A stretch of DNA of 64,000 bases from contig JBEKSC010000010.1 of NCBI GenBank assembly GCA_049517415.1, positions 1 to 64,000 of the forward strand, read 5' to 3'. The notes under the pieces were generated by a model, which ran no database searches, was not told where the DNA came from, and saw only the letters and a program-made list of their open reading frames with translations. This document shows positions 1 through 64,000 of the stretch, piece by piece. A program made the translations under genes and the position numbers. Within the stretch, counting starts at the first letter, position 1; each line of letters opens with the position of its first letter. This DNA is from Candidatus Bathyarchaeia archaeon. GTDB taxonomy: Archaea > Thermoproteota > Bathyarchaeia > 40CM-2-53-6.

Positions 1-84
1 ATATACGGGCCGGTTTACAGGCCAATATTCAGGACCAAAGCGCTCCTCAAGCGTGCTGAACCCACGCCAGTCGTCGCGCGCTAG
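1..84 (+). CDS. Possible 3' end of a gene entering the window (IYGPVYRPIFRTKALLKRAEPTPVVAR*)
   Basis: Frame open from base 1 to TAG 82-84; too short to assign a function. Confidence 0.35.
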   Translation: MYGPVYRPIFRTKALLKRAEPTPVVAR

Positions 85-215
85 CTAACGGCTAGGTTCG
101 GATGCACGGTTCCGCAGTTACTACAGTACTTGGCATCTTCAACCTCGAAGAAGTCTCCGTCGTTACGTATGACGAATGTGTCTCGGAACCGATGCCCGAT
201 TATCTTGCAGACCAT
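81..215 (-). CDS. Small putative zinc-binding protein, 44 aa (not in ORF track)
   Basis: Manual translation MVCKIIGHRFRDTFVIRNDGDFFEVEDAKYCSNCGTVHPNLAVS; CxxxGH...CxxC ligand pattern. Confidence 0.6.
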   Translation of the reverse strand: MVCKIIGHRFRDTFVIRNDGDFFEVEDAKYCSNCGTVHPNLAVS

Positions 216-364
216 GCTCAATTCGATCACTGGGACCGTATAGGGCCGCATGATATATGAATGTTCCGTTTATGGAACATCTATGTATCGGCATAGGACA
301 TAACGAGTTTCATAAGACCCCCCGCATTTAGCCACACATTCATCAACGCGAGGAGGGGCCCAAT

Positions 365-2242
365 TTCTGTGGTATAGCCGGCTTTGCCGGCCTCAACGAC
401 GAACTCCTTCTCAAACGGATGATTGAAATCATTCACCATCGGGGCCCCGACGATACAGGGTTCTACGTCGACTCGAATATTGGGTTGGCAAATGCCCGCC
501 TGAGCATCATAGACATCGAAGGCGGCCACCAACCGATTCAAAACGAGGATGGAACGGTACACGTCACATACAATGGAGAAATTTACAATTACCGTCAACT
601 TCGCCAGGAATTAGAAGTGCAGGGGCACAGCTTTCGCACTAAATCAGACACTGAAGTCATAGTTCATGGCTACGAGGAATATGGCGAGGGTTTTCTCGGA
701 AAACTCAACGGAATGTTCGCCATTGCCCTCTGGGATTCAAAGCTAAGGAAATTGATCCTCGCACGTGACCGAATGGGAATAAAACCCCTATACTACACAA
801 TTCGAAAAGGAACGTTGCTCTTCGCGTCAGAGATCAAAGCAATTCTCCAATTACCCACTAGCAGAACAGTGAGCTTAGAATCTCTCCACGATGTACTCAA
901 CCTAGGATACATACCTGGAAAGGGGACGCTCATAGAAGGAATCTCTAAACTCCCACCATCAAGCTTTCTTGTATTCCAGAACGGAATTCCTCGAATCGAG
1001 ACTTACTGGGAGCCTCCCTCACTCGACCCAACCACAGACGAAGACAAGCTAGTTAGTGAGCTTCAATCGGCACTGGAAGAATCAATCCGTGACCAACTCG
1101 TAGCCGATGTCCCCGTGGGTTGCTTTCTAAGTGGCGGGTTAGACACCTCAACTATAGTCGCTTACGCCTCAAAGGCCTCCAACCAGCCTTTGAAGACATT
1201 TTGCATGGGCTTCGGTGAAGAGACCGACGAGTTTCAAGATGCCCGATTCATTGCCGAGCGCTTCGGCACCGACCACCATGAGTTGACCGTGGATAGCTCC
1301 CAAGCCATGAAATTATACCCCAAAATGATCTGGCACATGGAAGCGCCGAAATACAACCTCTACCCATGGTTCGTATGCGAACTTGTCCGAAAATATGTGA
1401 CAGTTTGCCTCAGCGGAAACGGAGGCGACGAAGTTTTCGGCGGATACTACGCTAGATACCAGAACGCGCTTAGAATTCAGAAGCTCACAAAGAATCCTCT
1501 CTCCTCTATACTCAAAATTCCCGGAGGCATGTTTCAAGGCATTCCACAGAACATGAAGGCCAAGAACAGGCTGCGGGTCATGAAATCGCTTGGAGACAAC
1601 GCCTCCGAATATCTAATCCTGGCAGGAGTGCTTCCTGATGCATTCAACAACGAGTTATTCAGAGATGAAGGGCATCCCGTCGAGGATGTGAAAAAGCAAT
1701 ATACCCCGTTCTTCGAAAAATGTAATTTCATTCAAGGCTTAATGAATGCCGAATTAAGAACGAAGCTTGTTGATGACCTTCTTTCCGTCGACGACACGAT
1801 GAGCATGGCACACTCCCTTGAACTCAGAGTTCCACTTCTAGACAATCGAATCGTGGACCTGATGGCACCTGTTCCTTGGCAGATGAAGTATCAATCCAGT
1901 ACGCACGGGAAACTCTTGCTCAGAAAAGCGATACGCGGAATCCTGCCCGAAGAGAGCCTTCGCAAACCGAAATGGGGCTTCAGCGTAAATGTCCAAGCCT
2001 GGTTCAGAGGTGAAGTTGGCGAATTGGTCCGCCAAGTTCTACCGGAATCAAAGGTCATTCAGAGATATTTCCGGGCGGATAGAGTTCGGAAGCTTATCGC
2101 AACCACAACAGATTCCGACCAAGACAGGCGTCAACAAGTGCTTCTATGGCAACTCCTCGGCTTTCACTTATGGCATAGAATATTCATAGACAGCGATAGG
2201 GTGGGCGCTGCCACCCTTGGGCCCGAGGCGTTGGTGGCCTAA
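365..2242 (+). CDS. asnB: Asparagine synthase (glutamine-hydrolysing) family amidotransferase, probably glycan-amidating
   Basis: CGIAGF at 368, HRGPD, NGEIYNY, RDRMGIKPLYY, LSGGLDTS, GDEVFGGY, MAHSLELRVP. First ATG (419) lies downstream of the catalytic Cys; start placed at TTC 365 by homology. Confidence 0.9.
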   Translation, partial: FCGIAGFAGLNDELLLKRMIEIIHHRGPDDTGFYVDSNIGLANARLSIIDIEGGHQPIQNEDGTVHVTYNGEIYNYRQLRQELEVQGHSFRTKSDTEVIVHGYEEYGEGFLGKLNGMFAIALWDSKLRKLILARDRMGIKPLYYTIRKGTLLFASEIKAILQLPTSRTVSLESLHDVLNLGYIPGKGTLIEGISKLPPSSFLVFQNGIPRIETYWEPPSLDPTTDEDKLVSELQSALEESIRDQLVADVPVGCFLSGGLDTSTIVAYASKASNQPLKTFCMGFGEETDEFQDARFIAERFGTDHHELTVDSSQAMKLYPKMIWHMEAPKYNLYPWFVCELVRKYVTVCLSGNGGDEVFGGYYARYQNALRIQKLTKNPLSSILKIPGGMFQGIPQNMKAKNRLRVMKSLGDNASEYLILAGVLPDAFNNELFRDEGHPVEDVKKQYTPFFEKCNFIQGLMNAELRTKLVDDLLSVDDTMSMAHSLELRVPLLDNRIVDLMAPVPWQMKYQSSTHGKLLLRKAIRGILPEESLRKPKWGFSVNVQAWFRGEVGELVRQVLPESKVIQRYFRADRVRKLIATTTDSDQDRRQQVLLWQLLGFHLWHRIFIDSDRVGAATLGPEALVA

Positions 2243-2245
2243 CCT

Positions 2246-3094
2246 TTGAGTTACCAGATGGTGGTAGTAGCTAGAAACGCTGCCCCACACCTCAAACGAA
2301 CAATCGACTCCTTGCTCAACCAGACCTTGAAATCGGAAGGAATCGTGATTGTTGATGATGGGTCCACCGACTCGACCCCTAGCATTCTTCGAGGTTACGA
2401 GCGTGAGCACCACCCAACGGTTAAGGTGATAACTCGGCCGGACCAGGGGTACGACATTCGCCGCGTCCCATCGAACATAAACCTCGCTTGGAAAACCATG
2501 AGTTCCTCCGGCTTAGCATCCGACTTCTTCATGATAAGTGGCGACGACTGCTTCTACCCACCACATTATGCAGAGTCCCTACTCGCGAAAATGCGCGCAG
2601 ATCTAAGAATAGTGGTCGCAAGCGGTCGCCCATCAACGAGCACACCACTCTCCCGTGAACATTCAGCATCCGGGAGTGGGCGAATGATTAACGAGCAGTT
2701 TTGGCGTGATGTGGGTGGTAGATACCCACTCATTGCGGGTTGGGAGAGTTGGCTCCTTTACATGGCTTCCTTGAATGGATTAAAAGCATCTTTATTCGGT
2801 GACCTAGTGTTCGAGCATTCTCAGCCTCGCGGCGCAAGGCATCGGTTCATCTATTGGGGTGCAGCCATGCAGACGTTAGGATATCATCCCCTATACGCTG
2901 TAGGAAGAATCGCGAAGAACGCGGTAACCACAACAGTGGGACCGAAGGGTTCGATCAATATGCTTCGAGGATATTTGCAAGCGGTCTTGGGGTCGGATGA
3001 CCCGTTTGTTTCACCATTCGACGCAGTACTGCGACGGTTTGTCCGCCAGGAACAAGCCCAGAGAATTATTCGTGTATTTAGGTCGGTTCTCTAG
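2246..3094 (+). CDS. Glycosyltransferase family 2
   Basis: RNAA..L..TIDSLLNQT, IVDDGSTD, GDD. Confidence 0.85.
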   Translation: MSYQMVVVARNAAPHLKRTIDSLLNQTLKSEGIVIVDDGSTDSTPSILRGYEREHHPTVKVITRPDQGYDIRRVPSNINLAWKTMSSSGLASDFFMISGDDCFYPPHYAESLLAKMRADLRIVVASGRPSTSTPLSREHSASGSGRMINEQFWRDVGGRYPLIAGWESWLLYMASLNGLKASLFGDLVFEHSQPRGARHRFIYWGAAMQTLGYHPLYAVGRIAKNAVTTTVGPKGSINMLRGYLQAVLGSDDPFVSPFDAVLRRFVRQEQAQRIIRVFRSVL

Positions 3095-3101
3095 GGTGTG
3101 C

Positions 3102-4775
3102 TCATTGAACGAACTTGTTTACTATGGGCATCTTCCAGCCCAGGCCAAAGGCTTTCTTGGTTATCTTGATTGACGGCGCAGCTTGGTGCCGTTTGTATTC
3201 CGCACCCCTAATTCGACGTACCGTGTCCTCGACGACATTCTGAGGGAACCCTTTCTGAATCAGCTCTGCTTCGGACAAGCGGTTCTCGATCACCTCATCG
3301 ACGAGAGGCGAAACGACGGGATAGTCGAACGGGTCGAATTGATCAGGCTTGAGTTCAGCTGAAGGGATCTTGCTGAAACAATTCTCTGGAATGACCGACT
3401 TCCCTACCCTCTGGTTGTAGTATCGAGCTAGTGCGTAAACCTCCATTTTGCTAACATCACCGATTACCTCAAGGCCACCGCTCATATCCCCGTAGAGGGT
3501 TGCGTATCCTAGGGCCAACTCGGTCTTGTTCCCTGTGGCAAGGACTAGCCCGCCGAATTTGTTCGATAATGCCATCAGTATGTTCCCCCGTATTCGAGAT
3601 TGGAGGTTCTCTTCAGCCACGTCTGCGGGGCGTCCATGGAAGTGCGGCGTTAGCTGGTTCAGATAAGCGATGAAGATCGGCTCTATGGAAATGGAGAGAT
3701 AATCAGTGCCCAGATTCTCTGACAATAGTTGCGCGTCGCTCTTGCTGTGGTCGCTTGAATAACGTGAAGGCATTGAAACACCCGTCACGTTCTCCTTTCC
3801 CAGCGCAGAAGCTGCGATGACAGCAACCAGTGATGAATCAATTCCACCGCTAAGGCCTACGAGTGCCCGTTTGAAGCCTGTTTTCCTAAAATAATCCCTC
3901 ACGCCGAGAACGATGGCATCAAACATTGCTTGGTCTTCGGTCGACGTGGGCTCTGGAACCTCGTGTGCCCCTAATCCATTCGAATCGACATCTACGATAA
4001 CCAAATCCTCCTCGAATTGTTTTCCTATACCAATCAGTCGACCTTTCGCATCTACGGCGATGCTTTCGCCATCGAAGACCAACTCATCCTGCCCCCCGAC
4101 TTGGTTGACGTAGAAGATCGGCACCTTAAGCCGAGCCGCTTTTCTCTTCAGAATTCGCAAGCGAATGTCGCGGATTTTGTTATGGAATGGCGAAGCGTTG
4201 AGGTTCACAATTAGGCGGGCGCCCTGTTCGCCTAGAGCGTCGACAACTTTCACGGCGTACCCTACTTCTTCATCCCAAATGTCTTCACATATGGATGCGC
4301 CAAGTGAAACCTTCTGTCCTTCAATGTCGACGGCCACGGGTTTGTTTGCGAGGGCTGAGGCGAAGTATCGTTGTTCATCAAACACATCGTAAGTTGGGAG
4401 AAGTGTTTTGTAGACTATGCTCTTTACGCTGCCTCGACAGATGACTGCGGCTGCGTTGAATAGGTTGACATCATCATAATCGACAAATCCGACAACCGCC
4501 GTGATCGTCCCGATTTCTTTGGCGAGGTCGAGGAGATGTTGTTTGTTTAACCGGACGAACTCGTCCTGTTCAGGCTTGCGATCACCCGCGGGCGGCCGAG
4601 TCTCACGAGGGGGTAGCAGGTCGAGCGGCGGATAGCCCGTAATGGCCATTTCGGGAAAGGCTACGAGGTCAGCTTTGGCTAGCTCAGCCTTGTGAACGTA
4701 TTCTAGAATTAGCCGTGAATTACCATCCAAGTCTCCGACGGTCGGGTTGATTTGCGCCATTGCGATGCGCGGCAA
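3102..4775 (-). CDS. nadE: Glutamine-dependent NAD+ synthetase
   Basis: Nitrilase domain (FPEM, K..LPTYDVFDE, ICEDIW) fused to synthetase domain (LSGGIDSS, ENLQSRIRG, TGNKTE, PSAEL). Confidence 0.95.
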   Translation of the reverse strand: MPRIAMAQINPTVGDLDGNSRLILEYVHKAELAKADLVAFPEMAITGYPPLDLLPPRETRPPAGDRKPEQDEFVRLNKQHLLDLAKEIGTITAVVGFVDYDDVNLFNAAAVICRGSVKSIVYKTLLPTYDVFDEQRYFASALANKPVAVDIEGQKVSLGASICEDIWDEEVGYAVKVVDALGEQGARLIVNLNASPFHNKIRDIRLRILKRKAARLKVPIFYVNQVGGQDELVFDGESIAVDAKGRLIGIGKQFEEDLVIVDVDSNGLGAHEVPEPTSTEDQAMFDAIVLGVRDYFRKTGFKRALVGLSGGIDSSLVAVIAASALGKENVTGVSMPSRYSSDHSKSDAQLLSENLGTDYLSISIEPIFIAYLNQLTPHFHGRPADVAEENLQSRIRGNILMALSNKFGGLVLATGNKTELALGYATLYGDMSGGLEVIGDVSKMEVYALARYYNQRVGKSVIPENCFSKIPSAELKPDQFDPFDYPVVSPLVDEVIENRLSEAELIQKGFPQNVVEDTVRRIRGAEYKRHQAAPSIKITKKAFGLGWKMPIVNKFVQ

Positions 4776-4804
4776 ATGATATCGACGCGAGTAGGCAGGT
4801 TTGG

Positions 4805-4819
4805 AAACAAAAGCCTTTG
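4805..4819 (-). promoter_or_regulatory. Putative BRE/TATA promoter of nadE
   Basis: CAAAGGCTTTTGTTT 30-45 nt upstream of TTG; same motif recurs upstream of four other genes. Confidence 0.5.
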
Positions 4820-4826
4820 CTAACCT

Positions 4827-5822
4827 CTATGTTGATGAAGCAACGTGTTTGGCGGCCCACTTGAGGAATCCAAGAAATTGCAGATAGATCTTATGGCGCG
4901 CAGAGCCAACAGGGAAAGCCCCGCTTTCTTTCAGCCGCCCCGTAAGTAATCTCCAAGTTGTGCTTCCAGTTATCAAGTCCAATCTTCTCGATAATCGCAA
5001 ATTGGAAATTGTATTAGTTATGCGCTCATTGTAACGGAACTCTAAATGAGCATTGACACGGTCGAGCATTTCTATAGTCGACTCAGTCCTTTCTACAGCA
5101 CTTTTGATTCTCCATGCTGAGCGTGAATGATACCGGTACGCGCTCATAATCTCGTTGAGGAATGAAATCTTTCCGTGCTCTGCGATGAATATTGCGAGTG
5201 GCCAGTCAATGAAGCTAAATCGCGAGAACATATCGGGCAGCTTGCCATGAGAATAGTTACGGAAGACCATCGATGATGCGGGGATGAAGTTCGAGATCAG
5301 CAGATCTTCGAGACTGAAAGTAGATTTATGGAGGTCCGCGGGAAATACTCTCAGAGGCTCCTTCCCTGGATCCTGTGAGGAAAGACTCGGCTCCCGACCA
5401 CCTTCCTCGCCAACTAATAGGGCCTTGTGGAAGCTCATAGAGTAATCATTGTATGCTTCCAAGAAACTGACCTGTCTTTGCAGCTTGAGCGGAGAGGTCC
5501 AGTAGTCATCTCCCTCCAAAATAGCAACATATTCTCCTCGGCATTCTCTGAAAGTGGTGATGAAATTCCTGACCATCCCCAGATTCTTGTTACGGAGAAG
5601 AAGCCGCACTTTGTCGGAGTGAGTCTGCTCGTATTGAACAATTATACTCCGCGTCCTGTCGGTCGAACAGTCCTCGCCTACTACAATTTCGTACTCAAAA
5701 TTCGTGTTCTGCGCAAGGGCGCTCTCAAGAGCCTGTTTAATGAAATGTTCATGATTGTATGTAATCATCAGGACGCTAACCCTTGGCAATCTAGCCATCC
5801 TAGCTCTTCCCATCCCTTTCAC
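4827..5822 (-). CDS. Glycosyltransferase family 2
   Basis: VSVLMITYNHE, EDCSTD, GEYVAILEGDDYW; start may be a later ATG. Confidence 0.9.
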   Translation of the reverse strand: MKGMGRARMARLPRVSVLMITYNHEHFIKQALESALAQNTNFEYEIVVGEDCSTDRTRSIIVQYEQTHSDKVRLLLRNKNLGMVRNFITTFRECRGEYVAILEGDDYWTSPLKLQRQVSFLEAYNDYSMSFHKALLVGEEGGREPSLSSQDPGKEPLRVFPADLHKSTFSLEDLLISNFIPASSMVFRNYSHGKLPDMFSRFSFIDWPLAIFIAEHGKISFLNEIMSAYRYHSRSAWRIKSAVERTESTIEMLDRVNAHLEFRYNERITNTISNLRLSRRLDLITGSTTWRLLTGRLKESGAFPVGSARHKIYLQFLGFLKWAAKHVASST

Positions 5823-5946
5823 GACTATCAGGAAGGTGTCATGGATATAGGGGATATAGCGCTCGTATTCGACTGCACAGAACGATTGACTTGCCTTACT
5901 TCAATGGCCGACCCAAGCAAATTAGGAAGGGAACCCTTGGTGTTGG

Positions 5947-6639
5947 TTAAACTCCCCACTTATGAGCATCATTAAGAGACTTTGGGAACTGCCTGTGTGG
6001 AACTTTTCGAACCACTTTTGCTGGTGAACCATAGGCAACGACATTATCGGGAACGTCCTCCAAAACTACTGCACCTGCGCCTACAATCGAGTTCTTTCCG
6101 ATTCTGACGCGCTCTTTTACAATCGACCCGATTCCGACCCAGCTACCTCGACCCACAGTGACTCGGCTTGCCAACCGCGCTCCAGGCGCGATATGCACGC
6201 CCTCTCCAATTCTACATTCGTGATCAACACTAGCGCAAGTATTAATGATCGCATTATCACCAATCTTCGAAGCCGCAGAAGCCACAGCTCCAGCCGCAAC
6301 AACCGTGCCCACTCCGACTTCGACATCGCTTGCCACAGTCGCACTCGGATGAATTGCAGTAGCCAAATGGAACTTTTTCTCGCGGGCGAATTCTGATAAG
6401 TTAAGCCTGGCCTGGCAATCGCCAATCGCAATAATCAAGGTCTTGACCTTCGCTCGCCGTAGCCGCTCTAGTTGCTCCTGACCACCGAGAATCTTGGCCC
6501 CACAAAATCCTATGTTGCGCCGCTGTGGGTTCACATCATCTAGAAAGCCTACGATTTCGTAATCGCCCTGTAGCCGAACGATATCAGCGACGACCCGCGC
6601 GTGCCCAGAGGCGCCCCAAATCACTAATTTACCTCGCAA
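5947..6639 (-). CDS. NeuD/PglD/VioB-family sugar acetyltransferase
   Basis: GASGHARVV N-terminus, hexapeptide repeats, VDHEC, GAGAVV, G.PAK. Confidence 0.9.
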   Translation of the reverse strand: MRGKLVIWGASGHARVVADIVRLQGDYEIVGFLDDVNPQRRNIGFCGAKILGGQEQLERLRRAKVKTLIIAIGDCQARLNLSEFAREKKFHLATAIHPSATVASDVEVGVGTVVAAGAVASAASKIGDNAIINTCASVDHECRIGEGVHIAPGARLASRVTVGRGSWVGIGSIVKERVRIGKNSIVGAGAVVLEDVPDNVVAYGSPAKVVRKVPHRQFPKSLNDAHKWGV

Positions 6640-6655
6640 GAGAGAGACCTGCTAC

Positions 6656-7879
6656 TTATCGGTCGGGAATCGGAACAGACCGTGACGAGTCCTTTATTCG
6701 GTGATTGATTTCGTCTCCCCTCGCAATTGCAAATTTGAGGATGTTGCAGATAACATCGATACTTTCAACATCAACAGTCGTACCGTTTGGCAGATTCAAC
6801 ACTTGGTTAGCTAACTCCTCCGTGTGAGGTAAACGGAGAGCGGGCTGGCGCGAACGATAAGGGGCCATTCGATGGCACCCGGGGTAGAAGTAGCGCCGTG
6901 CTAGCACGTTTTCCGCCCACAATATATTCTGTATCTGATTTCGGTTGATTTTGCTTGCAGAGTCGTCAATTTCCAGAATTATGTATTGATAATTGCATTT
7001 TTCGTTTTCGTCATACGATAACATTGAAATTCCTGGAAAATCAGCTAAGTTCAGCTTGTATCGAACGTAGTTACGGTAGTTGACGTCAATGAACTCTCCT
7101 ATACTTTCTAATGAAGTCAATCCCATAGCAGCCGCGACTTCGGTCATTTTACCATTCGTTCCAGTGCTGACAACATCATCATAGCCGGCGAATCCGTAGT
7201 TCCTCATTAAACGAACCCTTACCGCTAAATCGTCATCGTTTGTCACTATCGCGCCACCTTCAAATGAGTTTAGGTACTTCGTCGCGTGAAAGCTGAAGAT
7301 CTCTGCGTTTCCAAAGGTTCCGATCATACGTGTCCTGTAGGAACAGCCAAACGCGTGGGAAGCGTCAAAAATCAATTTGAGCTTACGGCGTCGAGCAATG
7401 TCGCTCAACTCATCGATAGCGCACGGGCGCCCCCATAGATGCACTGCGGCAATGGCGGTCGTATACGGGGTAATGAGCTCCTCCACATGAGAGGCATCCA
7501 TGTTGTGGGTTCTACGCTCGATATCGCAGAAAACAGGCCGGACGCCAAGCCAATCCAAGGAGTGGGGGGTAGCAATGGCTGTGAACGATGGAACGATTGC
7601 TTCACCCCGAACCCCGAGAGCTCGAATCGTGATGCCCAACGCGATAGTAGCGTTGCAAGTGGCAATGCAATGTTTAGCGCCTACCGTGTCGGCGATTCTT
7701 CGTTCAAACTCTTGGACGAATGGACCATTATTGGTCAGCCATCGTCCATCTAAAATTTGGTTGACGCGTTCTAGAAAGCGTTCCCTGTTGCCGAGATTCG
7801 GGCGTCCCACATGCAACTTCTCTCTGAAAGCTGGAGTGCCTCCGAAGATGGCGAGGTCATCTAGTTTTTCCTTTTTCAT
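6656..7879 (-). CDS. DegT/DnrJ/VioA-family NDP-sugar aminotransferase
   Basis: DASHAFG, FSFHATK (PLP lysine), EGGAI, GTNGKM, RRYFYP. Confidence 0.92.
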   Translation of the reverse strand: MKKEKLDDLAIFGGTPAFREKLHVGRPNLGNRERFLERVNQILDGRWLTNNGPFVQEFERRIADTVGAKHCIATCNATIALGITIRALGVRGEAIVPSFTAIATPHSLDWLGVRPVFCDIERRTHNMDASHVEELITPYTTAIAAVHLWGRPCAIDELSDIARRRKLKLIFDASHAFGCSYRTRMIGTFGNAEIFSFHATKYLNSFEGGAIVTNDDDLAVRVRLMRNYGFAGYDDVVSTGTNGKMTEVAAAMGLTSLESIGEFIDVNYRNYVRYKLNLADFPGISMLSYDENEKCNYQYIILEIDDSASKINRNQIQNILWAENVLARRYFYPGCHRMAPYRSRQPALRLPHTEELANQVLNLPNGTTVDVESIDVICNILKFAIARGDEINHRIKDSSRSVPIPDR

Positions 7880-8078
7880 GCCTTACCCATCTGCTGGCAA
7901 TATCCTAGCAGCTGTTCCTGTGTCCGCCAGAAGCTCTTTTTGTGAAATGTGCGAGGTCGGCTAGGGTTCGGAATTTTCGCCTTGACCTTCGTGTAGGCCA
8001 TTCGAAGCCGATGCAACCATGGGAAAAGACCATAGATAAGACCTAGTGAGCAAATCTCCTACTAGTTTCGGCGTTATC

Positions 8079-8909
8079 TCACGGAAATAGTTCACCTAGT
8101 GCTCTGAGAAAGGTGGACGCAAATTCTGAAGGTTCCCGTTCCTTCGGAACATCCGTCATAGTATGCCCGTTGAATGTGACTTGCAACCCGCATAGTAATG
8201 CCTCGTGAACCATTCTTGGGAGGCCGTCTTCTGTGCTCATGCGAATCAATCTCTTGTGGCGTCTGTACAACGCTGGCATCTGGGAGCGCTCTACGAATGG
8301 GATCACTTCGACGTTCGGCAATTGAATTACATAATTCGCTGGGTGGGAAACATTCCCGATTATGGTGACTTTCTCCTCTGGATGAGCCTTCGCATATTCG
8401 ATAACCCATGACAAGCGGTAGATTTTCTCGTTTGCTTCGCCGCTAGGACAATAATACAGCATATCTCGGTCGGGAGTAACTTGCAGCAGCTTCCCTTGCT
8501 TGAACGCCTCAGTAGCAATAGGGAAGGGCAATACCACTCCTTTCTGTCCTATCATTTCCTCAAGATGAGGGGAAACATAGAACAACAGATCGCAATGCCG
8601 GAGGACGTACCTCCAATACCGTTGCCTCCAAAAAGAGAGCTCGCGCTTGACCCAATACGCGTCGCTGCCCACAAAATGAATGATGGTTTTCCTTCCGAGC
8701 AGTTTGGCGGCTAGAATGTAACGACTGCATGTCTGGAGGTAGATCCCATAGACAACGCCGCACCTCAATATTTTCCTCAGGCTGGGGATCTTGACTCGGT
8801 CGGTCCATTCGGCGTCGATTCCGTTGGACTGGAGAACTTCAGCTACCATGTCGGCGTTAGGTGAACCCGCTCCAACTACCAACACTCGAGGTGGTCGTTT
8901 TATTTTCAT
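8079..8909 (-). CDS. GT-B fold glycosyltransferase-like protein (short)
   Basis: HFVGSDA, YVSPHL, EDGLPRMVHEALLCG (GT4-like motif). Confidence 0.7.
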   Translation of the reverse strand: MKIKRPPRVLVVGAGSPNADMVAEVLQSNGIDAEWTDRVKIPSLRKILRCGVVYGIYLQTCSRYILAAKLLGRKTIIHFVGSDAYWVKRELSFWRQRYWRYVLRHCDLLFYVSPHLEEMIGQKGVVLPFPIATEAFKQGKLLQVTPDRDMLYYCPSGEANEKIYRLSWVIEYAKAHPEEKVTIIGNVSHPANYVIQLPNVEVIPFVERSQMPALYRRHKRLIRMSTEDGLPRMVHEALLCGLQVTFNGHTMTDVPKEREPSEFASTFLRALGELFP

Positions 8910-9135
8910 CTTAGGCAGCTCTCACTGCAGCCTCTATGGTGACAAAAGTCATTTCCGGCCACCATACGACCATATGTCAAGTTCAACTACCCCCACTAAC
9001 GCGTATCATCGTTACTCACAGGCAGCTAAGTCTTTGTAAGGACGACACAACTGACTGTTCAAGGACCTCATCGACAAGCTTGCTCACAGTCCGTCATCAT
9101 ACGTCTGACTCAAACGTTCAATTATGTACTCGGGT

Positions 9136-10230
9136 CTAACATGCATGGGCGCAGCTAAGGTATATCTGAATGTTCGTTACCGCCGCACCGATGAAGACCA
9201 ATACGTATATGACAAAAATGCGGACGACGCTAGGGATTCTAACAAAATTACAAATTTTCTTAGACGCCGCAACCATTCCACATGCTAATAACGGCAATAC
9301 TGCGGGCCAGGTAAGAAACGAATACCGCTGTGTCATGACAGGCCAGATCCACGCATTTATCGAAAGTATTGCAAAGCAAAGCACAACCCACATCCTGTCC
9401 TTGGACTTGACGTTAAGAAAACCGAACAATGCCAGGATCGGATAGATAGAGTACCTTAGTGCTCTGGGAAAGTAGGGTACAAACGCGTTGATCATGGTCT
9501 GTGCAAGATTTCTAAGGCTCCAGTTTGACCCTCCGACCTCAGTTGCGCTTTGAGCAGCACGGAATTTCTGGAATATGATGAACGGATCAACTCCATAACC
9601 CCTCAACAAGATCAACTCTAGAGAGGCAACGATCGCAATGGCGAGAAGGACCGTACTCAATCTTCTTTGGGAGACTCTGACAATTGTGAGGAAACCAACA
9701 CCGAATACTACACTCTCTCTGAAGATGACTCCCGCAACAGCTACGAGGTCCGCGCAGAACCTGCGCGTAGTGTTAGCCGGATATTGGTAACTAAGTAAGA
9801 CTGCGAGTCCTGTAAAGAAATATCCGGGAGAGTCCACTAGAACTGCTGCTCCAAACCAGAGTATCGTCGGTGCCGTCGCAAAGAGAATCGAGGTAAGCAC
9901 TCCTATCTCCTCGTCCCCGAACATTCTCTTGCCTAACGCGTAAGCCACGAGTGCCGCGAGTACAACGAAACTCGTGTTTGCTAGTGCATAGGTTTGTGAG
10001 AGGCTTAATCCTAACATTGAAATCAAGCTCACGATTAGTGGCAGCATAGGTCTCACCCAGAGAAATTGATATGCGCCCGCTTTCCCCGCCAGACGGGAAA
10101 ACTCAAGGTATTCTGATGAGTCGGGAAATGCCCTTCCGAAGCTCAGCCCGCAAGACAGAATTGAAACGAATACAATGAAAGCGAGGATTCCGAGCCTCTT
10201 GGGATTCTGAGTGAGTTTGTCGAATAACAT
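9136..10230 (-). CDS. GT-C fold membrane glycosyltransferase (PMT/GT39-like)
   Basis: Multiple TM segments, FPDS.EY acidic loop, RP..P, FRE; ORF open to 10341. Confidence 0.7.
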   Translation of the reverse strand: MLFDKLTQNPKRLGILAFIVFVSILSCGLSFGRAFPDSSEYLEFSRLAGKAGAYQFLWVRPMLPLIVSLISMLGLSLSQTYALANTSFVVLAALVAYALGKRMFGDEEIGVLTSILFATAPTILWFGAAVLVDSPGYFFTGLAVLLSYQYPANTTRRFCADLVAVAGVIFRESVVFGVGFLTIVRVSQRRLSTVLLAIAIVASLELILLRGYGVDPFIIFQKFRAAQSATEVGGSNWSLRNLAQTMINAFVPYFPRALRYSIYPILALFGFLNVKSKDRMWVVLCFAILSINAWIWPVMTQRYSFLTWPAVLPLLACGMVAASKKICNFVRIPSVVRIFVIYVLVFIGAAVTNIQIYLSCAHAC

Positions 10231-10374
10231 GACCCGCCGAAATACAAAGTTCGTATATAGCACTATCCGAATTTTCGTTAAAGCTCCTATGTCGAAAGTC
10301 GTGTCGAGATTAATGGCATCGATGACGTTTCTGGGAAACATATCAACAGTCTTGAGGCTGAGTTAGGTCATGCC

Positions 10375-11316
10375 TCAAGAGAGGCGTCTACCTTCCTCGA
10401 GGTCGACTAAGAGCGCTGTCAAGAGCAATTGGATTCCGATGAACAGGGGAATAGCTGCAATCATGACGGAGCCCGTAGAGGGGCTAATCCGTTCCGTAGA
10501 CACATATCTCAAGTAAAGGAAATATGCGGACAGCAGCGAACCCCAAGAAAAAAGAGATGCACCCGTCACGTATAGCAACGCAAAGGGATGAAGGTCGTAT
10601 AAAATATACTTCCGGTACAGTCGCACATGAAAGTCTTTGAAAAGGCATATTGACGTCCTGACTGCGAATGGTAAGAGACGAACTTTTGATTGCTCCCCTT
10701 TGTAGACTGCCGGAATGGGTACATCCTTGACTCGCGCACCCAGAATGTTCAGCCTTACAAGCATGTCATTTTCGAATTGGTAACCATGTTGCATCGCATC
10801 AAGATCCAAACTCTTAAGGATCTTCACCCGTATCGCTGTATATCCGTTCTGAGGGTCAAATATCCGCCAATAACCTGACGCAGTTTTAGTGAGAAAGGAG
10901 AGAACAGAATTGCCAAGTATTCTAAGCTTCGGCATCTTCTCGAGTCCACTCGCCATAAATCGATTGCCTTTCGCGTAGTCATAGCCATCGTCAATTATGG
11001 CATCCAGCAGAGCTGGAAGGTATCTCGGATCCATTTGATCATCGCCTCCCATGATTACGCTTATGTCAGCGTTCAATTCGATTGCTCTCTTGTGACCGGT
11101 GATCAAGGCTCCTCCAAGCCCTTGGTTCGAACTATGCCTAGTAACCTCCACTCTGCCCGTAGCAGATCGAGCGATATCGGCAGTGTTGTCTGTACTTGCA
11201 TCATCAACGACCACTATGTGATCTACAAAGTCAGGTATTCCGCGGATGACTTTCGAGATATGCTTAGCTTCGTTGTAGGCTGGTACGACAACGCACACCC
11301 TCCGATTCTTATACAA
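10375..11316 (-). CDS. GT2 polyprenol-phosphate glycosyltransferase (DPM1-like) with C-terminal TM helices
   Basis: VVVPAYNE, VDDASTD, DDQMDP, KGNRF, DPQNGY, YQFE. Confidence 0.9.
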   Translation of the reverse strand: MYKNRRVCVVVPAYNEAKHISKVIRGIPDFVDHIVVVDDASTDNTADIARSATGRVEVTRHSSNQGLGGALITGHKRAIELNADISVIMGGDDQMDPRYLPALLDAIIDDGYDYAKGNRFMASGLEKMPKLRILGNSVLSFLTKTASGYWRIFDPQNGYTAIRVKILKSLDLDAMQHGYQFENDMLVRLNILGARVKDVPIPAVYKGEQSKVRLLPFAVRTSICLFKDFHVRLYRKYILYDLHPFALLYVTGASLFSWGSLLSAYFLYLRYVSTERISPSTGSVMIAAIPLFIGIQLLLTALLVDLEEGRRLS

Positions 11317-11346
11317 TCACGTCAGCTCCGTGTTGGAAATCAAGGT

Positions 11347-11556
11347 TCAAGACTCTCCGGCGCGATTTCCTTTATTACTCGCGCGGGAACTCCGCCGACC
11401 ACTGTGTGCGTCATATCGAAACGCAAGGTTCTCGATAGCATTTACGTTCTGCGCGAGCAGTTCTGCGTTTGCGCTTCTATACCCTAAGATCTGTCGAATG
11501 GCAGGCTCGGCGCCAGCCGCGGGTATTTTCAAGGCCTTAGTACTCTTAGTACTCAT
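11347..11556 (-). CDS. Small hypothetical protein (69 aa)
   Basis: ATG overlaps the upstream GT4 stop and the ORF fills the gap to the next gene; no motif recognised. Confidence 0.35.
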   Translation of the reverse strand: MSTKSTKALKIPAAGAEPAIRQILGYRSANAELLAQNVNAIENLAFRYDAHSGRRSSRASNKGNRAGES

Positions 11557-12664
11557 AATCGCTCCTGCCTTTTCTCTCGACTTCGTTGATTATCAGCTGT
11601 TCCACTTTGGGCGCTATCGTGGCCCATCCGAAATTTGCCGAAACCCATCTTCTGCCCTGCTCTCCCAATTCCTTGGACAATTTGCTGTCGTCAACCAGCA
11701 TCTGAATGCGGTTAACCCACTCACCAATGTTCGCGTTATCGATGCTCCACCCTGTAAGGCCGTCGGATATGGTCTCCGGTACTCCTCCCACTCGGCTTCC
11801 CAGGACTGGCTTTCGCATAAGTGACGCTTCCAATACAGTTGTCGGGCAGCAGTCCAAGTTTGAGGCCAACACGTACAAGTCCGAGTTCGCCAGAAGCCGC
11901 CTCACGCCTTCGGGATAGCCGATGCCTGAAAGGAAATGCACGTTCTTGAATAGCCCGAGGCTCTGCTTGACTAGTGGAAAGTAGCTTTGCCTAATGTCCT
12001 CTCCTGATGAGACATAGAAATGAACCTCTGGTAACTTTGAAATCGCTTTTCCGAAGTTCAATAACCCTAGAGTCTTCTCGTACACTGTGTGATTTTGAAT
12101 AATTGCCACAGCCGGATGCTTCATGTCTATTCCACGCGTGGGGAAGAACTCCGTTGGGTCGACGCCTTGGTACACCACGTCCGTGGGCTTTGAAGGAAGA
12201 TGCCTGCGGACCTCCCTTTCTAACCACCTGCATATCGGCGTGACCCTGTCGGCGAGAGCAACTCCAAGGAGGCTACTAGCGTAGAGCGGAGATCCTAACA
12301 CTCTCGATTTAACGCGTGACCGTTTGCCCCATTCAATGAATTCCCTCCAAAGGTCTCCTCTTAAATGAACAATTATCGGGATCTTATGCTGGCCCGTGAA
12401 TTGGGATAGTTTCAAATGGGAAGCGTAGAGTGGGCTGTCAGTGTAGACTACATCAGGGTTGAATTTCGCTAGAGCTGTCCGTGTTTCGCTGTCACCCGCT
12501 ATGCTTTCGAACACATTCCCCAATGCGCTGCCTTGCGGGCCTGCTCGTGTTCGCGGGTAGGAAGGGGCCAAGACTTCCGTCTCGACCGACCCAGAGAAGT
12601 GCTGTATCATCCTTAGGAAGAAATCACGCTTGACTGGGGCTGCAACGAATGAGACTCGAACCAA
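11546..12664 (-). CDS. Glycosyltransferase family 4
   Basis: VYQGVD, DCCPTTVLEA...KPVLGSRVGGVPE. Confidence 0.88.
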   Translation of the reverse strand: MVRVSFVAAPVKRDFFLRMIQHFSGSVETEVLAPSYPRTRAGPQGSALGNVFESIAGDSETRTALAKFNPDVVYTDSPLYASHLKLSQFTGQHKIPIIVHLRGDLWREFIEWGKRSRVKSRVLGSPLYASSLLGVALADRVTPICRWLEREVRRHLPSKPTDVVYQGVDPTEFFPTRGIDMKHPAVAIIQNHTVYEKTLGLLNFGKAISKLPEVHFYVSSGEDIRQSYFPLVKQSLGLFKNVHFLSGIGYPEGVRRLLANSDLYVLASNLDCCPTTVLEASLMRKPVLGSRVGGVPETISDGLTGWSIDNANIGEWVNRIQMLVDDSKLSKELGEQGRRWVSANFGWATIAPKVEQLIINEVERKGRSDYEY

Positions 12665-12782
12665 TTCTAAGGCCTAATTAGTCTGCTCTATTAGTGCTTA
12701 CGACATCGAGTAGTTCTTTGCTGGGGATCCGGGCTATACGGTTCGCGGTATTAAGAGCTAGGTGAAGGTCGGTGTCATAACC

Positions 12783-13775
12783 ATGTGGATACACCTTCTA
12801 TCCCTTCTTGCTTGCCCTAATTGCAAAGCTGAATTGGAACTGTCTAACGAGACAGCCAATCGTATTCAGCAAATCAAAGAGGGAACGCTTCGATGCAAGA
12901 AATGCGGCGCTTGTTTCCCTGTGGTGAATTATGTCCCGCGTTTTGTTCCTGCGAACAACTACGCGGCCTCATTTGGGTTGGAGTGGACCAAGCATGCTAG
13001 AACCCAATATGATAGTTATACGCGGCTACCGATCTCAGAGAAGAGGTTTTTCGACGAAACAAAATGGCCCCGGAGAATGGTGGGCGAAAAAATACTTGAA
13101 GTTGGTTGTGGCTCTGGGAGATTCACAGAACATGCTGCGTCGACCGGTGCGACCGTGGTTGCTATAGATTACAGTGCCGCCGTTGATGCGAACTACACCA
13201 TTAACGGGGCCCAGAGGAATATCCTAATCGTTCAAGCAGACGTCTATCGTATGCCCTTCCGGGAGCAAACCTTCGACAGAATGTTTTCCTTCGGAATGTT
13301 GCAACATACTCCAGATGTGAGGAAGGCCTTCACTTCTCTGATGGCACCACTGAAGACGGGAGGAAGCATAGCGATTGATGTGTACGCGAAGGGCAGGTGG
13401 TTGAAGGAAAGAATAGCCACCAAGCATTTGGTTAGGCCGGTCACAAAGAAACTCCCACCTAACATTCTATATTCGCTCTGCAGCGGCTACGTGAGCTTAA
13501 TGTGGCCGTTGGCGAAAGTAATACATCGAATTCCTCGAATCGGTCCGGGTTTGAATTGGCGGCTGCTCATTCCGGACTACATGGCATCATATGCCCTCCC
13601 TGATGAGATTTCTCGAGAATGGGCAGTACTCGATTGTTTCGACATGCTATCACCCGCTTATGATAACCCCCAAACAATTGAAACACTACGCTCCTGGTTT
13701 GCTGAAACTGGTTGCAGAGATGTTGAGATCAAATACGGCTACAATGGAATCGAAGCCCGTGCATCGAAACCTTAG
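12783..13775 (+). CDS. SAM-dependent methyltransferase with N-terminal Trm112-like zinc domain
   Basis: LACPNCK...CKKCG..FPV...VPRF; ILEVGCGSGRF; GMLQHT. Confidence 0.85.
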   Translation: MWIHLLSLLACPNCKAELELSNETANRIQQIKEGTLRCKKCGACFPVVNYVPRFVPANNYAASFGLEWTKHARTQYDSYTRLPISEKRFFDETKWPRRMVGEKILEVGCGSGRFTEHAASTGATVVAIDYSAAVDANYTINGAQRNILIVQADVYRMPFREQTFDRMFSFGMLQHTPDVRKAFTSLMAPLKTGGSIAIDVYAKGRWLKERIATKHLVRPVTKKLPPNILYSLCSGYVSLMWPLAKVIHRIPRIGPGLNWRLLIPDYMASYALPDEISREWAVLDCFDMLSPAYDNPQTIETLRSWFAETGCRDVEIKYGYNGIEARASKP

Positions 13776-13867
13776 AACTCAATGAATAATGGACAGTCGT
13801 CTGACTCGCCATCATTGATGCTAAGCCTATTTTGTTAAAGATGATCAATTCTGAGAACTGGTGCGCG

Positions 13868-14848
13868 TCACGTAGCCAGCTGGCGTGTAGGCGTGTTATT
13901 TCTAAGCGTGGCTTTGTACCATTCAATCGTCTTGGCAAGTCCGTCCTTGAGCTTTGTCTTAGCCCGAAATCCGAATTCGCGCTCCGCTCTCGCTGTATCC
14001 AACCGCCTGCGGGGCTGTCCGTCGGGCCTTGATGCATCCCATTCTAATTTGCCTCTAAATCCCGTTATTTGGCCTATTGTTCTTGCCAACTCATCGATTG
14101 TGAGCTCTTCCCCCGTGCCAAGGTTTACTGGAAGTCCTTTATTGTACCGTTCCGTCGCCAGTATGATTCCTTCAGCCGCATCTTCCACGTAAAGGAATTC
14201 CCTCGAAGCTTTGCCGGTTCCCCACAAAACGACTCTATCTCTTCCCGCTTCCACAGCTTCTACGAACTTCCTCACCAATGCGGGGATTACGTGGGATGAA
14301 TGAAGGTCGAAATTGTCACCGGGTCCATACAGGTTCACCGGTAACAGGTAAATGATGTTCATCCCATACTGTTGTCGGTAAGCCTGAGCCATTACAAGCA
14401 ACGATTTCTTGGCAATTCCATACGGTGCATTAGTTTCCTCCGGGTACCCATTCCATAAATCGTCTTCTTTGAAGGGCACGGGAGCATACTTGGGGTAAGC
14501 GCATACAGTTCCCACCTGAACGAACTTGGCAACCCGCGCCTGCCTCGCCCCTTCAATCATGTTAACACCCATCAGGACGTTCTCGTAAAACAAAGATCCA
14601 GGGTTTTCTTGATTAAAGCCAATGCCGCCCACCCTGGCGGCTAGATGAATCACGATGTCTGCTCCTTCCAGTATCCTTCTGGAATCCTCCAATTTCTTCA
14701 GGTCAATTTCTCGACTTCGCGGAATGATGATTTGTTTAGTCTCGACATTACGCGTCTGGACGAGTTTCTTCACAAGGTGAGTCCCTAGAAAGCCAGCACC
14801 TCCAGTTACGAGAATTCTTTTTCCTTTCCAAAATTCTGCTTCAGTCAA
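13868..14848 (-). CDS. fcl: GDP-L-fucose synthase
   Basis: [50 protein letters not shown]; adjacent to gmd. Confidence 0.93.
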
Positions 14849-15890
14849 TTTTCCACCATTTTTCTGGAAACGCTTTCTTCACAATCTCGTCGCCTTCTCC
14901 GATTGCATTGAGCCCAGCGGCTCTCATATCCGCGTCAACCATGATTTTGACCAAGTCGTCAAACTTTATTTTCGGGTTCCAGGCGAGCTTGGTTCGAGCT
15001 TTGGTTGGGTCGGCTATTATCACATCAACCTCCGTTGGCCTGAAGTATCTTGCGTCCACTTCCAAGTACTTTTGATAATCTAAGCCAGCGTATGAGAAGG
15101 CGTTTTCGAGGAATTCTCTCACCGTGTGGCCTTCGCCGGTTCCTATTACGAAATCTTGGGGTTCTTCGCTTTGGAGCATTTTCCACATAGCCTCCACATA
15201 TTCAGGGGCGAACCCCCAATCTCGTTTGGCCTCAAGATTTCCCAAGTACAGTTTTTTCTGTTTCTTCGCTAGTATCATCGCTAAAGCTCTGGTTATCTTT
15301 TTTGTGACGAAGATCTCCCCCCGCCTCGGGGACTCATGGTTAAACAAGATCCCGTTAACTGCGAAAAGATGGTATCCTTCTCTGTAGTTGGCGGTCATCG
15401 AGAACGCGTAAGCCTTCGCACAAGCGTACGGGCTTCTGGGACGAAACGGGGTATCCTCATTCTGCGGAGGCGGGCTGCTGCCGAAGAGTTCACTGCTCGA
15501 CGCTTGATAGAATTTTATCTTCCTATTGCTTCGGCGCAACAATTCAAGAATTCTTGTGGTCGCTATCCCTGCAATGTTCCCCGTGTATTCCGGTAAGTCG
15601 AAACTCACCCGAACATGGCTTTGGGCGCCAAGATGATAGATTTCCTGCGGCTCAACATTGTAAATAATATTCGAGAGTTGCTCAGAATCCGACAGGTCTC
15701 CATAGTGAAGAAATAATCTCGCCCCCGGAGTGTGCGGGTCGACGTAAATGTGGTCTATTCTAGCAGTGTTGAATGTGCTTGCCCTTCTAATTATCCCGTG
15801 AACCTCGTATCCCAAGGAAAGTAGAAATTCGGCCAAGTACGAGCCATCCTGGCCTGTAATTCCCGTAATGAGCGCCTTCATTATTCTCAA
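14841..15890 (-). CDS. gmd: GDP-mannose 4,6-dehydratase
   Basis: [39 protein letters not shown]. Confidence 0.96.
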
Positions 15891-16030
15891 CCCCTCCTCA
15901 AGTTCGAAGGTTCTACTTCAAGTTCCCTAGGGTAATATTTTGCCATGTCCTTTCATGGCATGGTATGTTTTGAAGTTCTCTTTCGCATTTCCCGCGAGAG
16001 CTGAAGTACGTAAAGTAGGTATTTTAGTTC

Positions 16031-16168
16031 CACGCTCTCCTTTCCAAGCGCAGAAGCTGCGATCACAGCGACTAGTGATGAATCAATTCCACCACGAAGG
16101 CCCACGAGTACCTCTTTGAAGCTTGTTCTCCTAAAATATTGCTCCACGCCCAGAACGAGGGCTCAAAC
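16031..16168 (-). pseudogene. Decayed partial duplicate of nadE
   Basis: Hand alignment to 3786-3924, about 18 mismatches over a 128-bp core; SGGIDSS changed to RGGIDSS. Confidence 0.85.
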
Positions 16169-16206
16169 TACTCGGTTTCGAAATACCCGCCGAATATCGA
16201 AATCGT

Positions 16207-17238
16207 CTAAGTTCGAGGCTTCCAGTTCTCATTCAGGATGACTCGCATGAGTCTACTGCAAATGAGGCTGGCTTCAAATGGAAGAGCCTTCAATCTCAGT
16301 TGATCTCTCGATTGCGACGGCACGAAGGTGCTCACGGTCTCGACTAGATTTTCCGGCGTCGAATATACGGCCAAAGGACTGTTGTTCGAGATAATCGGAG
16401 TTCCACATGCAAGAGCCTCGACTGCGGTGCGCATGAACGCGACCACCCTGCTCATCGAGACAACTATGTCCGCAGCATTATAGTAAATCGGCATCATTTC
16501 GTAAGAAATCCCGCTGATGTGAATTGTCGCGAAGCCCAAGGCCTCCAGTTGGTTTCGCCACGTCGAGATTTGTTCCACAAACTTCTCGGGCAAGTCTCCA
16601 ACGAACGCGATTAGCTTATTGCCTGTTCCAAAACCCAACCGTCTCTTAGATTCGTCTTTGTCGCGTATCGCAAATGCGCTCAAATCGACTGGATTAGGAA
16701 TCATCGTAGCCCGTCCCCCGTGGAATCTGCGGACTCTAACCTCCAACGCTGGGTCAACGGCAACAACTCTGTTTGCACTTCGGTATCCTTGGGATTCGAT
16801 TATGCAAGCGAAACGGAATGCGTACCCTTTCGAAACTTGCCGAGCAACCTCATCTGAAAATGCCCCGTGGACAATCAGAACGTCCGGGCTGACTGCACAG
16901 GAGGCCACAACGTCCATGCAAACAATCCTATCGAAAGCATGGCGCCTTAGTCCAAGTCCCAATCGCATACAAAGAAGGATTGTAAGAACCTTGAGGACCC
17001 ACGTTACTGTTTGTTCGTTCCTTCTGGTGATTGACGCTAGTGTCTTTCCGAGAATTTGTGCTGCAGCTCGCAATAGTCGTGTCACTGGAAAATTTTCCAT
17101 TGAATACCAATCACACGCCAAGCCTTGTCGATGGCAGTATTCCACCAACGTCTTGGTGTATGAAGTTACACCGCCCGGCGTCCGGGGGAACGATGTCAGG
17201 AAGAGAATCCGATATTCGGGCTCAGTGCGACTTTTCAT
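16207..17238 (-). CDS. Glycosyltransferase family 4 (divergent)
   Basis: PGGV..Y, IPNPVD, YYNAAD, EALACGTP; ORF open to 17418. Confidence 0.8.
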   Translation of the reverse strand: MKSRTEPEYRILFLTSFPRTPGGVTSYTKTLVEYCHRQGLACDWYSMENFPVTRLLRAAAQILGKTLASITRRNEQTVTWVLKVLTILLCMRLGLGLRRHAFDRIVCMDVVASCAVSPDVLIVHGAFSDEVARQVSKGYAFRFACIIESQGYRSANRVVAVDPALEVRVRRFHGGRATMIPNPVDLSAFAIRDKDESKRRLGFGTGNKLIAFVGDLPEKFVEQISTWRNQLEALGFATIHISGISYEMMPIYYNAADIVVSMSRVVAFMRTAVEALACGTPIISNNSPLAVYSTPENLVETVSTFVPSQSRDQLRLKALPFEASLICSRLMRVILNENWKPRT

Positions 17239-17356
17239 ACGATTCAGACTTCCGCAGGGGGGTGCAACGATGCTGATGACCAAAGTGTTCTTAAGACATT
17301 CGGCTTTCTTTTCAACGCTGAGTCCATGTGTATCGGATTGGAATCGCGCATCTCCG

Positions 17357-18475
17357 CTACACCCGATCGTCTGATCCAGTCTTCGCTTTAGGGTAGGCGC
17401 TGAGTAATTGACGATCACGACTTAGGCTGCGACCCAGCGACTTTAATGGATATTTCACAATTCGGGCCATCAAGTCGTACCAGACTTGAGGGAAAAGGGC
17501 CGGGTCAAGTTCCAGAATCAGGCGCCATATCCTAATGGAATAGGCCGGCCATTTCCTGAGACACATCAACGCAAGCGGAGAAAGTTTCTGTGCGGTGTAA
17601 GCGCGAACCGATCGCCTGTCGCTCTTGGGCATTTGTTCTTTAACCAAATATTCGAGGCACCGACCTAGCATCCAGGACGCCGCTCCGAACGTATCCCTTC
17701 CGTCAAGGGGTCGATGCAACATTATGGTATCAAAATAGCGACGCGGGACATCTCCTCCTAAAGATGACGAAAGTGCCCATTGCGAGATGGAAAGAGTAGT
17801 CTGTTGCATGCCCAACTGATGGGCATACGATACACTCATGCGATTCCTCCGATGCTGTTGCAGCGTTTCGGGCATGTTTGCAATCTTGGTCACCTCAAGC
17901 GCGCGAACCCACAACTCGTAATCCTCACAATAAGGCAAGTCAGGGTTGTACCCACCTAATTGAACGTAGACGCTTCTTCGCACCATTACTGAAGAATGTG
18001 CTAATGGACAATCGCCTAGAAGCAACCTCCATTTAATCAAGCCCCTCTCCAATGCTGGTTTAGGTCTCTCAATCACCTTGTCCTCTTCATCAATAATATC
18101 GTACCTCGAACCTACTACTCCGACATCAGAATGGGCGTCGAGGAATTCCACCTGTTTTTCAAACCGACAAGGCAGATTGACATCGTCTGCGTCGGACACG
18201 GCAACGTAGCGTCCCTTCGCATTGGTCACACCTATGTTCCGCGATCGAGCGAGCCCCATTCTAGCTGAATTATGGATGTGGCGGATTCGATCGTCGCCGT
18301 AGGTACGAATTATCCTCAAACTCTCTTCACTCGTGCCGTGTTCGCTGATGATCAGCAATTCGAAATCGGTGAACGTTTGATTGAGGACACTTTCAATGGA
18401 TGCTGGAAGATATTTTTCCTCGTTTAGCACAGGCATTAGAACAGTCACTGTTGGGTGTGCTATCAACCGAGACAC
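17357..18475 (-). CDS. Glycosyltransferase family 2
   Basis: VTVLMPV.N, SVLNQTF.DFE, DADD, EDYELW. Confidence 0.9.
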   Translation of the reverse strand: MSRLIAHPTVTVLMPVLNEEKYLPASIESVLNQTFTDFELLIISEHGTSEESLRIIRTYGDDRIRHIHNSARMGLARSRNIGVTNAKGRYVAVSDADDVNLPCRFEKQVEFLDAHSDVGVVGSRYDIIDEEDKVIERPKPALERGLIKWRLLLGDCPLAHSSVMVRRSVYVQLGGYNPDLPYCEDYELWVRALEVTKIANMPETLQQHRRNRMSVSYAHQLGMQQTTLSISQWALSSSLGGDVPRRYFDTIMLHRPLDGRDTFGAASWMLGRCLEYLVKEQMPKSDRRSVRAYTAQKLSPLALMCLRKWPAYSIRIWRLILELDPALFPQVWYDLMARIVKYPLKSLGRSLSRDRQLLSAYPKAKTGSDDRV

Positions 18476-18923
18476 CTCGCAGCCGGATGTTCATGAGTCA
18501 CAAGGTATATTGTTATGGTCGAACCGACGTTCAGTGATTGTCGAGGGCATCCATGACAGATGCCTCCGCAAAGCGTGCGGACAAATTAATTGTTCGAGTA
18601 CTCTTTCTAGCGGCACGTCAGCGAACTCACCGTTGAAATCCATGCCAACTTGATTGAGAGCTGGTCGACAAATTTCCGCTAAATTTGGTGTATCGTTTCG
18701 GATTGGCGGATCAACCGGTGTATCTCGCTAAATCCGCTGAATGTGTTGATCCAAAGCAACCTCTATGTCATTTTCCCTATTGTAAGCCGAGGAGAGCTTA
18801 GGAGCTGTGTTGAACTCACTAAATATCGTATCAATTTAGTTGAGGGAGTCTGAATATATGTTATCTCGCATTGTGATGACATGGTCTTCTTGCGGATTAG
18901 CATGCACTTTCAGCAATGACCAT

Positions 18924-19421
18924 TCAAACGTCCATTCTTCGCCTTGGCGTACCGATGAACCCGCCCTCGATTAGCATCTTTAACTTTCCTTCTAGTGAGT
19001 CAAGCTCTTTCTGGTCATCATCTGAAACAACTGACCCTTTATTCGCGAGTTGGTGTAGGAGTCGTAGTTCCGCATATAGGGCAGGAACAAGTGCCTCTCT
19101 CCAGTATCCAGGTATAAGTTTGTAGTTCCAAGGATTAGCCTCAACACCAATATCCGCTTCGCTGCTGTACAAGTTGCTTCGTTTAAGATGAACCCAGCCA
19201 ATCGCCACCGACAACGGGACGCCGATGACTGTGGCCAAAGCCGCGAAAGGTGCGAAACGCGGGAATATGGCTAGGAGGTCAGGAATATTCTTGATCGCAA
19301 GGAAGTACACCGTAATTAGGGTGGAAACGTATCCCAGTAAGAAAGTCAGATAAGTGGCGTACCCTAACCGAAAATAGTACCACGCTCGAGAAACCAACGT
19401 TGACGCATTCTTTAATCTCAT
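18924..19421 (-). CDS. Hypothetical two-TM membrane protein
   Basis: RAWYYFRLGY start and two hydrophobic segments. Confidence 0.7.
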   Translation of the reverse strand: MRLKNASTLVSRAWYYFRLGYATYLTFLLGYVSTLITVYFLAIKNIPDLLAIFPRFAPFAALATVIGVPLSVAIGWVHLKRSNLYSSEADIGVEANPWNYKLIPGYWREALVPALYAELRLLHQLANKGSVVSDDDQKELDSLEGKLKMLIEGGFIGTPRRRMDV

Positions 19422-19638
19422 CGAAATTCGCGATGCGTATCGTTGTGCTGGATAATTAAAGCATGTGTCAATGAAGATGGGATTTAGTAATTGAAGAAGG
19501 GTCGGCTGTTATCTTGGAAGGATGCACACCTACTACAGATTTGCTCCGGACTGAACGCGGCTAATGGTGATATCGCATTAGATTATAGCATTTGATCGTG
19601 TCAGAATTCTAGCGGTCTTCCGGACTGAGCAGTGCTCT

Positions 19639-20568
19639 TCATGGGTTAAGACCCGTCGGCCTGTTCTGTCGCGAGGCTAGGAAAAGGTCGCCAATATGGA
19701 TTCTATCGTATATAGTGTTGGCATAACGCTCCACGTCCAAAATGGTTCCACTCGTCCACCTTTGGAGCAGATCTTCGCTTGAAACACCCGCTCCGTAAAC
19801 TGGGGTCGGCGAAACGCTTTGAACCCTGTTGACCGTCACAACGTTAGCCTTCGCGTGAGGATACGAGGCCATTAGTTCAGGTAGTTCTGCGAATAGTGTG
19901 TAACGAACGAGATCAGCTCCGACTCCCTCAAGCAAGTTTGGCTGAGCCCACTTGAATTTCCGCTTCCAAAGCGCACGCATTGAGCGCCATCCGTCGATTT
20001 TGCGCACTATCTCCCGTGCGAATTCAGCTTCGTAGATGGTGCAATTCTCTTCCCACGGGTACCCCCAGTCAAGCTGAGCCTGTTTCCATTTCCACACTAA
20101 GAACGGATTTGTCTCTAGAAATCTAGGCCTAGGCATCGGACTGTTTTGCGGTTGACAGAAAGAAAGCTCTGTTCCAAGTCGCAGCGAGAATGCTAGCAAT
20201 TTGTCGTGATCTTGAAACGCTGTTGCCGCGTCGCTGGCTTTCCACTCACTCTTGAATACCGCATCGTCGGAACCAAACATGAATAAGTCGGACTCCAAGC
20301 TCTCGAAATATTTCAGCACCTGTTTTCTGAAATCGGTTTCGCGTACGAAACTAACTTCTGGGAAACGAGACTTGAGCGTCTCGTAAGCTCGTTCAAACCC
20401 CTCGTTACCGCAAGCGTAAAGCACCGTTAGGGCCAGCGGTTCCTTGCAGGTGCGTGCTATCGACGTCAAATAGCCTTCTAATTGCAGTGGCCTGTCTTTG
20501 CTAAAGCAGAGTACCCCGAGCAAGATACTTATGACTCCTTTCGCTTCCAGTTTTCCCAAGATTGTCAA
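19639..20568 (-). CDS. GT-A-like hypothetical glycosyltransferase
   Basis: FSKDRPLQL, F..DD, FSLRLG, WGYP. Confidence 0.6.
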   Translation of the reverse strand: MTILGKLEAKGVISILLGVLCFSKDRPLQLEGYLTSIARTCKEPLALTVLYACGNEGFERAYETLKSRFPEVSFVRETDFRKQVLKYFESLESDLFMFGSDDAVFKSEWKASDAATAFQDHDKLLAFSLRLGTELSFCQPQNSPMPRPRFLETNPFLVWKWKQAQLDWGYPWEENCTIYEAEFAREIVRKIDGWRSMRALWKRKFKWAQPNLLEGVGADLVRYTLFAELPELMASYPHAKANVVTVNRVQSVSPTPVYGAGVSSEDLLQRWTSGTILDVERYANTIYDRIHIGDLFLASRQNRPTGLNP

Positions 20569-20664
20569 CTATGACCTTGCCGCTCTTCAGATTGGCGTCA
20601 TCCGATCTAAAGCCGCGTGTCCCGCTCCGTAAGTGGCACTTCAAATCAAGAAGTCACTAATGAT

Positions 20665-21669
20665 TTAACTACTTGGTCCTCGCTCGACGGTTTCTGTCCA
20701 ATTACGAATTATTCTTCGAACGATCCTGCGCCAAGGGGGGAGAGTGCCTTCGGGCTGCAGAGATATTCTCTCCTTGTGATTCGGTATCTTGACGTTCTCA
20801 CAATATTTGGCGAGGAATGCAAACAGGTTGTATTCATCAAGCACAAGATTTCTTGCTAGCATTATCTCGTTGATTGACTTTTCATATTGATTCTTCTGAA
20901 TCGTTTCTTCAATTTTCGACAACGCCGCGTGTGGTTGATTGATGTCTATAGATGTTAATGATCCCTTCGGAAAATAATCTAAGATGTTCGGACATCCATA
21001 GTAGAACGGGTATGCTCCAGCGAGGTAAGCATCAGATAGCTTCTCGGTCCAGTAGTCGGGATACGAACTGTTCTCGAGAACAATATGATATTTGTACCTG
21101 GCTATTGCGTCCCACTTGTCTTGCACTTCATTGAGGCCTCTGCCGAATACGTCTATCTTGGTCCCGAAGTGTCTTCTCAGTTCCCGAACGAAAGCAATTC
21201 GTTTCCTGTGGCCTTCTGAGAATGCCTTGTCAGAAGATATTACCGACAAGGACCGATCTTTCTCGAAGCGTGTCATCGATTTCAATGCATCGTAGTCCAA
21301 GGTGAATGGGTATTGTTCCGCGTTTAGAACCACACGGCGACCTACAGCCCAATTTAACCCCTGCTGGGTATACATTGCGCCTTTGTGTTCGAGATTTCGA
21401 TGGCAGGTAATTATTGTCGCGAATTGACGCAGAAATGCGGGGTCGTATTTTCGGAAGGTTGGTGGTTCTCCTGTAATGAAAACGGTATGTTTTCTAGGAC
21501 AACGTGTTTTCTCCTTGTCCAGCAGTCCCTCGTAGACTACCCAGAAATCGCATTCTTCGATATTCCGATTCACTATGAATTGGGAATTGCCCCACACACC
21601 ATGTCCTCCGGGCGTTTGGCGCAGTATTGGTTCTTTCGGAGAGTTTGTCGTTAGCTTCACGGTGATCAC
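20665..21669 (-). CDS. GT10 (alpha-1,3-fucosyltransferase-like) glycosyltransferase
   Basis: YKYHIVLENSSYPDYWTEKLSDAYLAGAYPFYYG matches the GT10 motif. Confidence 0.85.
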   Translation of the reverse strand: MITVKLTTNSPKEPILRQTPGGHGVWGNSQFIVNRNIEECDFWVVYEGLLDKEKTRCPRKHTVFITGEPPTFRKYDPAFLRQFATIITCHRNLEHKGAMYTQQGLNWAVGRRVVLNAEQYPFTLDYDALKSMTRFEKDRSLSVISSDKAFSEGHRKRIAFVRELRRHFGTKIDVFGRGLNEVQDKWDAIARYKYHIVLENSSYPDYWTEKLSDAYLAGAYPFYYGCPNILDYFPKGSLTSIDINQPHAALSKIEETIQKNQYEKSINEIMLARNLVLDEYNLFAFLAKYCENVKIPNHKERISLQPEGTLPPWRRIVRRIIRNWTETVERGPSS

Positions 21670-21889
21670 CTTGCTTCACGCCCGTTTTCTCACATATTGT
21701 TGCTGGAAATCGTCATTTGCCAGCGCTCTTAACCATGTCGTAGTACTCTTGTAAGCTGCCAAGACTATAGAGACAAGAAGGCCTAGCCACTGTCAACGAG
21801 AACGTGGACGCATCGAAGCCGAGTGAGTCTTAGTCGATCTGCCTGACCAGCATCTAACGCAAAGATGCGATTGGCCAGTCAGAAAAACA

Positions 21890-23230
21890 CTAGCCCAGCC
21901 AATTGCTGTCGCCAGCTATTTGGTATTCAATTCCAGCTGATTGCAAGTCGAATCTCCGCCAAGTTTCCTCGAGATTGTCCAAGACCAACTTGCATTTTTT
22001 GAGATGGTTGATGAGTTTGGCTTCAGAGACAGCCTTGTAGATTCTGTGTCCGGCCACAATGATGATGCATTCGAATTCGGAAAGACCTTCAGGGAAACGG
22101 AAAGTCTCTGCGCCGGTTAGCTTCTTGATCTCTTCAGGCGTGTAATATGGGTCATTTATCTTGACTTTGACTTCGCGTTCCATGAGCCTCTTTGAGATCC
22201 GCAGGGCTGGGCTAAGCACATGGACCTTTAGGTCACCCTTGTAAGATAATCCCAAGATTCCAACATTCTTGAAACCAGCATTCGCGACGTGGTCCGCAAC
22301 GAGCGCGGGCAACTCGCTGTCTGTGGCAACAGTATCTTTGAGCAGCGTCAAATATTCCGGCCTCTCCGCACCCTCTATGACGTACTTGGAAGATAATGGG
22401 ATGCAATATCCACCACTTCCAAAGCTAGGCTTGTAAAGCCCGACGTTCCATTTCGTTGCGACCAACCTTAGCACCTCGGTCATGTTTAGGCTGGGATATG
22501 CGAGGCTGAGCTGGTTGGCCAGCGTGATTTCCATGTGTCTGTATGCGTTTTCGACGCTCTTGACTATCTCTGCGTGTTTGTGGTCTGGAGCTGGGATTAG
22601 CTTGTCGCACACGATACCTAGCACTTCGGTCATGAGCTTTGTTGTCTCGGGCGTTGTTCCTCCCACAATTCTTGGTAGGGACCGAAGGTTCTTTTCTGGA
22701 CTGATGAACCAGTCACGGCGAGGCGCCACGCCCAGGAAAACATCTTTGCCCACTGCTATGCCGTTCTTCTCGAAAATTGGAATTACCAAACCGTCGGTTT
22801 TGTTTGGTGTTAACGTGGACTCTATGATTACGAGCGGAGGTTCGCCAGATCTTGGAATGTGTGTCGCGATCTTTGTGATGACATCTTCAAGCGCTCCGTC
22901 CCATGGTTTATCTTCCTTCTCGGTGGGTATTGCGATCATGTGGACTGAAAACTCGGGAGCGAGAACTTCCTTCCAGTCCACCGTTGCAGTCATCATGCCT
23001 GATTCTACAAGGTATTTTGTGTCGAAGCCAAGCCAGTATTCCATGTTTGGTACGGGAGTTTTGCCATCGTTGATTGTTGAAACAATTCTTTCCGAAACAT
23101 CCGTCCCAACACATGCTATCCCTTCGGCAGCGAAATTTGCCATCGTTGAGAATCCGATGTACCCCGTTCCCCACACAGCGATCTTCCGTTTTCCTTCGAG
23201 GAGTTGCCGCCGCAATTTTTGCGTTTGCAT
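21890..23230 (-). CDS. UDP-glucose/GDP-mannose (nucleotide-sugar) dehydrogenase
   Basis: GTGYIG, IESTL.P, AE..K..EN.YR, GGYCIP, LGLSYK. Confidence 0.9.
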   Translation of the reverse strand: MQTQKLRRQLLEGKRKIAVWGTGYIGFSTMANFAAEGIACVGTDVSERIVSTINDGKTPVPNMEYWLGFDTKYLVESGMMTATVDWKEVLAPEFSVHMIAIPTEKEDKPWDGALEDVITKIATHIPRSGEPPLVIIESTLTPNKTDGLVIPIFEKNGIAVGKDVFLGVAPRRDWFISPEKNLRSLPRIVGGTTPETTKLMTEVLGIVCDKLIPAPDHKHAEIVKSVENAYRHMEITLANQLSLAYPSLNMTEVLRLVATKWNVGLYKPSFGSGGYCIPLSSKYVIEGAERPEYLTLLKDTVATDSELPALVADHVANAGFKNVGILGLSYKGDLKVHVLSPALRISKRLMEREVKVKINDPYYTPEEIKKLTGAETFRFPEGLSEFECIIIVAGHRIYKAVSEAKLINHLKKCKLVLDNLEETWRRFDLQSAGIEYQIAGDSNWLG

Positions 23231-23260
23231 TTGCGTTCAGCGGGCACTAGCCCCGGTGCG

Positions 23261-23275
23261 TAAATTAACCCTTTG
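23261..23275 (-). promoter_or_regulatory. Putative BRE/TATA promoter
   Basis: CAAAGGGTTAATTTA about 30-45 nt upstream of ATG 23230. Confidence 0.55.
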
Positions 23276-23283
23276 GAAAAACG

Positions 23284-24243
23284 TTAACCACCGGTTCGCG
23301 TGGAAATTGAATCAATTAGCAACTTCAAACCTTCCTTCAGTTCGACCTTCGGCTGAAATCCCAAGCCCTCTTTAGCTCTAGTCATGTTTGCGTAACTATG
23401 GCGAATGTCCCCAGCCCTGTCGGCGGAATGAGTTGGAGATGTCTCATGCCTCCCAACTAGTTCGGCTAGGAGTGAGTAGAGTTCGGAGATGTTCGTTGCC
23501 CGTCCTGTTCCTACATTGAACGCTTCCCCTGCTCCCGTACTTGCTCGTACCGCTTGGAGGTTCGCCACGACAACGTCCGAGACGTGGATGAAGTCTCGTG
23601 TCTGTTCCCCGTCGCCATAAATCATGGGCGGCAAGCCTTTTGAAAGATGCTTTGCGAAGATCGCGATTACTCCACTGTAAGGGTTTGCGCTTTGCCTCGC
23701 ACCGTAGACATTGAAGTACCGCAGAGCAATCGTGCTCAGTCCATAACTACTGTAGTAGGCCCCGCAATATTTCTCGCCCGCGAGTTTCGAGACTCCATAC
23801 GGTGTAACAGGATGAAGAGGGTTGTCTTCGGTTATTGGCAGAAGGCTCTGGTTTCCGTAGACAGATGATGAAGAAGCGAAGACTACCCTCTGGACCTTGT
23901 ACTTGAGTGAGGCGTTAAGCACGTTCAATGTCCCGGTAACGTTGACCGCATTAACAACCTCAGGTTTCTTCAATGAGAGGTATGGGCTTACAAGGGCGGC
24001 CAGATGCACAATTGCGTCAACTCTTTTCGCCAAAGATTCAACTACTTTTCGCTTGACGACGTTGCCCTTTCGAAAATGGAGTTTCGGATTCTTTCGCCAC
24101 ACGCGCAGGTTTCGAAGCGTTCCATTGGAAAGGTCGTCGAGGACCCAAACCTCTATCCCTTCGTTGAGAAGCGCGTCTACCGTATGGCTTCCTATGAATC
24201 CCGCGCCGCCGGTGACCAATACACTATCGTAAGTCAAATCCAT
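23284..24243 (-). CDS. NAD-dependent epimerase/dehydratase (GalE/WbpP-like)
   Basis: TGGAGFIGSH, SSSSVYG, YGVSK, RYFNVYG, RDFIHV. Confidence 0.92.
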   Translation of the reverse strand: MDLTYDSVLVTGGAGFIGSHTVDALLNEGIEVWVLDDLSNGTLRNLRVWRKNPKLHFRKGNVVKRKVVESLAKRVDAIVHLAALVSPYLSLKKPEVVNAVNVTGTLNVLNASLKYKVQRVVFASSSSVYGNQSLLPITEDNPLHPVTPYGVSKLAGEKYCGAYYSSYGLSTIALRYFNVYGARQSANPYSGVIAIFAKHLSKGLPPMIYGDGEQTRDFIHVSDVVVANLQAVRASTGAGEAFNVGTGRATNISELYSLLAELVGRHETSPTHSADRAGDIRHSYANMTRAKEGLGFQPKVELKEGLKLLIDSISTRTGG

Positions 24244-24248
24244 GCAGC

Positions 24249-24956
24249 TCAAGAGAACTGGAATGGGGCTTTTGATCGCTCAACAAGTACGCGAACCTCC
24301 TCAAGGTTCTTGAACGTCCCAATATCATAATGCCTCTTGGGCGTTAGGTACGCGAATACGGGCCTGTGCTTATGGAGTAATTCAGGGATTACGTCGTGCG
24401 AGATATCGGTGTTGGGTTTGCAGTAGGAAAGGATCTCGCTCTCACAGACTAGTATGCCCATACTTACGGGGTATTCCTTGATTACGGGCTTCTCTTCGAA
24501 GTAAGTTACTCTCCCGTCCTCAGCCACGCGTGCGACCCCATACTCTATCGGTACTGTTGTGCTCATTGCGATGGTACAAACCGGACTCTTGTTCTCATGA
24601 AACTGAATCATGGCGTGTAAGTCCATATCTGTGAGAACGTCCCCGTAATACACGACGAATCTCTCGCCAAGAACATCGGTGGCTGCACCTAATGCTCCAG
24701 CTGTGCCGATCCTATCGGCAACAGAATATTCGATCTTAACACCATACCGGTTCCCATCGCCTAGATGGTTTTGGAGAAGTTCATGTTCGCTCTCTGAAAT
24801 CAGCATGACAATCTCGTGGATTGCATGGTGCTTGAGATAGTCTATGATATACTCGATAACGTAGCGGCTTCCAATTGGTATCAATGCTTTGGGGATGTAT
24901 GCGGTAATAGGGTAGAGGCGGGTTCCCGCGCCCCCGGCCAGAATAGCCGCTTTCAA
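24249..24956 (-). CDS. Sugar-1-phosphate nucleotidyltransferase
   Basis: AAILAGGAGTRL.P.T...PK, GTAG, YYGD, FEEKP, YDIGT. Confidence 0.9.
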   Translation of the reverse strand: MKAAILAGGAGTRLYPITAYIPKALIPIGSRYVIEYIIDYLKHHAIHEIVMLISESEHELLQNHLGDGNRYGVKIEYSVADRIGTAGALGAATDVLGERFVVYYGDVLTDMDLHAMIQFHENKSPVCTIAMSTTVPIEYGVARVAEDGRVTYFEEKPVIKEYPVSMGILVCESEILSYCKPNTDISHDVIPELLHKHRPVFAYLTPKRHYDIGTFKNLEEVRVLVERSKAPFQFS

Positions 24957-24999
24957 CTAGCAAATCCAACCTTTGAAGCGGAGGCTCAAGTCCGCTGGG

Positions 25000-25012
25000 T
25001 AAAAAGCCTTTG
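25000..25012 (-). promoter_or_regulatory. Putative BRE/TATA promoter
   Basis: CAAAGGCTTTTTA upstream of TTG 24956. Confidence 0.55.
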
Positions 25013-25080
25013 ATGCGCTGGGGGGAGCACGCTTCGTGACGAACAGTGATTTCGCTCTAAAGAGGGAGTGAAATACCTCT

Positions 25081-26412
25081 TTAGCCCAGAGGTAGGTGCC
25101 CAGAAGGTTGTTGCTTTGTTTGCGTCTCAGTCATTGTGAAGATGAGCATGAGTAGTAGAGATCCAGTGAAGAGAGTTCGAGTAAAGACTTGAACAAATGG
25201 CCAGGCAAGGGGCGAAGGAAGAGAGGATGAGACGCCTTCCATTGTGCTATTGAGGTTCAGAAGGAAGAATAAGCCTTTCCCACCCAACGAACTGTTAGTA
25301 TCCACAGATAAGCAAGTATACAGGAAAGCTAGCGAGGTAATGATTCCATACCGTTTGATTTTGACTCGGCTCGCGGCCGTATACACCACGAGGGAAGGCA
25401 GCATCCAAAGAAGAAAGTACGCAGAGAACGCAGAGAACGTCGAGAAAGCGAAGTACATTGCGAAGAATGCGACGACCTCACTTCCGACCTCCCGTCTCCT
25501 CCACGCAACGGGTTTTGACAGGAAGTACCCAAGGAATATGCAGGCGGTTGCCGTGAGTGGAATACCGTACTGGCTAAAGGCTTCTTGGGGGAAAAGGAAG
25601 GGGCCCATCGTTCCCCATCCTTCGCCAACAATGATGCCTGGGCGTTGCCCGAATATCTCTGCAACAGTTTTGAATCCAACAAAATAGCTAGCGAGTAAGA
25701 GACTGGATAGAAGTATGACAAATTGGACACCCACAAACACGACGGCTTGGCGAAATTGCCGTGACCGAGCTAGAGCTAGGGGGTATATCCATGCTAACAG
25801 GCTTGGTGCGAATCGGAGAATTGTTCCAATCGCTAGGTGTGTAGCTCCCCGTCCTATCTGCGAGTTGTAGATCGCGTAAGCTCCCAGCAGTATAAACGCG
25901 GCAGGGTAGATTTCGACTGTGTTGAACATTTCTAGGAGGAAGACAAGTGGTGAACCTGCCCACATCAATCCCGCGACCATCCCCCTCGACAAGGAGCTCG
26001 TCGTCCTCGTGACGATATGAACAATCATGAGCATTGTCAGGAGGTCCGCTATTATGAGCGGGCCCTTCATTGTGAGATTGAATGCCATTAACGATGGGCT
26101 GAGTTCTGTCCATATATGAGCGGATGGTGCGGTATTCACCAACTCATATAATTTAGTAGCAACGATTGAGTCGTTTGTGGCGCGCAGCCATAACCAATAC
26201 GCTGAGGCGAAAATCAAGCTCGGACCTGTATACACACCGTGAAACAGATGCCCTTGTGTCACGGCGATCCCTAGGAAGACCCAGTCCACGAAATCGTGGC
26301 TGAATGATATGGAAAGTAGAGCGATTCTGGCAGCACAAACAGAAATAAGAAGTAAGATGTAACTGGTTACCCGTCCCTTAATCAACGCCAAATAGTTGTG
26401 AACTCCTATCAA
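25081..26412 (-). CDS. GT-C-like polytopic membrane protein (paralog 3)
   Basis: Many TM segments; HD loop, KGPLIIAD, W..SP...EM...E. Confidence 0.65.
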   Translation of the reverse strand: MIGVHNYLALIKGRVTSYILLLISVCAARIALLSISFSHDFVDWVFLGIAVTQGHLFHGVYTGPSLIFASAYWLWLRATNDSIVATKLYELVNTAPSAHIWTELSPSLMAFNLTMKGPLIIADLLTMLMIVHIVTRTTSSLSRGMVAGLMWAGSPLVFLLEMFNTVEIYPAAFILLGAYAIYNSQIGRGATHLAIGTILRFAPSLLAWIYPLALARSRQFRQAVVFVGVQFVILLSSLLLASYFVGFKTVAEIFGQRPGIIVGEGWGTMGPFLFPQEAFSQYGIPLTATACIFLGYFLSKPVAWRRREVGSEVVAFFAMYFAFSTFSAFSAYFLLWMLPSLVVYTAASRVKIKRYGIITSLAFLYTCLSVDTNSSLGGKGLFFLLNLNSTMEGVSSSLPSPLAWPFVQVFTRTLFTGSLLLMLIFTMTETQTKQQPSGHLPLG

Positions 26413-27656
26413 ATTCCTATGCAGCGAGAGAGTGTTGTGAGAATCTTCGTATGTGTGTTGATTAACTGGGCGGCATAGATTAGGCAGATTGATGTGAACA
26501 ACGCTTGAGCAAGAGGGACGAAGAAGATGGCAAGTAGAGCGTTCTGAGATATTTGGTTGTAAGACGCGAGAGTTTGCATGAGAAGAGCGTTCCCATTTAC
26601 CGGAAGGAAGAAGAGGGCCAGGCCGTTGGCGGTGAAATATGATTTGAAGGTGAAGATGCTGGTAGAGAACGCTGTCATCGTAAGCAATGCGAGATAGATG
26701 AGTCCGCGTCTGCTGCCCGCCGTTCTAACAGTTGCAAATGGAATTAACCACAGGAGATACGACGGAAACCAATTGGCGAAAGCAAAATAGGCCAGGAATG
26801 TTACCAAAATTCCGTCGAATGTGGCCTCCGGGTTTTTCGGCCACTTTTCCAGCATAAGAACGTAGGTTACGGTGAGCAATGTGGTTGCAAGGCCGATTCG
26901 TATATAATCTTGGGTACTTACGGTAAACTCGTCGAAGAAGACGAAGAACACGTCATATCGTGTGAATTGAAGTAGGGGATTGTATCCTGCGTAGTATGTC
27001 CATGCAAAAAATAATGCCGCACCGACCAAAGCTGATAGAATTGCAATTAGACGTTGCTTTTTGTCATCGATTGTGGCGAAAAACGCGGGCGCAGATATTA
27101 GTGGGAATAGCTTCGCAGCAGTTGCGCACAGTAAATAAAAGTCGCTCTTAAGTCGCCTCCCAGAACGTAACGCTATCACGGAAGACAATAGAAGTGCTAT
27201 CGGGAATAAGTCCATCGACCACCACATTTCGTTGACAAGGAGGACGTAGGGGTTCAGAAACCATACGAAGAAAGCGTACTTACCTTGTTTCACGAATCCT
27301 TGTTGCCTGACGCATTCACCTATCAGTATGCCAGTAACGAAATCGAGGATGAGTAAAGGGAATTTTAACATGAATACGAGGAGAAAGAGGCTAGGCGAAG
27401 GCTGGAAATTATTAACTGTCCACGACGAAGCCAGATTAGGGTGCTCGAGCGGGGTGAGATTCCATAAGGCTAGTATTGATCGAAACAAGAGCCCATATGG
27501 AGTCATACTCCAAGGCTCCATGCCAAAACCTTGTGATACCTGAAACGCTAGATCTGGGCTCATCGGCGCGAGCGTCATCAGTACGGCCTTTGTTGCGAAA
27601 GCGAGAATCAGGAGTATTACGGACCACTTTGATGAAATCAGCCAACCAAGTTTCAT
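26409..27656 (-). CDS. GT-C-like polytopic membrane protein (paralog 2; GT87/PIG-M-like)
   Basis: KFPLLILD, WFLNP...NEM...D, KLFP, YLLWLIP. Confidence 0.7.
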   Translation of the reverse strand: MKLGWLISSKWSVILLILAFATKAVLMTLAPMSPDLAFQVSQGFGMEPWSMTPYGLLFRSILALWNLTPLEHPNLASSWTVNNFQPSPSLFLLVFMLKFPLLILDFVTGILIGECVRQQGFVKQGKYAFFVWFLNPYVLLVNEMWWSMDLFPIALLLSSVIALRSGRRLKSDFYLLCATAAKLFPLISAPAFFATIDDKKQRLIAILSALVGAALFFAWTYYAGYNPLLQFTRYDVFFVFFDEFTVSTQDYIRIGLATTLLTVTYVLMLEKWPKNPEATFDGILVTFLAYFAFANWFPSYLLWLIPFATVRTAGSRRGLIYLALLTMTAFSTSIFTFKSYFTANGLALFFLPVNGNALLMQTLASYNQISQNALLAIFFVPLAQALFTSICLIYAAQLINTHTKILTTLSRCIGI

Positions 27657-27657
27657 C

Positions 27658-28893
27658 TCAGACCCGACCCTTCCGGATACAAATCCATGAGACCATCATG
27701 GAGTATGCAAGGGACATTCCTGACAGCGCCGAGCGGATCCACTGACCAAAAATATTGGAGAACAACAAGACATTCGATTCTAGAATATTGATTTGTTGCG
27801 ATTCGGACGGGGCGGTCGGAAATATATTGATGGGAATAAAGAGGAGGCTGCTTCGCGATATGAGGACGTCGATGTAAAAGAGTGTGCAGAACACTCCAAT
27901 TATCATGTAGAGGAGAACAGTCCAGTTAAGTTTTCCATATTTCGCATTCCAGAGGGCGATTAGAGGGCCAATCCAGAGAAATGAAGTTGGATATGGATCT
28001 GATAGCGCATAGACGAGGAGGAAACCCGACAGGGCGAGCGGGACTAACGACCAACTATCACGCGACCAAATCTTACCTGCAAGAACGTAAAACATTGTCA
28101 CGCCGAGCATCGCAAGGCCTACGTATGTCTGGGGCACAAAATACTCGTTCAGCGTCTGTATTACCGGGGAGTACGGTATCGCAAAGCCCGAGTACCCTGG
28201 GTCGAAGAACTGTAGCAAATTCAGGATATTCGTCAGGTGCCCTTGAATAAGCCAGTATGAGTATGCCAGAACGCCTGCAGGACCAGAGACGTAAATTAGC
28301 AGCCGGTCCAACCGTCCGATTTCAGATCTGGGCTTTCTCTGTAACCATGCTACTAACGCCAGCCACGCGATTATCGGGCTCAGTTTGAAAGCGATCCCCG
28401 TAAACAAGGACACACAACTGAGTCGAAAATGTCCTAGAATAATGAGGGCGATAGCGGCTAGACTTAGAGCTACAGGGATTACCTCTACCGACCCCCACAT
28501 TTCACCAAATAGAGTGTTTAACGGGTTTGCAAGCCAAAGTACGGCGGCGTACTGGGCTGAGGAAACGGAAAATCGTGACCGAAGGGCTAACAGGTAAACA
28601 AGAACCCCGACAGCAGCGTCACAGATGATGAGAGGGAGTTTGATTAGTGCAGTCAGCAAATAACCTCCAAGTCCCAAATAGTTCGGTTCTGACACGAGCG
28701 CACCTGGAACATTGCCATGACTGATCGGCAGCCAGAGCCAGAACATATAGATGCTATGAGCGATGGTCAACCAAGGTGACCATGGCACGTCCGTTCCGTT
28801 CAGGATAACTTGCGTCATATAGAGGGTATAGTCATTGCCTAAAGGGGTCACTATCGCCAGTATGAGTTTCAGCAATATTATTGAAGACAACAC
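27658..28893 (-). CDS. GT-C-like polytopic membrane protein (paralog 1)
   Basis: KLPLIICD, WLANP...EMWG..E, FKLSP, FLW..P. Confidence 0.7.
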   Translation of the reverse strand: MLSSIILLKLILAIVTPLGNDYTLYMTQVILNGTDVPWSPWLTIAHSIYMFWLWLPISHGNVPGALVSEPNYLGLGGYLLTALIKLPLIICDAAVGVLVYLLALRSRFSVSSAQYAAVLWLANPLNTLFGEMWGSVEVIPVALSLAAIALIILGHFRLSCVSLFTGIAFKLSPIIAWLALVAWLQRKPRSEIGRLDRLLIYVSGPAGVLAYSYWLIQGHLTNILNLLQFFDPGYSGFAIPYSPVIQTLNEYFVPQTYVGLAMLGVTMFYVLAGKIWSRDSWSLVPLALSGFLLVYALSDPYPTSFLWIGPLIALWNAKYGKLNWTVLLYMIIGVFCTLFYIDVLISRSSLLFIPINIFPTAPSESQQINILESNVLLFSNIFGQWIRSALSGMSLAYSMMVSWICIRKGRV

Positions 28894-29061
28894 TAGCCCG
28901 AACCGTTTCGAACTGTTCCTCCCCTCAAATCCCAGTAAACCTACGAAAGGTCACCGAGGGTTCGTAAGCTTTTGCATATATTGGAAGCAGTGGAAGCTTG
29001 ATGCTGTGGCTTTAAATTCGTCCACGGCTGAAAATGAATCAAGCAGTCGGAATGGACTCGA

Positions 29062-29958
29062 TTGGTTCGCAAGCCAAGAATAGTCGCGGGCATACCCGCA
29101 CTGAATGAAGAGCGAACTATAGCTAAAGTCATAGTGCGCGCTATGGAACATGTCGACGCTATCCTGGTAGTAGATGATGGAAGCAGGGATGAAACGAGCG
29201 CAATTGCCAAAAAACTAGGAGCAGTAGTTCTGAAGCACACCAGGAACCTAGGGAAGGGAGCAGCTCTTCGTGATTGCTTCAGATGGGCCAAACGAACGAG
29301 TGCAGATGTCTTGGTTACGATCGACGCGGATGGACAACATGACCCGGCAGATATTCCCCGGCTAGTGGCTGCTCTTAGGAAGAAGCGGGCCGATGTAGTA
29401 ATCGGAAGTCGACTGTACCGGCCTCCGCAGATGCCTCGTCATAGCTGGATGGCGGCACGCGCACTCGACGCCGCGGCAGCTGTTAGAATTGATGGAAGAC
29501 TCTTGGACACCCAGAGCGGGCTCAGGGCATATTCACGCAATGCCATCGAAAATCTTGTTATAACGGATCTTGGAATAGGAGCCGATACCGAACTCCTCAT
29601 GCGAGCAAAGAGTGCACGGCTTAGGATTGTCGAAGTTCCTATAAGAGTAAACTACGGTGGCTCAAATACCTCAAAAAGTCATCCATTGATCCAAGGGCTG
29701 AATGCCTTATTCGGCATAATTAGATTCACATCGATTCAACATCCCCTCACCTTCTACGGGGGATTTGCTATTGTTTCATTCGTCATTTCGCTGTTCTTCG
29801 GATTCAAGACAATTGACTACTTCCAGCGGTCTGGTGAAGTCCTAACTGATTTGGCATTGATCTCAATCGCATCAGGCCTGTTGGCATTTCTAGCACTTTT
29901 TACCGGTGTAATCTTATTCACACTAATTGGACTAATTCGCGAGAGGCAAGAAAGATAG
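29062..29958 (+). CDS. GT2 polyprenol-phosphate glycosyltransferase (DPM1-like) with C-terminal TM helices
   Basis: IPALNEE, VDDGS.D, NLGKG.A, DADGQH, GSR, DTQSG.R. Confidence 0.9.
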   Translation: MVRKPRIVAGIPALNEERTIAKVIVRAMEHVDAILVVDDGSRDETSAIAKKLGAVVLKHTRNLGKGAALRDCFRWAKRTSADVLVTIDADGQHDPADIPRLVAALRKKRADVVIGSRLYRPPQMPRHSWMAARALDAAAAVRIDGRLLDTQSGLRAYSRNAIENLVITDLGIGADTELLMRAKSARLRIVEVPIRVNYGGSNTSKSHPLIQGLNALFGIIRFTSIQHPLTFYGGFAIVSFVISLFFGFKTIDYFQRSGEVLTDLALISIASGLLAFLALFTGVILFTLIGLIRERQER

Positions 29959-29973
29959 CCGTTTAGGATAGCT

Positions 29974-31098
29974 ATGCGAATCCTCCACGTGGTGCACAGG
30001 TTTTTTCCGCCGACCGTAGGGGGGCTTTCATTTCACGCTCACATGCTATCCGTTGAACAGGCAAGGCTTGGACACGAAGTGGTGGTTTTTACTTCTCAGG
30101 AGCATGGTTATCCTGAGTACGAGCGAAAGGATGGGTACGAGATCTATAGATTTAAGCCGTTAGTTCGACCGATGGACAATCCGCTTAACTTCCGATTGTT
30201 GTCATCACTACTCAAGTACGATGCATTCGACATACTTCACGCCCACTCCCACCTGATGTTCACGACTAACTTCGCGGCTCTAAAAGCGAAAACTTCCAGA
30301 AAGCCCTTCGTGATTACAAATCACGGATTCAAAGTAGAACGGGGTAAATTCCTTAACTTCGTTCAAGACGTCTACCTATCGAGTGTGGGTAGACTCTCTC
30401 TCACCGCCGCCGACTCCGTTGTGAGCTTCACTGATTCGGAACGTAAGAAGACGATCAATGCGGGTGTCGCTTCTAGGCGAGCAGTCCTCATTCCAAACGG
30501 GGTTGACACGAAGTTCTTCCGTCCCCTTGCTGTTGAACCTGTCCCTCATAGCGTGCTCTGGGCAGGGAGATATGTGCCCGAAAAGGGCGTGCGCTTCCTT
30601 CTGGAAGCAGCTAAGATTGTCGTGAATGCGTTTCCTGATGCAAGATTTTTCCTTGTAGGTTATGGCAAAGGTTTGGCTGAGACGATTAGATTCAGAAATG
30701 TTCTCGGTCTAAGCAACCACGTAGACATGTTCAATGTAATGGAGCAAGGGAGATTACTGAAGTTGCTCAACCGGTGCACCCTCTTCGTATTGCCGAGTCT
30801 CAGTGAGGGACTTCCAAGCACTGTCCTTGAAGCGATGTCCTGCGGAAAGCCAGTCGTCCTTACTGCCAATATTGGCCTGGAAGAAGTAGTCGGTGACGCC
30901 GGTCTCTATTTCCCTAGGCGAGATTCGAAAGCGTTAGCCAACGCTATAGTGACCCTTCTGGCAAACAAGGAGTTAGGTGATGAGCTTGGAAAACGGGGGA
31001 GGGAGAGGGTAAGATCATCGTACGATTGGCCTCAAATTGTTGAAAAGGTAAACGCATTGTACACCAAAGTGATCGAGAATAAGCGACGGTCGGATTGA
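29974..31098 (+). CDS. Glycosyltransferase family 4
   Basis: PNGVD, GRYVPEKG, SEGLPSTVLEAMSCGKPV. Confidence 0.92.
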   Translation: MRILHVVHRFFPPTVGGLSFHAHMLSVEQARLGHEVVVFTSQEHGYPEYERKDGYEIYRFKPLVRPMDNPLNFRLLSSLLKYDAFDILHAHSHLMFTTNFAALKAKTSRKPFVITNHGFKVERGKFLNFVQDVYLSSVGRLSLTAADSVVSFTDSERKKTINAGVASRRAVLIPNGVDTKFFRPLAVEPVPHSVLWAGRYVPEKGVRFLLEAAKIVVNAFPDARFFLVGYGKGLAETIRFRNVLGLSNHVDMFNVMEQGRLLKLLNRCTLFVLPSLSEGLPSTVLEAMSCGKPVVLTANIGLEEVVGDAGLYFPRRDSKALANAIVTLLANKELGDELGKRGRERVRSSYDWPQIVEKVNALYTKVIENKRRSD

Positions 31099-31147
31099 CA
31101 CAATTGTCTTCCCGACTCCTTGAGTGTCAGAGGACCTCATCTCCTCG

Positions 31148-32230
31148 TTATTCCGGCTTGTTGTAATCACGACCCCTTAGAAGGTCCCGGAGGGTCATGC
31201 GACGGGCATGCTTAAGAATTCGGTCGTCGGAAACGAGTCTAATACTCTGTACGATCACTCGTTTCTTCCAGTTCTTGCGAAAATCCTTTACGGCTGCTAG
31301 AAGTGCAACTGTGAATCCGAATGCTTCGTGCGCTCGTCGTTTGGAAATGAGGTACAAGATTGTGGCCACTTGAACCATAAGATGGCCGAGGCCGTACGTT
31401 AGGAGACTTCGGCTTTCGAAATTCTTTACGAGTGTCGCGATATAGTTTCGCCCAGAGTAGAAGCTCGGCACGGTCATTGCGTGAACCTGCTTGCCCGAAG
31501 CGGCCCCGGCGATGTGATAAACAACCGAAGAAGCAGCGAACTCAATTGAGTAGCCACGAAGCCTAAGCCGCCAGGAAAGGTCAATGTCTTCGTAGTACAT
31601 GAAGTAGTCAGCGTCGAAGCCGTCGACTTCATGAAAGACCCGCTCTCTGACGAGCATTGCTGCTCCCCTTGCACTGAAAATCTCTCTTTTCGAATCGTAT
31701 TGTCCTCGGTCGATAATGCCCTTCCCACGAGAATACGGCCAGCCAACTGTACATATGAAATCTCCTGCACTGTCCAGCTTCTTCCTATCGGACATCATGA
31801 GTAGTTTGCTCTGTGCGGCGGCAACCGACGGATGACCCTCCAAAATTGACACAAGATTCCCGACTGCGCTGGGCATAGCCTTTGTATCAAAGTTGAGAAA
31901 GAACAAGTATTCTCCATTCGCTCTGTGGGCACCTAGGTTAGAGCCAGCGGCGAACCCCAAATTTCGTTCACAAATAACGAGCACAACGTGGTCGCTTTTC
32001 TTGTACCTCCGGGATAAGTACTGAGCGCTGCCATCGGTTGAAGCGTTATCTACCACTATCACTTCTAATTGCTTATAGCTGGACCGAAGTATAGAATCTA
32101 GGCAGCGTCCGATAACTTTCATACCGTTGTAGTTTACAACAATAACAGAGACCAGACGGCCTGGTTCAGCGAGGTATGTGCCGTCGTTCCTTGTGCGCAA
32201 TGTACGCGCGCTGGGTGACGGGCGCCTCAT
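31148..32230 (-). CDS. GT2 glycosyltransferase (rhamnosyltransferase/WbbL-like)
   Basis: VIVVNYNG, VDNASTD, NLGFA.G.N, FLNFD, YYEDIDL; near rfb genes. Confidence 0.88.
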   Translation of the reverse strand: MRRPSPSARTLRTRNDGTYLAEPGRLVSVIVVNYNGMKVIGRCLDSILRSSYKQLEVIVVDNASTDGSAQYLSRRYKKSDHVVLVICERNLGFAAGSNLGAHRANGEYLFFLNFDTKAMPSAVGNLVSILEGHPSVAAAQSKLLMMSDRKKLDSAGDFICTVGWPYSRGKGIIDRGQYDSKREIFSARGAAMLVRERVFHEVDGFDADYFMYYEDIDLSWRLRLRGYSIEFAASSVVYHIAGAASGKQVHAMTVPSFYSGRNYIATLVKNFESRSLLTYGLGHLMVQVATILYLISKRRAHEAFGFTVALLAAVKDFRKNWKKRVIVQSIRLVSDDRILKHARRMTLRDLLRGRDYNKPE

Positions 32231-33273
32231 TAAGACGCATCCTTACGCCGTGCGATGACATTCGCGAATTTCTGGGCTACGACTCTAACCGAATACTCAC
32301 GGTTTACGGTCTGCCTTCCGCGACCGCCCATGCCATCCCGGAATCTTCCATCTTCGATTAGTCGAGAGATTTTGTCCAGCCAGTCCGCGGTCGAGGTGGC
32401 TAGGTAGCCGTTAATTCCATTACGGATTATGAAATTGTGCTCACCGACAGCGCTGGCAACCACGGGAATAGCCATTGACATATACTCTAAGGCTTTCAAT
32501 GCGCATTTGCTTCTCGACCATAGGCTGTCTGTTAACGGTGAGAGGCCTATGTCTACATCCGCTAAACTGGCGGGCATCCGTTCATATGGTATCCATTCGT
32601 CTCGTCCGAATTCCGTCTGCAATCCAGGTATTCCATTGAATATGCTCTGAACCTTGCGATTTCCCATTGACCCGATCAGTTTCAGTCTAATGTCATAACG
32701 CTCTGCGAGCTGTGTCAAGACTGGCACTAGGATCCGTAAGCTATGCAGTTGGGTGTACGCGGTTCCGTGCCAGCCTAGAACAAACTCGCCTCGTCTTCGG
32801 CTCCGGACTTTCGGGCTAAAGATCTCTGTCGGGACTGGTGTCGGAATCAAGGCAACCTTCCTGTTCCATTTCCTGGCGTATGCGGCAAGTTGGTGGCTTC
32901 CTACGGTAACTATGTCGCTTTTCGCGGAGAAAAATTCTGTAAGAACCGGATCTTGAAGGAAGATTGCGTCGTCAATGTCGAATATGGTCGTCTTGTTCGT
33001 AGCCCGGCTTGCCAAATGAAGGAACGGTTCGATCGGAGCCTCGGGAACGTTCGTTAGGGGGAATTGAAGTCTGTGGAAGACAACTACGTCACTTTTTCTA
33101 ATCTCTTGCAAGAGTCTTGAGAAATCGCGGGTCCTCCGGAAGAGCACGGTGCACGAGAATCCTAGTCTGTCAAGTTCACTGGCGAGCTGAGAACATCTGA
33201 CAATAGTTGAGGGAGTTGGCTTTCCTCTCAATCCCCAGAGTCTTGTAATCTGGCCAAAGAACAGAATCTTCAT
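32230..33273 (-). CDS. Glycosyltransferase family 4
   Basis: FDIDDA, GWHG, KCALKALEYM...PVVAS.VG. Confidence 0.85.
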   Translation of the reverse strand: MKILFFGQITRLWGLRGKPTPSTIVRCSQLASELDRLGFSCTVLFRRTRDFSRLLQEIRKSDVVVFHRLQFPLTNVPEAPIEPFLHLASRATNKTTIFDIDDAIFLQDPVLTEFFSAKSDIVTVGSHQLAAYARKWNRKVALIPTPVPTEIFSPKVRSRRRGEFVLGWHGTAYTQLHSLRILVPVLTQLAERYDIRLKLIGSMGNRKVQSIFNGIPGLQTEFGRDEWIPYERMPASLADVDIGLSPLTDSLWSRSKCALKALEYMSMAIPVVASAVGEHNFIIRNGINGYLATSTADWLDKISRLIEDGRFRDGMGGRGRQTVNREYSVRVVAQKFANVIARRKDAS

Positions 33274-33444
33274 AGATCCGTTAGAACCAGCTTAGCTTTG
33301 CTCCAGGAACCGCATTTCACAGCCCGCTCTTGCGGGACAAGGATTTCGGTGCGCGGTATAATAGCGTGCAGGCGACCGCGCCAAAGTTTCTTGGCGTCAT
33401 GTTCAATCCTTCACGCCGGTTAGGAAACAGAGGCCTATTCGTTT

Positions 33445-34329
33445 TCACTTTAGCGTGACTTCGCTTGCAAATTCCTTGAGTGCTTCATCTATGGCACCCG
33501 GTTTCTTATCAAGTAGCTGTGCGGCCTTCCCGACATCGAGTGATGAATCTTTAGGTCTTCTTGCCTTCCAACCGGTCGCGGAGTGAGTTATCGGTGTCAG
33601 CAAACCATCGTTGAAATCGCAGATCCTTGAGAGTTTCAAAGCGAATTCGTATCTGCTTATTGGTGCGGCGCCCGCCATATGGATGATGCCAGTCAACCTG
33701 CGCTCCGCTGCTTCCAGAAGCATTTTGGCGAGATTAGTGTTGAGAGTTGGGGATGCGATTTGGTCGGTAACCACACCCACCGGTTGGCCCGCTCGCAACT
33801 TGGCGACCAGCCAAGTGGCGAAATTTGGCCGGTAAGCTCGATCCCATCCATACAGTACGCTCGTTCTGGCCAGTAGGTAGTGGATTGCGTTATGGGCCAG
33901 TTCCGTCTCGCCAAAAAGCTTCGAGCGTCCGTACACATTGATTGGGCCAATTTTGTCGTCCTCTCGGTAATGGCCGCGCTCACCATCGAACACATAGTCG
34001 GTTGATAAGTGAATTAGAAAAGACCCGGTCTTGTTGCATGCCCGCGCAATAATTCCCACTGCCTGGCCGTTCACCCGCATTGCAAGCTCCGGTTGTTCCT
34101 CGCATAAGTCAACGTCTGTTAGGGAGGCTGTGTTGAAGACGACATCTGGTTTGATCGATAAGATGGCCTCCTGCACTTTCGCCTCATTCGTTGCGTCAAG
34201 GCAGATAGGAACTCCATAACTCGGTCTATGTTGACTATATGCAGAGGTGACAGCGTGGCCCGATTGAAGTGCGTACTCTGTCAGTTTTGTTCCGAGAAGT
34301 CCGCTGGCGCCGGTGACGAGGACCTTCAC
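33445..34329 (-). CDS. rfbD: dTDP-4-dehydrorhamnose reductase
   Basis: TGASGLLG, STDYVFDG, YGRSK, DQIASPT, RP. Confidence 0.93.
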   Translation of the reverse strand: MKVLVTGASGLLGTKLTEYALQSGHAVTSAYSQHRPSYGVPICLDATNEAKVQEAILSIKPDVVFNTASLTDVDLCEEQPELAMRVNGQAVGIIARACNKTGSFLIHLSTDYVFDGERGHYREDDKIGPINVYGRSKLFGETELAHNAIHYLLARTSVLYGWDRAYRPNFATWLVAKLRAGQPVGVVTDQIASPTLNTNLAKMLLEAAERRLTGIIHMAGAAPISRYEFALKLSRICDFNDGLLTPITHSATGWKARRPKDSSLDVGKAAQLLDKKPGAIDEALKEFASEVTLK

Positions 34330-34330
34330 G

Positions 34331-35335
34331 TCACCATCTCACTTTCCATGGAGCTGAGGACAGGATCTTTGGGTCGGCCACCAAGGGTCTCCACCACCAT
34401 TCATTCTGTACATACCAATCGACTGTTTCCCTGAGCGCCTGAGGGAACGTATGTTTCGGCTTCCAACCGAGTTGAGACCGTAGGAGGTTCGAGTCGAGGG
34501 CGTAGCGGAAGTCATGTCCCGGGCGGTCTTCGACATGTTCGATTAGTGACTGCTCCTTATCTAAGAGCTTCAATATCGACGAGGCGACTTGAATGTTTTC
34601 GATTTGGTTTCCGCCTGATATATTGTAGATCGCTCCAGGTTCACCTTCACGGAGAACTTGGTATACGGCCTCACAGTGGTCGCTGACGTGTACCCAGTCC
34701 CGAATTTGATGTCCTGAGCCGTAGAGAGGAACTCGAAGGCCAAGGAGGGCGGTGATGATGGTTTTTGATATGAATTTCTCCGGATACTGGTATGGGCCGA
34801 AATTGTTTGTGCATCGCGTGATGTATGTTCTTAGGCCGTATGTCTTGCGGTAGACTTGGACTAGCGTGTCTGCGGCCGCCTTTGAACCAGCATAAGGAGA
34901 TGACGGATCGAGTTTATCCGTCTCCTTGAAGGTGATGTTGGCATTGGCTGAACCATACACCTCATCGGTTGAAATCTGTAGAAAAGCTATGTCGCTGCCT
35001 CTACACGCTTCGAGTAATGCGAGTACTCCGAATGCATTGTTTTCGAAGAAAATGTTTGGAGTTGAGATGCTTCGGTCTACATGTGTTTCGGCGGCGAAGT
35101 TAACGATAGCGTCCACGTCCTTACATAGGCGTCCTACGAGCTGAGTGTCCGTTATGCTACCCTTGATGAATTTGTAGCCCGTACGATTCTCAAGATCGTT
35201 CAAGTTCAAAGGGTTAGAGCCGTAACCTAGTTTGTCAAGGTTCACCGCAGTAACAGCGTCGTCTAATGAGAGGACGTAGCGTAGGAAGTTTGAGCCGATA
35301 AAACCCATTCCTCCTGTCACGAGCAGTCTTAGCAA
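34331..35335 (-). CDS. rfbB: dTDP-glucose 4,6-dehydratase
   Basis: TGG.GFIGSNF, AAETHVDRSI, STDEVYG, YAGSK, DRPGHD.RY. Confidence 0.95.
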   Translation of the reverse strand: MLRLLVTGGMGFIGSNFLRYVLSLDDAVTAVNLDKLGYGSNPLNLNDLENRTGYKFIKGSITDTQLVGRLCKDVDAIVNFAAETHVDRSISTPNIFFENNAFGVLALLEACRGSDIAFLQISTDEVYGSANANITFKETDKLDPSSPYAGSKAAADTLVQVYRKTYGLRTYITRCTNNFGPYQYPEKFISKTIITALLGLRVPLYGSGHQIRDWVHVSDHCEAVYQVLREGEPGAIYNISGGNQIENIQVASSILKLLDKEQSLIEHVEDRPGHDFRYALDSNLLRSQLGWKPKHTFPQALRETVDWYVQNEWWWRPLVADPKILSSAPWKVRW

Positions 35336-35416
35336 TGTGGCTAGTTTTCTCCCTCTAGGTTCGCCTATCCTCTCGTCCGATCGGCCTATCCCTGGCTTTT
35401 TCGTTTGGCTTGTGCG

Positions 35417-35989
35417 TTAAGCCTTCCGTTTCAACTGGAAGTTGTTGTCAGCGTCTTTGAGGAGTGGGGCTTCCGAGTCTTTCTTGGATAGGATTGGGTT
35501 GGATATGGGCCATTGGATTCCGATGGCAGGGTCATTCCATCGGATGTTTCGGTCATGCGCCGCGCTGAACTCACACGTAACTTTGTACGCAATGTCAGTC
35601 TCCTCCGTCATGCTCAGAATCCCGTGCGCAAAACCTTCGGGAATCCATACCATCGCGGGTTGCTTCGCAGAAAGGTATGTTGAAATCCAGCGCCCGTATG
35701 TTGGCGACCCTTTTCGAATGTCAACGGCCACGTCAAATACTTCTCCCAGAATGCATCGGACCAACTTGCCTTGGGCGGCGGGGGCCTTTTGGTAGTGTAG
35801 CCCCCTAAGCACGCCCTTCGCAACCGACTTCGAGTGGTTGTCTTGGACAAACTCGTAGCCTATTCCATGTTCGGCGAACTTGCTCTTCTTGTAGGTTTCC
35901 GCGAACCAACCACGCTCGTCGTCGTATGTGTCTGGTTGAATCTTGAGGATCTCAGTAAGGATTTTGGAGGGTTTGAAATCAAATCCCAT
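35417..35989 (-). CDS. rfbC: dTDP-4-dehydrorhamnose 3,5-epimerase
   Basis: DERGWF.E, QDNHS, RGLHYQ, DVAVDIR, GFAHG; ATG 35989 overlaps the rfbA stop. Confidence 0.95.
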
Positions 35990-36896
35990 GATCTTCGGCC
36001 CCGTGCTGGTCGCTGAATTCGTGTGGGTCGGAGGCGATGGCTCGGAGATAGTCGCCGTATTCGCCACTGTATTTTTCTGCGAGCTGTACTAGTTTTCTTG
36101 CGTCAATGAAGTGCATTCGGTAAGCCACTTCCTCCAGGCAGGCAACCTTTAGGCCTTGCCTGTGTTCGATTGCTGCGAAGTATTGCGCAGACTCAAGTAG
36201 AGCGTCCGCCGTACCTGTATCGAGCCAAGCGACGCCCCGTCCCAACCGGATCAGCCTTAACTTGCCTCGGCGGAGAAACTCTTTGTTTACGTCTGTGATT
36301 TCGAGCTCGCCGCGGGCTGACGGTTTTAGGTTGGCCGCGATTTCCAGAACATTGTTATCGTAGAGGTAGAGGCCGGTGATCGCGTAGTTAGATTTAGGCT
36401 CTTTCGGTTTCTCCTGTATGTCAATCAGTCGGCCTTCGCTGTCGAATTCCGCCACACCATACCTCTCGGCATCCTTGACCGCATAACCGAAAACGGTTGC
36501 GCCCACATTTTCCGCAACGGCTCTTTGGAACAACCCGGACAAACCTTGACCGTAGAAGATGTTATCGCCCAAGATGAGCGCTACTGAATCTGATTTCACA
36601 AAATCCCGTCCGATAAGGAAGGCTTCAGCTATTCCAGCAGGGCGAGCTTGCGCCGCGTAAGCGAGCAAGATGCCCAGCTCAGCACCGTCTCCTAGTAACC
36701 GTTCGTACAGAGGTAGGTCCTGCGGGGAGCTGATGACTAGGATGTCGCGAATCCCCGCAAGCATCAAAGTGCTTAGGGGATAAAAGATCATGGGCTTATC
36801 GTAGATTGGAAGGAGGTGTTTGCTGATTGTACGCGTCATTGGGTATAGTCGCGTTCCGAAGCCGCCGGCAAGAACAATGCCTTTCAAGTCTTTCAC
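35979..36896 (-). CDS. rfbA: Glucose-1-phosphate thymidylyltransferase
   Basis: [45 protein letters not shown]. Confidence 0.96.
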
Positions 36897-37213
36897 GTAG
36901 CAACGTCAAACAAAACAATTCGAACAGTTAAATAAAACGCTAGTCCCGAACGTAGAAAACGGAAAGCCCAAACGAACTCGCCGTCATTTGTTCCATGAAG
37001 AATTCGGCTCATAAACTTTCTTTATGTATGGGGTCTTGGGAAACTCTCGGGTCTTTTCTTCAGATATGCGACATCTGGTCTCCGCCGATAGTCAAATCTC
37101 GGTACGACATCGATTCGGTGTTACTCCTAATAACGAGCTCAAAGTTAACTGTCAAGGAATCGCGGCAATAGTATTTGTAAGCTCCCCAGGAATTGCGAAA
37201 GAGATTATCGATT

Positions 37214-38512
37214 ATGACATTTCCTGCGAGAAGAAATGAGGGATACCCTTTCCAACCGCAGAGATGGCGACAGGTTAAGGCTCGTATCGATTCGCAGCTG
37301 AGGAAGACCCCGCGCCTCCACAAATGGGTAAGATGGAGTTGGACAACGGGCAAGTGGCTTATGCTTTCATGCAAGTGCCGAATTGCGACTCTGTTCGCCA
37401 GTGACATAGCAAAGGCGATTGGCATTAACAAGACTCTGTGGGTATCCCCGAAAAAGATAGTGTATTGTTCCTCTCGCGACTTCGGCATCTACGATTTCAA
37501 AGGCGCAGTCATCGGAGGAAATTGGGATCGTCGTGGGAGAAAGTTTGATGACTTGGATGTTTATGTTGCATTCAAAGAGGTATTTATGGAAGGAAAGAGT
37601 TGGCCAGAGACCGTGTTCTATCAGCGTATTCAAGATTCTTTGAAAACCCGCGAATTCTTGTATGATTGTGCTGATCGGAACGCGATTGAACGCACATGCG
37701 AAGAACTTGAGGCTCTATTTTGGGCGATAAAGAGTGAAGGGTACAAATCACAGCGCGAACTGCGAAGGTTGGCCACTGATGACGAAGTAACGATCAGCAT
37801 AGGGCGTAACGGCGAGTTGCTTTTCAGCAGCGGCGCTCATAGGCTAGCTATCGCTAAACTTCTAGGAATAGAACGGATACCAGTTACGGTAGCTGTCAGA
37901 CATCCCGGGTGGATAACTTTCGTAGAGGACCTCTTGAACTATTCGGGAAGGCTTGATTGTGTAACGCATCCCGACCTAAGAGACATCCCGGCTTTGCACA
38001 GATGCGAGGACAGGTTCATGATGATCAAGCATAACATGTCAGCTAAAGGGGGGCGTCTTCTTGACCTTGCGGCGAGCTTGGGCTACTTTTGCCACAGGTT
38101 CGAGGATGAAGGCTTCGAATGCTACGCCGTAGAAGACTCAAAGGAAAGACTCTACTTCTTGCAGAGACTCCGAAAAGCGGAGAACAAGAAATTCAAGATT
38201 ATGGCCGGGTCAATAGGCGAATGGCCGCAAGTCGATAAAATGCGTTTCGATGTTGTTTTGGCCTTGAATGTGTTTCACCACGCTCTAAAGACGAAATATT
38301 CCTGTTCCCAACTCGCCACTCAGTTGAATCGTCTTAACGTACGCGAGCTATTCTTCGAGACCCCCAATGACGCTGATTCTCAAATGAAGGATGCATATAG
38401 AAAATACACTCCGTCTGAATTTGTTCAATTCATAATGCGGAACTCCAAATTCAAGAAGGCAGCACTCATCGGCAAGACAGAGGATGACACGACGATGTAT
38501 AGACTATCATAA
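37214..38512 (+). CDS. Hypothetical fusion of ParB/Srx-like N-terminal domain and SAM-methyltransferase-like C-terminal domain
   Basis: IKSEGY...IGRNGE....GAHRLAIAK; LLDLAASLGYF, FDVVLALNVFHH. Confidence 0.65.
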   Translation: MTFPARRNEGYPFQPQRWRQVKARIDSQLRKTPRLHKWVRWSWTTGKWLMLSCKCRIATLFASDIAKAIGINKTLWVSPKKIVYCSSRDFGIYDFKGAVIGGNWDRRGRKFDDLDVYVAFKEVFMEGKSWPETVFYQRIQDSLKTREFLYDCADRNAIERTCEELEALFWAIKSEGYKSQRELRRLATDDEVTISIGRNGELLFSSGAHRLAIAKLLGIERIPVTVAVRHPGWITFVEDLLNYSGRLDCVTHPDLRDIPALHRCEDRFMMIKHNMSAKGGRLLDLAASLGYFCHRFEDEGFECYAVEDSKERLYFLQRLRKAENKKFKIMAGSIGEWPQVDKMRFDVVLALNVFHHALKTKYSCSQLATQLNRLNVRELFFETPNDADSQMKDAYRKYTPSEFVQFIMRNSKFKKAALIGKTEDDTTMYRLS

Positions 38513-38653
38513 GAGTGTACAAAATGAAATGTCGCACATTTTCAGGTTGCTTCGAGTCACCTAGACAAGCTGGGTCAAGCTTCGGGTTTAAGTCAGAAGA
38601 AGTAATCAAAAGACTATCGCCGCGCTTCAGATAAATTCGAAAGTGGTCACTAA

Positions 38654-40162
38654 TTGACTCACTCACAACCTTCTAGTGAACTGCCCGGTGTAAGAATCGC
38701 TCGCGGCGCCTCTTATCTAATCCTGAGTGATGTGGCGAATACGTTTGTGGGCGTCCTTACATTCGTAATTGTTGTAAGGCTCCTTACCACGTTCGAAATT
38801 GGGTTGATGGCTACCCTTCTTTTAGTTCTCCAACTCTCTCAAACCGCTGTCGCGCTAGGTTTGCCATCAACACTAACGAAATTTGTTGCTCAAACCAAAC
38901 GCCACGTCGCAAACCGTTTGATCCGCAATTGCCTGGGAGTGATCTTAACTTGTTCGATTGTGGTTGGCGCCGTCGTGGTTGTGTACAGTTCGAACCTGTC
39001 CCTTTACTTGTCGAAGACCTTGAGCTATTCACCGACATTTGTCGTGTTAGGATTTGCAATCATCTCAGGGGGACTGTACCAACCACTCGCGGGAATCTTG
39101 ATGGGACAACAAAAGATCAAAGAGTTCGCTAAACTGGACACATTGCGCTTTCTAATTCAGCAGGGACTCGCCGCAACTCTTGTGATATTGGGTTGGAGGC
39201 TTCTCGGCGTGATCATCGCTTGGGCTGTCGGATACAGTTTCTTTGCTGTCAGTGGGTATTTAGTTACTGACCCTCGAAAGGTCGGCAAAGCCGTGATCGG
39301 TTTGAAGAAGCTACTATGGTTTTCTGCACCGTTGTACGCTCGTGACTCTTTGACATTTGCCTATAATTGGGTGGACCGCGCTATTCTTCTACTGTACGTT
39401 CCGCTCACTGGGCTTGGAATCTATAATGTGGCCTTCACAGGCTTCGGTATTCTGGCAGCAACACCCGGTAATATGGCAATGTCGCTCTTCCCTCATTACT
39501 CAAAGTTGTCAAGTGGGACCAGAGAGCGACTACAGCTATCAGTGCAATCAGCTTCGCGTTACATCGCGCTTGTCGTTAGCCCGCTTACCCTCGGTATGGC
39601 TGCGCTTGCACCAGCGGTTATGCGAATCTTTGGACCTGCCTACCAAAGTGGAGCCGTCGCTCTAATAATTCTCAGCGTATCGCTGTTTGCTTCGCTGCCC
39701 TCTTACTCACTTGGCTCAATCCTTGTCGCTCTTAACGTTCCTTTCAAACAGTCCGCCAGTACCATTACAAGTGTACTCATTAGCCTTCTAGTAGGCATCA
39801 TCCTAGTGCCTCGGTTTGGGATAAACGGAAGTGCAATCGCGCGGGGGTTAGGAATGATCGCAAGTCTGATAATCATAATATGGCTGGTGAAGAATGAGAT
39901 CGCTCTGAAGTTCGATAGCCTTGCGATTATCAAAAGCGCCGTCGCCAGCACCGTTATGGCATTAGTATTGATTTGTCTCGAGTTCTCGCTCAGGTCGATT
40001 TTATTTTTGCCCATATTCGTTTTAGCAGGATCACTCGTTTATGTCACCATGTTGAGGCTTGAGAAGGCTATTGACCGAGCAGATCTCGAACTCTTCAAAG
40101 CTTTTGTCGGTGAAAGGTTAGCGCCGATAGTAGAACGATTCGGAGCTTGGCTAGTGACGTAG
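38654..40162 (+). CDS. Wzx/AglR-like oligosaccharide flippase (MOP family)
   Basis: Many TM segments, D..LL....LGIY.VA, LFP..S, PRFGINGSAIA. Confidence 0.88.
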   Translation: MTHSQPSSELPGVRIARGASYLILSDVANTFVGVLTFVIVVRLLTTFEIGLMATLLLVLQLSQTAVALGLPSTLTKFVAQTKRHVANRLIRNCLGVILTCSIVVGAVVVVYSSNLSLYLSKTLSYSPTFVVLGFAIISGGLYQPLAGILMGQQKIKEFAKLDTLRFLIQQGLAATLVILGWRLLGVIIAWAVGYSFFAVSGYLVTDPRKVGKAVIGLKKLLWFSAPLYARDSLTFAYNWVDRAILLLYVPLTGLGIYNVAFTGFGILAATPGNMAMSLFPHYSKLSSGTRERLQLSVQSASRYIALVVSPLTLGMAALAPAVMRIFGPAYQSGAVALIILSVSLFASLPSYSLGSILVALNVPFKQSASTITSVLISLLVGIILVPRFGINGSAIARGLGMIASLIIIIWLVKNEIALKFDSLAIIKSAVASTVMALVLICLEFSLRSILFLPIFVLAGSLVYVTMLRLEKAIDRADLELFKAFVGERLAPIVERFGAWLVT

Positions 40163-40374
40163 GCGCGGAAGTATTGCAGATACGCGGTCACATCGGCCGC
40201 TGAACTTCACTCAAGAGAGCTTTTCTAGTTCTTGACGAGCGAACGGATTTCCTCTAGACCCCTGAAGGTGCCAATGTGAAATGGTTCTGAGCACACATCA
40301 GAGGCCATCGAACGAGAGAGCGAGGTAAGAACTAATCAGGTAGCATAGGTTACGCAAGTTGATGTGAACAACGA

Positions 40375-40875
40375 TTGAAGCCAATTCGAGGCCGAAAGCA
40401 AATAAGACGACGGGAAAGGGGATGGGTACCCGATAGGCTTTGGAGTCAAGTTAAGGCGAGTGTGCCGATTGCATGTGTTGACGTGATTATTCCTGACCCT
40501 CGCGGCACCGTTTTGCTGGGGTGGAGGACGATCCACCCATACGTTAACGTCTGGGCGCTCCCCGGTGGTAGAGTTCGCGTGGGCGAGGACGTAGCCACGG
40601 CAGCGCGGCGGATTCTCTCCGCCCACAACATCCTTGCCAATGATTTCTATTTGGTCGGAGTCTTTCCGATCAGATTCCCGTCGCGTTTTGACGTCAGCAT
40701 TTGTGTTGCAGCAAGGAGCTATTCTGGGACGGCGGTTCCCGATGGAACTGAATTCACGAACGTTCGTTGGTTCAATACCCTTCCTAAAGGGATTGGCAAG
40801 AATTACAGGAAGATGATAGAAAAGTGGCGACGGATGAAGCGCTTGCCGCAGACAATCAAATTCAATCAGATATGA
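40375..40875 (+). CDS. Nudix hydrolase (GDP-mannose mannosyl hydrolase-like)
   Basis: PIACVDV, W.LPGGRV..GE....AARR; degenerate Nudix box as in Gmm/WcaH. Confidence 0.75.
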   Translation: MKPIRGRKQIRRRERGWVPDRLWSQVKASVPIACVDVIIPDPRGTVLLGWRTIHPYVNVWALPGGRVRVGEDVATAARRILSAHNILANDFYLVGVFPIRFPSRFDVSICVAARSYSGTAVPDGTEFTNVRWFNTLPKGIGKNYRKMIEKWRRMKRLPQTIKFNQI

Positions 40876-40895
40876 CTATTGGCGTTTGCTCTAGT

Positions 40896-40915
40896 TGTAT
40901 AGCATATGTTATACA
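40896..40915. repeat. 20-bp near-perfect palindrome
   Basis: TGTATAGCATATGTTATACA, one mismatched pair. Confidence 0.6.
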
Positions 40916-41135
40916 GGTGGATTGGAGTCTCTGATTTCTTACGTTCTTAGTTCTTAGCGTTAGGAAGCATTCTGGTCCCCACAAGAGCCACCCTCATGCG
41001 AACCCCGTTAACAATAACCCGGTCCAATCCGTAGCATGTGTAATCAGAACCTAGAAGTGCAGAGGTTGGATTTCATCTGGAGATATCTTATAGGATACCT
41101 GAGGATTGTCTTGAGTCAGTTGCAATCCTATTGAT

Positions 41136-42761
41136 GTGGTTCGAGGAATCTTTTGGTTGAGCACTCAAGCTTCTGTAGCGAGAGGCGCAACTTCTCTTTA
41201 CGCTGCAAACATCATCGCGCTCGTCTCCGCCACTCTCTATTTCCTTATTCTAACAAATTCCCTTCACTCCACGCTGGCTGTTGGAATCGTGACGGCTCTC
41301 AATATTGTGATCTGGCTAATGGTCACTGTTGCCATTCTTGCGCAACCACTCGCCCAGCAGTCTGCCGTCCCGGCACCTTTGGCTGTGCTGAAATTCCTTC
41401 CCGAGCTCCTAACAAAAGGAGCTCGATCTGGAGCCACGAAACTCTTTCTCGTCACCCTAGGATTTTCTATCGCTATAGGAGGGTCTATTGCGGTAGTGCT
41501 GATTGCAGCTCCTGGCCTCATCATTCCTTGGGTCGGCGGATCAGCGGTCTTGCCTAGCTACGTGCGTCTTTCAGGAGTCGACGTACTTGTCCTGTCAATC
41601 GGACAGGTTTGCATCGGAACACTCATCGCTCTAGGAGATCTGAAGAGCTCTACTCTATACCTCATTCTTTGGAGCGTGGTTCGGTACACGCTCGCCTCTA
41701 TCCTCTTGCTTACTTTCGCAATAACAGGTGTGCTGGTAGGCTGGATTCTAGGCGATCTTGTGCTGCTAATTCTTGCTCTACAACAATCGATGCGGGCATT
41801 GCGGGTTGGGGGCGCTAGGGAAGAGTTCTCCTTATCCGAACTCGTTCGTTACTCGCTCTATACTCTTCTTAGTGCACTTATCGGTTTCTCGGTTAATCAG
41901 GCGGATAAGGTTTTCACATTAGCTCGGCAGGGATTGCCAGAACTTGCGGTTTACAATGTGGCTATTGTCGCGGCAAGTTTCGCAGGTTTGGCTCCTTACG
42001 TCTTGCTCACTGTTCTCTTACCTGCGCTGTCTTCGTTGCATGCGGCGAAGAGAACGCGGGAAATGCGTCAGATGGTTCTAGCGAATACCCGTTACGTGTC
42101 AATAGTGGTTCTCCCAGTCGCGTTTGGTTTCGCATCGATTATGGAGGTTGTACTGCGAATCTTCGGCTCCGAATACATGGCCGGCTTGATGCCTTCCATT
42201 ATAGTTTCTGTTGCGACGGGGTTAACGGCTGTGGGGGCGGTGTACGCGGGTGCACTGTTGGCGCTTGGGGAGTTGAAGTGGTTTACGGGCGCGAACGCAA
42301 TCGGCCTAGTCGGGCTCGTCGTCGTATCATACTTCTTGACGCCTATCCTCGGGTTGAATGGCCCCGCCTTAGGTCGGGCCACGTTGATGGCGCTCGTGAC
42401 GTTAGTTTACGGTATTGCGTTATGGCGGAGTGGTTTCTTTGAGTTTGATCTGCGGGCGTTCCTGTATGCGGCGGTTGGTTCGGGTGTCATGGGCATCCTT
42501 GTCTTCTTCGCCTTATCGTTCGCTCATTCGTTCCTAGCGAAACTGGTGATGCTTCCATTTGTTGTCGTCTTTGGAGCCCTGGTCTACGTGGGTTTCTTGC
42601 GGTTCCTTCGGCTTCTTACCGTGGACGACTTGAAGTTCCTACGTGATCTCTTGCCCACGAGGTTCCATGGTGTTCTTCCGCTAGCGGCCAGGTTGGCTGG
42701 TCTAAGCGGGAAGCGAAATAGTCCGCGTCAAAGCCTTGTTTTAAACCGCCATTCGGGATGA
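41136..42761 (+). CDS. Second Wzx-like oligosaccharide flippase
   Basis: Many TM segments, DK......LAVYNVA, LLPALS, PILGLNGPA; start may be TTG 41157. Confidence 0.85.
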   Translation: MVRGIFWLSTQASVARGATSLYAANIIALVSATLYFLILTNSLHSTLAVGIVTALNIVIWLMVTVAILAQPLAQQSAVPAPLAVLKFLPELLTKGARSGATKLFLVTLGFSIAIGGSIAVVLIAAPGLIIPWVGGSAVLPSYVRLSGVDVLVLSIGQVCIGTLIALGDLKSSTLYLILWSVVRYTLASILLLTFAITGVLVGWILGDLVLLILALQQSMRALRVGGAREEFSLSELVRYSLYTLLSALIGFSVNQADKVFTLARQGLPELAVYNVAIVAASFAGLAPYVLLTVLLPALSSLHAAKRTREMRQMVLANTRYVSIVVLPVAFGFASIMEVVLRIFGSEYMAGLMPSIIVSVATGLTAVGAVYAGALLALGELKWFTGANAIGLVGLVVVSYFLTPILGLNGPALGRATLMALVTLVYGIALWRSGFFEFDLRAFLYAAVGSGVMGILVFFALSFAHSFLAKLVMLPFVVVFGALVYVGFLRFLRLLTVDDLKFLRDLLPTRFHGVLPLAARLAGLSGKRNSPRQSLVLNRHSG

Positions 42762-42892
42762 GTAATATGTTTTCCACACAAAGCTGCGCCACACATCGAA
42801 ACGCCTACCATGACGCGGACTAAGTTTTCGGTGTTGTGAAAAATTCGTTACTATGGGCAAAGCCTACGATGGTCAATGTCGTGACGGGTTCC

Positions 42893-43903
42893 TTATGATT
42901 GGGAGGTGGGCGGCGCATGTCTGGTCGTGGCGAACAGTCCCAACTGTGCGGTTTTCGCGATCTGGGGTACTCCAATTAAGTCTTCTACTATTAGCAGGCC
43001 TCGTGTAAGGATTGCGAATACTGCGGCGTGAGGGAGGTCTACTCCGAGAAGGAGAAAGATTCCAACTATTGCTCCTTCCTGGAATCCTATACCTGAGGGG
43101 GTCAGGGGAACAAAGCCGAATGCCGTTAGGAGTGGATGTAACAGGAAGAAACCTAACCATCCAACATTCGTGATCCCAACAGCCAACCCCAAGAAATACC
43201 ATTCGAACCCCTTGAGAACCCAGGACAGCACCGTGATGGCGAGGATTTCAGGTATCGCGCCACGAGTCTTCGCGGCGTTTTCACCAAACTGGTCCAACTT
43301 CGCCATCATGCCACGCGTGAATTGTGCGAGCAACTTCCATTTTGCAATTCTTCGAATTAGTGCGGCCGTTCTAGGAGACCAGATAATTGCGGCCAACGCG
43401 AAACTGCCAAGCAACATGAGCCCAATGCCGACGGAACCGATCCAGACAAGCTGAGGCGGGAAACTCGTACGGTTGAAAAGAAAGATCAATGCTAGAGCTC
43501 CGCCAATGACTTTGACGAGAAACTCAATTGACTGGATGCCCATGATGCAGGAAAGACTTGCTGAGGTATCGATCTTCTGATTCTTCAGATACAGGGGGGT
43601 CAGCAGATACCCAGATCTTCCGGGGGTAACATCGCTCGTTAGCATTCCACTGTACTGCGCGAGGAGTGTCTTACCGAAAGTAGCCCTGATCCCTTGCCTC
43701 TGAAGCACCCTCATGATTCGTATTGTGAAGAGAACGTTGATCAGGAAGTATGGAAGGAACGCAAGGAGGACGTATTTTGGTTGCGTCTCAGACAGCGTCG
43801 AAATGAGAGTGTTAGCTCCGATGTACCACAGCAACCCTCCAACTATAGCTACCATTAGTAGAAGCTGCAGCATCAGCCGCAACCTGCTATTACCGTATTT
43901 CAT
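42893..43903 (-). CDS. Lysylphosphatidylglycerol synthase TM domain / UPF0104 flippase-like protein
   Basis: TPGRSG, P.TPSGIG..E, R in last TM. Confidence 0.85.
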   Translation of the reverse strand: MKYGNSRLRLMLQLLLMVAIVGGLLWYIGANTLISTLSETQPKYVLLAFLPYFLINVLFTIRIMRVLQRQGIRATFGKTLLAQYSGMLTSDVTPGRSGYLLTPLYLKNQKIDTSASLSCIMGIQSIEFLVKVIGGALALIFLFNRTSFPPQLVWIGSVGIGLMLLGSFALAAIIWSPRTAALIRRIAKWKLLAQFTRGMMAKLDQFGENAAKTRGAIPEILAITVLSWVLKGFEWYFLGLAVGITNVGWLGFFLLHPLLTAFGFVPLTPSGIGFQEGAIVGIFLLLGVDLPHAAVFAILTRGLLIVEDLIGVPQIAKTAQLGLFATTRHAPPTSQS

Positions 43904-44251
43904 ATAATATCACGGGTCCAACTGAGATCTGCGAATCCCCTCTCTCCTTATTCTACACATTCATCAAGAACTCCGAGCAGAAACGACTAATCACGAACAC
44001 AGCAAAGTAGCATGTTCTCCCCACAAAACTACACCACCCACCTCCCCTCGCCAAAAACGTGCACACGCAGCCTAGCGTGCGACAGGAAAGGTTGCAAAAT
44101 CAGCCCCGACGAACCCCAAAAAGTGCACCACCCCCCTAGAGGGTCTTCCAAGCGTGCGCACGAAGGCTACGAGGAATACCTAACATAGGCTAGACGTCCG
44201 CTCTCTAGCCTGTAAAATTGGTGCCTCCAGGCGCGGCCGAAATCCCTCTAT

Positions 44252-44554
44252 TCAGCCGCTGCTTGCTGGGAGGGGCAGGCCCCTGCAGCCCACCTTTCCG
44301 CGCACGCGGCGGTTGAAGTTCGGGCAGGTGAAACATTCAACGAAGGATACAACCTTTAACTTTACGGGGCAGTCAACGGCCTCCTTCTTCATCTTCGCCA
44401 GCATCTTGCCCTTAACCGCCCCTTTGATGGCTTCCAAGGATTCCTTCGGGGTCGGAACCGCCTTGGGTGGAGAGAAGATTTCCACTAGGTACTTGTCATC
44501 CGCACCCAACTGAACCGGCGTCTTATCATCCGCAGGCGGAGTAGGTTCGCTCAT
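44252..44554 (-). CDS. Small Cys-rich hypothetical protein
   Basis: 100 aa; C-x11-CxxC-x12-C near the C-terminus. Confidence 0.65.
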   Translation of the reverse strand: MSEPTPPADDKTPVQLGADDKYLVEIFSPPKAVPTPKESLEAIKGAVKGKMLAKMKKEAVDCPVKLKVVSFVECFTCPNFNRRVRGKVGCRGLPLPASSG

Positions 44555-44668
44555 AAGGCACTCAGGCTTTGGAATTGGCTTCATGTAATTCAATAAAACA
44601 CTTTCGAACAAGTATCAGCTGAATATCCAGGCCGTCAATGGTATCGCTAATGCAACGCCCTACCAAAC

Positions 44669-45445
44669 TCAAACAATCTTATGGAAAAGATCCATTCTCT
44701 TTCCTAGAGTTAGCTTTCTCGACAAACCAGGCTGCTCGGCCCTGTGAAGGCGGGGTAACGCCCTAACAATCGCGACTGGTGTCCGCTCAGTTCCCTGGCC
44801 CATAACGAGCTCAGCTGCAGCCGCAACCTCATCCGCCAAACCAACAAACTTGTACCTTAACTGGTAACCAAACAGGTCCTCTAGACCCCGGTAATCGACG
44901 ATAGGTTCCAAACCTGAAACTCCGATGGCGAACTCCACCTGGCCAATCCGAAATGGGCGGCTGTACGTGTCGGCGACAATTACGGCCAGTTTCCTTCCAG
45001 ACAAAGCCTCGAGCTTAGCTCTAATTCTTTTAGCTGATGAGTCCGAGTTCTTCGGGAGCCTAGCGTAACCGAGGCGCCCCTTCACATTCGACTTGTCAAC
45101 ACCCGCATTCACACACACCATCCCGTCCTTCCTCTGAACGATGAGTGCTTGCCCGTCGGCACGCAAGATCCGTCGCGTATCCATCAGGATTAATTCAACG
45201 AGCCTTGGATCCTTACCAGTCTTCCGTGACAGTGCCCGAGCTCTGTGACTTGGCTTAATCGTTGAAATGTCAACTTCAAGCCCCTCTGCCTTAGAGACTA
45301 TCTTCTGGGAAACAACTATAACGTCCCCATCAACAAGTAGCAAGTTCGCGTTTTTCAATGCGTCGAATATGGTTTGGCCAACATCGTCGCCTGGTTTCAC
45401 TAAACCGATTCTTTCTAAGCCGACGATTGAAAGCGCCTTGGTCAT
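44669..45445 (-). CDS. cofE: Coenzyme F420-0:gamma-glutamyl ligase
   Basis: GDD, QKIVSKAEG, KDPR.VE, NAGVD.SN, DTYSRPFR.G, DEVAAAA.L.MG; start trimmed from 45757. Confidence 0.9.
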   Translation of the reverse strand: MTKALSIVGLERIGLVKPGDDVGQTIFDALKNANLLLVDGDVIVVSQKIVSKAEGLEVDISTIKPSHRARALSRKTGKDPRLVELILMDTRRILRADGQALIVQRKDGMVCVNAGVDKSNVKGRLGYARLPKNSDSSAKRIRAKLEALSGRKLAVIVADTYSRPFRIGQVEFAIGVSGLEPIVDYRGLEDLFGYQLRYKFVGLADEVAAAAELVMGQGTERTPVAIVRALPRLHRAEQPGLSRKLTLGKRMDLFHKIV

Positions 45446-45602
45446 TTCACGCACCTTATCATTTCCGGGAACTGTGAGTTCCAACTGCGACAGCTGTACT
45501 TGTTGCTTAAATAACGTATGACCACTCCGCCCAAAACGCGCCCACAAAAAAAGCTGCAAGGGTTGATGCAACTGACCAAAATCGCTACAGGAGTTAGGTA
45601 GT

Positions 45603-47897
45603 TTGTTTGAAGTGGGCGTATTCACCTTCGAGGGTCTAGTCCCGTGGGCAATTATCGGAATTGCCATCATCAGTTTGCTGTATGCTTGGTGGCTCCGTGG
45701 AGGAGTTTTGAAGAAAGACAAAGGAACCCCCAAGATGCAAGAAGTCTGGAACTCCATTCGAGTTGGCGCTGACGCCTACCTGAATCGGCAGCTTCGCACC
45801 ATTCTCCCACTCATAGGCCTGTTGGCAGTGGCATTATTCTTCAGCGTGTATGTAGTGCAACCCACCTCAGAAGCAACGGAGGTTTTCGGGAAGAACGCAC
45901 AACTCATCGTGGCGGTCGGGCGAATGCTGGCTTTCGTCCTTGGCGCATCATTCAGCCTTATCGTAGGCCAGTATGGAATGCGCATGGCGGTTCAAGCAAA
46001 TGTTCGTGTCGCCTCCGCATCCCGACGAAGCTTCAACGAAGCCTTATCCATCGCCTATTACGCAGGAACAATCACTGGAATGCTAACCGACGGCTTAGGC
46101 CTTCTTGGTGGGACTTCAATCTTCATTATATTTGGAAAGGCAGCCCCAGATGCACTGCTCGGGTTCGGTTTCGGCGGCACACTTCTTGCACTTTTCATGC
46201 GGGTTGGGGGCGGAATATACACAAAGGCAGCGGACGTAGGCGCCGACCTTGTTGGAAAAGTGGAGAAGGACATACCCGAAGACGACCCACGTAACGCTGC
46301 CGTTGTTGCTGATTTAGTGGGCGACAACGTGGGCGACTGTGCTGGGATGGCGGCGGACATCTTCGAATCATATGAAGTAACCATTGTTTCAGCTTTGATC
46401 CTGGGCTTGGCAGTGATGGCTTTTGACCCACAGCACAGGCTCATGTGGATACTCATCCCACTAATCGTCCGCGGCATCGGCGTCATCTCATCCATTCTGG
46501 GCACATTTACAGTTCCGTTTTGGACCAAGTTTCCAATCAAGTTCCTGAGGGCTGACAATGCAGAAGACGCGATGTTCCGCTCCTACGAGGTTTCCAGCAT
46601 TAACACCGTTTTTTGGGCGTTTATTGTAGCGTGGTTCTACGGGAATGATTGGCGTCTCGGAGCACTCGTGGCCATCGGCGTTGGACTCGCGGTAAGCTTC
46701 AACCCACTAACCTCCTACTTCACTGCCACGGACAAGAATCCAGTCAAGGATATCGTCAAAGCCACCGAGGCCGGGCCGGCAACAACAATTCTTTCTGGCT
46801 TAGCGAACGGGTTCGAATCATCCGTCTGGGCACTCTTGTATATAGTCATTAGCTTCGTGCTAGCTGTCCTGCTCTTTCCACCCGAAAACGGTAGTGTCTA
46901 CACATTGTACGCTATTGCGATGATCGGGATTGGGATGCTAAGCCATACGGGTAACAATGTGGCTATGGACTCCTACGGACCGATCAGTGATAATGCTAAT
47001 GGCATTGGGCAGATGGCTTGGGAACAATTGGATGATGAGGAGACGAGGCAGGGCCGGCAGATCATGGCGGACCTCGATGCAGTGGGAAACACCACGAAAG
47101 CTATCACAAAGGGAATAGCTATTGCCTCAGCCGTAATTGCTGCCGTGTCACTTTTCGCATCATACATCACGACCACTGGCCTGCAGGCGATTAGCGTCTC
47201 AGACATCAGGGTCTTCATAGGCCTTCTACTGGGAGGTGCGCTGCCGTGGCTGTTCAGTTCACTAAACATCCGAGCCGTTTCGAGGGCGGCCAAACTGATA
47301 GTTGAGGAGGTTCGGCGCCAGTTTCGAGTCCCGGGCGTTTGGGAGGGTAGAGTGCCTCCGGACTACCGTGAGGTTGTAGGTATTTCTACGGCTGCCGCGC
47401 AGAAAGAGCTGATACCCTTGGCAGTCATAGCGTTGAGCATCCCCCTCACTGTGGGTCTGCTGTTGGGCGTTGAAGCGTTGGGTGGTTTCTTGGCTGGTAT
47501 AATTGTGTCGGGTCAACTGCTAGCGGTTTTCATGGCCAATGCCGGCGCAGCTTGGGATAATGCGAAGAAGACGATCGAGGATGAGCCACGCGATTTGGCC
47601 GCGAATACAGGTAAGGGCAGTGAACGCCACAAAGCCAGTGTGGTTGGGGACACGGTTGGTGATCCATTGAAGGATACTGCTGGCCCAGCTTTGAATCCTA
47701 TGATCAAAGTCGTCAATCTAGTTTCCCTGATCATAGCACCAATCATCGTCGCCGCCAAAACAAGTTGGGCAACTTTTGTTGTCGCTTTGTTGCTAATCGC
47801 TGCTGCGTCGTGGGCCCTGTGGCGGAGCAAACGTGACGTCTCAGTGGAAGAGAAAGCTAGAACTGAAAGCTCAAACATGCCCGGCTCAACCAAATGA
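45603..47897 (+). CDS. hppA: Membrane-bound H+-translocating pyrophosphatase 1 (K+-independent signature)
   Basis: TKAADVGADLVGKVE, EDDPRN, DNVGD, GNTTK, GDPLKDTAGP. Confidence 0.95.
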   Translation: MFEVGVFTFEGLVPWAIIGIAIISLLYAWWLRGGVLKKDKGTPKMQEVWNSIRVGADAYLNRQLRTILPLIGLLAVALFFSVYVVQPTSEATEVFGKNAQLIVAVGRMLAFVLGASFSLIVGQYGMRMAVQANVRVASASRRSFNEALSIAYYAGTITGMLTDGLGLLGGTSIFIIFGKAAPDALLGFGFGGTLLALFMRVGGGIYTKAADVGADLVGKVEKDIPEDDPRNAAVVADLVGDNVGDCAGMAADIFESYEVTIVSALILGLAVMAFDPQHRLMWILIPLIVRGIGVISSILGTFTVPFWTKFPIKFLRADNAEDAMFRSYEVSSINTVFWAFIVAWFYGNDWRLGALVAIGVGLAVSFNPLTSYFTATDKNPVKDIVKATEAGPATTILSGLANGFESSVWALLYIVISFVLAVLLFPPENGSVYTLYAIAMIGIGMLSHTGNNVAMDSYGPISDNANGIGQMAWEQLDDEETRQGRQIMADLDAVGNTTKAITKGIAIASAVIAAVSLFASYITTTGLQAISVSDIRVFIGLLLGGALPWLFSSLNIRAVSRAAKLIVEEVRRQFRVPGVWEGRVPPDYREVVGISTAAAQKELIPLAVIALSIPLTVGLLLGVEALGGFLAGIIVSGQLLAVFMANAGAAWDNAKKTIEDEPRDLAANTGKGSERHKASVVGDTVGDPLKDTAGPALNPMIKVVNLVSLIIAPIIVAAKTSWATFVVALLLIAAASWALWRSKRDVSVEEKARTESSNMPGSTK

Positions 47898-47999
47898 AAA
47901 CGGAAGTATCTATTCGAACCTTTGCAGTTCGCCCGGTTCACTTAAATAACGAAACATCTTCCTAAGCGAGGTTTGCCTCCCGCGAAAGAGGAATAATGT

Positions 48000-50069
48000 T
48001 TGCTAATCGATTACGTCTTCGTAGTCAGCGCTCTTTCACTTGGCGTGGCTGGTTACGTCGTCACCTGGATAATGAAACAGGACACTGGAACCGAGCGAAT
48101 GAGGGAGATTTCTCTTGCCATCAAAGAGGGTGCCGAAACGTATCTCGCACGTCAGTACAAAACCATCAGCATAATCGCCATAATCGCCACTATCCTAATG
48201 GCGTTTGGCATAAGGGACGCCACTAACCCATGGCTCGGGGTTGACACCGCCGGAGGCTTCCTCCTCGGCGCTGTGTGCTCCAACCTGGCGGGTTATATCG
48301 CGATGTACGTCTCGGTCCGCTCGAACGTTCGCGCTGCGCGGGGTGCGATGACCAGCCTAGACCGCGCGCTGAAGATAGCGTTCCGGGGTGGAATTGTATT
48401 CGGGCTAGCGGTCGTTTCAATGAGCCTACTCGGGATCTCAACGCTATTCCTTGTCTTCAAAGGCGACCCTCGGCTCATTGTTGGCTTCGGGTTCGGGGCC
48501 AGCTTTGCAGCACTGTTCGCCCAATTGGGAGGGGGTATTTACACCAAGGCTGCCGATATGAGCGCCGACCTGGTCGGGAAAGTAGAAGCTGGAATCCCAG
48601 AAGATGACCCTCGCAACCCTGCCGTCATAGCTGACCTGGTCGGGGACAATGTTGGCGACATTGCAGGGCGTGGGGCAGACCTGTTCGAATCTATCACCGC
48701 CGAAAACATCGGTGCTATGATACTTGGCCTAGCACCCGCCGTTTACGCTTTATTTGGGATCAACGGGCTTATTTTTCCGCTCTTAGCTAGAACCTTTGGA
48801 CTGATCGGGACGATGGTCGGTTCGATTTTCGTGTATTCCCGAAAGAAGGAAGATCCTTTCACCTCGTTAACTCGAGGCCTAATCATTACTGGCATCATAT
48901 CTGCGGGGGGCTTCTACTTCCTGACAGTTGTGCTACTCAACGGTGAAATGAATTTCTTCTTCGCCGCACTTGTCGGAATCGTTGCGGCGGTACTTGTGGC
49001 GTGGCTAACTGACTACTACACCTCGTACCGAAGAAAACCCACACTTGAAATCGCCAGCGCCTCAGAAAGCGGCCCCGCACCCGGAATCGCGACGGGTTTC
49101 GCCGTCGGAATGGAATCATCTGCACTATTTATAATCGTAATTGGTGCAGCGATCCTGCTTGCTTTCGCTTTAGGGAACGGCTTCATTTCGGAAGGCGCGC
49201 GGTTAGACCTTACCGACCCTGCTTTCCAGAAGGGACTCTATGGGACAGCGATAGCAACTATGGGCATGCTTTCCGTTACTCCAATGGTCCTTGCAATGGA
49301 TGGCTTCGGTCCCATTACGGACAACGCTGGTGGCATACTCGAAATGTCCGGCGTTACGGCTAAAGCTAGGGCAATTTCAGACCGCCTTGATTCCGTGGGC
49401 AACACTACTAAGGCGTTGACGAAAGGTTACGGCGTCGCATCAGCCGCACTTTCAGCGTTTCTCCTGTTCAGTGCTTTCCTAGAAGTCGCTGGGTTGAAAG
49501 GCGTTGACCTGTCCAGGCCTGGGGTTTTCACAGGCGCCCTCATCGGAGCCATGTTAATCTTCTTCTTCAGCTCACTCGCGATCAAAGCAGTTGGAAGAAC
49601 CTCAGCAGTAATGATTCGCGAAATCCGCCGGCAGTTCAAGGAAATGCCCGGCATCATGAAAGGCACGGTAAAGCCTGACTATTCACGTTGCATTGACATT
49701 AGCACTAAAGCAGCGTTGAAGAGCATGGTTTACCCAAGCATGCTCATCGTCATAGCGCCAATAATTGTCGGCGTACTTCTCGGGGCAGAAGCAGCGGGCG
49801 GGCTTCTAATGGTGGGCACGGTGGTCGGCGTTCTGATGGCACTGTTCATGAATAATGTTGGCGCCGCTTTAGATAACGCCAAGAAGTACATAGAGGCTGG
49901 GCATTTGGGCGGGAAGGGTTCGCAAGTTCACGCCGCAACCGTGATCGGCGACACGCTAGGCGACCCATTGTAGGATACTGCAGGGCCCTCATTGCACGTC
50001 GTAGTGAAGCTCCTAAACACCCTAACCCTCGCGCTGGCACCCCTATTCATCTTAGCCCTTCTACACTAA
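48000..50069 (+). CDS. hppA: Membrane-bound pyrophosphatase 2 interrupted by in-frame TAG at 49971-49973 (readthrough, pseudogene or error)
   Basis: ADLVGKVE, EDDPRN, RGADLFES, GNTTK; GDPL*DTAGPSLHVVVKLL...LLH continues to TAA 50067-50069. Confidence 0.9.
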
Positions 50070-50345
50070 CGAGATTCTGGTTCGGGGCCATCGCGCCTGC
50101 AATTGAAGCGATGGTGGTAGTTCAAAAGCGCCCAGTCGATGCCGGCGAGTTAACCGATCGGCATCCGTTGGCAAGTTAACAGTGCCCACAAACGCTGGTG
50201 CTCATGGTATTGTTCGCCCATTGAACCATCGCTAGAGTGTGAAATTTCGGCCGATATCGGTCGACATAGTATTCCTTAGTTTCCACTTTTGTTGTCGAAG
50301 AAGGAACCCTATTAAACGGGTTTAGTCGTAGTCGTTTCGGCCTTA

Positions 50346-51554
50346 GTGTTGCAAGAGGTCATGCGGGCATCGAGACGAGGGCAGGCGGTCGAATATGCAA
50401 TTCGCGATATTATGGTTAAGGCAGAGGAAGTTAGGCGAACCGGAAAGAAGATTCTTTACTTAAACATAGGCGACCCCGTCAAATACGGTTTTGATACACC
50501 CACCCACATTAGAAATGCGTTGAAGAAAGCTGTTGATGCAGGCTCAAATTACTACGCCGCATCAGAGGGAGTGAAAGAGCTTCGTGAAGCGGTAGCCGAG
50601 AAAGAAAATTCAATAAACGGGGCTCATGTTGACCCGCGCAATGTTATGATCACTCAGGGAATTTCGGAAGCAATCTCTTTCCTCATGGGTGCGATCGTCA
50701 ACCCTGGCGATGAAGTACTCCTTCCGGGACCTTCTTACTCTCCTTACATGACCTACGTTAAGTTCTTCGAGGGAAAACCAGTCCCATACAGAACTATCGA
50801 AGATAGAGGGTGGGCACCTGACCTATCAGATCTAGAGAGTAAGTTAACGGCACGGACACGGCTTATCGTCATTATCAACCCGAACAATCCCACTGGCTCA
50901 GTTTACTCAAGGACTGAATTGTCACGAATCCTAGAAATCGCTGCTTCCCACCATATACCGGTGGCGGCCGACGAAATATACGACAGACTTGTTTACGACG
51001 GCGGGTTCACGAGCGTGGCCTCAATTGCCAAAGAGGTTCCACTTTTCGGATTGAATGGTTTTTCGAAAACGTATATGATGACGGGTTGGCGGCTAGGATA
51101 CTTGTACCTTCAAGACCCGGGAGATGAAATGAAGGATGTTTGGGATGCAGTGCAAAGAATATCACGTGTACGATTGTGCGCAAGCACGCCTATTCAATTC
51201 GCGGGAATAGAGGCACTCCGAGGGCCTCAAGGGCACATAAACGAAATGGTATCGAAACTAAAACGGCGCCGCGATTTATTCTGGAAACGCGCAAACGAAA
51301 TTCCCGGACTATTCGCAGCCAAACCGGCAGGCGCATTCTACCTTTTCCCTAGGATCAAGGCGATAGGTCAGAAATGGAAAAATGATTATGAATTCGTCAC
51401 TGAACTTCTAAAGGAAACAGGGGTCTTGGTAGTTCACGGGTCGGGATTCGACCCAATGTACGGCAAAGACCACTTCAGAGTGGTATTCCTCCCCGACGAG
51501 GCAATCCTAACCGAAGCCTTCGACGCAATTGAGGATTTCATGAACCGGCACTGA
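50346..51554 (+). CDS. Class I/II PLP aminotransferase, alanine aminotransferase-like
   Basis: VEYAIRD, LNIGDP, NPNNPTG, DEIYD, SK.Y..TGWR.G. Confidence 0.88.
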   Translation: MLQEVMRASRRGQAVEYAIRDIMVKAEEVRRTGKKILYLNIGDPVKYGFDTPTHIRNALKKAVDAGSNYYAASEGVKELREAVAEKENSINGAHVDPRNVMITQGISEAISFLMGAIVNPGDEVLLPGPSYSPYMTYVKFFEGKPVPYRTIEDRGWAPDLSDLESKLTARTRLIVIINPNNPTGSVYSRTELSRILEIAASHHIPVAADEIYDRLVYDGGFTSVASIAKEVPLFGLNGFSKTYMMTGWRLGYLYLQDPGDEMKDVWDAVQRISRVRLCASTPIQFAGIEALRGPQGHINEMVSKLKRRRDLFWKRANEIPGLFAAKPAGAFYLFPRIKAIGQKWKNDYEFVTELLKETGVLVVHGSGFDPMYGKDHFRVVFLPDEAILTEAFDAIEDFMNRH

Positions 51555-51565
51555 CTAAATCCTGT

Positions 51566-51578
51566 AAAGGTTTAATTT
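51566..51578 (+). promoter_or_regulatory. Putative BRE/TATA promoter of rpo12
   Basis: AAAGGTTTAATTT about 33-45 nt upstream of ATG. Confidence 0.6.
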
Positions 51579-51610
51579 GAGTCTAAAACAAGGAGCGTAG
51601 GTTTCAAACC

Positions 51611-51787
51611 ATGTCTGAGGGAAACGAACAACAGCCTGCGGGAATAATGTACGAATGTATAAGCTGCGGGCAGCACCTAACGGCGGATCAACTGGCTATG
51701 ACACCAGAAATCAAGTGCCCATTCTGCGGTTACCGTGTCCTCCGAAAAGCTCGGCCCCCGATAGTCAAGCGAGTAAAAGCACGCTAA
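51611..51787 (+). CDS. rpo12: DNA-directed RNA polymerase subunit P (Rpo12), not in ORF track
   Basis: MSEGNEQQPAGIMYECISCG...EIKCPFCGYRVLRKARPPIVKRVKAR. Confidence 0.92.
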   Translation: MSEGNEQQPAGIMYECISCGQHLTADQLAMTPEIKCPFCGYRVLRKARPPIVKRVKAR

Positions 51788-51799
51788 CTCTTCACCAGC

Positions 51800-52075
51800 T
51801 TAGTCGTTGAACGTAGAGCAACTAGGTTCCTCAGAGATCGGACTGGGTAAGGTCTGCGACCTGTCGCATGCTGGGTAGAATGCTAGCGGGGCGCTCATGA
51901 GGCCTCCACAAAAACTACATTTCGTGTGCGCAAGTTTTTCCCGTGACGGCTTGCATTCCACGGCTCCCTTTTTCTCGTATCGCTTGCCGATGAAGACCGC
52001 GGGTTCAAGTAGGATAACCACAGGAACGAATAATGCTATTTTTGGGAATGGCTGACGCTCAGGTTCCTGGCACAA
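51800..52075 (-). pseudogene. Possibly degenerate membrane/zinc-ribbon protein
   Basis: Hydrophobic stretch plus CSFCG...FYPAC.RSQ (third Cys replaced by Tyr). Confidence 0.35.
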
Positions 52076-52166
52076 GAAATGGTAAGATTGGTTGAGATTA
52101 GCTTTCTGGCAGCGACTATAGCACTGACTCTCGATGCCCTAGGGCAACCAAAGTTTTCTTCCAGAG

Positions 52167-52448
52167 TTACTTGGCGCTACGGTCGGCGATTTCTTTAGCT
52201 ATCTCTTCCTTAGTCTTTCCCTCAGTTACAATGCCTAAGCTCTTTCCCGCTACGATTAGGGGGTCTGCGCTTGCCTCAATTGTGGTCGTCGTGGCGGTAG
52301 GCGTATTCATTTCCTTGGCAGCCTTGTCAAACTCCTTCTTTGCAAGGCCTATGGATTTTGCCAGTTCAGGTAGCTTCTGCGGTCCCCATAGAAATACCAC
52401 TAGGAGAATACCTACGATTACGAGCCACTCGTAACCAATTAGAGCCAT
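52167..52448 (-). CDS. tatA: Twin-arginine translocase TatA/E
   Basis: G.E, TM, WGP.KLPELAKSIG.A.KEF. Confidence 0.92.
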   Translation of the reverse strand: MALIGYEWLVIVGILLVVFLWGPQKLPELAKSIGLAKKEFDKAAKEMNTPTATTTTIEASADPLIVAGKSLGIVTEGKTKEEIAKEIADRSAK

Positions 52449-52575
52449 CCATCTTCACACTCGGGATTGCCATGTCGCCCAATATAAGACTGACGCGTGA
52501 TTGATGCAGATTTCCGCCTTTTCTCGCGAAGAATGAAATATTCCAATTACAAGGCCATGGCAAAGACTATTGTGT

Positions 52576-53652
52576 TTATTGTGTCTGGTTTCGATTCGGT
52601 CGATCCGAGGTTGGACCTATCACTTTGTACCCATAATGGTATGCGGCTATTCCTGCTACTGGAAGGTCAAGCCAAAAAGTTACAATCCTTGACAGGAGTG
52701 CTGCTGAGGCTGCGACGGCAACGGGGACTCCGAACAAAGACAGCGAGGCAGTGATTGCGGTCTCATATATCCCAAGCATTCCAGGAACCGCAATAGGCGT
52801 CATCTGAATCATTTCACCAATTGCCCCGGTAACTAGCACGACCCAGAGGGAAACAGAAGAGCCGACGGCTACGAGAACAACCCAGAGTATCAACACTGAG
52901 CACGCCCAGTCACCTAGACATGCGGCGAACGAGGTCGCAATAAGCATCCTTGAAGAGAGCATCCGACGAAAGGTCGTGTGATAATCCTCCAAGAATTCGC
53001 CCGCCTTCCCGTTCATTCTTGCTTGTTTTTGTAGAATTTTGAGTACGGGCTGAACCAGTCTTAGAACACGGTCCAAGAGTGGTTGCATTATCTTCGGATT
53101 CAGGGAAAGAAAGAGTGAGGCGATTAGCCCTGCCACTGCAAGTAGTGGTACTGCTGCTAGTTGAAAAACTATTGAAGTCGTTACACGGCCTCCAAAGATA
53201 AGGACCACGAAGGCAAGGGATGTGGTTGCTAGAAAACCGACGATGTAGAGAACTCGGTGCAGGATAACCGTGGCAGTGGATTCTCCTAGTGTCATTCCAG
53301 ACTCCTTCGAGGCCAAGATGCATCTTACTGCTTCAAGGAAGATACCGCTCGGCATAGTGTAGCTCGCAAAAATGCTCGCGAACGTAATTCCTTGGCAAGT
53401 TAGAAACGGAAGTCTAGCATCCGTAGATCGGATTAGGGCATACCATGCAGTCGAATACAAGGCGAAGCCAAGAAGTTGGACAGTAACCATCGCTAGAATA
53501 ACGATGGGGTTAACTTGGAGAAGTACGCGGACAAGGGAGTTGAGCCCGACAAAATAGATGAAAGCCACTAGAATCGATATCCCTACCGCTAAGCTGGCAA
53601 GCCTCGTGATTCTTGCTTTGTTGATGGGCTGCACCTCCGATATTGCCGACAA
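52576..53652 (-). CDS. Lysylphosphatidylglycerol synthase TM domain / UPF0104 flippase-like protein
   Basis: PSG..E..R, P..PG.LG.YE, R...FW. Confidence 0.85.
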   Translation of the reverse strand: MSAISEVQPINKARITRLASLAVGISILVAFIYFVGLNSLVRVLLQVNPIVILAMVTVQLLGFALYSTAWYALIRSTDARLPFLTCQGITFASIFASYTMPSGIFLEAVRCILASKESGMTLGESTATVILHRVLYIVGFLATTSLAFVVLIFGGRVTTSIVFQLAAVPLLAVAGLIASLFLSLNPKIMQPLLDRVLRLVQPVLKILQKQARMNGKAGEFLEDYHTTFRRMLSSRMLIATSFAACLGDWACSVLILWVVLVAVGSSVSLWVVLVTGAIGEMIQMTPIAVPGMLGIYETAITASLSLFGVPVAVAASAALLSRIVTFWLDLPVAGIAAYHYGYKVIGPTSDRPNRNQTQ

Positions 53653-54075
53653 ACTACGAGCCAGGCCAGTTGAATCCTGTAATTATCGAATTCATACTTA
53701 TATTCAGTCGCAACCACCATGAATCATATTTAGCTGAGACCGATTCATTTTGAGTCTTTTCAGCGACTACGTCCTAGACGAAAAGACGTTGAGTTCACAG
53801 AACAATCTAAACAAAAGAGCAGACCGAGCGTGCGCCAGTCCTTTACTCCTATGATGAGCATGAGCATCCCGGCGAGGGTCCGTGCTAAAAGGCGTTACAT
53901 GAAGCGATTGATGTCTGATCCTTCGAGGAGGGACCAAGATCAGCTGTAAAGACTGATTCACCATCTACGAGCCCGTCATGACGAAGCTGTCTACATTACG
54001 ATGAACCCAATAACACTAAATGACTGATTGAGATTCAAGCTATTTGGCGCGATTCATTAATCGAAGGGAAAAAGA

Positions 54076-54969
54076 GTGGCGGAAAGTTCTGAACAGACGT
54101 CTATGACAATAATGGAACACATATCGGAGCTAATCAAGCGCCTGAAGGTCGTAATCATCGTGCTTGCGGTGACATGCTCCGTCGGGTTCTTGCCATCTGA
54201 CCTTCAAGGGTACTCGGATCCAATCCACCAATACCGACCAGTAGTCTCGATAATGATGCAGAAAATGAAACACGATTTTCTCCCTAAGAGTGCCACCCTC
54301 ATAGCGTCAGGTCTCGTAGACACGCTTTTTGTTTACATGTACCTCACCTTGCTCATCGGTGTAGTGCTGGCTTCACCAGTTATCGCGTATGAGCTTTATG
54401 CCTATGTCAAGCCAGCTTTGTATCCAAACGAACGAAAATACATCTTGTGGTTCGTAGGGTCTTTTGTCGGGCTCTTTACTCTCGGACTTATAGTGGCCTA
54501 TTTCGCGATAATACCGATTACGTTTCAAATTCTGGTATGGTTCATAACTAATGGAGGAGCAGTTCCGTTCATTGCCATAAAGGACTTCTACAACTGGATC
54601 TTCATGCTTCTTCTGGCATCTGGCATTTTCTATACCATCCCTGTTTTCATCGTACTTCTAGTGCAGTTCAGAATCATCTCGACAAAAGTTCTTTCGGGTA
54701 AGACGAAAATTGCAATCTACCTCGGGTTGTGGATGATCATTTGGACCTTCGGTCCCGATCCAACTCCAATTACCGCTACAATCATAATGCTTCCCTTTTC
54801 GGTAATCTTTGAAGTAGCTGCATTCGCAGCACGAAGAATCGAGAGAAATCGTCCAACAGCGGACACCTATGCTCCACCAAAAACTGAGCTAGGTGCAGTG
54901 GCATGCAGGTTCTGTGGCGGCAACGTCGCCTCGTCGTTCTGTGTAGCATGCGGCAAATCACAAGTCTAG
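54076..54969 (+). CDS. tatC: Twin-arginine translocase TatC with C-terminal zinc ribbon
   Basis: EH..EL..RL, P...YE...YV.PAL...E, PDP; tail CRFCGG....FCVACG. Confidence 0.9.
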   Translation: MAESSEQTSMTIMEHISELIKRLKVVIIVLAVTCSVGFLPSDLQGYSDPIHQYRPVVSIMMQKMKHDFLPKSATLIASGLVDTLFVYMYLTLLIGVVLASPVIAYELYAYVKPALYPNERKYILWFVGSFVGLFTLGLIVAYFAIIPITFQILVWFITNGGAVPFIAIKDFYNWIFMLLLASGIFYTIPVFIVLLVQFRIISTKVLSGKTKIAIYLGLWMIIWTFGPDPTPITATIIMLPFSVIFEVAAFAARRIERNRPTADTYAPPKTELGAVACRFCGGNVASSFCVACGKSQV

Positions 54970-55146
54970 ACAAAACGTCATTCTAGAGGTGTAGCGGTCC
55001 TGAGCCTCAGGGGGTCTTGAATCTTGAATCTAATGAGTTATCGAACCAATTGTCAAGGTGACGGAGTTCTGCGTTTAATTTCCAGACGCCGTAGGAATTC
55101 AGCATTCTTATAGGGAACCGAACGCTGCCCATTCCTGTGAAACGAG

Positions 55147-55512
55147 TTGCCACTCTTCGGATATGAAGGACTAATTATGGCCGCGATACTCATAACACTT
55201 TTCCTGTGGGGTCCATCGAAGATCCCCGAAATGGCCAGAGCAATAGGCCAAGCAAAGAGAGAGTTCGATAAAGCAGCCAAAGAGGTTACGTCGTTTGCGG
55301 ATGTGAAGTCCATCACAACTCCTATCACAGATTCTATTAACAAAACTATCACGAGTCCACTAACGAGCCCCCCAGTGATTAGTAAGCAGACAACACCCCA
55401 GCCTCCTCAAGACCCAGTCATAATTGCCGCGAAGAGTCTGGGCATAAGCACCCTAGGAAAGACGAAGCAAGAACTCGTAACGGAAATAACTAATCTAACT
55501 ACAAAGAAGTAA
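55147..55512 (+). CDS. tatA: Twin-arginine translocase TatA/E (second copy)
   Basis: GYE, WGPSKIPEMARAIGQAKREF. Confidence 0.9.
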   Translation: MPLFGYEGLIMAAILITLFLWGPSKIPEMARAIGQAKREFDKAAKEVTSFADVKSITTPITDSINKTITSPLTSPPVISKQTTPQPPQDPVIIAAKSLGISTLGKTKQELVTEITNLTTKK

Positions 55513-55858
55513 GAGACAGGTCGGAGGGTTTCCTGGAACATTCGGCAAATCTACATCAAAAGGAAAAGCAATTCAGGTTCCACAATAATCGATCGGTTAC
55601 TGGGTTCGAGAATGCAGGAACTTCGATGGGAAGCAAGCTACGCTCTTCTAAGACAGTCAAGAATCATTCTGCGAAACGCACTGTATTAGTCTTACCCACT
55701 TGTTCTCTGCCCAAACTTTGATTTCAAGAACAAAGCGCTCTGCCATGTTGCGTATTACACTAAATTGCCGATTCATTGAATTGAGTTCGCTCCTAGAGAT
55801 GGGAGTCGTGTTATCCGGGAGTGTTGCTCTAATGCGCCGCGATCTTTCAGCCGTAAAT

Positions 55859-56269
55859 TCATCTCTGCGCTCGGTTGCAGTTTGGGCAAAAGGTTTCATT
55901 CGGTTCAATGTAGTGGCCGCAGAACTTGCAGGTGCCACGTTGCACGAGTGAAGACGCCGGCGCAGGCGATTGCGCGGGGACGGGAGCCGGAGCGGTTACA
56001 GGAGCTTGTTGCATGATAGTAATCGGAGCGGGGGTTGGTTTGGAGACTGATGCTATGCATAGAAGGAGACCGGTGACTCCAACGAGCCCCGAGAGGATTT
56101 GAATGAAGTTTTCCCTATCCGCATTCGTCATACTGAGAGGGATCATGGTCTGAATGATGTTATCAAGCGTGGGACTTGATGTAGCGCGTATCATGAAGCC
56201 GACGAGGAATAGGAAGAAACCCACATAGGTCAAAACAGCCCCCACGAGAAACTTCCTCATTGCCAGCAT
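55859..56269 (-). CDS. Two-TM protein with Pro/Ala linker and C-terminal zinc ribbon
   Basis: Two TM segments; CKFCG.......FCPNC. Confidence 0.8.
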   Translation of the reverse strand: MLAMRKFLVGAVLTYVGFFLFLVGFMIRATSSPTLDNIIQTMIPLSMTNADRENFIQILSGLVGVTGLLLCIASVSKPTPAPITIMQQAPVTAPAPVPAQSPAPASSLVQRGTCKFCGHYIEPNETFCPNCNRAQR

Positions 56270-56510
56270 ACCTCAAGCAGCCACATGCTCATTATTCCCT
56301 TTAAGTGATTTTATGATTCTCACCTCCGGTTTTGCTCGCCTCCCGCTTGTGTCTGCCTCCCCATTTTCCAGAATTTACATGGCCAGGAATTCTAACAGTG
56401 GCGGTGCTCTAAGCTCTTGCAAAGTCACTGACCTTTCTCAAAATTCTAGGCTTATATCCGCGAGCAGAGCCGTCGAAGTAGCAGAAAATCTTGCAGCGGC
56501 TTCAATCCAG

Positions 56511-56523
56511 CAAAGGTTTTATT
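56511..56523 (+). promoter_or_regulatory. Putative BRE/TATA promoter of cimA
   Basis: CAAAGGTTTTATT, same motif as the other promoters. Confidence 0.55.
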
Positions 56524-56564
56524 CAGCCTCAAAAATACTGCTTCAGAAGGCGGCAGTTTTCATG

Positions 56565-56582
56565 GGTGATAAATTTATCGCC
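56565..56582. promoter_or_regulatory. Palindrome between promoter and cimA (operator-like)
   Basis: GGTGATAAATTTATCGCC with perfect 12-bp core GATAAATTTATC. Confidence 0.45.
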
Positions 56583-56595
56583 AAACCAAGCAGCC

Positions 56596-58266
56596 GTGTT
56601 CACCGTTAGCGAATTTTCTAAACGATCTGTTCCCGAGTTAGTCGAAGTTTACGACACCACGCTTCGTGATGGGAATCAATCAGTAGGCGTAAACTTTACC
56701 GCAACTCAGAAGTTGCGAGTCGCCAAGACCCTAATCGAGGCTGACGTCGACTACGTCGAGGGGGGTTGGCCCAACGAAACGAACCCCACGGATATTGAGT
56801 TCTTTCGGATGGCGAAGGCGTTGGACAACACGGTGTTCTCTCGTGTTACGTCCTTCGGAATGACTCGCCGCCCTAACACGCACCCGGCTAAGGACAAAAA
56901 CCTAGAGTATCTCCTAAAATCAGGCACGGGGACCGTCACAATCTTCGGCAAATCGTGGCCCTTTCAAGTCGAGGCGATCCTTAGGACGACGCCGGATGAG
57001 AACAGGAGGATGATTCACGATTCGGTGGAATTTCTGATCTCACGTCAAAGAAGGGTCATCTACGACGCTGAGCATTTCTTTGACGGGTACAAGGCGAACC
57101 CAGAGTACGCTCTGTCCACGCTAAACGCGGCGCAAGATGCGGGAGCCTCAATGCTCGTGCTCTGTGACACTAGAGGCGGATCCTACCCATCGGAGATCTA
57201 TGAGGTGATCAAGCAAGTGATTGAACAGGTCAGCGTTCCCGTAGGAATCCACGCCCATAACGACCGTGGCCTGGCAACCGCCAACTCACTCTTCGCGGTA
57301 TTGGCTGGGGCGTCTCACGTGCAGGGAACGATGAACGGCCTAGGCGAACGAGTCGGCAACGCCGATCTCATTGAGGTCGTTGCCAATCTACACCTGATGG
57401 GCATACGCACTGAACTTCAACCATCCGAGCTTACCAACTTATCGCGTTTCGCATATGAAATGAGCGGCTTGCGAGAAAATCCGTTTAAGCCCTTCGTAGG
57501 GAAGCATGCATTTGCTCACAAGGGAGGTGTACACGGCGACGCAGTACTCAAGGCAGAAAGGGCGTATGAGTTCTGTGACCCCGCCTCGTTCGGAAACGCC
57601 AGGACTATTACGGTTTCATCCCAGGCTGGTCGCTCAAGTCTGCTGTCCGCAGCCCGGAAATTGGGATTCGATCTTTCGAAGAATGACAGTCGGGTGTTAG
57701 ATCTCCTCAGGGAAGTCAAGTCTCTGGAGGCTTCGGGATGTAACCTTGAGTTTGCCGATGCATCTCTGGAACTTCTTTTCCTACGGACGCTGACTAAGAC
57801 GCGAGACACATTTCGCGTCGTCGACTGGGAAGCTTCCGTTCAGAGCCAAGCTGGGAATTCGTCAGCGCAATGCAGACTCAGCATAGACGTCGGCCAGAAA
57901 GTGGTTGAAACTCATGCAAGCGGAAATGGGCCAGTGAATGCGCTTGATCGAGGCCTTCAATTGGTGCTGAAGAAATCTTTCGGGTCGAGGTTCTCAGCGA
58001 GGCTTATCGGTTATCGAGTGAGAGAGATTGATTCGGAAGCGGCAACCGCGGCTAAGGTTGCGGTGTACATAGACTTTGCCGACGGTCGAAGAACTTGGAC
58101 TACCGTCGCTTCTTCGACCAACATTGTGAAGGCAAGCGTAGATGCTCTAGTCGACGGCTACGCGTACGCTCTCAGAACAGCGGGGCAGGCAACAGGACTG
58201 CAGCGAGATCCGATGCGAAAAGTTCCACTCGGAAAAGCTAGAGGAGATTCCAACGTACGAAAATGA
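56596..58266 (+). CDS. cimA: Citramalate synthase (DRE-TIM family)
   Basis: YDTTLRDG, EGGWP..NP.D, IFGKSW, YDAEHFFDGY, HAHND, AHKGGVH, GNGPVNALD; start uncertain. Confidence 0.88.
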   Translation: MFTVSEFSKRSVPELVEVYDTTLRDGNQSVGVNFTATQKLRVAKTLIEADVDYVEGGWPNETNPTDIEFFRMAKALDNTVFSRVTSFGMTRRPNTHPAKDKNLEYLLKSGTGTVTIFGKSWPFQVEAILRTTPDENRRMIHDSVEFLISRQRRVIYDAEHFFDGYKANPEYALSTLNAAQDAGASMLVLCDTRGGSYPSEIYEVIKQVIEQVSVPVGIHAHNDRGLATANSLFAVLAGASHVQGTMNGLGERVGNADLIEVVANLHLMGIRTELQPSELTNLSRFAYEMSGLRENPFKPFVGKHAFAHKGGVHGDAVLKAERAYEFCDPASFGNARTITVSSQAGRSSLLSAARKLGFDLSKNDSRVLDLLREVKSLEASGCNLEFADASLELLFLRTLTKTRDTFRVVDWEASVQSQAGNSSAQCRLSIDVGQKVVETHASGNGPVNALDRGLQLVLKKSFGSRFSARLIGYRVREIDSEAATAAKVAVYIDFADGRRTWTTVASSTNIVKASVDALVDGYAYALRTAGQATGLQRDPMRKVPLGKARGDSNVRK

Positions 58267-58402
58267 CCAATTTCAGTCGTTGGATGAGCGAAGAAACGAG
58301 GCTGATAGGTAAGTCAAGCCTGCGCGATACGCTTATTAGAATCTCTGCCGTGACGTGTTGACTTCAAGGTCTACGAGTGCGTTGCAAAATAACCTACACC
58401 GC

Positions 58403-58453
58403 TTGACGAAAACGATTGTCCTCATTGCGCTTGTAGACGTTATTCTTCTGTAG
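58403..58453 (+). CDS. Putative ilvB leader peptide MTKTIVLIALVDVILL
   Basis: 10 of the last 12 codons are Ile/Leu/Val; ends 48 nt before ilvB; alternative in-frame starts at 58355, 58358, 58382. Confidence 0.7.
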   Translation: MTKTIVLIALVDVILL

Positions 58454-58487
58454 CCCGTCCTCCAACACGGTTGTTCGGAGGGGCGGG
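58454..58487 (+). promoter_or_regulatory. GC-rich attenuator-like hairpin after the leader peptide
   Basis: CCCGTCCTCCAACA-cggt-TGTTCGGAGGGGCGGG, about 14 bp with two bulges; no U-tract. Confidence 0.65.
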
Positions 58488-58501
58488 GTAATCTAAAGGA
58501 A

Positions 58502-60235
58502 GTGAATACGCTAGACTTGACAAAGATGTCGGGTGCGGAGGCCGTAGTCGAAGCACTGCTACGCGAGGGTGTGGAAGTTGTCTTTGGGCATCCGGGCGGG
58601 GCCAACATGCCGATTTACGATGCCCTTTACGACTTCCAGAACTTCAGGTACACGCCGCTGAATGAGACAAGTCTCCGGCATATTTTGGCTAGGCATGAAC
58701 AGTCGGCCGCTCACATGGCTGATGGATATGCGCGTGCATCAGGAAAGGTTGGGGTGTGCATGGCGACCTCCGGTCCCGGCGCAACAAACCTCATGACTGG
58801 ATTGGCCACTGCGTACATGGATTCGTCGCCGGTCGTGGCGATCACGGGCCAAGTTCCCTCCTTCGTAATAGGAACCGACGGCTTTCAGGAGATTGATGTC
58901 GTTGGAATGGCGACATCTGTAACAAAATACACTTTTCAACCCCTCCGCGTTCGAGACGTACCATATTCAATCAAGGCCGCATTTTACTTGGCCACAACCC
59001 GGCGGCCTCAGCCCGTTCTGATCGACATTCCAAAAGACGTTCAGCAAGCGGAGGATGAAGTGGAGTTCCTCGAATCTGTAAACTTTCCAAATTACGGCCC
59101 CCTACCAGACCCTGATCCAATGGTGGTGAAAACTATTAGCCGCGCAATCCTCGATGCACAGCGTCCAGTAATATTAGCCGGCGGAGGTGTCAAAATGGCG
59201 AACGCCTACCGCGAGCTTCAAGCATTTGCTGAATTTCTCGTCGCGCCGGTCGTAACGTCCTTCATGGGAAAGGGAGCTTTTCCGGAGAATCATCCCCTCT
59301 CGCTAGGCTGCATGGGGATGCATGGATCAGAACGCACGAACAAACTCATCCCTGAATGCGATGTGCTACTAGTGGTGGGTTCGAGACTTTCCGACAGGAC
59401 AACAGGCAAGATCGAGAAGTTTGCGCCTAATACGAAGGTTATTCATATCGACGCTGACAAAGCGGAGATCGGCAAGAATTACAAACTTCCAGTCGTATCA
59501 CTTGTCGCTGACGCGAAAAAGGCTCTGCAGGCAATAATTCGTGAGGTGGAAACCGGTATGATGGGCCGACAGCGCGACGCATGGGTCAAACGCGCACAAG
59601 AGGTGGTGGTAACGGCGAGGACAGAGCTCGACGGAAACGGTTCACACTTGAGTGGCCCAGAAACGATTAGAATGCTTCGCAGATTTATTCCACACGACGC
59701 CATAGTGACGACAGAAGTCGGCCAACATCAGATGTGGTGTGAGCAGAACTTTCAGGTAATCATGCCGAGAACGTTCTTTAGCTCAGGAGGGCTTGGGACG
59801 ATGGGGTTCGGATTCCCCGCAGCCCTAGGAGCTAAAGTCGCTAGGCCTGACGTTCCGGTTTTCGATGTCGCCGGGGACGGAAGTTTTCTGATGACCGAAA
59901 ACTCACTCGCGACCAGCGTTGAGGAACAAATTCCGGTAACAGTCGTCATTCTGAATAACCGGATGCTGGGAATGGTAGCCCAATGGCAACGCTTTTTCTA
60001 CAACCGCCGCTACTCCGCCGTGCACCTTGGCAAGTCGCCAGATTTCGTGAAACTAGCAGAATCTTACGGAGCTGAAGGAGTTCGCGTAAGCACAATCCTA
60101 GAGCTTGAAACCGCCGTCAACAGAGCAATGCGCTCTCCCGTTACAACCGTCATAGATGTCCCAATCTCACCGGAAGAGAACGTACTCCCGATGCTGCCGC
60201 CTGGGGCTGGAATCAAGGAGATGGTTGTCGGATGA
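58502..60235 (+). CDS. ilvB: Acetolactate synthase large subunit
   Basis: FG.PGG, RHEQ, TSGPGATN, VGQHQMW, SGGLGTMGFG, GDGSF...NN TPP motif. Confidence 0.96.
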   Translation: MNTLDLTKMSGAEAVVEALLREGVEVVFGHPGGANMPIYDALYDFQNFRYTPLNETSLRHILARHEQSAAHMADGYARASGKVGVCMATSGPGATNLMTGLATAYMDSSPVVAITGQVPSFVIGTDGFQEIDVVGMATSVTKYTFQPLRVRDVPYSIKAAFYLATTRRPQPVLIDIPKDVQQAEDEVEFLESVNFPNYGPLPDPDPMVVKTISRAILDAQRPVILAGGGVKMANAYRELQAFAEFLVAPVVTSFMGKGAFPENHPLSLGCMGMHGSERTNKLIPECDVLLVVGSRLSDRTTGKIEKFAPNTKVIHIDADKAEIGKNYKLPVVSLVADAKKALQAIIREVETGMMGRQRDAWVKRAQEVVVTARTELDGNGSHLSGPETIRMLRRFIPHDAIVTTEVGQHQMWCEQNFQVIMPRTFFSSGGLGTMGFGFPAALGAKVARPDVPVFDVAGDGSFLMTENSLATSVEEQIPVTVVILNNRMLGMVAQWQRFFYNRRYSAVHLGKSPDFVKLAESYGAEGVRVSTILELETAVNRAMRSPVTTVIDVPISPEENVLPMLPPGAGIKEMVVG

Positions 60236-60744
60236 GCCAAGACGCGCAGTTACGAATCATATCCGCCCTAGTAGAGAATAAACCTGGGGTTCTCTATCGT
60301 ATCTCTAATTTGGTTCGTAGGAAGTCATTCAACATCGAAAGCATTGCGGTTGGCCATGCAGAGACCCCTGGGTTAGCAAGAATGACTTTCACAATGTTCT
60401 CGGATTACAGCCGGTTCGATCAGGTGATGAAAAACATAGACAACCTGATCGATGTTCGAAGCGTTGAACCGCTCGAAGAAAGAAACGCAACGATTCGTGA
60501 ACTTGCCCTCGTGAAGTTTTCGCCCGGCGCTCCGGTCACGAGGCAGGAGGTAATGAGCTTCATAGAAACATTCCGGGCCAATATCGTAGACATGTCGCCA
60601 GAAACTCTCACTGTTGAAATTTCTGGTGACTCGGACAAGATCAATGCGTTCATAGATCTTGCGAGAAATTTCGGCCTCAAAGAGGTGGCTCGGACAGGTA
60701 CGGTCGCTCTAGCTCGTGAAATGATAATTAAAAGGGGTACGTGA
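60232..60744 (+). CDS. ilvN: Acetolactate synthase small subunit
   Basis: LVENKPGVL, FNIESI.VG, RELALVK, EVARTG. Confidence 0.95.
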   Translation: MSQDAQLRIISALVENKPGVLYRISNLVRRKSFNIESIAVGHAETPGLARMTFTMFSDYSRFDQVMKNIDNLIDVRSVEPLEERNATIRELALVKFSPGAPVTRQEVMSFIETFRANIVDMSPETLTVEISGDSDKINAFIDLARNFGLKEVARTGTVALAREMIIKRGT

Positions 60745-60745
60745 G

Positions 60746-61735
60746 ATGGCTAAAGTATACTACGATAAGGACATAGATCTTTCTCCAGTTGTCGGAGCAA
60801 AGGTTGGCGTGATTGGGTACGGCAGCCAAGGCCGGGCCCAAGCACTAAACCTTCGAGATTCCGGCGCGGAAGTCTTCGTGGGCTTACGCAAAGATGGAAA
60901 GTCATGGAAGATGGCGGAAAGCGATGGTTTTCACCCGTTGACGATTAGGGACGCGACCGCCAAAGCCGATGCCCTCCTATTGCTAATCCCCGACCCCCAG
61001 CAGCCAACCGTCTTCACCTCCGAGATTGCTCCAAACCTCAAAGCAGGCAAGACGCTTAGTTTCTCCCACGGTTACAACATTCGCTTCGGCGACGTTGTTC
61101 CCTCAAAGGACATAGACGTAGTGATGGTTGCACCGAAGAGTCCTGGCCAGAGACTTCGTGAACTGTACGTGAACGGGTTCGGCGTTCCTGCTCTTTTCGC
61201 AGTTCATCAGAATCCATCGGGGCGGGCACGAGAATTTGTTCTTGCGTTGTGCAAGGGGATTGGCGCGTCAAGGGCCGGAGTGTTCGAAACCACTTTCAAG
61301 GATGAAACCGAATCGGGTCTTTTCGGTGAACAAGCGGTACTCGTCGGCGGCCTCATGCGCCTCATCATCGAAGGATATGAGACTCTCGTCGCCGCCGGAT
61401 ATCCACCGGAACTATCCTACTACGAAAGCTGCAACGAAATGAAACTCATAATGGACCTCGTATACCAGTACGGATTCGTCGGAATGTTGCGACGAGTGTC
61501 CGACACCGCAAAATTTGGCGGTCTCACAGTGGGACCCAAAGTTATAGACAAGACCGTACGCGGTCACATGCAAGAGGTGCTGAAGGAAATTCGGTCCGGA
61601 GCATTCGCAAAGGCATGGACCGGAGACCGGGAGAAGAGCGCCCAAGCTCTCGACGCTATGATGCGTGAACTCGAAAATCATTCAATCGAAAAAGTGGGCA
61701 GAGACATTCGGAAACTCTCGGGCCTCGAAAAATAG
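60746..61735 (+). CDS. ilvC: Ketol-acid reductoisomerase
   Basis: IGYGSQG.A, NLRDSG, APKSPG, LFGEQ.VL.GG, SDTA. Confidence 0.96.
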   Translation: MAKVYYDKDIDLSPVVGAKVGVIGYGSQGRAQALNLRDSGAEVFVGLRKDGKSWKMAESDGFHPLTIRDATAKADALLLLIPDPQQPTVFTSEIAPNLKAGKTLSFSHGYNIRFGDVVPSKDIDVVMVAPKSPGQRLRELYVNGFGVPALFAVHQNPSGRAREFVLALCKGIGASRAGVFETTFKDETESGLFGEQAVLVGGLMRLIIEGYETLVAAGYPPELSYYESCNEMKLIMDLVYQYGFVGMLRRVSDTAKFGGLTVGPKVIDKTVRGHMQEVLKEIRSGAFAKAWTGDREKSAQALDAMMRELENHSIEKVGRDIRKLSGLEK

Positions 61736-61751
61736 TGCCAGGTGAACAGAC

Positions 61752-62780
61752 ACGAATTACACTATAGCGTTCATGGAGGGCGATGGGATAGGTCCAGAAC
61801 AATCGCTAGCCACAAAGGAAGCTCTTGCAGAAGTCGACCGCATTTATGGTGTGGCGTTGAATATTGTACCGATCGAAGCGGGAGATCGGGCTCTTAAGGC
61901 GCACGGGGCGGCCCTACCAGAAAAGAGCCTCGAAACCATCAAGCAAAGCGACTGTTGCCTCAAAGCCCCAATTGGCGAGTCAGCATACGATGTCATCGTT
62001 CGCTTAAGACAACGACTGGATCTTTATGCAAACGTTCGACCGGCAAAATCGCTTCCGAATGTGCCGTGTCTGAATTCCCTTACCGACTTGATCATCGTGA
62101 GGGAGAATACGGAGGACTTGTACGTCGGTCTGGAGGCAGGCGACAATAATAGGGCAACTGCTACGCGCGTCATATCTAGAAAGGCCTCCGAACGAGTTGC
62201 GAAATATGCGTTCGAGCTAGCCCGCGAGCGAAGAAACTCTGTCACGGCGATTCACAAAGCCAACGTCATGAGGAAGACCGACGGACTCTTTCTCTCGGCT
62301 TGCAAAGAGGTGGCCTCGATGTATCCAGGCGTTGGTTTCTCAGATATGCTCGTAGACGCAGCAGCAATGAACCTCATACGGAATCCTGAGCAATTCGATG
62401 TTCTCGTCACGACTAACATGTTTGGCGACATACTTTCCGACGAAGCGGCTCAAGTCGCGGGTGGCTTGGGCATCGCAGCCTCGGGGAATATTGGCGACGA
62501 TTTCGCCATATTCGAACCCGTGCATGGCTGCGCACCAGACATCGCGGGGACCAACACGGCTAATCCGACTTCGCTCATACTCTCCGCGGCAATGATGCTG
62601 AACTGGCTGGGGCGGCATAAGCATGACAATCAAGCGACTCTCGCCTCGCGGGCGCTTCAAGGAGCCGTGGAAGTTTGTCTCTCGCGTGGAGAAGTTACAC
62701 GCGACCTTGGAGGTAGCCTTGGGACTCTGGAAATGGGTAGGGCAGTAAAGTCACAATTCAGCCAGGTGGTCGTGGAATGA
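61752..62780 (+). CDS. leuB: 3-isopropylmalate dehydrogenase
   Basis: YTIAF.EGDGIGPE, RENTE.LY, HKANV, NMFGDILSD, EPVHG.APD; start placed at ACG 61752 (first ATG 61773). Confidence 0.88.
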   Translation, partial: TNYTIAFMEGDGIGPEQSLATKEALAEVDRIYGVALNIVPIEAGDRALKAHGAALPEKSLETIKQSDCCLKAPIGESAYDVIVRLRQRLDLYANVRPAKSLPNVPCLNSLTDLIIVRENTEDLYVGLEAGDNNRATATRVISRKASERVAKYAFELARERRNSVTAIHKANVMRKTDGLFLSACKEVASMYPGVGFSDMLVDAAAMNLIRNPEQFDVLVTTNMFGDILSDEAAQVAGGLGIAASGNIGDDFAIFEPVHGCAPDIAGTNTANPTSLILSAAMMLNWLGRHKHDNQATLASRALQGAVEVCLSRGEVTRDLGGSLGTLEMGRAVKSQFSQVVVE

Positions 62781-64000
62781 GTTCACCTCTCCGAATCTTC
62801 GATACAACTCTCAGGGACGGAGAACAGACACCCGGAGTATCCCTAACTCCCGACGAAAAGGTCAAAATCGCTCGCCAACTCGACAAACTAGGCGTTGACG
62901 CAATAGAGGCCGGGTTTCCAATCGCTTCAGCGGGTGAATGGGAATCAGTTTCAGCTGTAGCGAAAGCAGGCCTGTCATGCGAAGTCGTCGGTTTAGCGCG
63001 AGCCAACAAGCTTGACATTGACAAGGCGCTTAGTGCAGGCGTGGAATCCGTTCACGTATTCATAGCCACCTCCGACCTTCACCTGAAGTACAAGCTAAAA
63101 CTAACCCGAGAGCAGGTGCTCGACCGCATAGCCGAATCGGTTACGTACGCAAAACGCCAAGCTCGAATAGTCGAATTCTCAGCCGAAGACGCGACGCGGA
63201 CTGAAGCAGAATTCCTAAGAAAAGCCTACGAAACAGCCGAACGCTCGGGCGCGGGTCGATTGAATATACCCGACACAGTCGGAATCTCCTCGCCCCAAAG
63301 CATCGCAAGAATTACGCGAGAAGTTGTGTCTGCAACAAGTGTCCCAGTGAGCATCCACTGTCACGATGACTTTGGACTTGCGGTGGCTAACAGCCTAGCC
63401 GCGATCGAGGCTGGAGCAACTCAAGCACATGTCACCGTCAACGGCCTCGGCGAGAGAGCGGGCAACACTTCACTCGAAGAGCTAGTGATGTCCCTACACA
63501 GACTCTACGATCGACGTACAAGAATCAAGACGGAGCTTCTCAGCGAGACATCAAAACTCGTAGCGTCACTAACCGGAGTTCGTGTGCAACCCAACAAGGC
63601 AGTGGTAGGCGAGAACGCCTTTGGGCATGAATCCGGAATCCACACTCACGGCATAGCAGAAATGCCACTGACATACGAACCGTACGACCCCGCGCTCGTC
63701 GGTCGCCGACGTTGGTTTCAGGCGGGTAAGCATGCGGGCGCGCACGGTATTGCGACTCAACTCGCTGAAGCTGGATTCTTTCCCGACAAGAATCAACTAG
63801 CGGAGGTTGTTACGCGAGTGAAGGACATCGGGGACAAAGGTAAGACGGTTACTGACGCTGACCTAATCGCGATCACCGAAGCCGTGTTAGGCAAAACTAC
63901 GGGGAGGGAGCGCATCATAGACCTTGTGGATCTTGCAGTCGTGACCGGAAAAGGGCTTCTTCCCACAGCGTCAGTACGCCTCCGACTGAGCGGGAAGGAG
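62777..64000 (+). CDS. leuA: 2-isopropylmalate synthase (LeuA-like), truncated by window end
   Basis: MSSPLRIFDTTLRDGEQTPG, IEAGFP, HCHDD.GLA.AN, GERAGN, HESGIH; ATGA overlap with leuB. Confidence 0.88.
   Translation, partial: MSSPLRIFDTTLRDGEQTPGVSLTPDEKVKIARQLDKLGVDAIEAGFPIASAGEWESVSAVAKAGLSCEVVGLARANKLDIDKALSAGVESVHVFIATSDLHLKYKLKLTREQVLDRIAESVTYAKRQARIVEFSAEDATRTEAEFLRKAYETAERSGAGRLNIPDTVGISSPQSIARITREVVSATSVPVSIHCHDDFGLAVANSLAAIEAGATQAHVTVNGLGERAGNTSLEELVMSLHRLYDRRTRIKTELLSETSKLVASLTGVRVQPNKAVVGENAFGHESGIHTHGIAEMPLTYEPYDPALVGRRRWFQAGKHAGAHGIATQLAEAGFFPDKNQLAEVVTRVKDIGDKGKTVTDADLIAITEAVLGKTTGRERIIDLVDLAVVTGKGLLPTASVRLRLSGKE

Follow-up and report, generated by a model that had tools for sequence, protein, structure and literature searches.

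Locus and Gene Organization

The window, a stretch of 64,000 nucleotides from a Candidatus Bathyarchaeia archaeon, carries towards its 3′ end a run of genes for branched-chain amino acid biosynthesis, with all features described here on the forward strand. It begins with cimA, encoding citramalate synthase (56491–58266, TIGR00977 above cut-off; these are ORF bounds and the true start is probably further downstream), and continues with ilvB, encoding the large subunit of acetolactate synthase (58517–60235, TIGR00118 above cut-off, with the start taken from the position conserved in relatives), and with ilvN, ilvC, a leuB-type dehydrogenase gene and a leuA-type synthase gene (60232–64000, assigned by NCBIfam). 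Beyond the window the run goes on with four more genes, which, from their N-terminal sequences, we take to be ilvD, leuC, leuD and ilvE. The gap between cimA and ilvB holds a promoter-like element, a short leader ORF and a hairpin directly behind the stop codon of this ORF; inspection by eye of the region upstream of cimA revealed no leader ORF of the ilvB kind there. The leader, conserved in front of Ile/Leu/Val biosynthesis genes here and in most of the order, is probably a supply gauge that is read by the ribosome.

The start of ilvB bears on how this leader could act. The first-pass annotation had placed it at GTG 58502, a codon that is not conserved (relatives have GAG or GTA) and that falls within AGGAAGTGA (58497–58505), a Shine–Dalgarno (SD)-like element partly complementary to the 3′ end of the genome’s own 16S rRNA, which is presumably of the archaeal type. 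GGAG-, GAGG- and GGTGA-type elements are found at the same place in relatives. Most likely, ilvB starts at TTG 58517, a position conserved as TTG or ATG in relatives, and AGGAAGTGA and the ribosome-binding site consequently lie outside the hairpin.

The Leader ORF and Its Control Codons

The letters of the short ORF at 58403–58453 are exactly those reported earlier, and its last 12 codons (I V L I A L V D V I L L) comprise 3 Ile, 3 Val and 4 Leu, as had been claimed. Its reading frame stands as well, although its start probably does not: the frame is open further upstream, and the ATG or TTG codons of relatives align with TTG 58382. This assignment is also suggested by the spacing between TATA-like element and start codon, which is 46–49 nt in the 11 loci of the window’s genus type where both can be read. 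The leader ORF is thus most likely a 23-codon one with a TTG start, MQNNLHRLTKTIVLIALVDVILL (58382–58453), rather than the 16 codons from 58403. Two other candidates, GTG 58355 and TTG 58358, were rejected, since neither lies downstream of the inferred transcription start and several relatives lack them or have them in another frame.

The composition of the leader exceeds what chance would give, because no other of the 5392 ends of short ORFs that precede genes in its own genome has Ile, Leu or Val at 8 of the last 10 codons, and it has a hairpin of −20 kcal/mol besides. The exact peptide is absent from a collection of 15 billion proteins.

Conservation was assessed on 110 distinct ilvB upstream regions, gathered in several searches, one of which matched 201 genomes that were used in part, after removal of duplicates and of two loci, one with 36 nt of upstream DNA (L026) and one with its 5′ end missing (L041). 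Forty-two of these regions represent the window’s order, 39 by kinship label (L046 via its duplicate G273) and three by resemblance only (L033, L042 and L044), and the other 68 come from other Bathyarchaeia orders, an unlabelled source (L045) and one bacterium (L049). Under a rule blind to codon content, namely a stop codon 49–78 nt before the ilvB start and a hairpin of −12 kcal/mol or better beginning within 5 nt of it, 41 of the 42 order loci passed (the exception being L013), and all 41 have Ile, Leu or Val at codons −4, −3 and −2 counted from the stop. The same rule was passed by 5 of the 68 other loci, with Ile/Leu/Val at −4 to −2 in none. The 41 loci fall in only eight families and are related, so that they do not count as independent observations. 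A conserved Ile/Leu/Val-rich upstream ORF with a hairpin, which the first-pass annotation had proposed to look for in related archaea, is present in 41 of 42 order loci, with both Ile/Leu/Val swaps and synonymous variation.

In the window the control codons −7 to −2 (L V D V I L; 58430–58447) end in Val-Ile-Leu at −4 to −2. Across the 41 loci, 230 of the 246 codons at −7 to −2 encode Ile, Leu or Val (109 Val, 66 Leu and 55 Ile), one encodes Ala, and neither Phe nor Met occurs. All three amino acids are found together inside the last seven codons in only 28 of the 41 loci, and codon −1 is unconstrained, with Gln, His and Lys among the residues seen there. Between pairs of loci from different families, positions −7 to −2 show 1858 Ile/Leu/Val swaps, 1013 synonymous changes, 715 identities and 482 other changes. 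These comparisons indicate that selection targets which amino acid the control codons encode. The codons themselves are strongly biased: GTA makes up 56% of Val codons (22% in ilvB), ATT 76% of Ile codons (21%) and CTT 42% of Leu codons (17%), while GTG, CTG, TTG and ATA are avoided and G-ending codons are nearly absent. According to theory, the codon bias of such leaders fits codons read by one heavily used tRNA; the bias here could reflect a single busy tRNA or a constraint at the RNA level.

The latter possibility leads to a quite improbable reading in which the codons do not serve as a gauge at all, and the conserved stretch is an RNA element, a protein-binding site or a device that fixes a level of translational coupling. 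The bias just described may be such an RNA-level constraint, although it equally fits the single-tRNA theory. Changing similar leader codons of ilvB in Streptomyces coelicolor had no effect, as stated in the accessible text of PMC1262725, a precedent that also weighs against the explanation favored below. This reading is opposed by the coding character of the leaders. T occupies codon position 2 in 230 of the 246 control codons, a three-base periodicity; an in-frame start 20–40 codons before the stop is kept in 40 of the 41 loci, whereas one of the other frames has such a start in 5 loci and the third in 0, and the sole locus without one (L020) belongs to a genome in which ilvB, too, is interrupted by stops. 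Three stop codons are in use (TAG 28, TAA 7, TGA 6). Phe and Met account for none of the 230 NUN control codons vs. about 22% in hydrophobic stretches of ORFs from the window’s own genome. Further against it, a Phe/Tyr version of the layout precedes lysC in two of the same genomes.

The exclusion of Phe and Met bears equally on the very improbable view that the product of the ORF is itself functional, as a small membrane peptide. The C-terminal half is indeed hydrophobic, but the hydrophobic run is often only 5–8 residues long, with Asp, Glu, Lys or Ser interrupting it. Of similarly hydrophobic windows in ORFs of the own genome, no more than 30% are free of Phe and Met, and a single Ala occurs among the 246 codons. 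Moreover, the N-terminal half is not conserved, its sequence and length varying freely while the frame is kept, and the ORF occurs in fixed association with ilvB and the hairpin. The membrane-peptide reading is largely refuted already.

Hairpin P2 and Ribosome Geometry

The hairpin behind the stop codon, here called P2 (58454–58487), was confirmed by folding: 58454–58467 pairs with 58472–58487, at −21.4 kcal/mol for the segment 58451–58500 and with a z score of −2.67 against dinucleotide shuffles. GGAGG at 58477–81 and the lack of a U-tract after the hairpin were likewise as described. Its placement is tightly constrained, with the first paired base 2–5 nt from the first base of the stop codon in all 41 loci. 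The median z score across these loci is −3.87, with values below −2 in 38 of them, and stem positions +3 to +13 each show four to six pair types. The distance from the 3′ end of P2 to the ilvB start is 16–37 nt, mostly 22–32 nt with a mode of 30 nt, which speaks against the earlier proposal that P2 holds the ilvB initiation region.

The support for P2 comes from per-sequence folds, shuffles and tallies of pair types and is not formal covariation, as the variable stems and loops fall out of register in alignments; drawn by hand on alignment A1, P2 was 52% paired, and 79% when slid by one. The pair types of P2 vary, but RNAalifold recovers only a second helix, P1 (described below), and this in one of two sets. 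On a MAFFT alignment of 14 loci P1 alone was recovered (7 pairs, with two-sided changes in 4 of the 7), and on a MAFFT alignment of 13 loci of the same genus type no consensus structure was obtained.

The leaders were also folded under the constraint of a ribosome, with the geometry based on the Haloferax footprint (accessible text of PMC7261190). With the A site at codon −4, P2 folds at −12 kcal/mol or better in all 41 loci, and with the A site at −3 in 39; this number falls to 14 at −2, to one at −1 and to none at the stop codon. P2 is half-open at −2 (−11.1 kcal/mol) and melted at −1 (−7.0) and at the stop (−5.3). The invariant codons end at −2, where the ribosome would begin to invade P2. 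The first-pass annotation had supposed that a stalled ribosome holds the hairpin open; the footprint-constrained folds give the reverse, with P2 folded during a stall and melted when the ribosome stands at the stop.

An intrinsic terminator was not found in these leaders, the longest U-run within 12 nt after P2 being 1–3 in 37 of the 41 loci and 4 in the remaining four. Nor did pairing tallies, local folds and hairpin swaps in the 41 loci disclose a conserved rival helix to P2.

Promoter and Helix P1

The leader is preceded by a BRE/TATA-like promoter (58324–58339, with the TATA-like heptamer at 58333–58339), and most of the 41 loci have a similar element, about 115–150 nt ahead of the stop codon of the leader. 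Transcription would start at about 58358–58366.

A second helix, P1, had escaped the first-pass annotation. It pairs the 5′ end of the leader with the leader’s own codons (predicted fold of 58360–58453, −23.0 kcal/mol): its 5′ arm (58366–58384) takes in all of the short untranslated 5′ stretch together with the start codon of the ORF, and its 3′ arm (58423–58441) lies inside leader codons −10 to −4. As modelled, P1 can bury the leader’s own start codon. When tested in tight windows, the own partners paired better on average than partners from other families in 37 of the 41 loci and beat synonymous shuffles in 40 (means −16.5 vs. −12.0 kcal/mol); the own partner was the best of all in only 8 loci, and in 15 it ranked among the top 5% when set against synonymous shuffles. 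For at least one locus of this test (L010) the wrong promoter had been picked. An earlier test with wide windows was weak, with the own partner above 90% of the others in 17 of 41 loci.

Taken together, the comparison strongly supports the original proposal that an archaeon senses Ile, Leu and Val by means of a leader ORF and an associated hairpin. The leader is real, well conserved in this one order of Bathyarchaeia and most likely functional, and we estimate at roughly 0.9 the probability that it is an amino-acid sensor.

Proposed Mechanism and Output

How the gauge might be converted into gene expression is less certain. In the full chain of events that we favor, to which we would give slightly less than an even chance, charged Ile, Leu and Val tRNAs are gauged and the outcome is early termination without an intrinsic terminator. 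A ribosome would load while the leader is still being transcribed and the 3′ arm of P1 has yet to emerge. When Ile, Leu or Val is short, it would wait on the Val-Ile-Leu codons and P2 would fold; during this wait the stretch to ilvB would be protected or still coupled, and RNA polymerase would enter the operon. When the three amino acids are plentiful, the ribosome would reach the stop, melt the base of P2 and leave, after which P1 would close and block reloading of the leader. The bare transcript would then be cut or terminated, most plausibly by aCPSF1/FttA.

Factor-dependent termination, the second option of the first-pass annotation, is the preferred output here, with the presence of aCPSF1/FttA in the window’s genome (TIGR03675 above cut-off, C27) in its favor and the lack of a conserved U4 tract against it. 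Recruitment of aCPSF1 near promoters goes along with low mRNA in Saccharolobus (accessible text of PMC8448881), and factor-dependent termination is thought to require uncoupling (accessible text of PMC13681488). The factor is reported to prefer U4 tracts (PMC13675443, as far as its text is accessible), but a U4 run follows P2 in only 4 of the 41 loci, and hence no termination signal was identified. The U-rich control codons or the melted P2 could serve as a loading site for the factor. Across the order, whole-leader folds, local folds and hairpin swaps revealed no conserved helix that blocks the SD, and we count this absence in favor of a termination output. The rather fixed distance between P2 and ilvB, on the other hand, fits a link to translation initiation as well.

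Such a link is the core of an unlikely, though by no means negligible, alternative in which the sensor is the same and its output is the initiation of ilvB translation. The start region would be open while the ribosome waits and P2 is folded; at the stop or upon release, the SD or start of ilvB would be paired either with the 3′ arm of P2, which is rich in G and then no longer held in the hairpin, or with the pyrimidine-rich codons at the end of the leader, and the untranslated ilvB could then be terminated by polarity. In local folds, opening the ilvB start region costs a median of 6.8 kcal/mol while the ribosome is stalled, 8.5 once it stands at the stop and 8.9 when it has been released, and the cost rises by more than 1 kcal/mol at the stop in 25 of the 41 loci (it is lower in 3) and after release in 30. 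Blocking of the SD by the codons beats that by synonymous codons in the window’s genus and in one other family (mean percentiles 0.86 and 0.87). A precedent is provided by the LEU element of Actinobacteria, where Leu codons pair with the SD (accessible text of PMC1262725). These effects are nevertheless small and non-specific (a shift of about 1.7–2.1 kcal/mol in local folds). Folds of the whole leader show no switch, with medians of 7.1–7.7 in all five states; taken over all 41 loci, the real codons have hardly any advantage over synonymous ones (mean percentile 0.61) or those of other families (0.58); and hairpins swapped in from other families gave 1.33 vs. 1.66 kcal/mol, the real one being higher in 23 of 41.

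It is also conceivable, if improbable, that the same sensor acts on the stability or processing of the mRNA, with the stalled ribosome and the folded P2 shielding the transcript from 5′-end nucleases or from cleavage. Stalled ribosomes protect mRNA in Bacillus, several matches to nucleases of the beta-CASP family are present in the window’s genome, and P2 is stable by itself, with neither a rival helix nor a U-tract. However, a shut-off of reloading by P1 would better fit a one-time decision made during transcription than repeated protection.

Reporter work on the leader would tell whether the ribosome steers termination by aCPSF1, and in what way a lineage that is abundant in soils and sediments, though uncultured, adjusts its production of amino acids. 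With about 130 nt, three amino acids as input and a fixed geometry, the leader lends itself to such work in a tractable archaeon.

Related Leaders at Other Loci

A layout of the same kind, with different codons, was found in front of lysC. Two of 25 lysC loci (L209 and L211) have an ORF with a Phe/Tyr run and a hairpin directly after its stop, about 90 nt before lysC; the layout is absent at the other 23. Both genomes concerned also carry the Ile/Leu/Val leader (L021/G048 and L025/G049). In the window’s genome, lysC opens a run of lysC, asd and what are presumably aro genes.

The survey also took in 44 ilvB loci from outside the class, a repeat of an order locus not being counted among them. 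In one family (f35), 10 of 12 loci have a short ORF with Ile, Leu or Val at 6–8 of its last 10 codons, situated 29–60 nt before ilvB and accompanied by weak hairpins. In ten other families, 2 of 32 loci reach 6 of 10, about 128 nt away and without the layout. A scan of the window’s own genome for runs of Trp, His, Phe/Tyr, Cys, Met, Thr and other codons with hairpins gave nothing convincing, no cognate leader was seen by eye before trpE, hom and pheA, and hisG was not found there with PF01634.

These observations allow a tentative generalization, somewhat more likely to fail than to hold: archaeal leader-peptide attenuation with a common layout, in which a run of cognate codons that differs between operons ends two codons before the stop and is followed by one stop-fixed hairpin, with no intrinsic terminator and with aCPSF1-dependent early termination as the readout. 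If this were true, a layout reused on different operons would amount to transcription attenuation in archaea.

Comparison with Known Systems

In the literature searched, with mostly open-access coverage, no description of an archaeal ilv leader peptide was found; leader-peptide control, well known in bacteria, was not found described for archaea. The accessible part of a 2021 paper states that no archaeal example of attenuation is known (PMC8448881), and the accessible parts of papers on the small proteomes of Methanosarcina mazei and Haloferax volcanii contain general remarks on upstream ORFs only. Among archaeal RNA motifs, leuA-Halobacteria (Rfam RF03001) takes its name from a gene of branched-chain amino acids; it has no match in the window’s genome, while the positive control, Haloferax volcanii, gave one; in an Rfam scan of 58200–58600 no family came near its gathering score, with one chance match at E 6.9. 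In Methanothermobacter thermautotrophicus, a Met-Trp mini-ORF before trpY has reportedly been proposed as an amino-acid sensor. That mini-ORF has two codons and acts on the translation of a regulator gene, unlike the multi-codon leader here, with its conserved helices and its biosynthetic operon.

Leader peptides without an intrinsic terminator exist in bacteria, tnaC of Escherichia coli being one that is factor-dependent. As archaea, to our knowledge, lack Rho, aCPSF1/FttA would replace it here. The cys leaders of Actinobacteria resemble the present one in that their control codons adjoin the stop and an intrinsic terminator is lacking, and their termination has been proposed to be Rho-dependent; they differ from it in lacking a conserved hairpin (PMC1262725, accessible text). 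The LEU element of actinobacterial leuA likewise has a run of branched-chain codons within a structured leader, according to the same source. Pairing of codons with the SD in the manner of LEU is possible in some lineages here and beats controls in only 2 of 9 groups, and, unlike in the LEU element, no pseudoknot was seen.

A further parallel is with the branched-chain operons of bacteria, in which ivbL and ilvL of E. coli are leader-peptide attenuators. As in bacterial ilvB attenuators, a short ORF here carries Ile/Leu/Val codons just before its stop, and two classical traits are thus present, an upstream ORF with a start codon and a run of end-product codons near its end. The attenuator of ilvB1 in Mycobacterium tuberculosis, with an upstream ORF bearing LVVI codons, even operates in the same sense, a ribosome at the stop masking the helix and a stalled one leaving it free (accessible text of PMC13236596). 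The present leader differs in having no hairpin with a U-tract and no detectable terminator/antiterminator pair, and for these two reasons it is not classed as a classical attenuator. As far as can be judged from sequence, it works like a bacterial ilv leader-peptide attenuator yet lacks two of its defining parts, and it has one stop-fixed hairpin, an archaeal TATA-type promoter and the helix P1 over the start of the leader.

Upstream regions of ilvB

Within the 5' arm of P1, the helix that pairs the 5' end of the ilvB leader, start codon included, with the leader's own codons, five loci carry a mini-ORF (L027, L028 and L030 of family f8; L015 and L021 of family f5). It reads Met-Gly-Leu-Glu-stop or Met-Lys-stop and either overlaps the leader start or sits immediately upstream of it; perhaps the leader is loaded by termination-reinitiation from this mini-ORF.

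Four loci whose ilvB is 79–84% identical to that of the window come from records with bacterial titles, namely Chloroflexota, Methylomirabilota, Acidiferrales and Acidoferrum (L033, L034, L037, L039). These titles look wrong, because three of the four are duplicates of genomes labelled as the same genus.

Outside the window's order, a short Leu/Val-rich ORF precedes ilvB in 10 of the 12 loci of family f35 (L166–L177), which belongs to another class of the same phylum. These ORFs are mostly 14–20 codons long, frequently end in Val-Leu, and lie 29–60 nt upstream of ilvB with weak hairpins. In other Bathyarchaeia orders (L095–L105 and L110; families f22 and f25), ilvB has no Ile/Leu/Val leader, and its upstream region holds a repeated motif translating as MGYSF. 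A motif resembling this repeat lies upstream of trpE in the window's own genome (G000, contig C20, ~30280–30300), and a transcription factor possibly binds the MGYSF-type motifs before ilvB and trpE as its operators.

Other genes of the window and its genome

At 52167–55512 the window holds, on both strands, what we take from the resemblance of their translations to be two TatA-like genes and one TatC-like gene, with small membrane proteins bearing zinc-ribbon tails close by. As for hisG, the whole genome, whose assembly is rated 100% complete, contained no PF01634 match.

Upstream regions of lysC

A conserved short ORF unlike the leader-type ORFs precedes the lysC-asd-aro gene run in the window's genus (G000, contig C20, ~6750–6850, minus strand, L186/L187; same-genus loci L188–L204); its sequence repeats a motif of the type F-G-G-H-I-Y-G-D-x-Y-W. 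It often ends ~73 nt upstream of lysC, is not accompanied by a hairpin, and could represent a peptide or a DNA/RNA repeat.

In two genomes that also carry the Ile/Leu/Val leader before ilvB, a short ORF with a terminal Phe/Tyr run lies ~90 nt upstream of lysC (L209, G049:C26; L211, G048:C2), with a hairpin directly 3' of its stop codon. The layout is identical to that of the ilvB leader, but the codons are aromatic instead.
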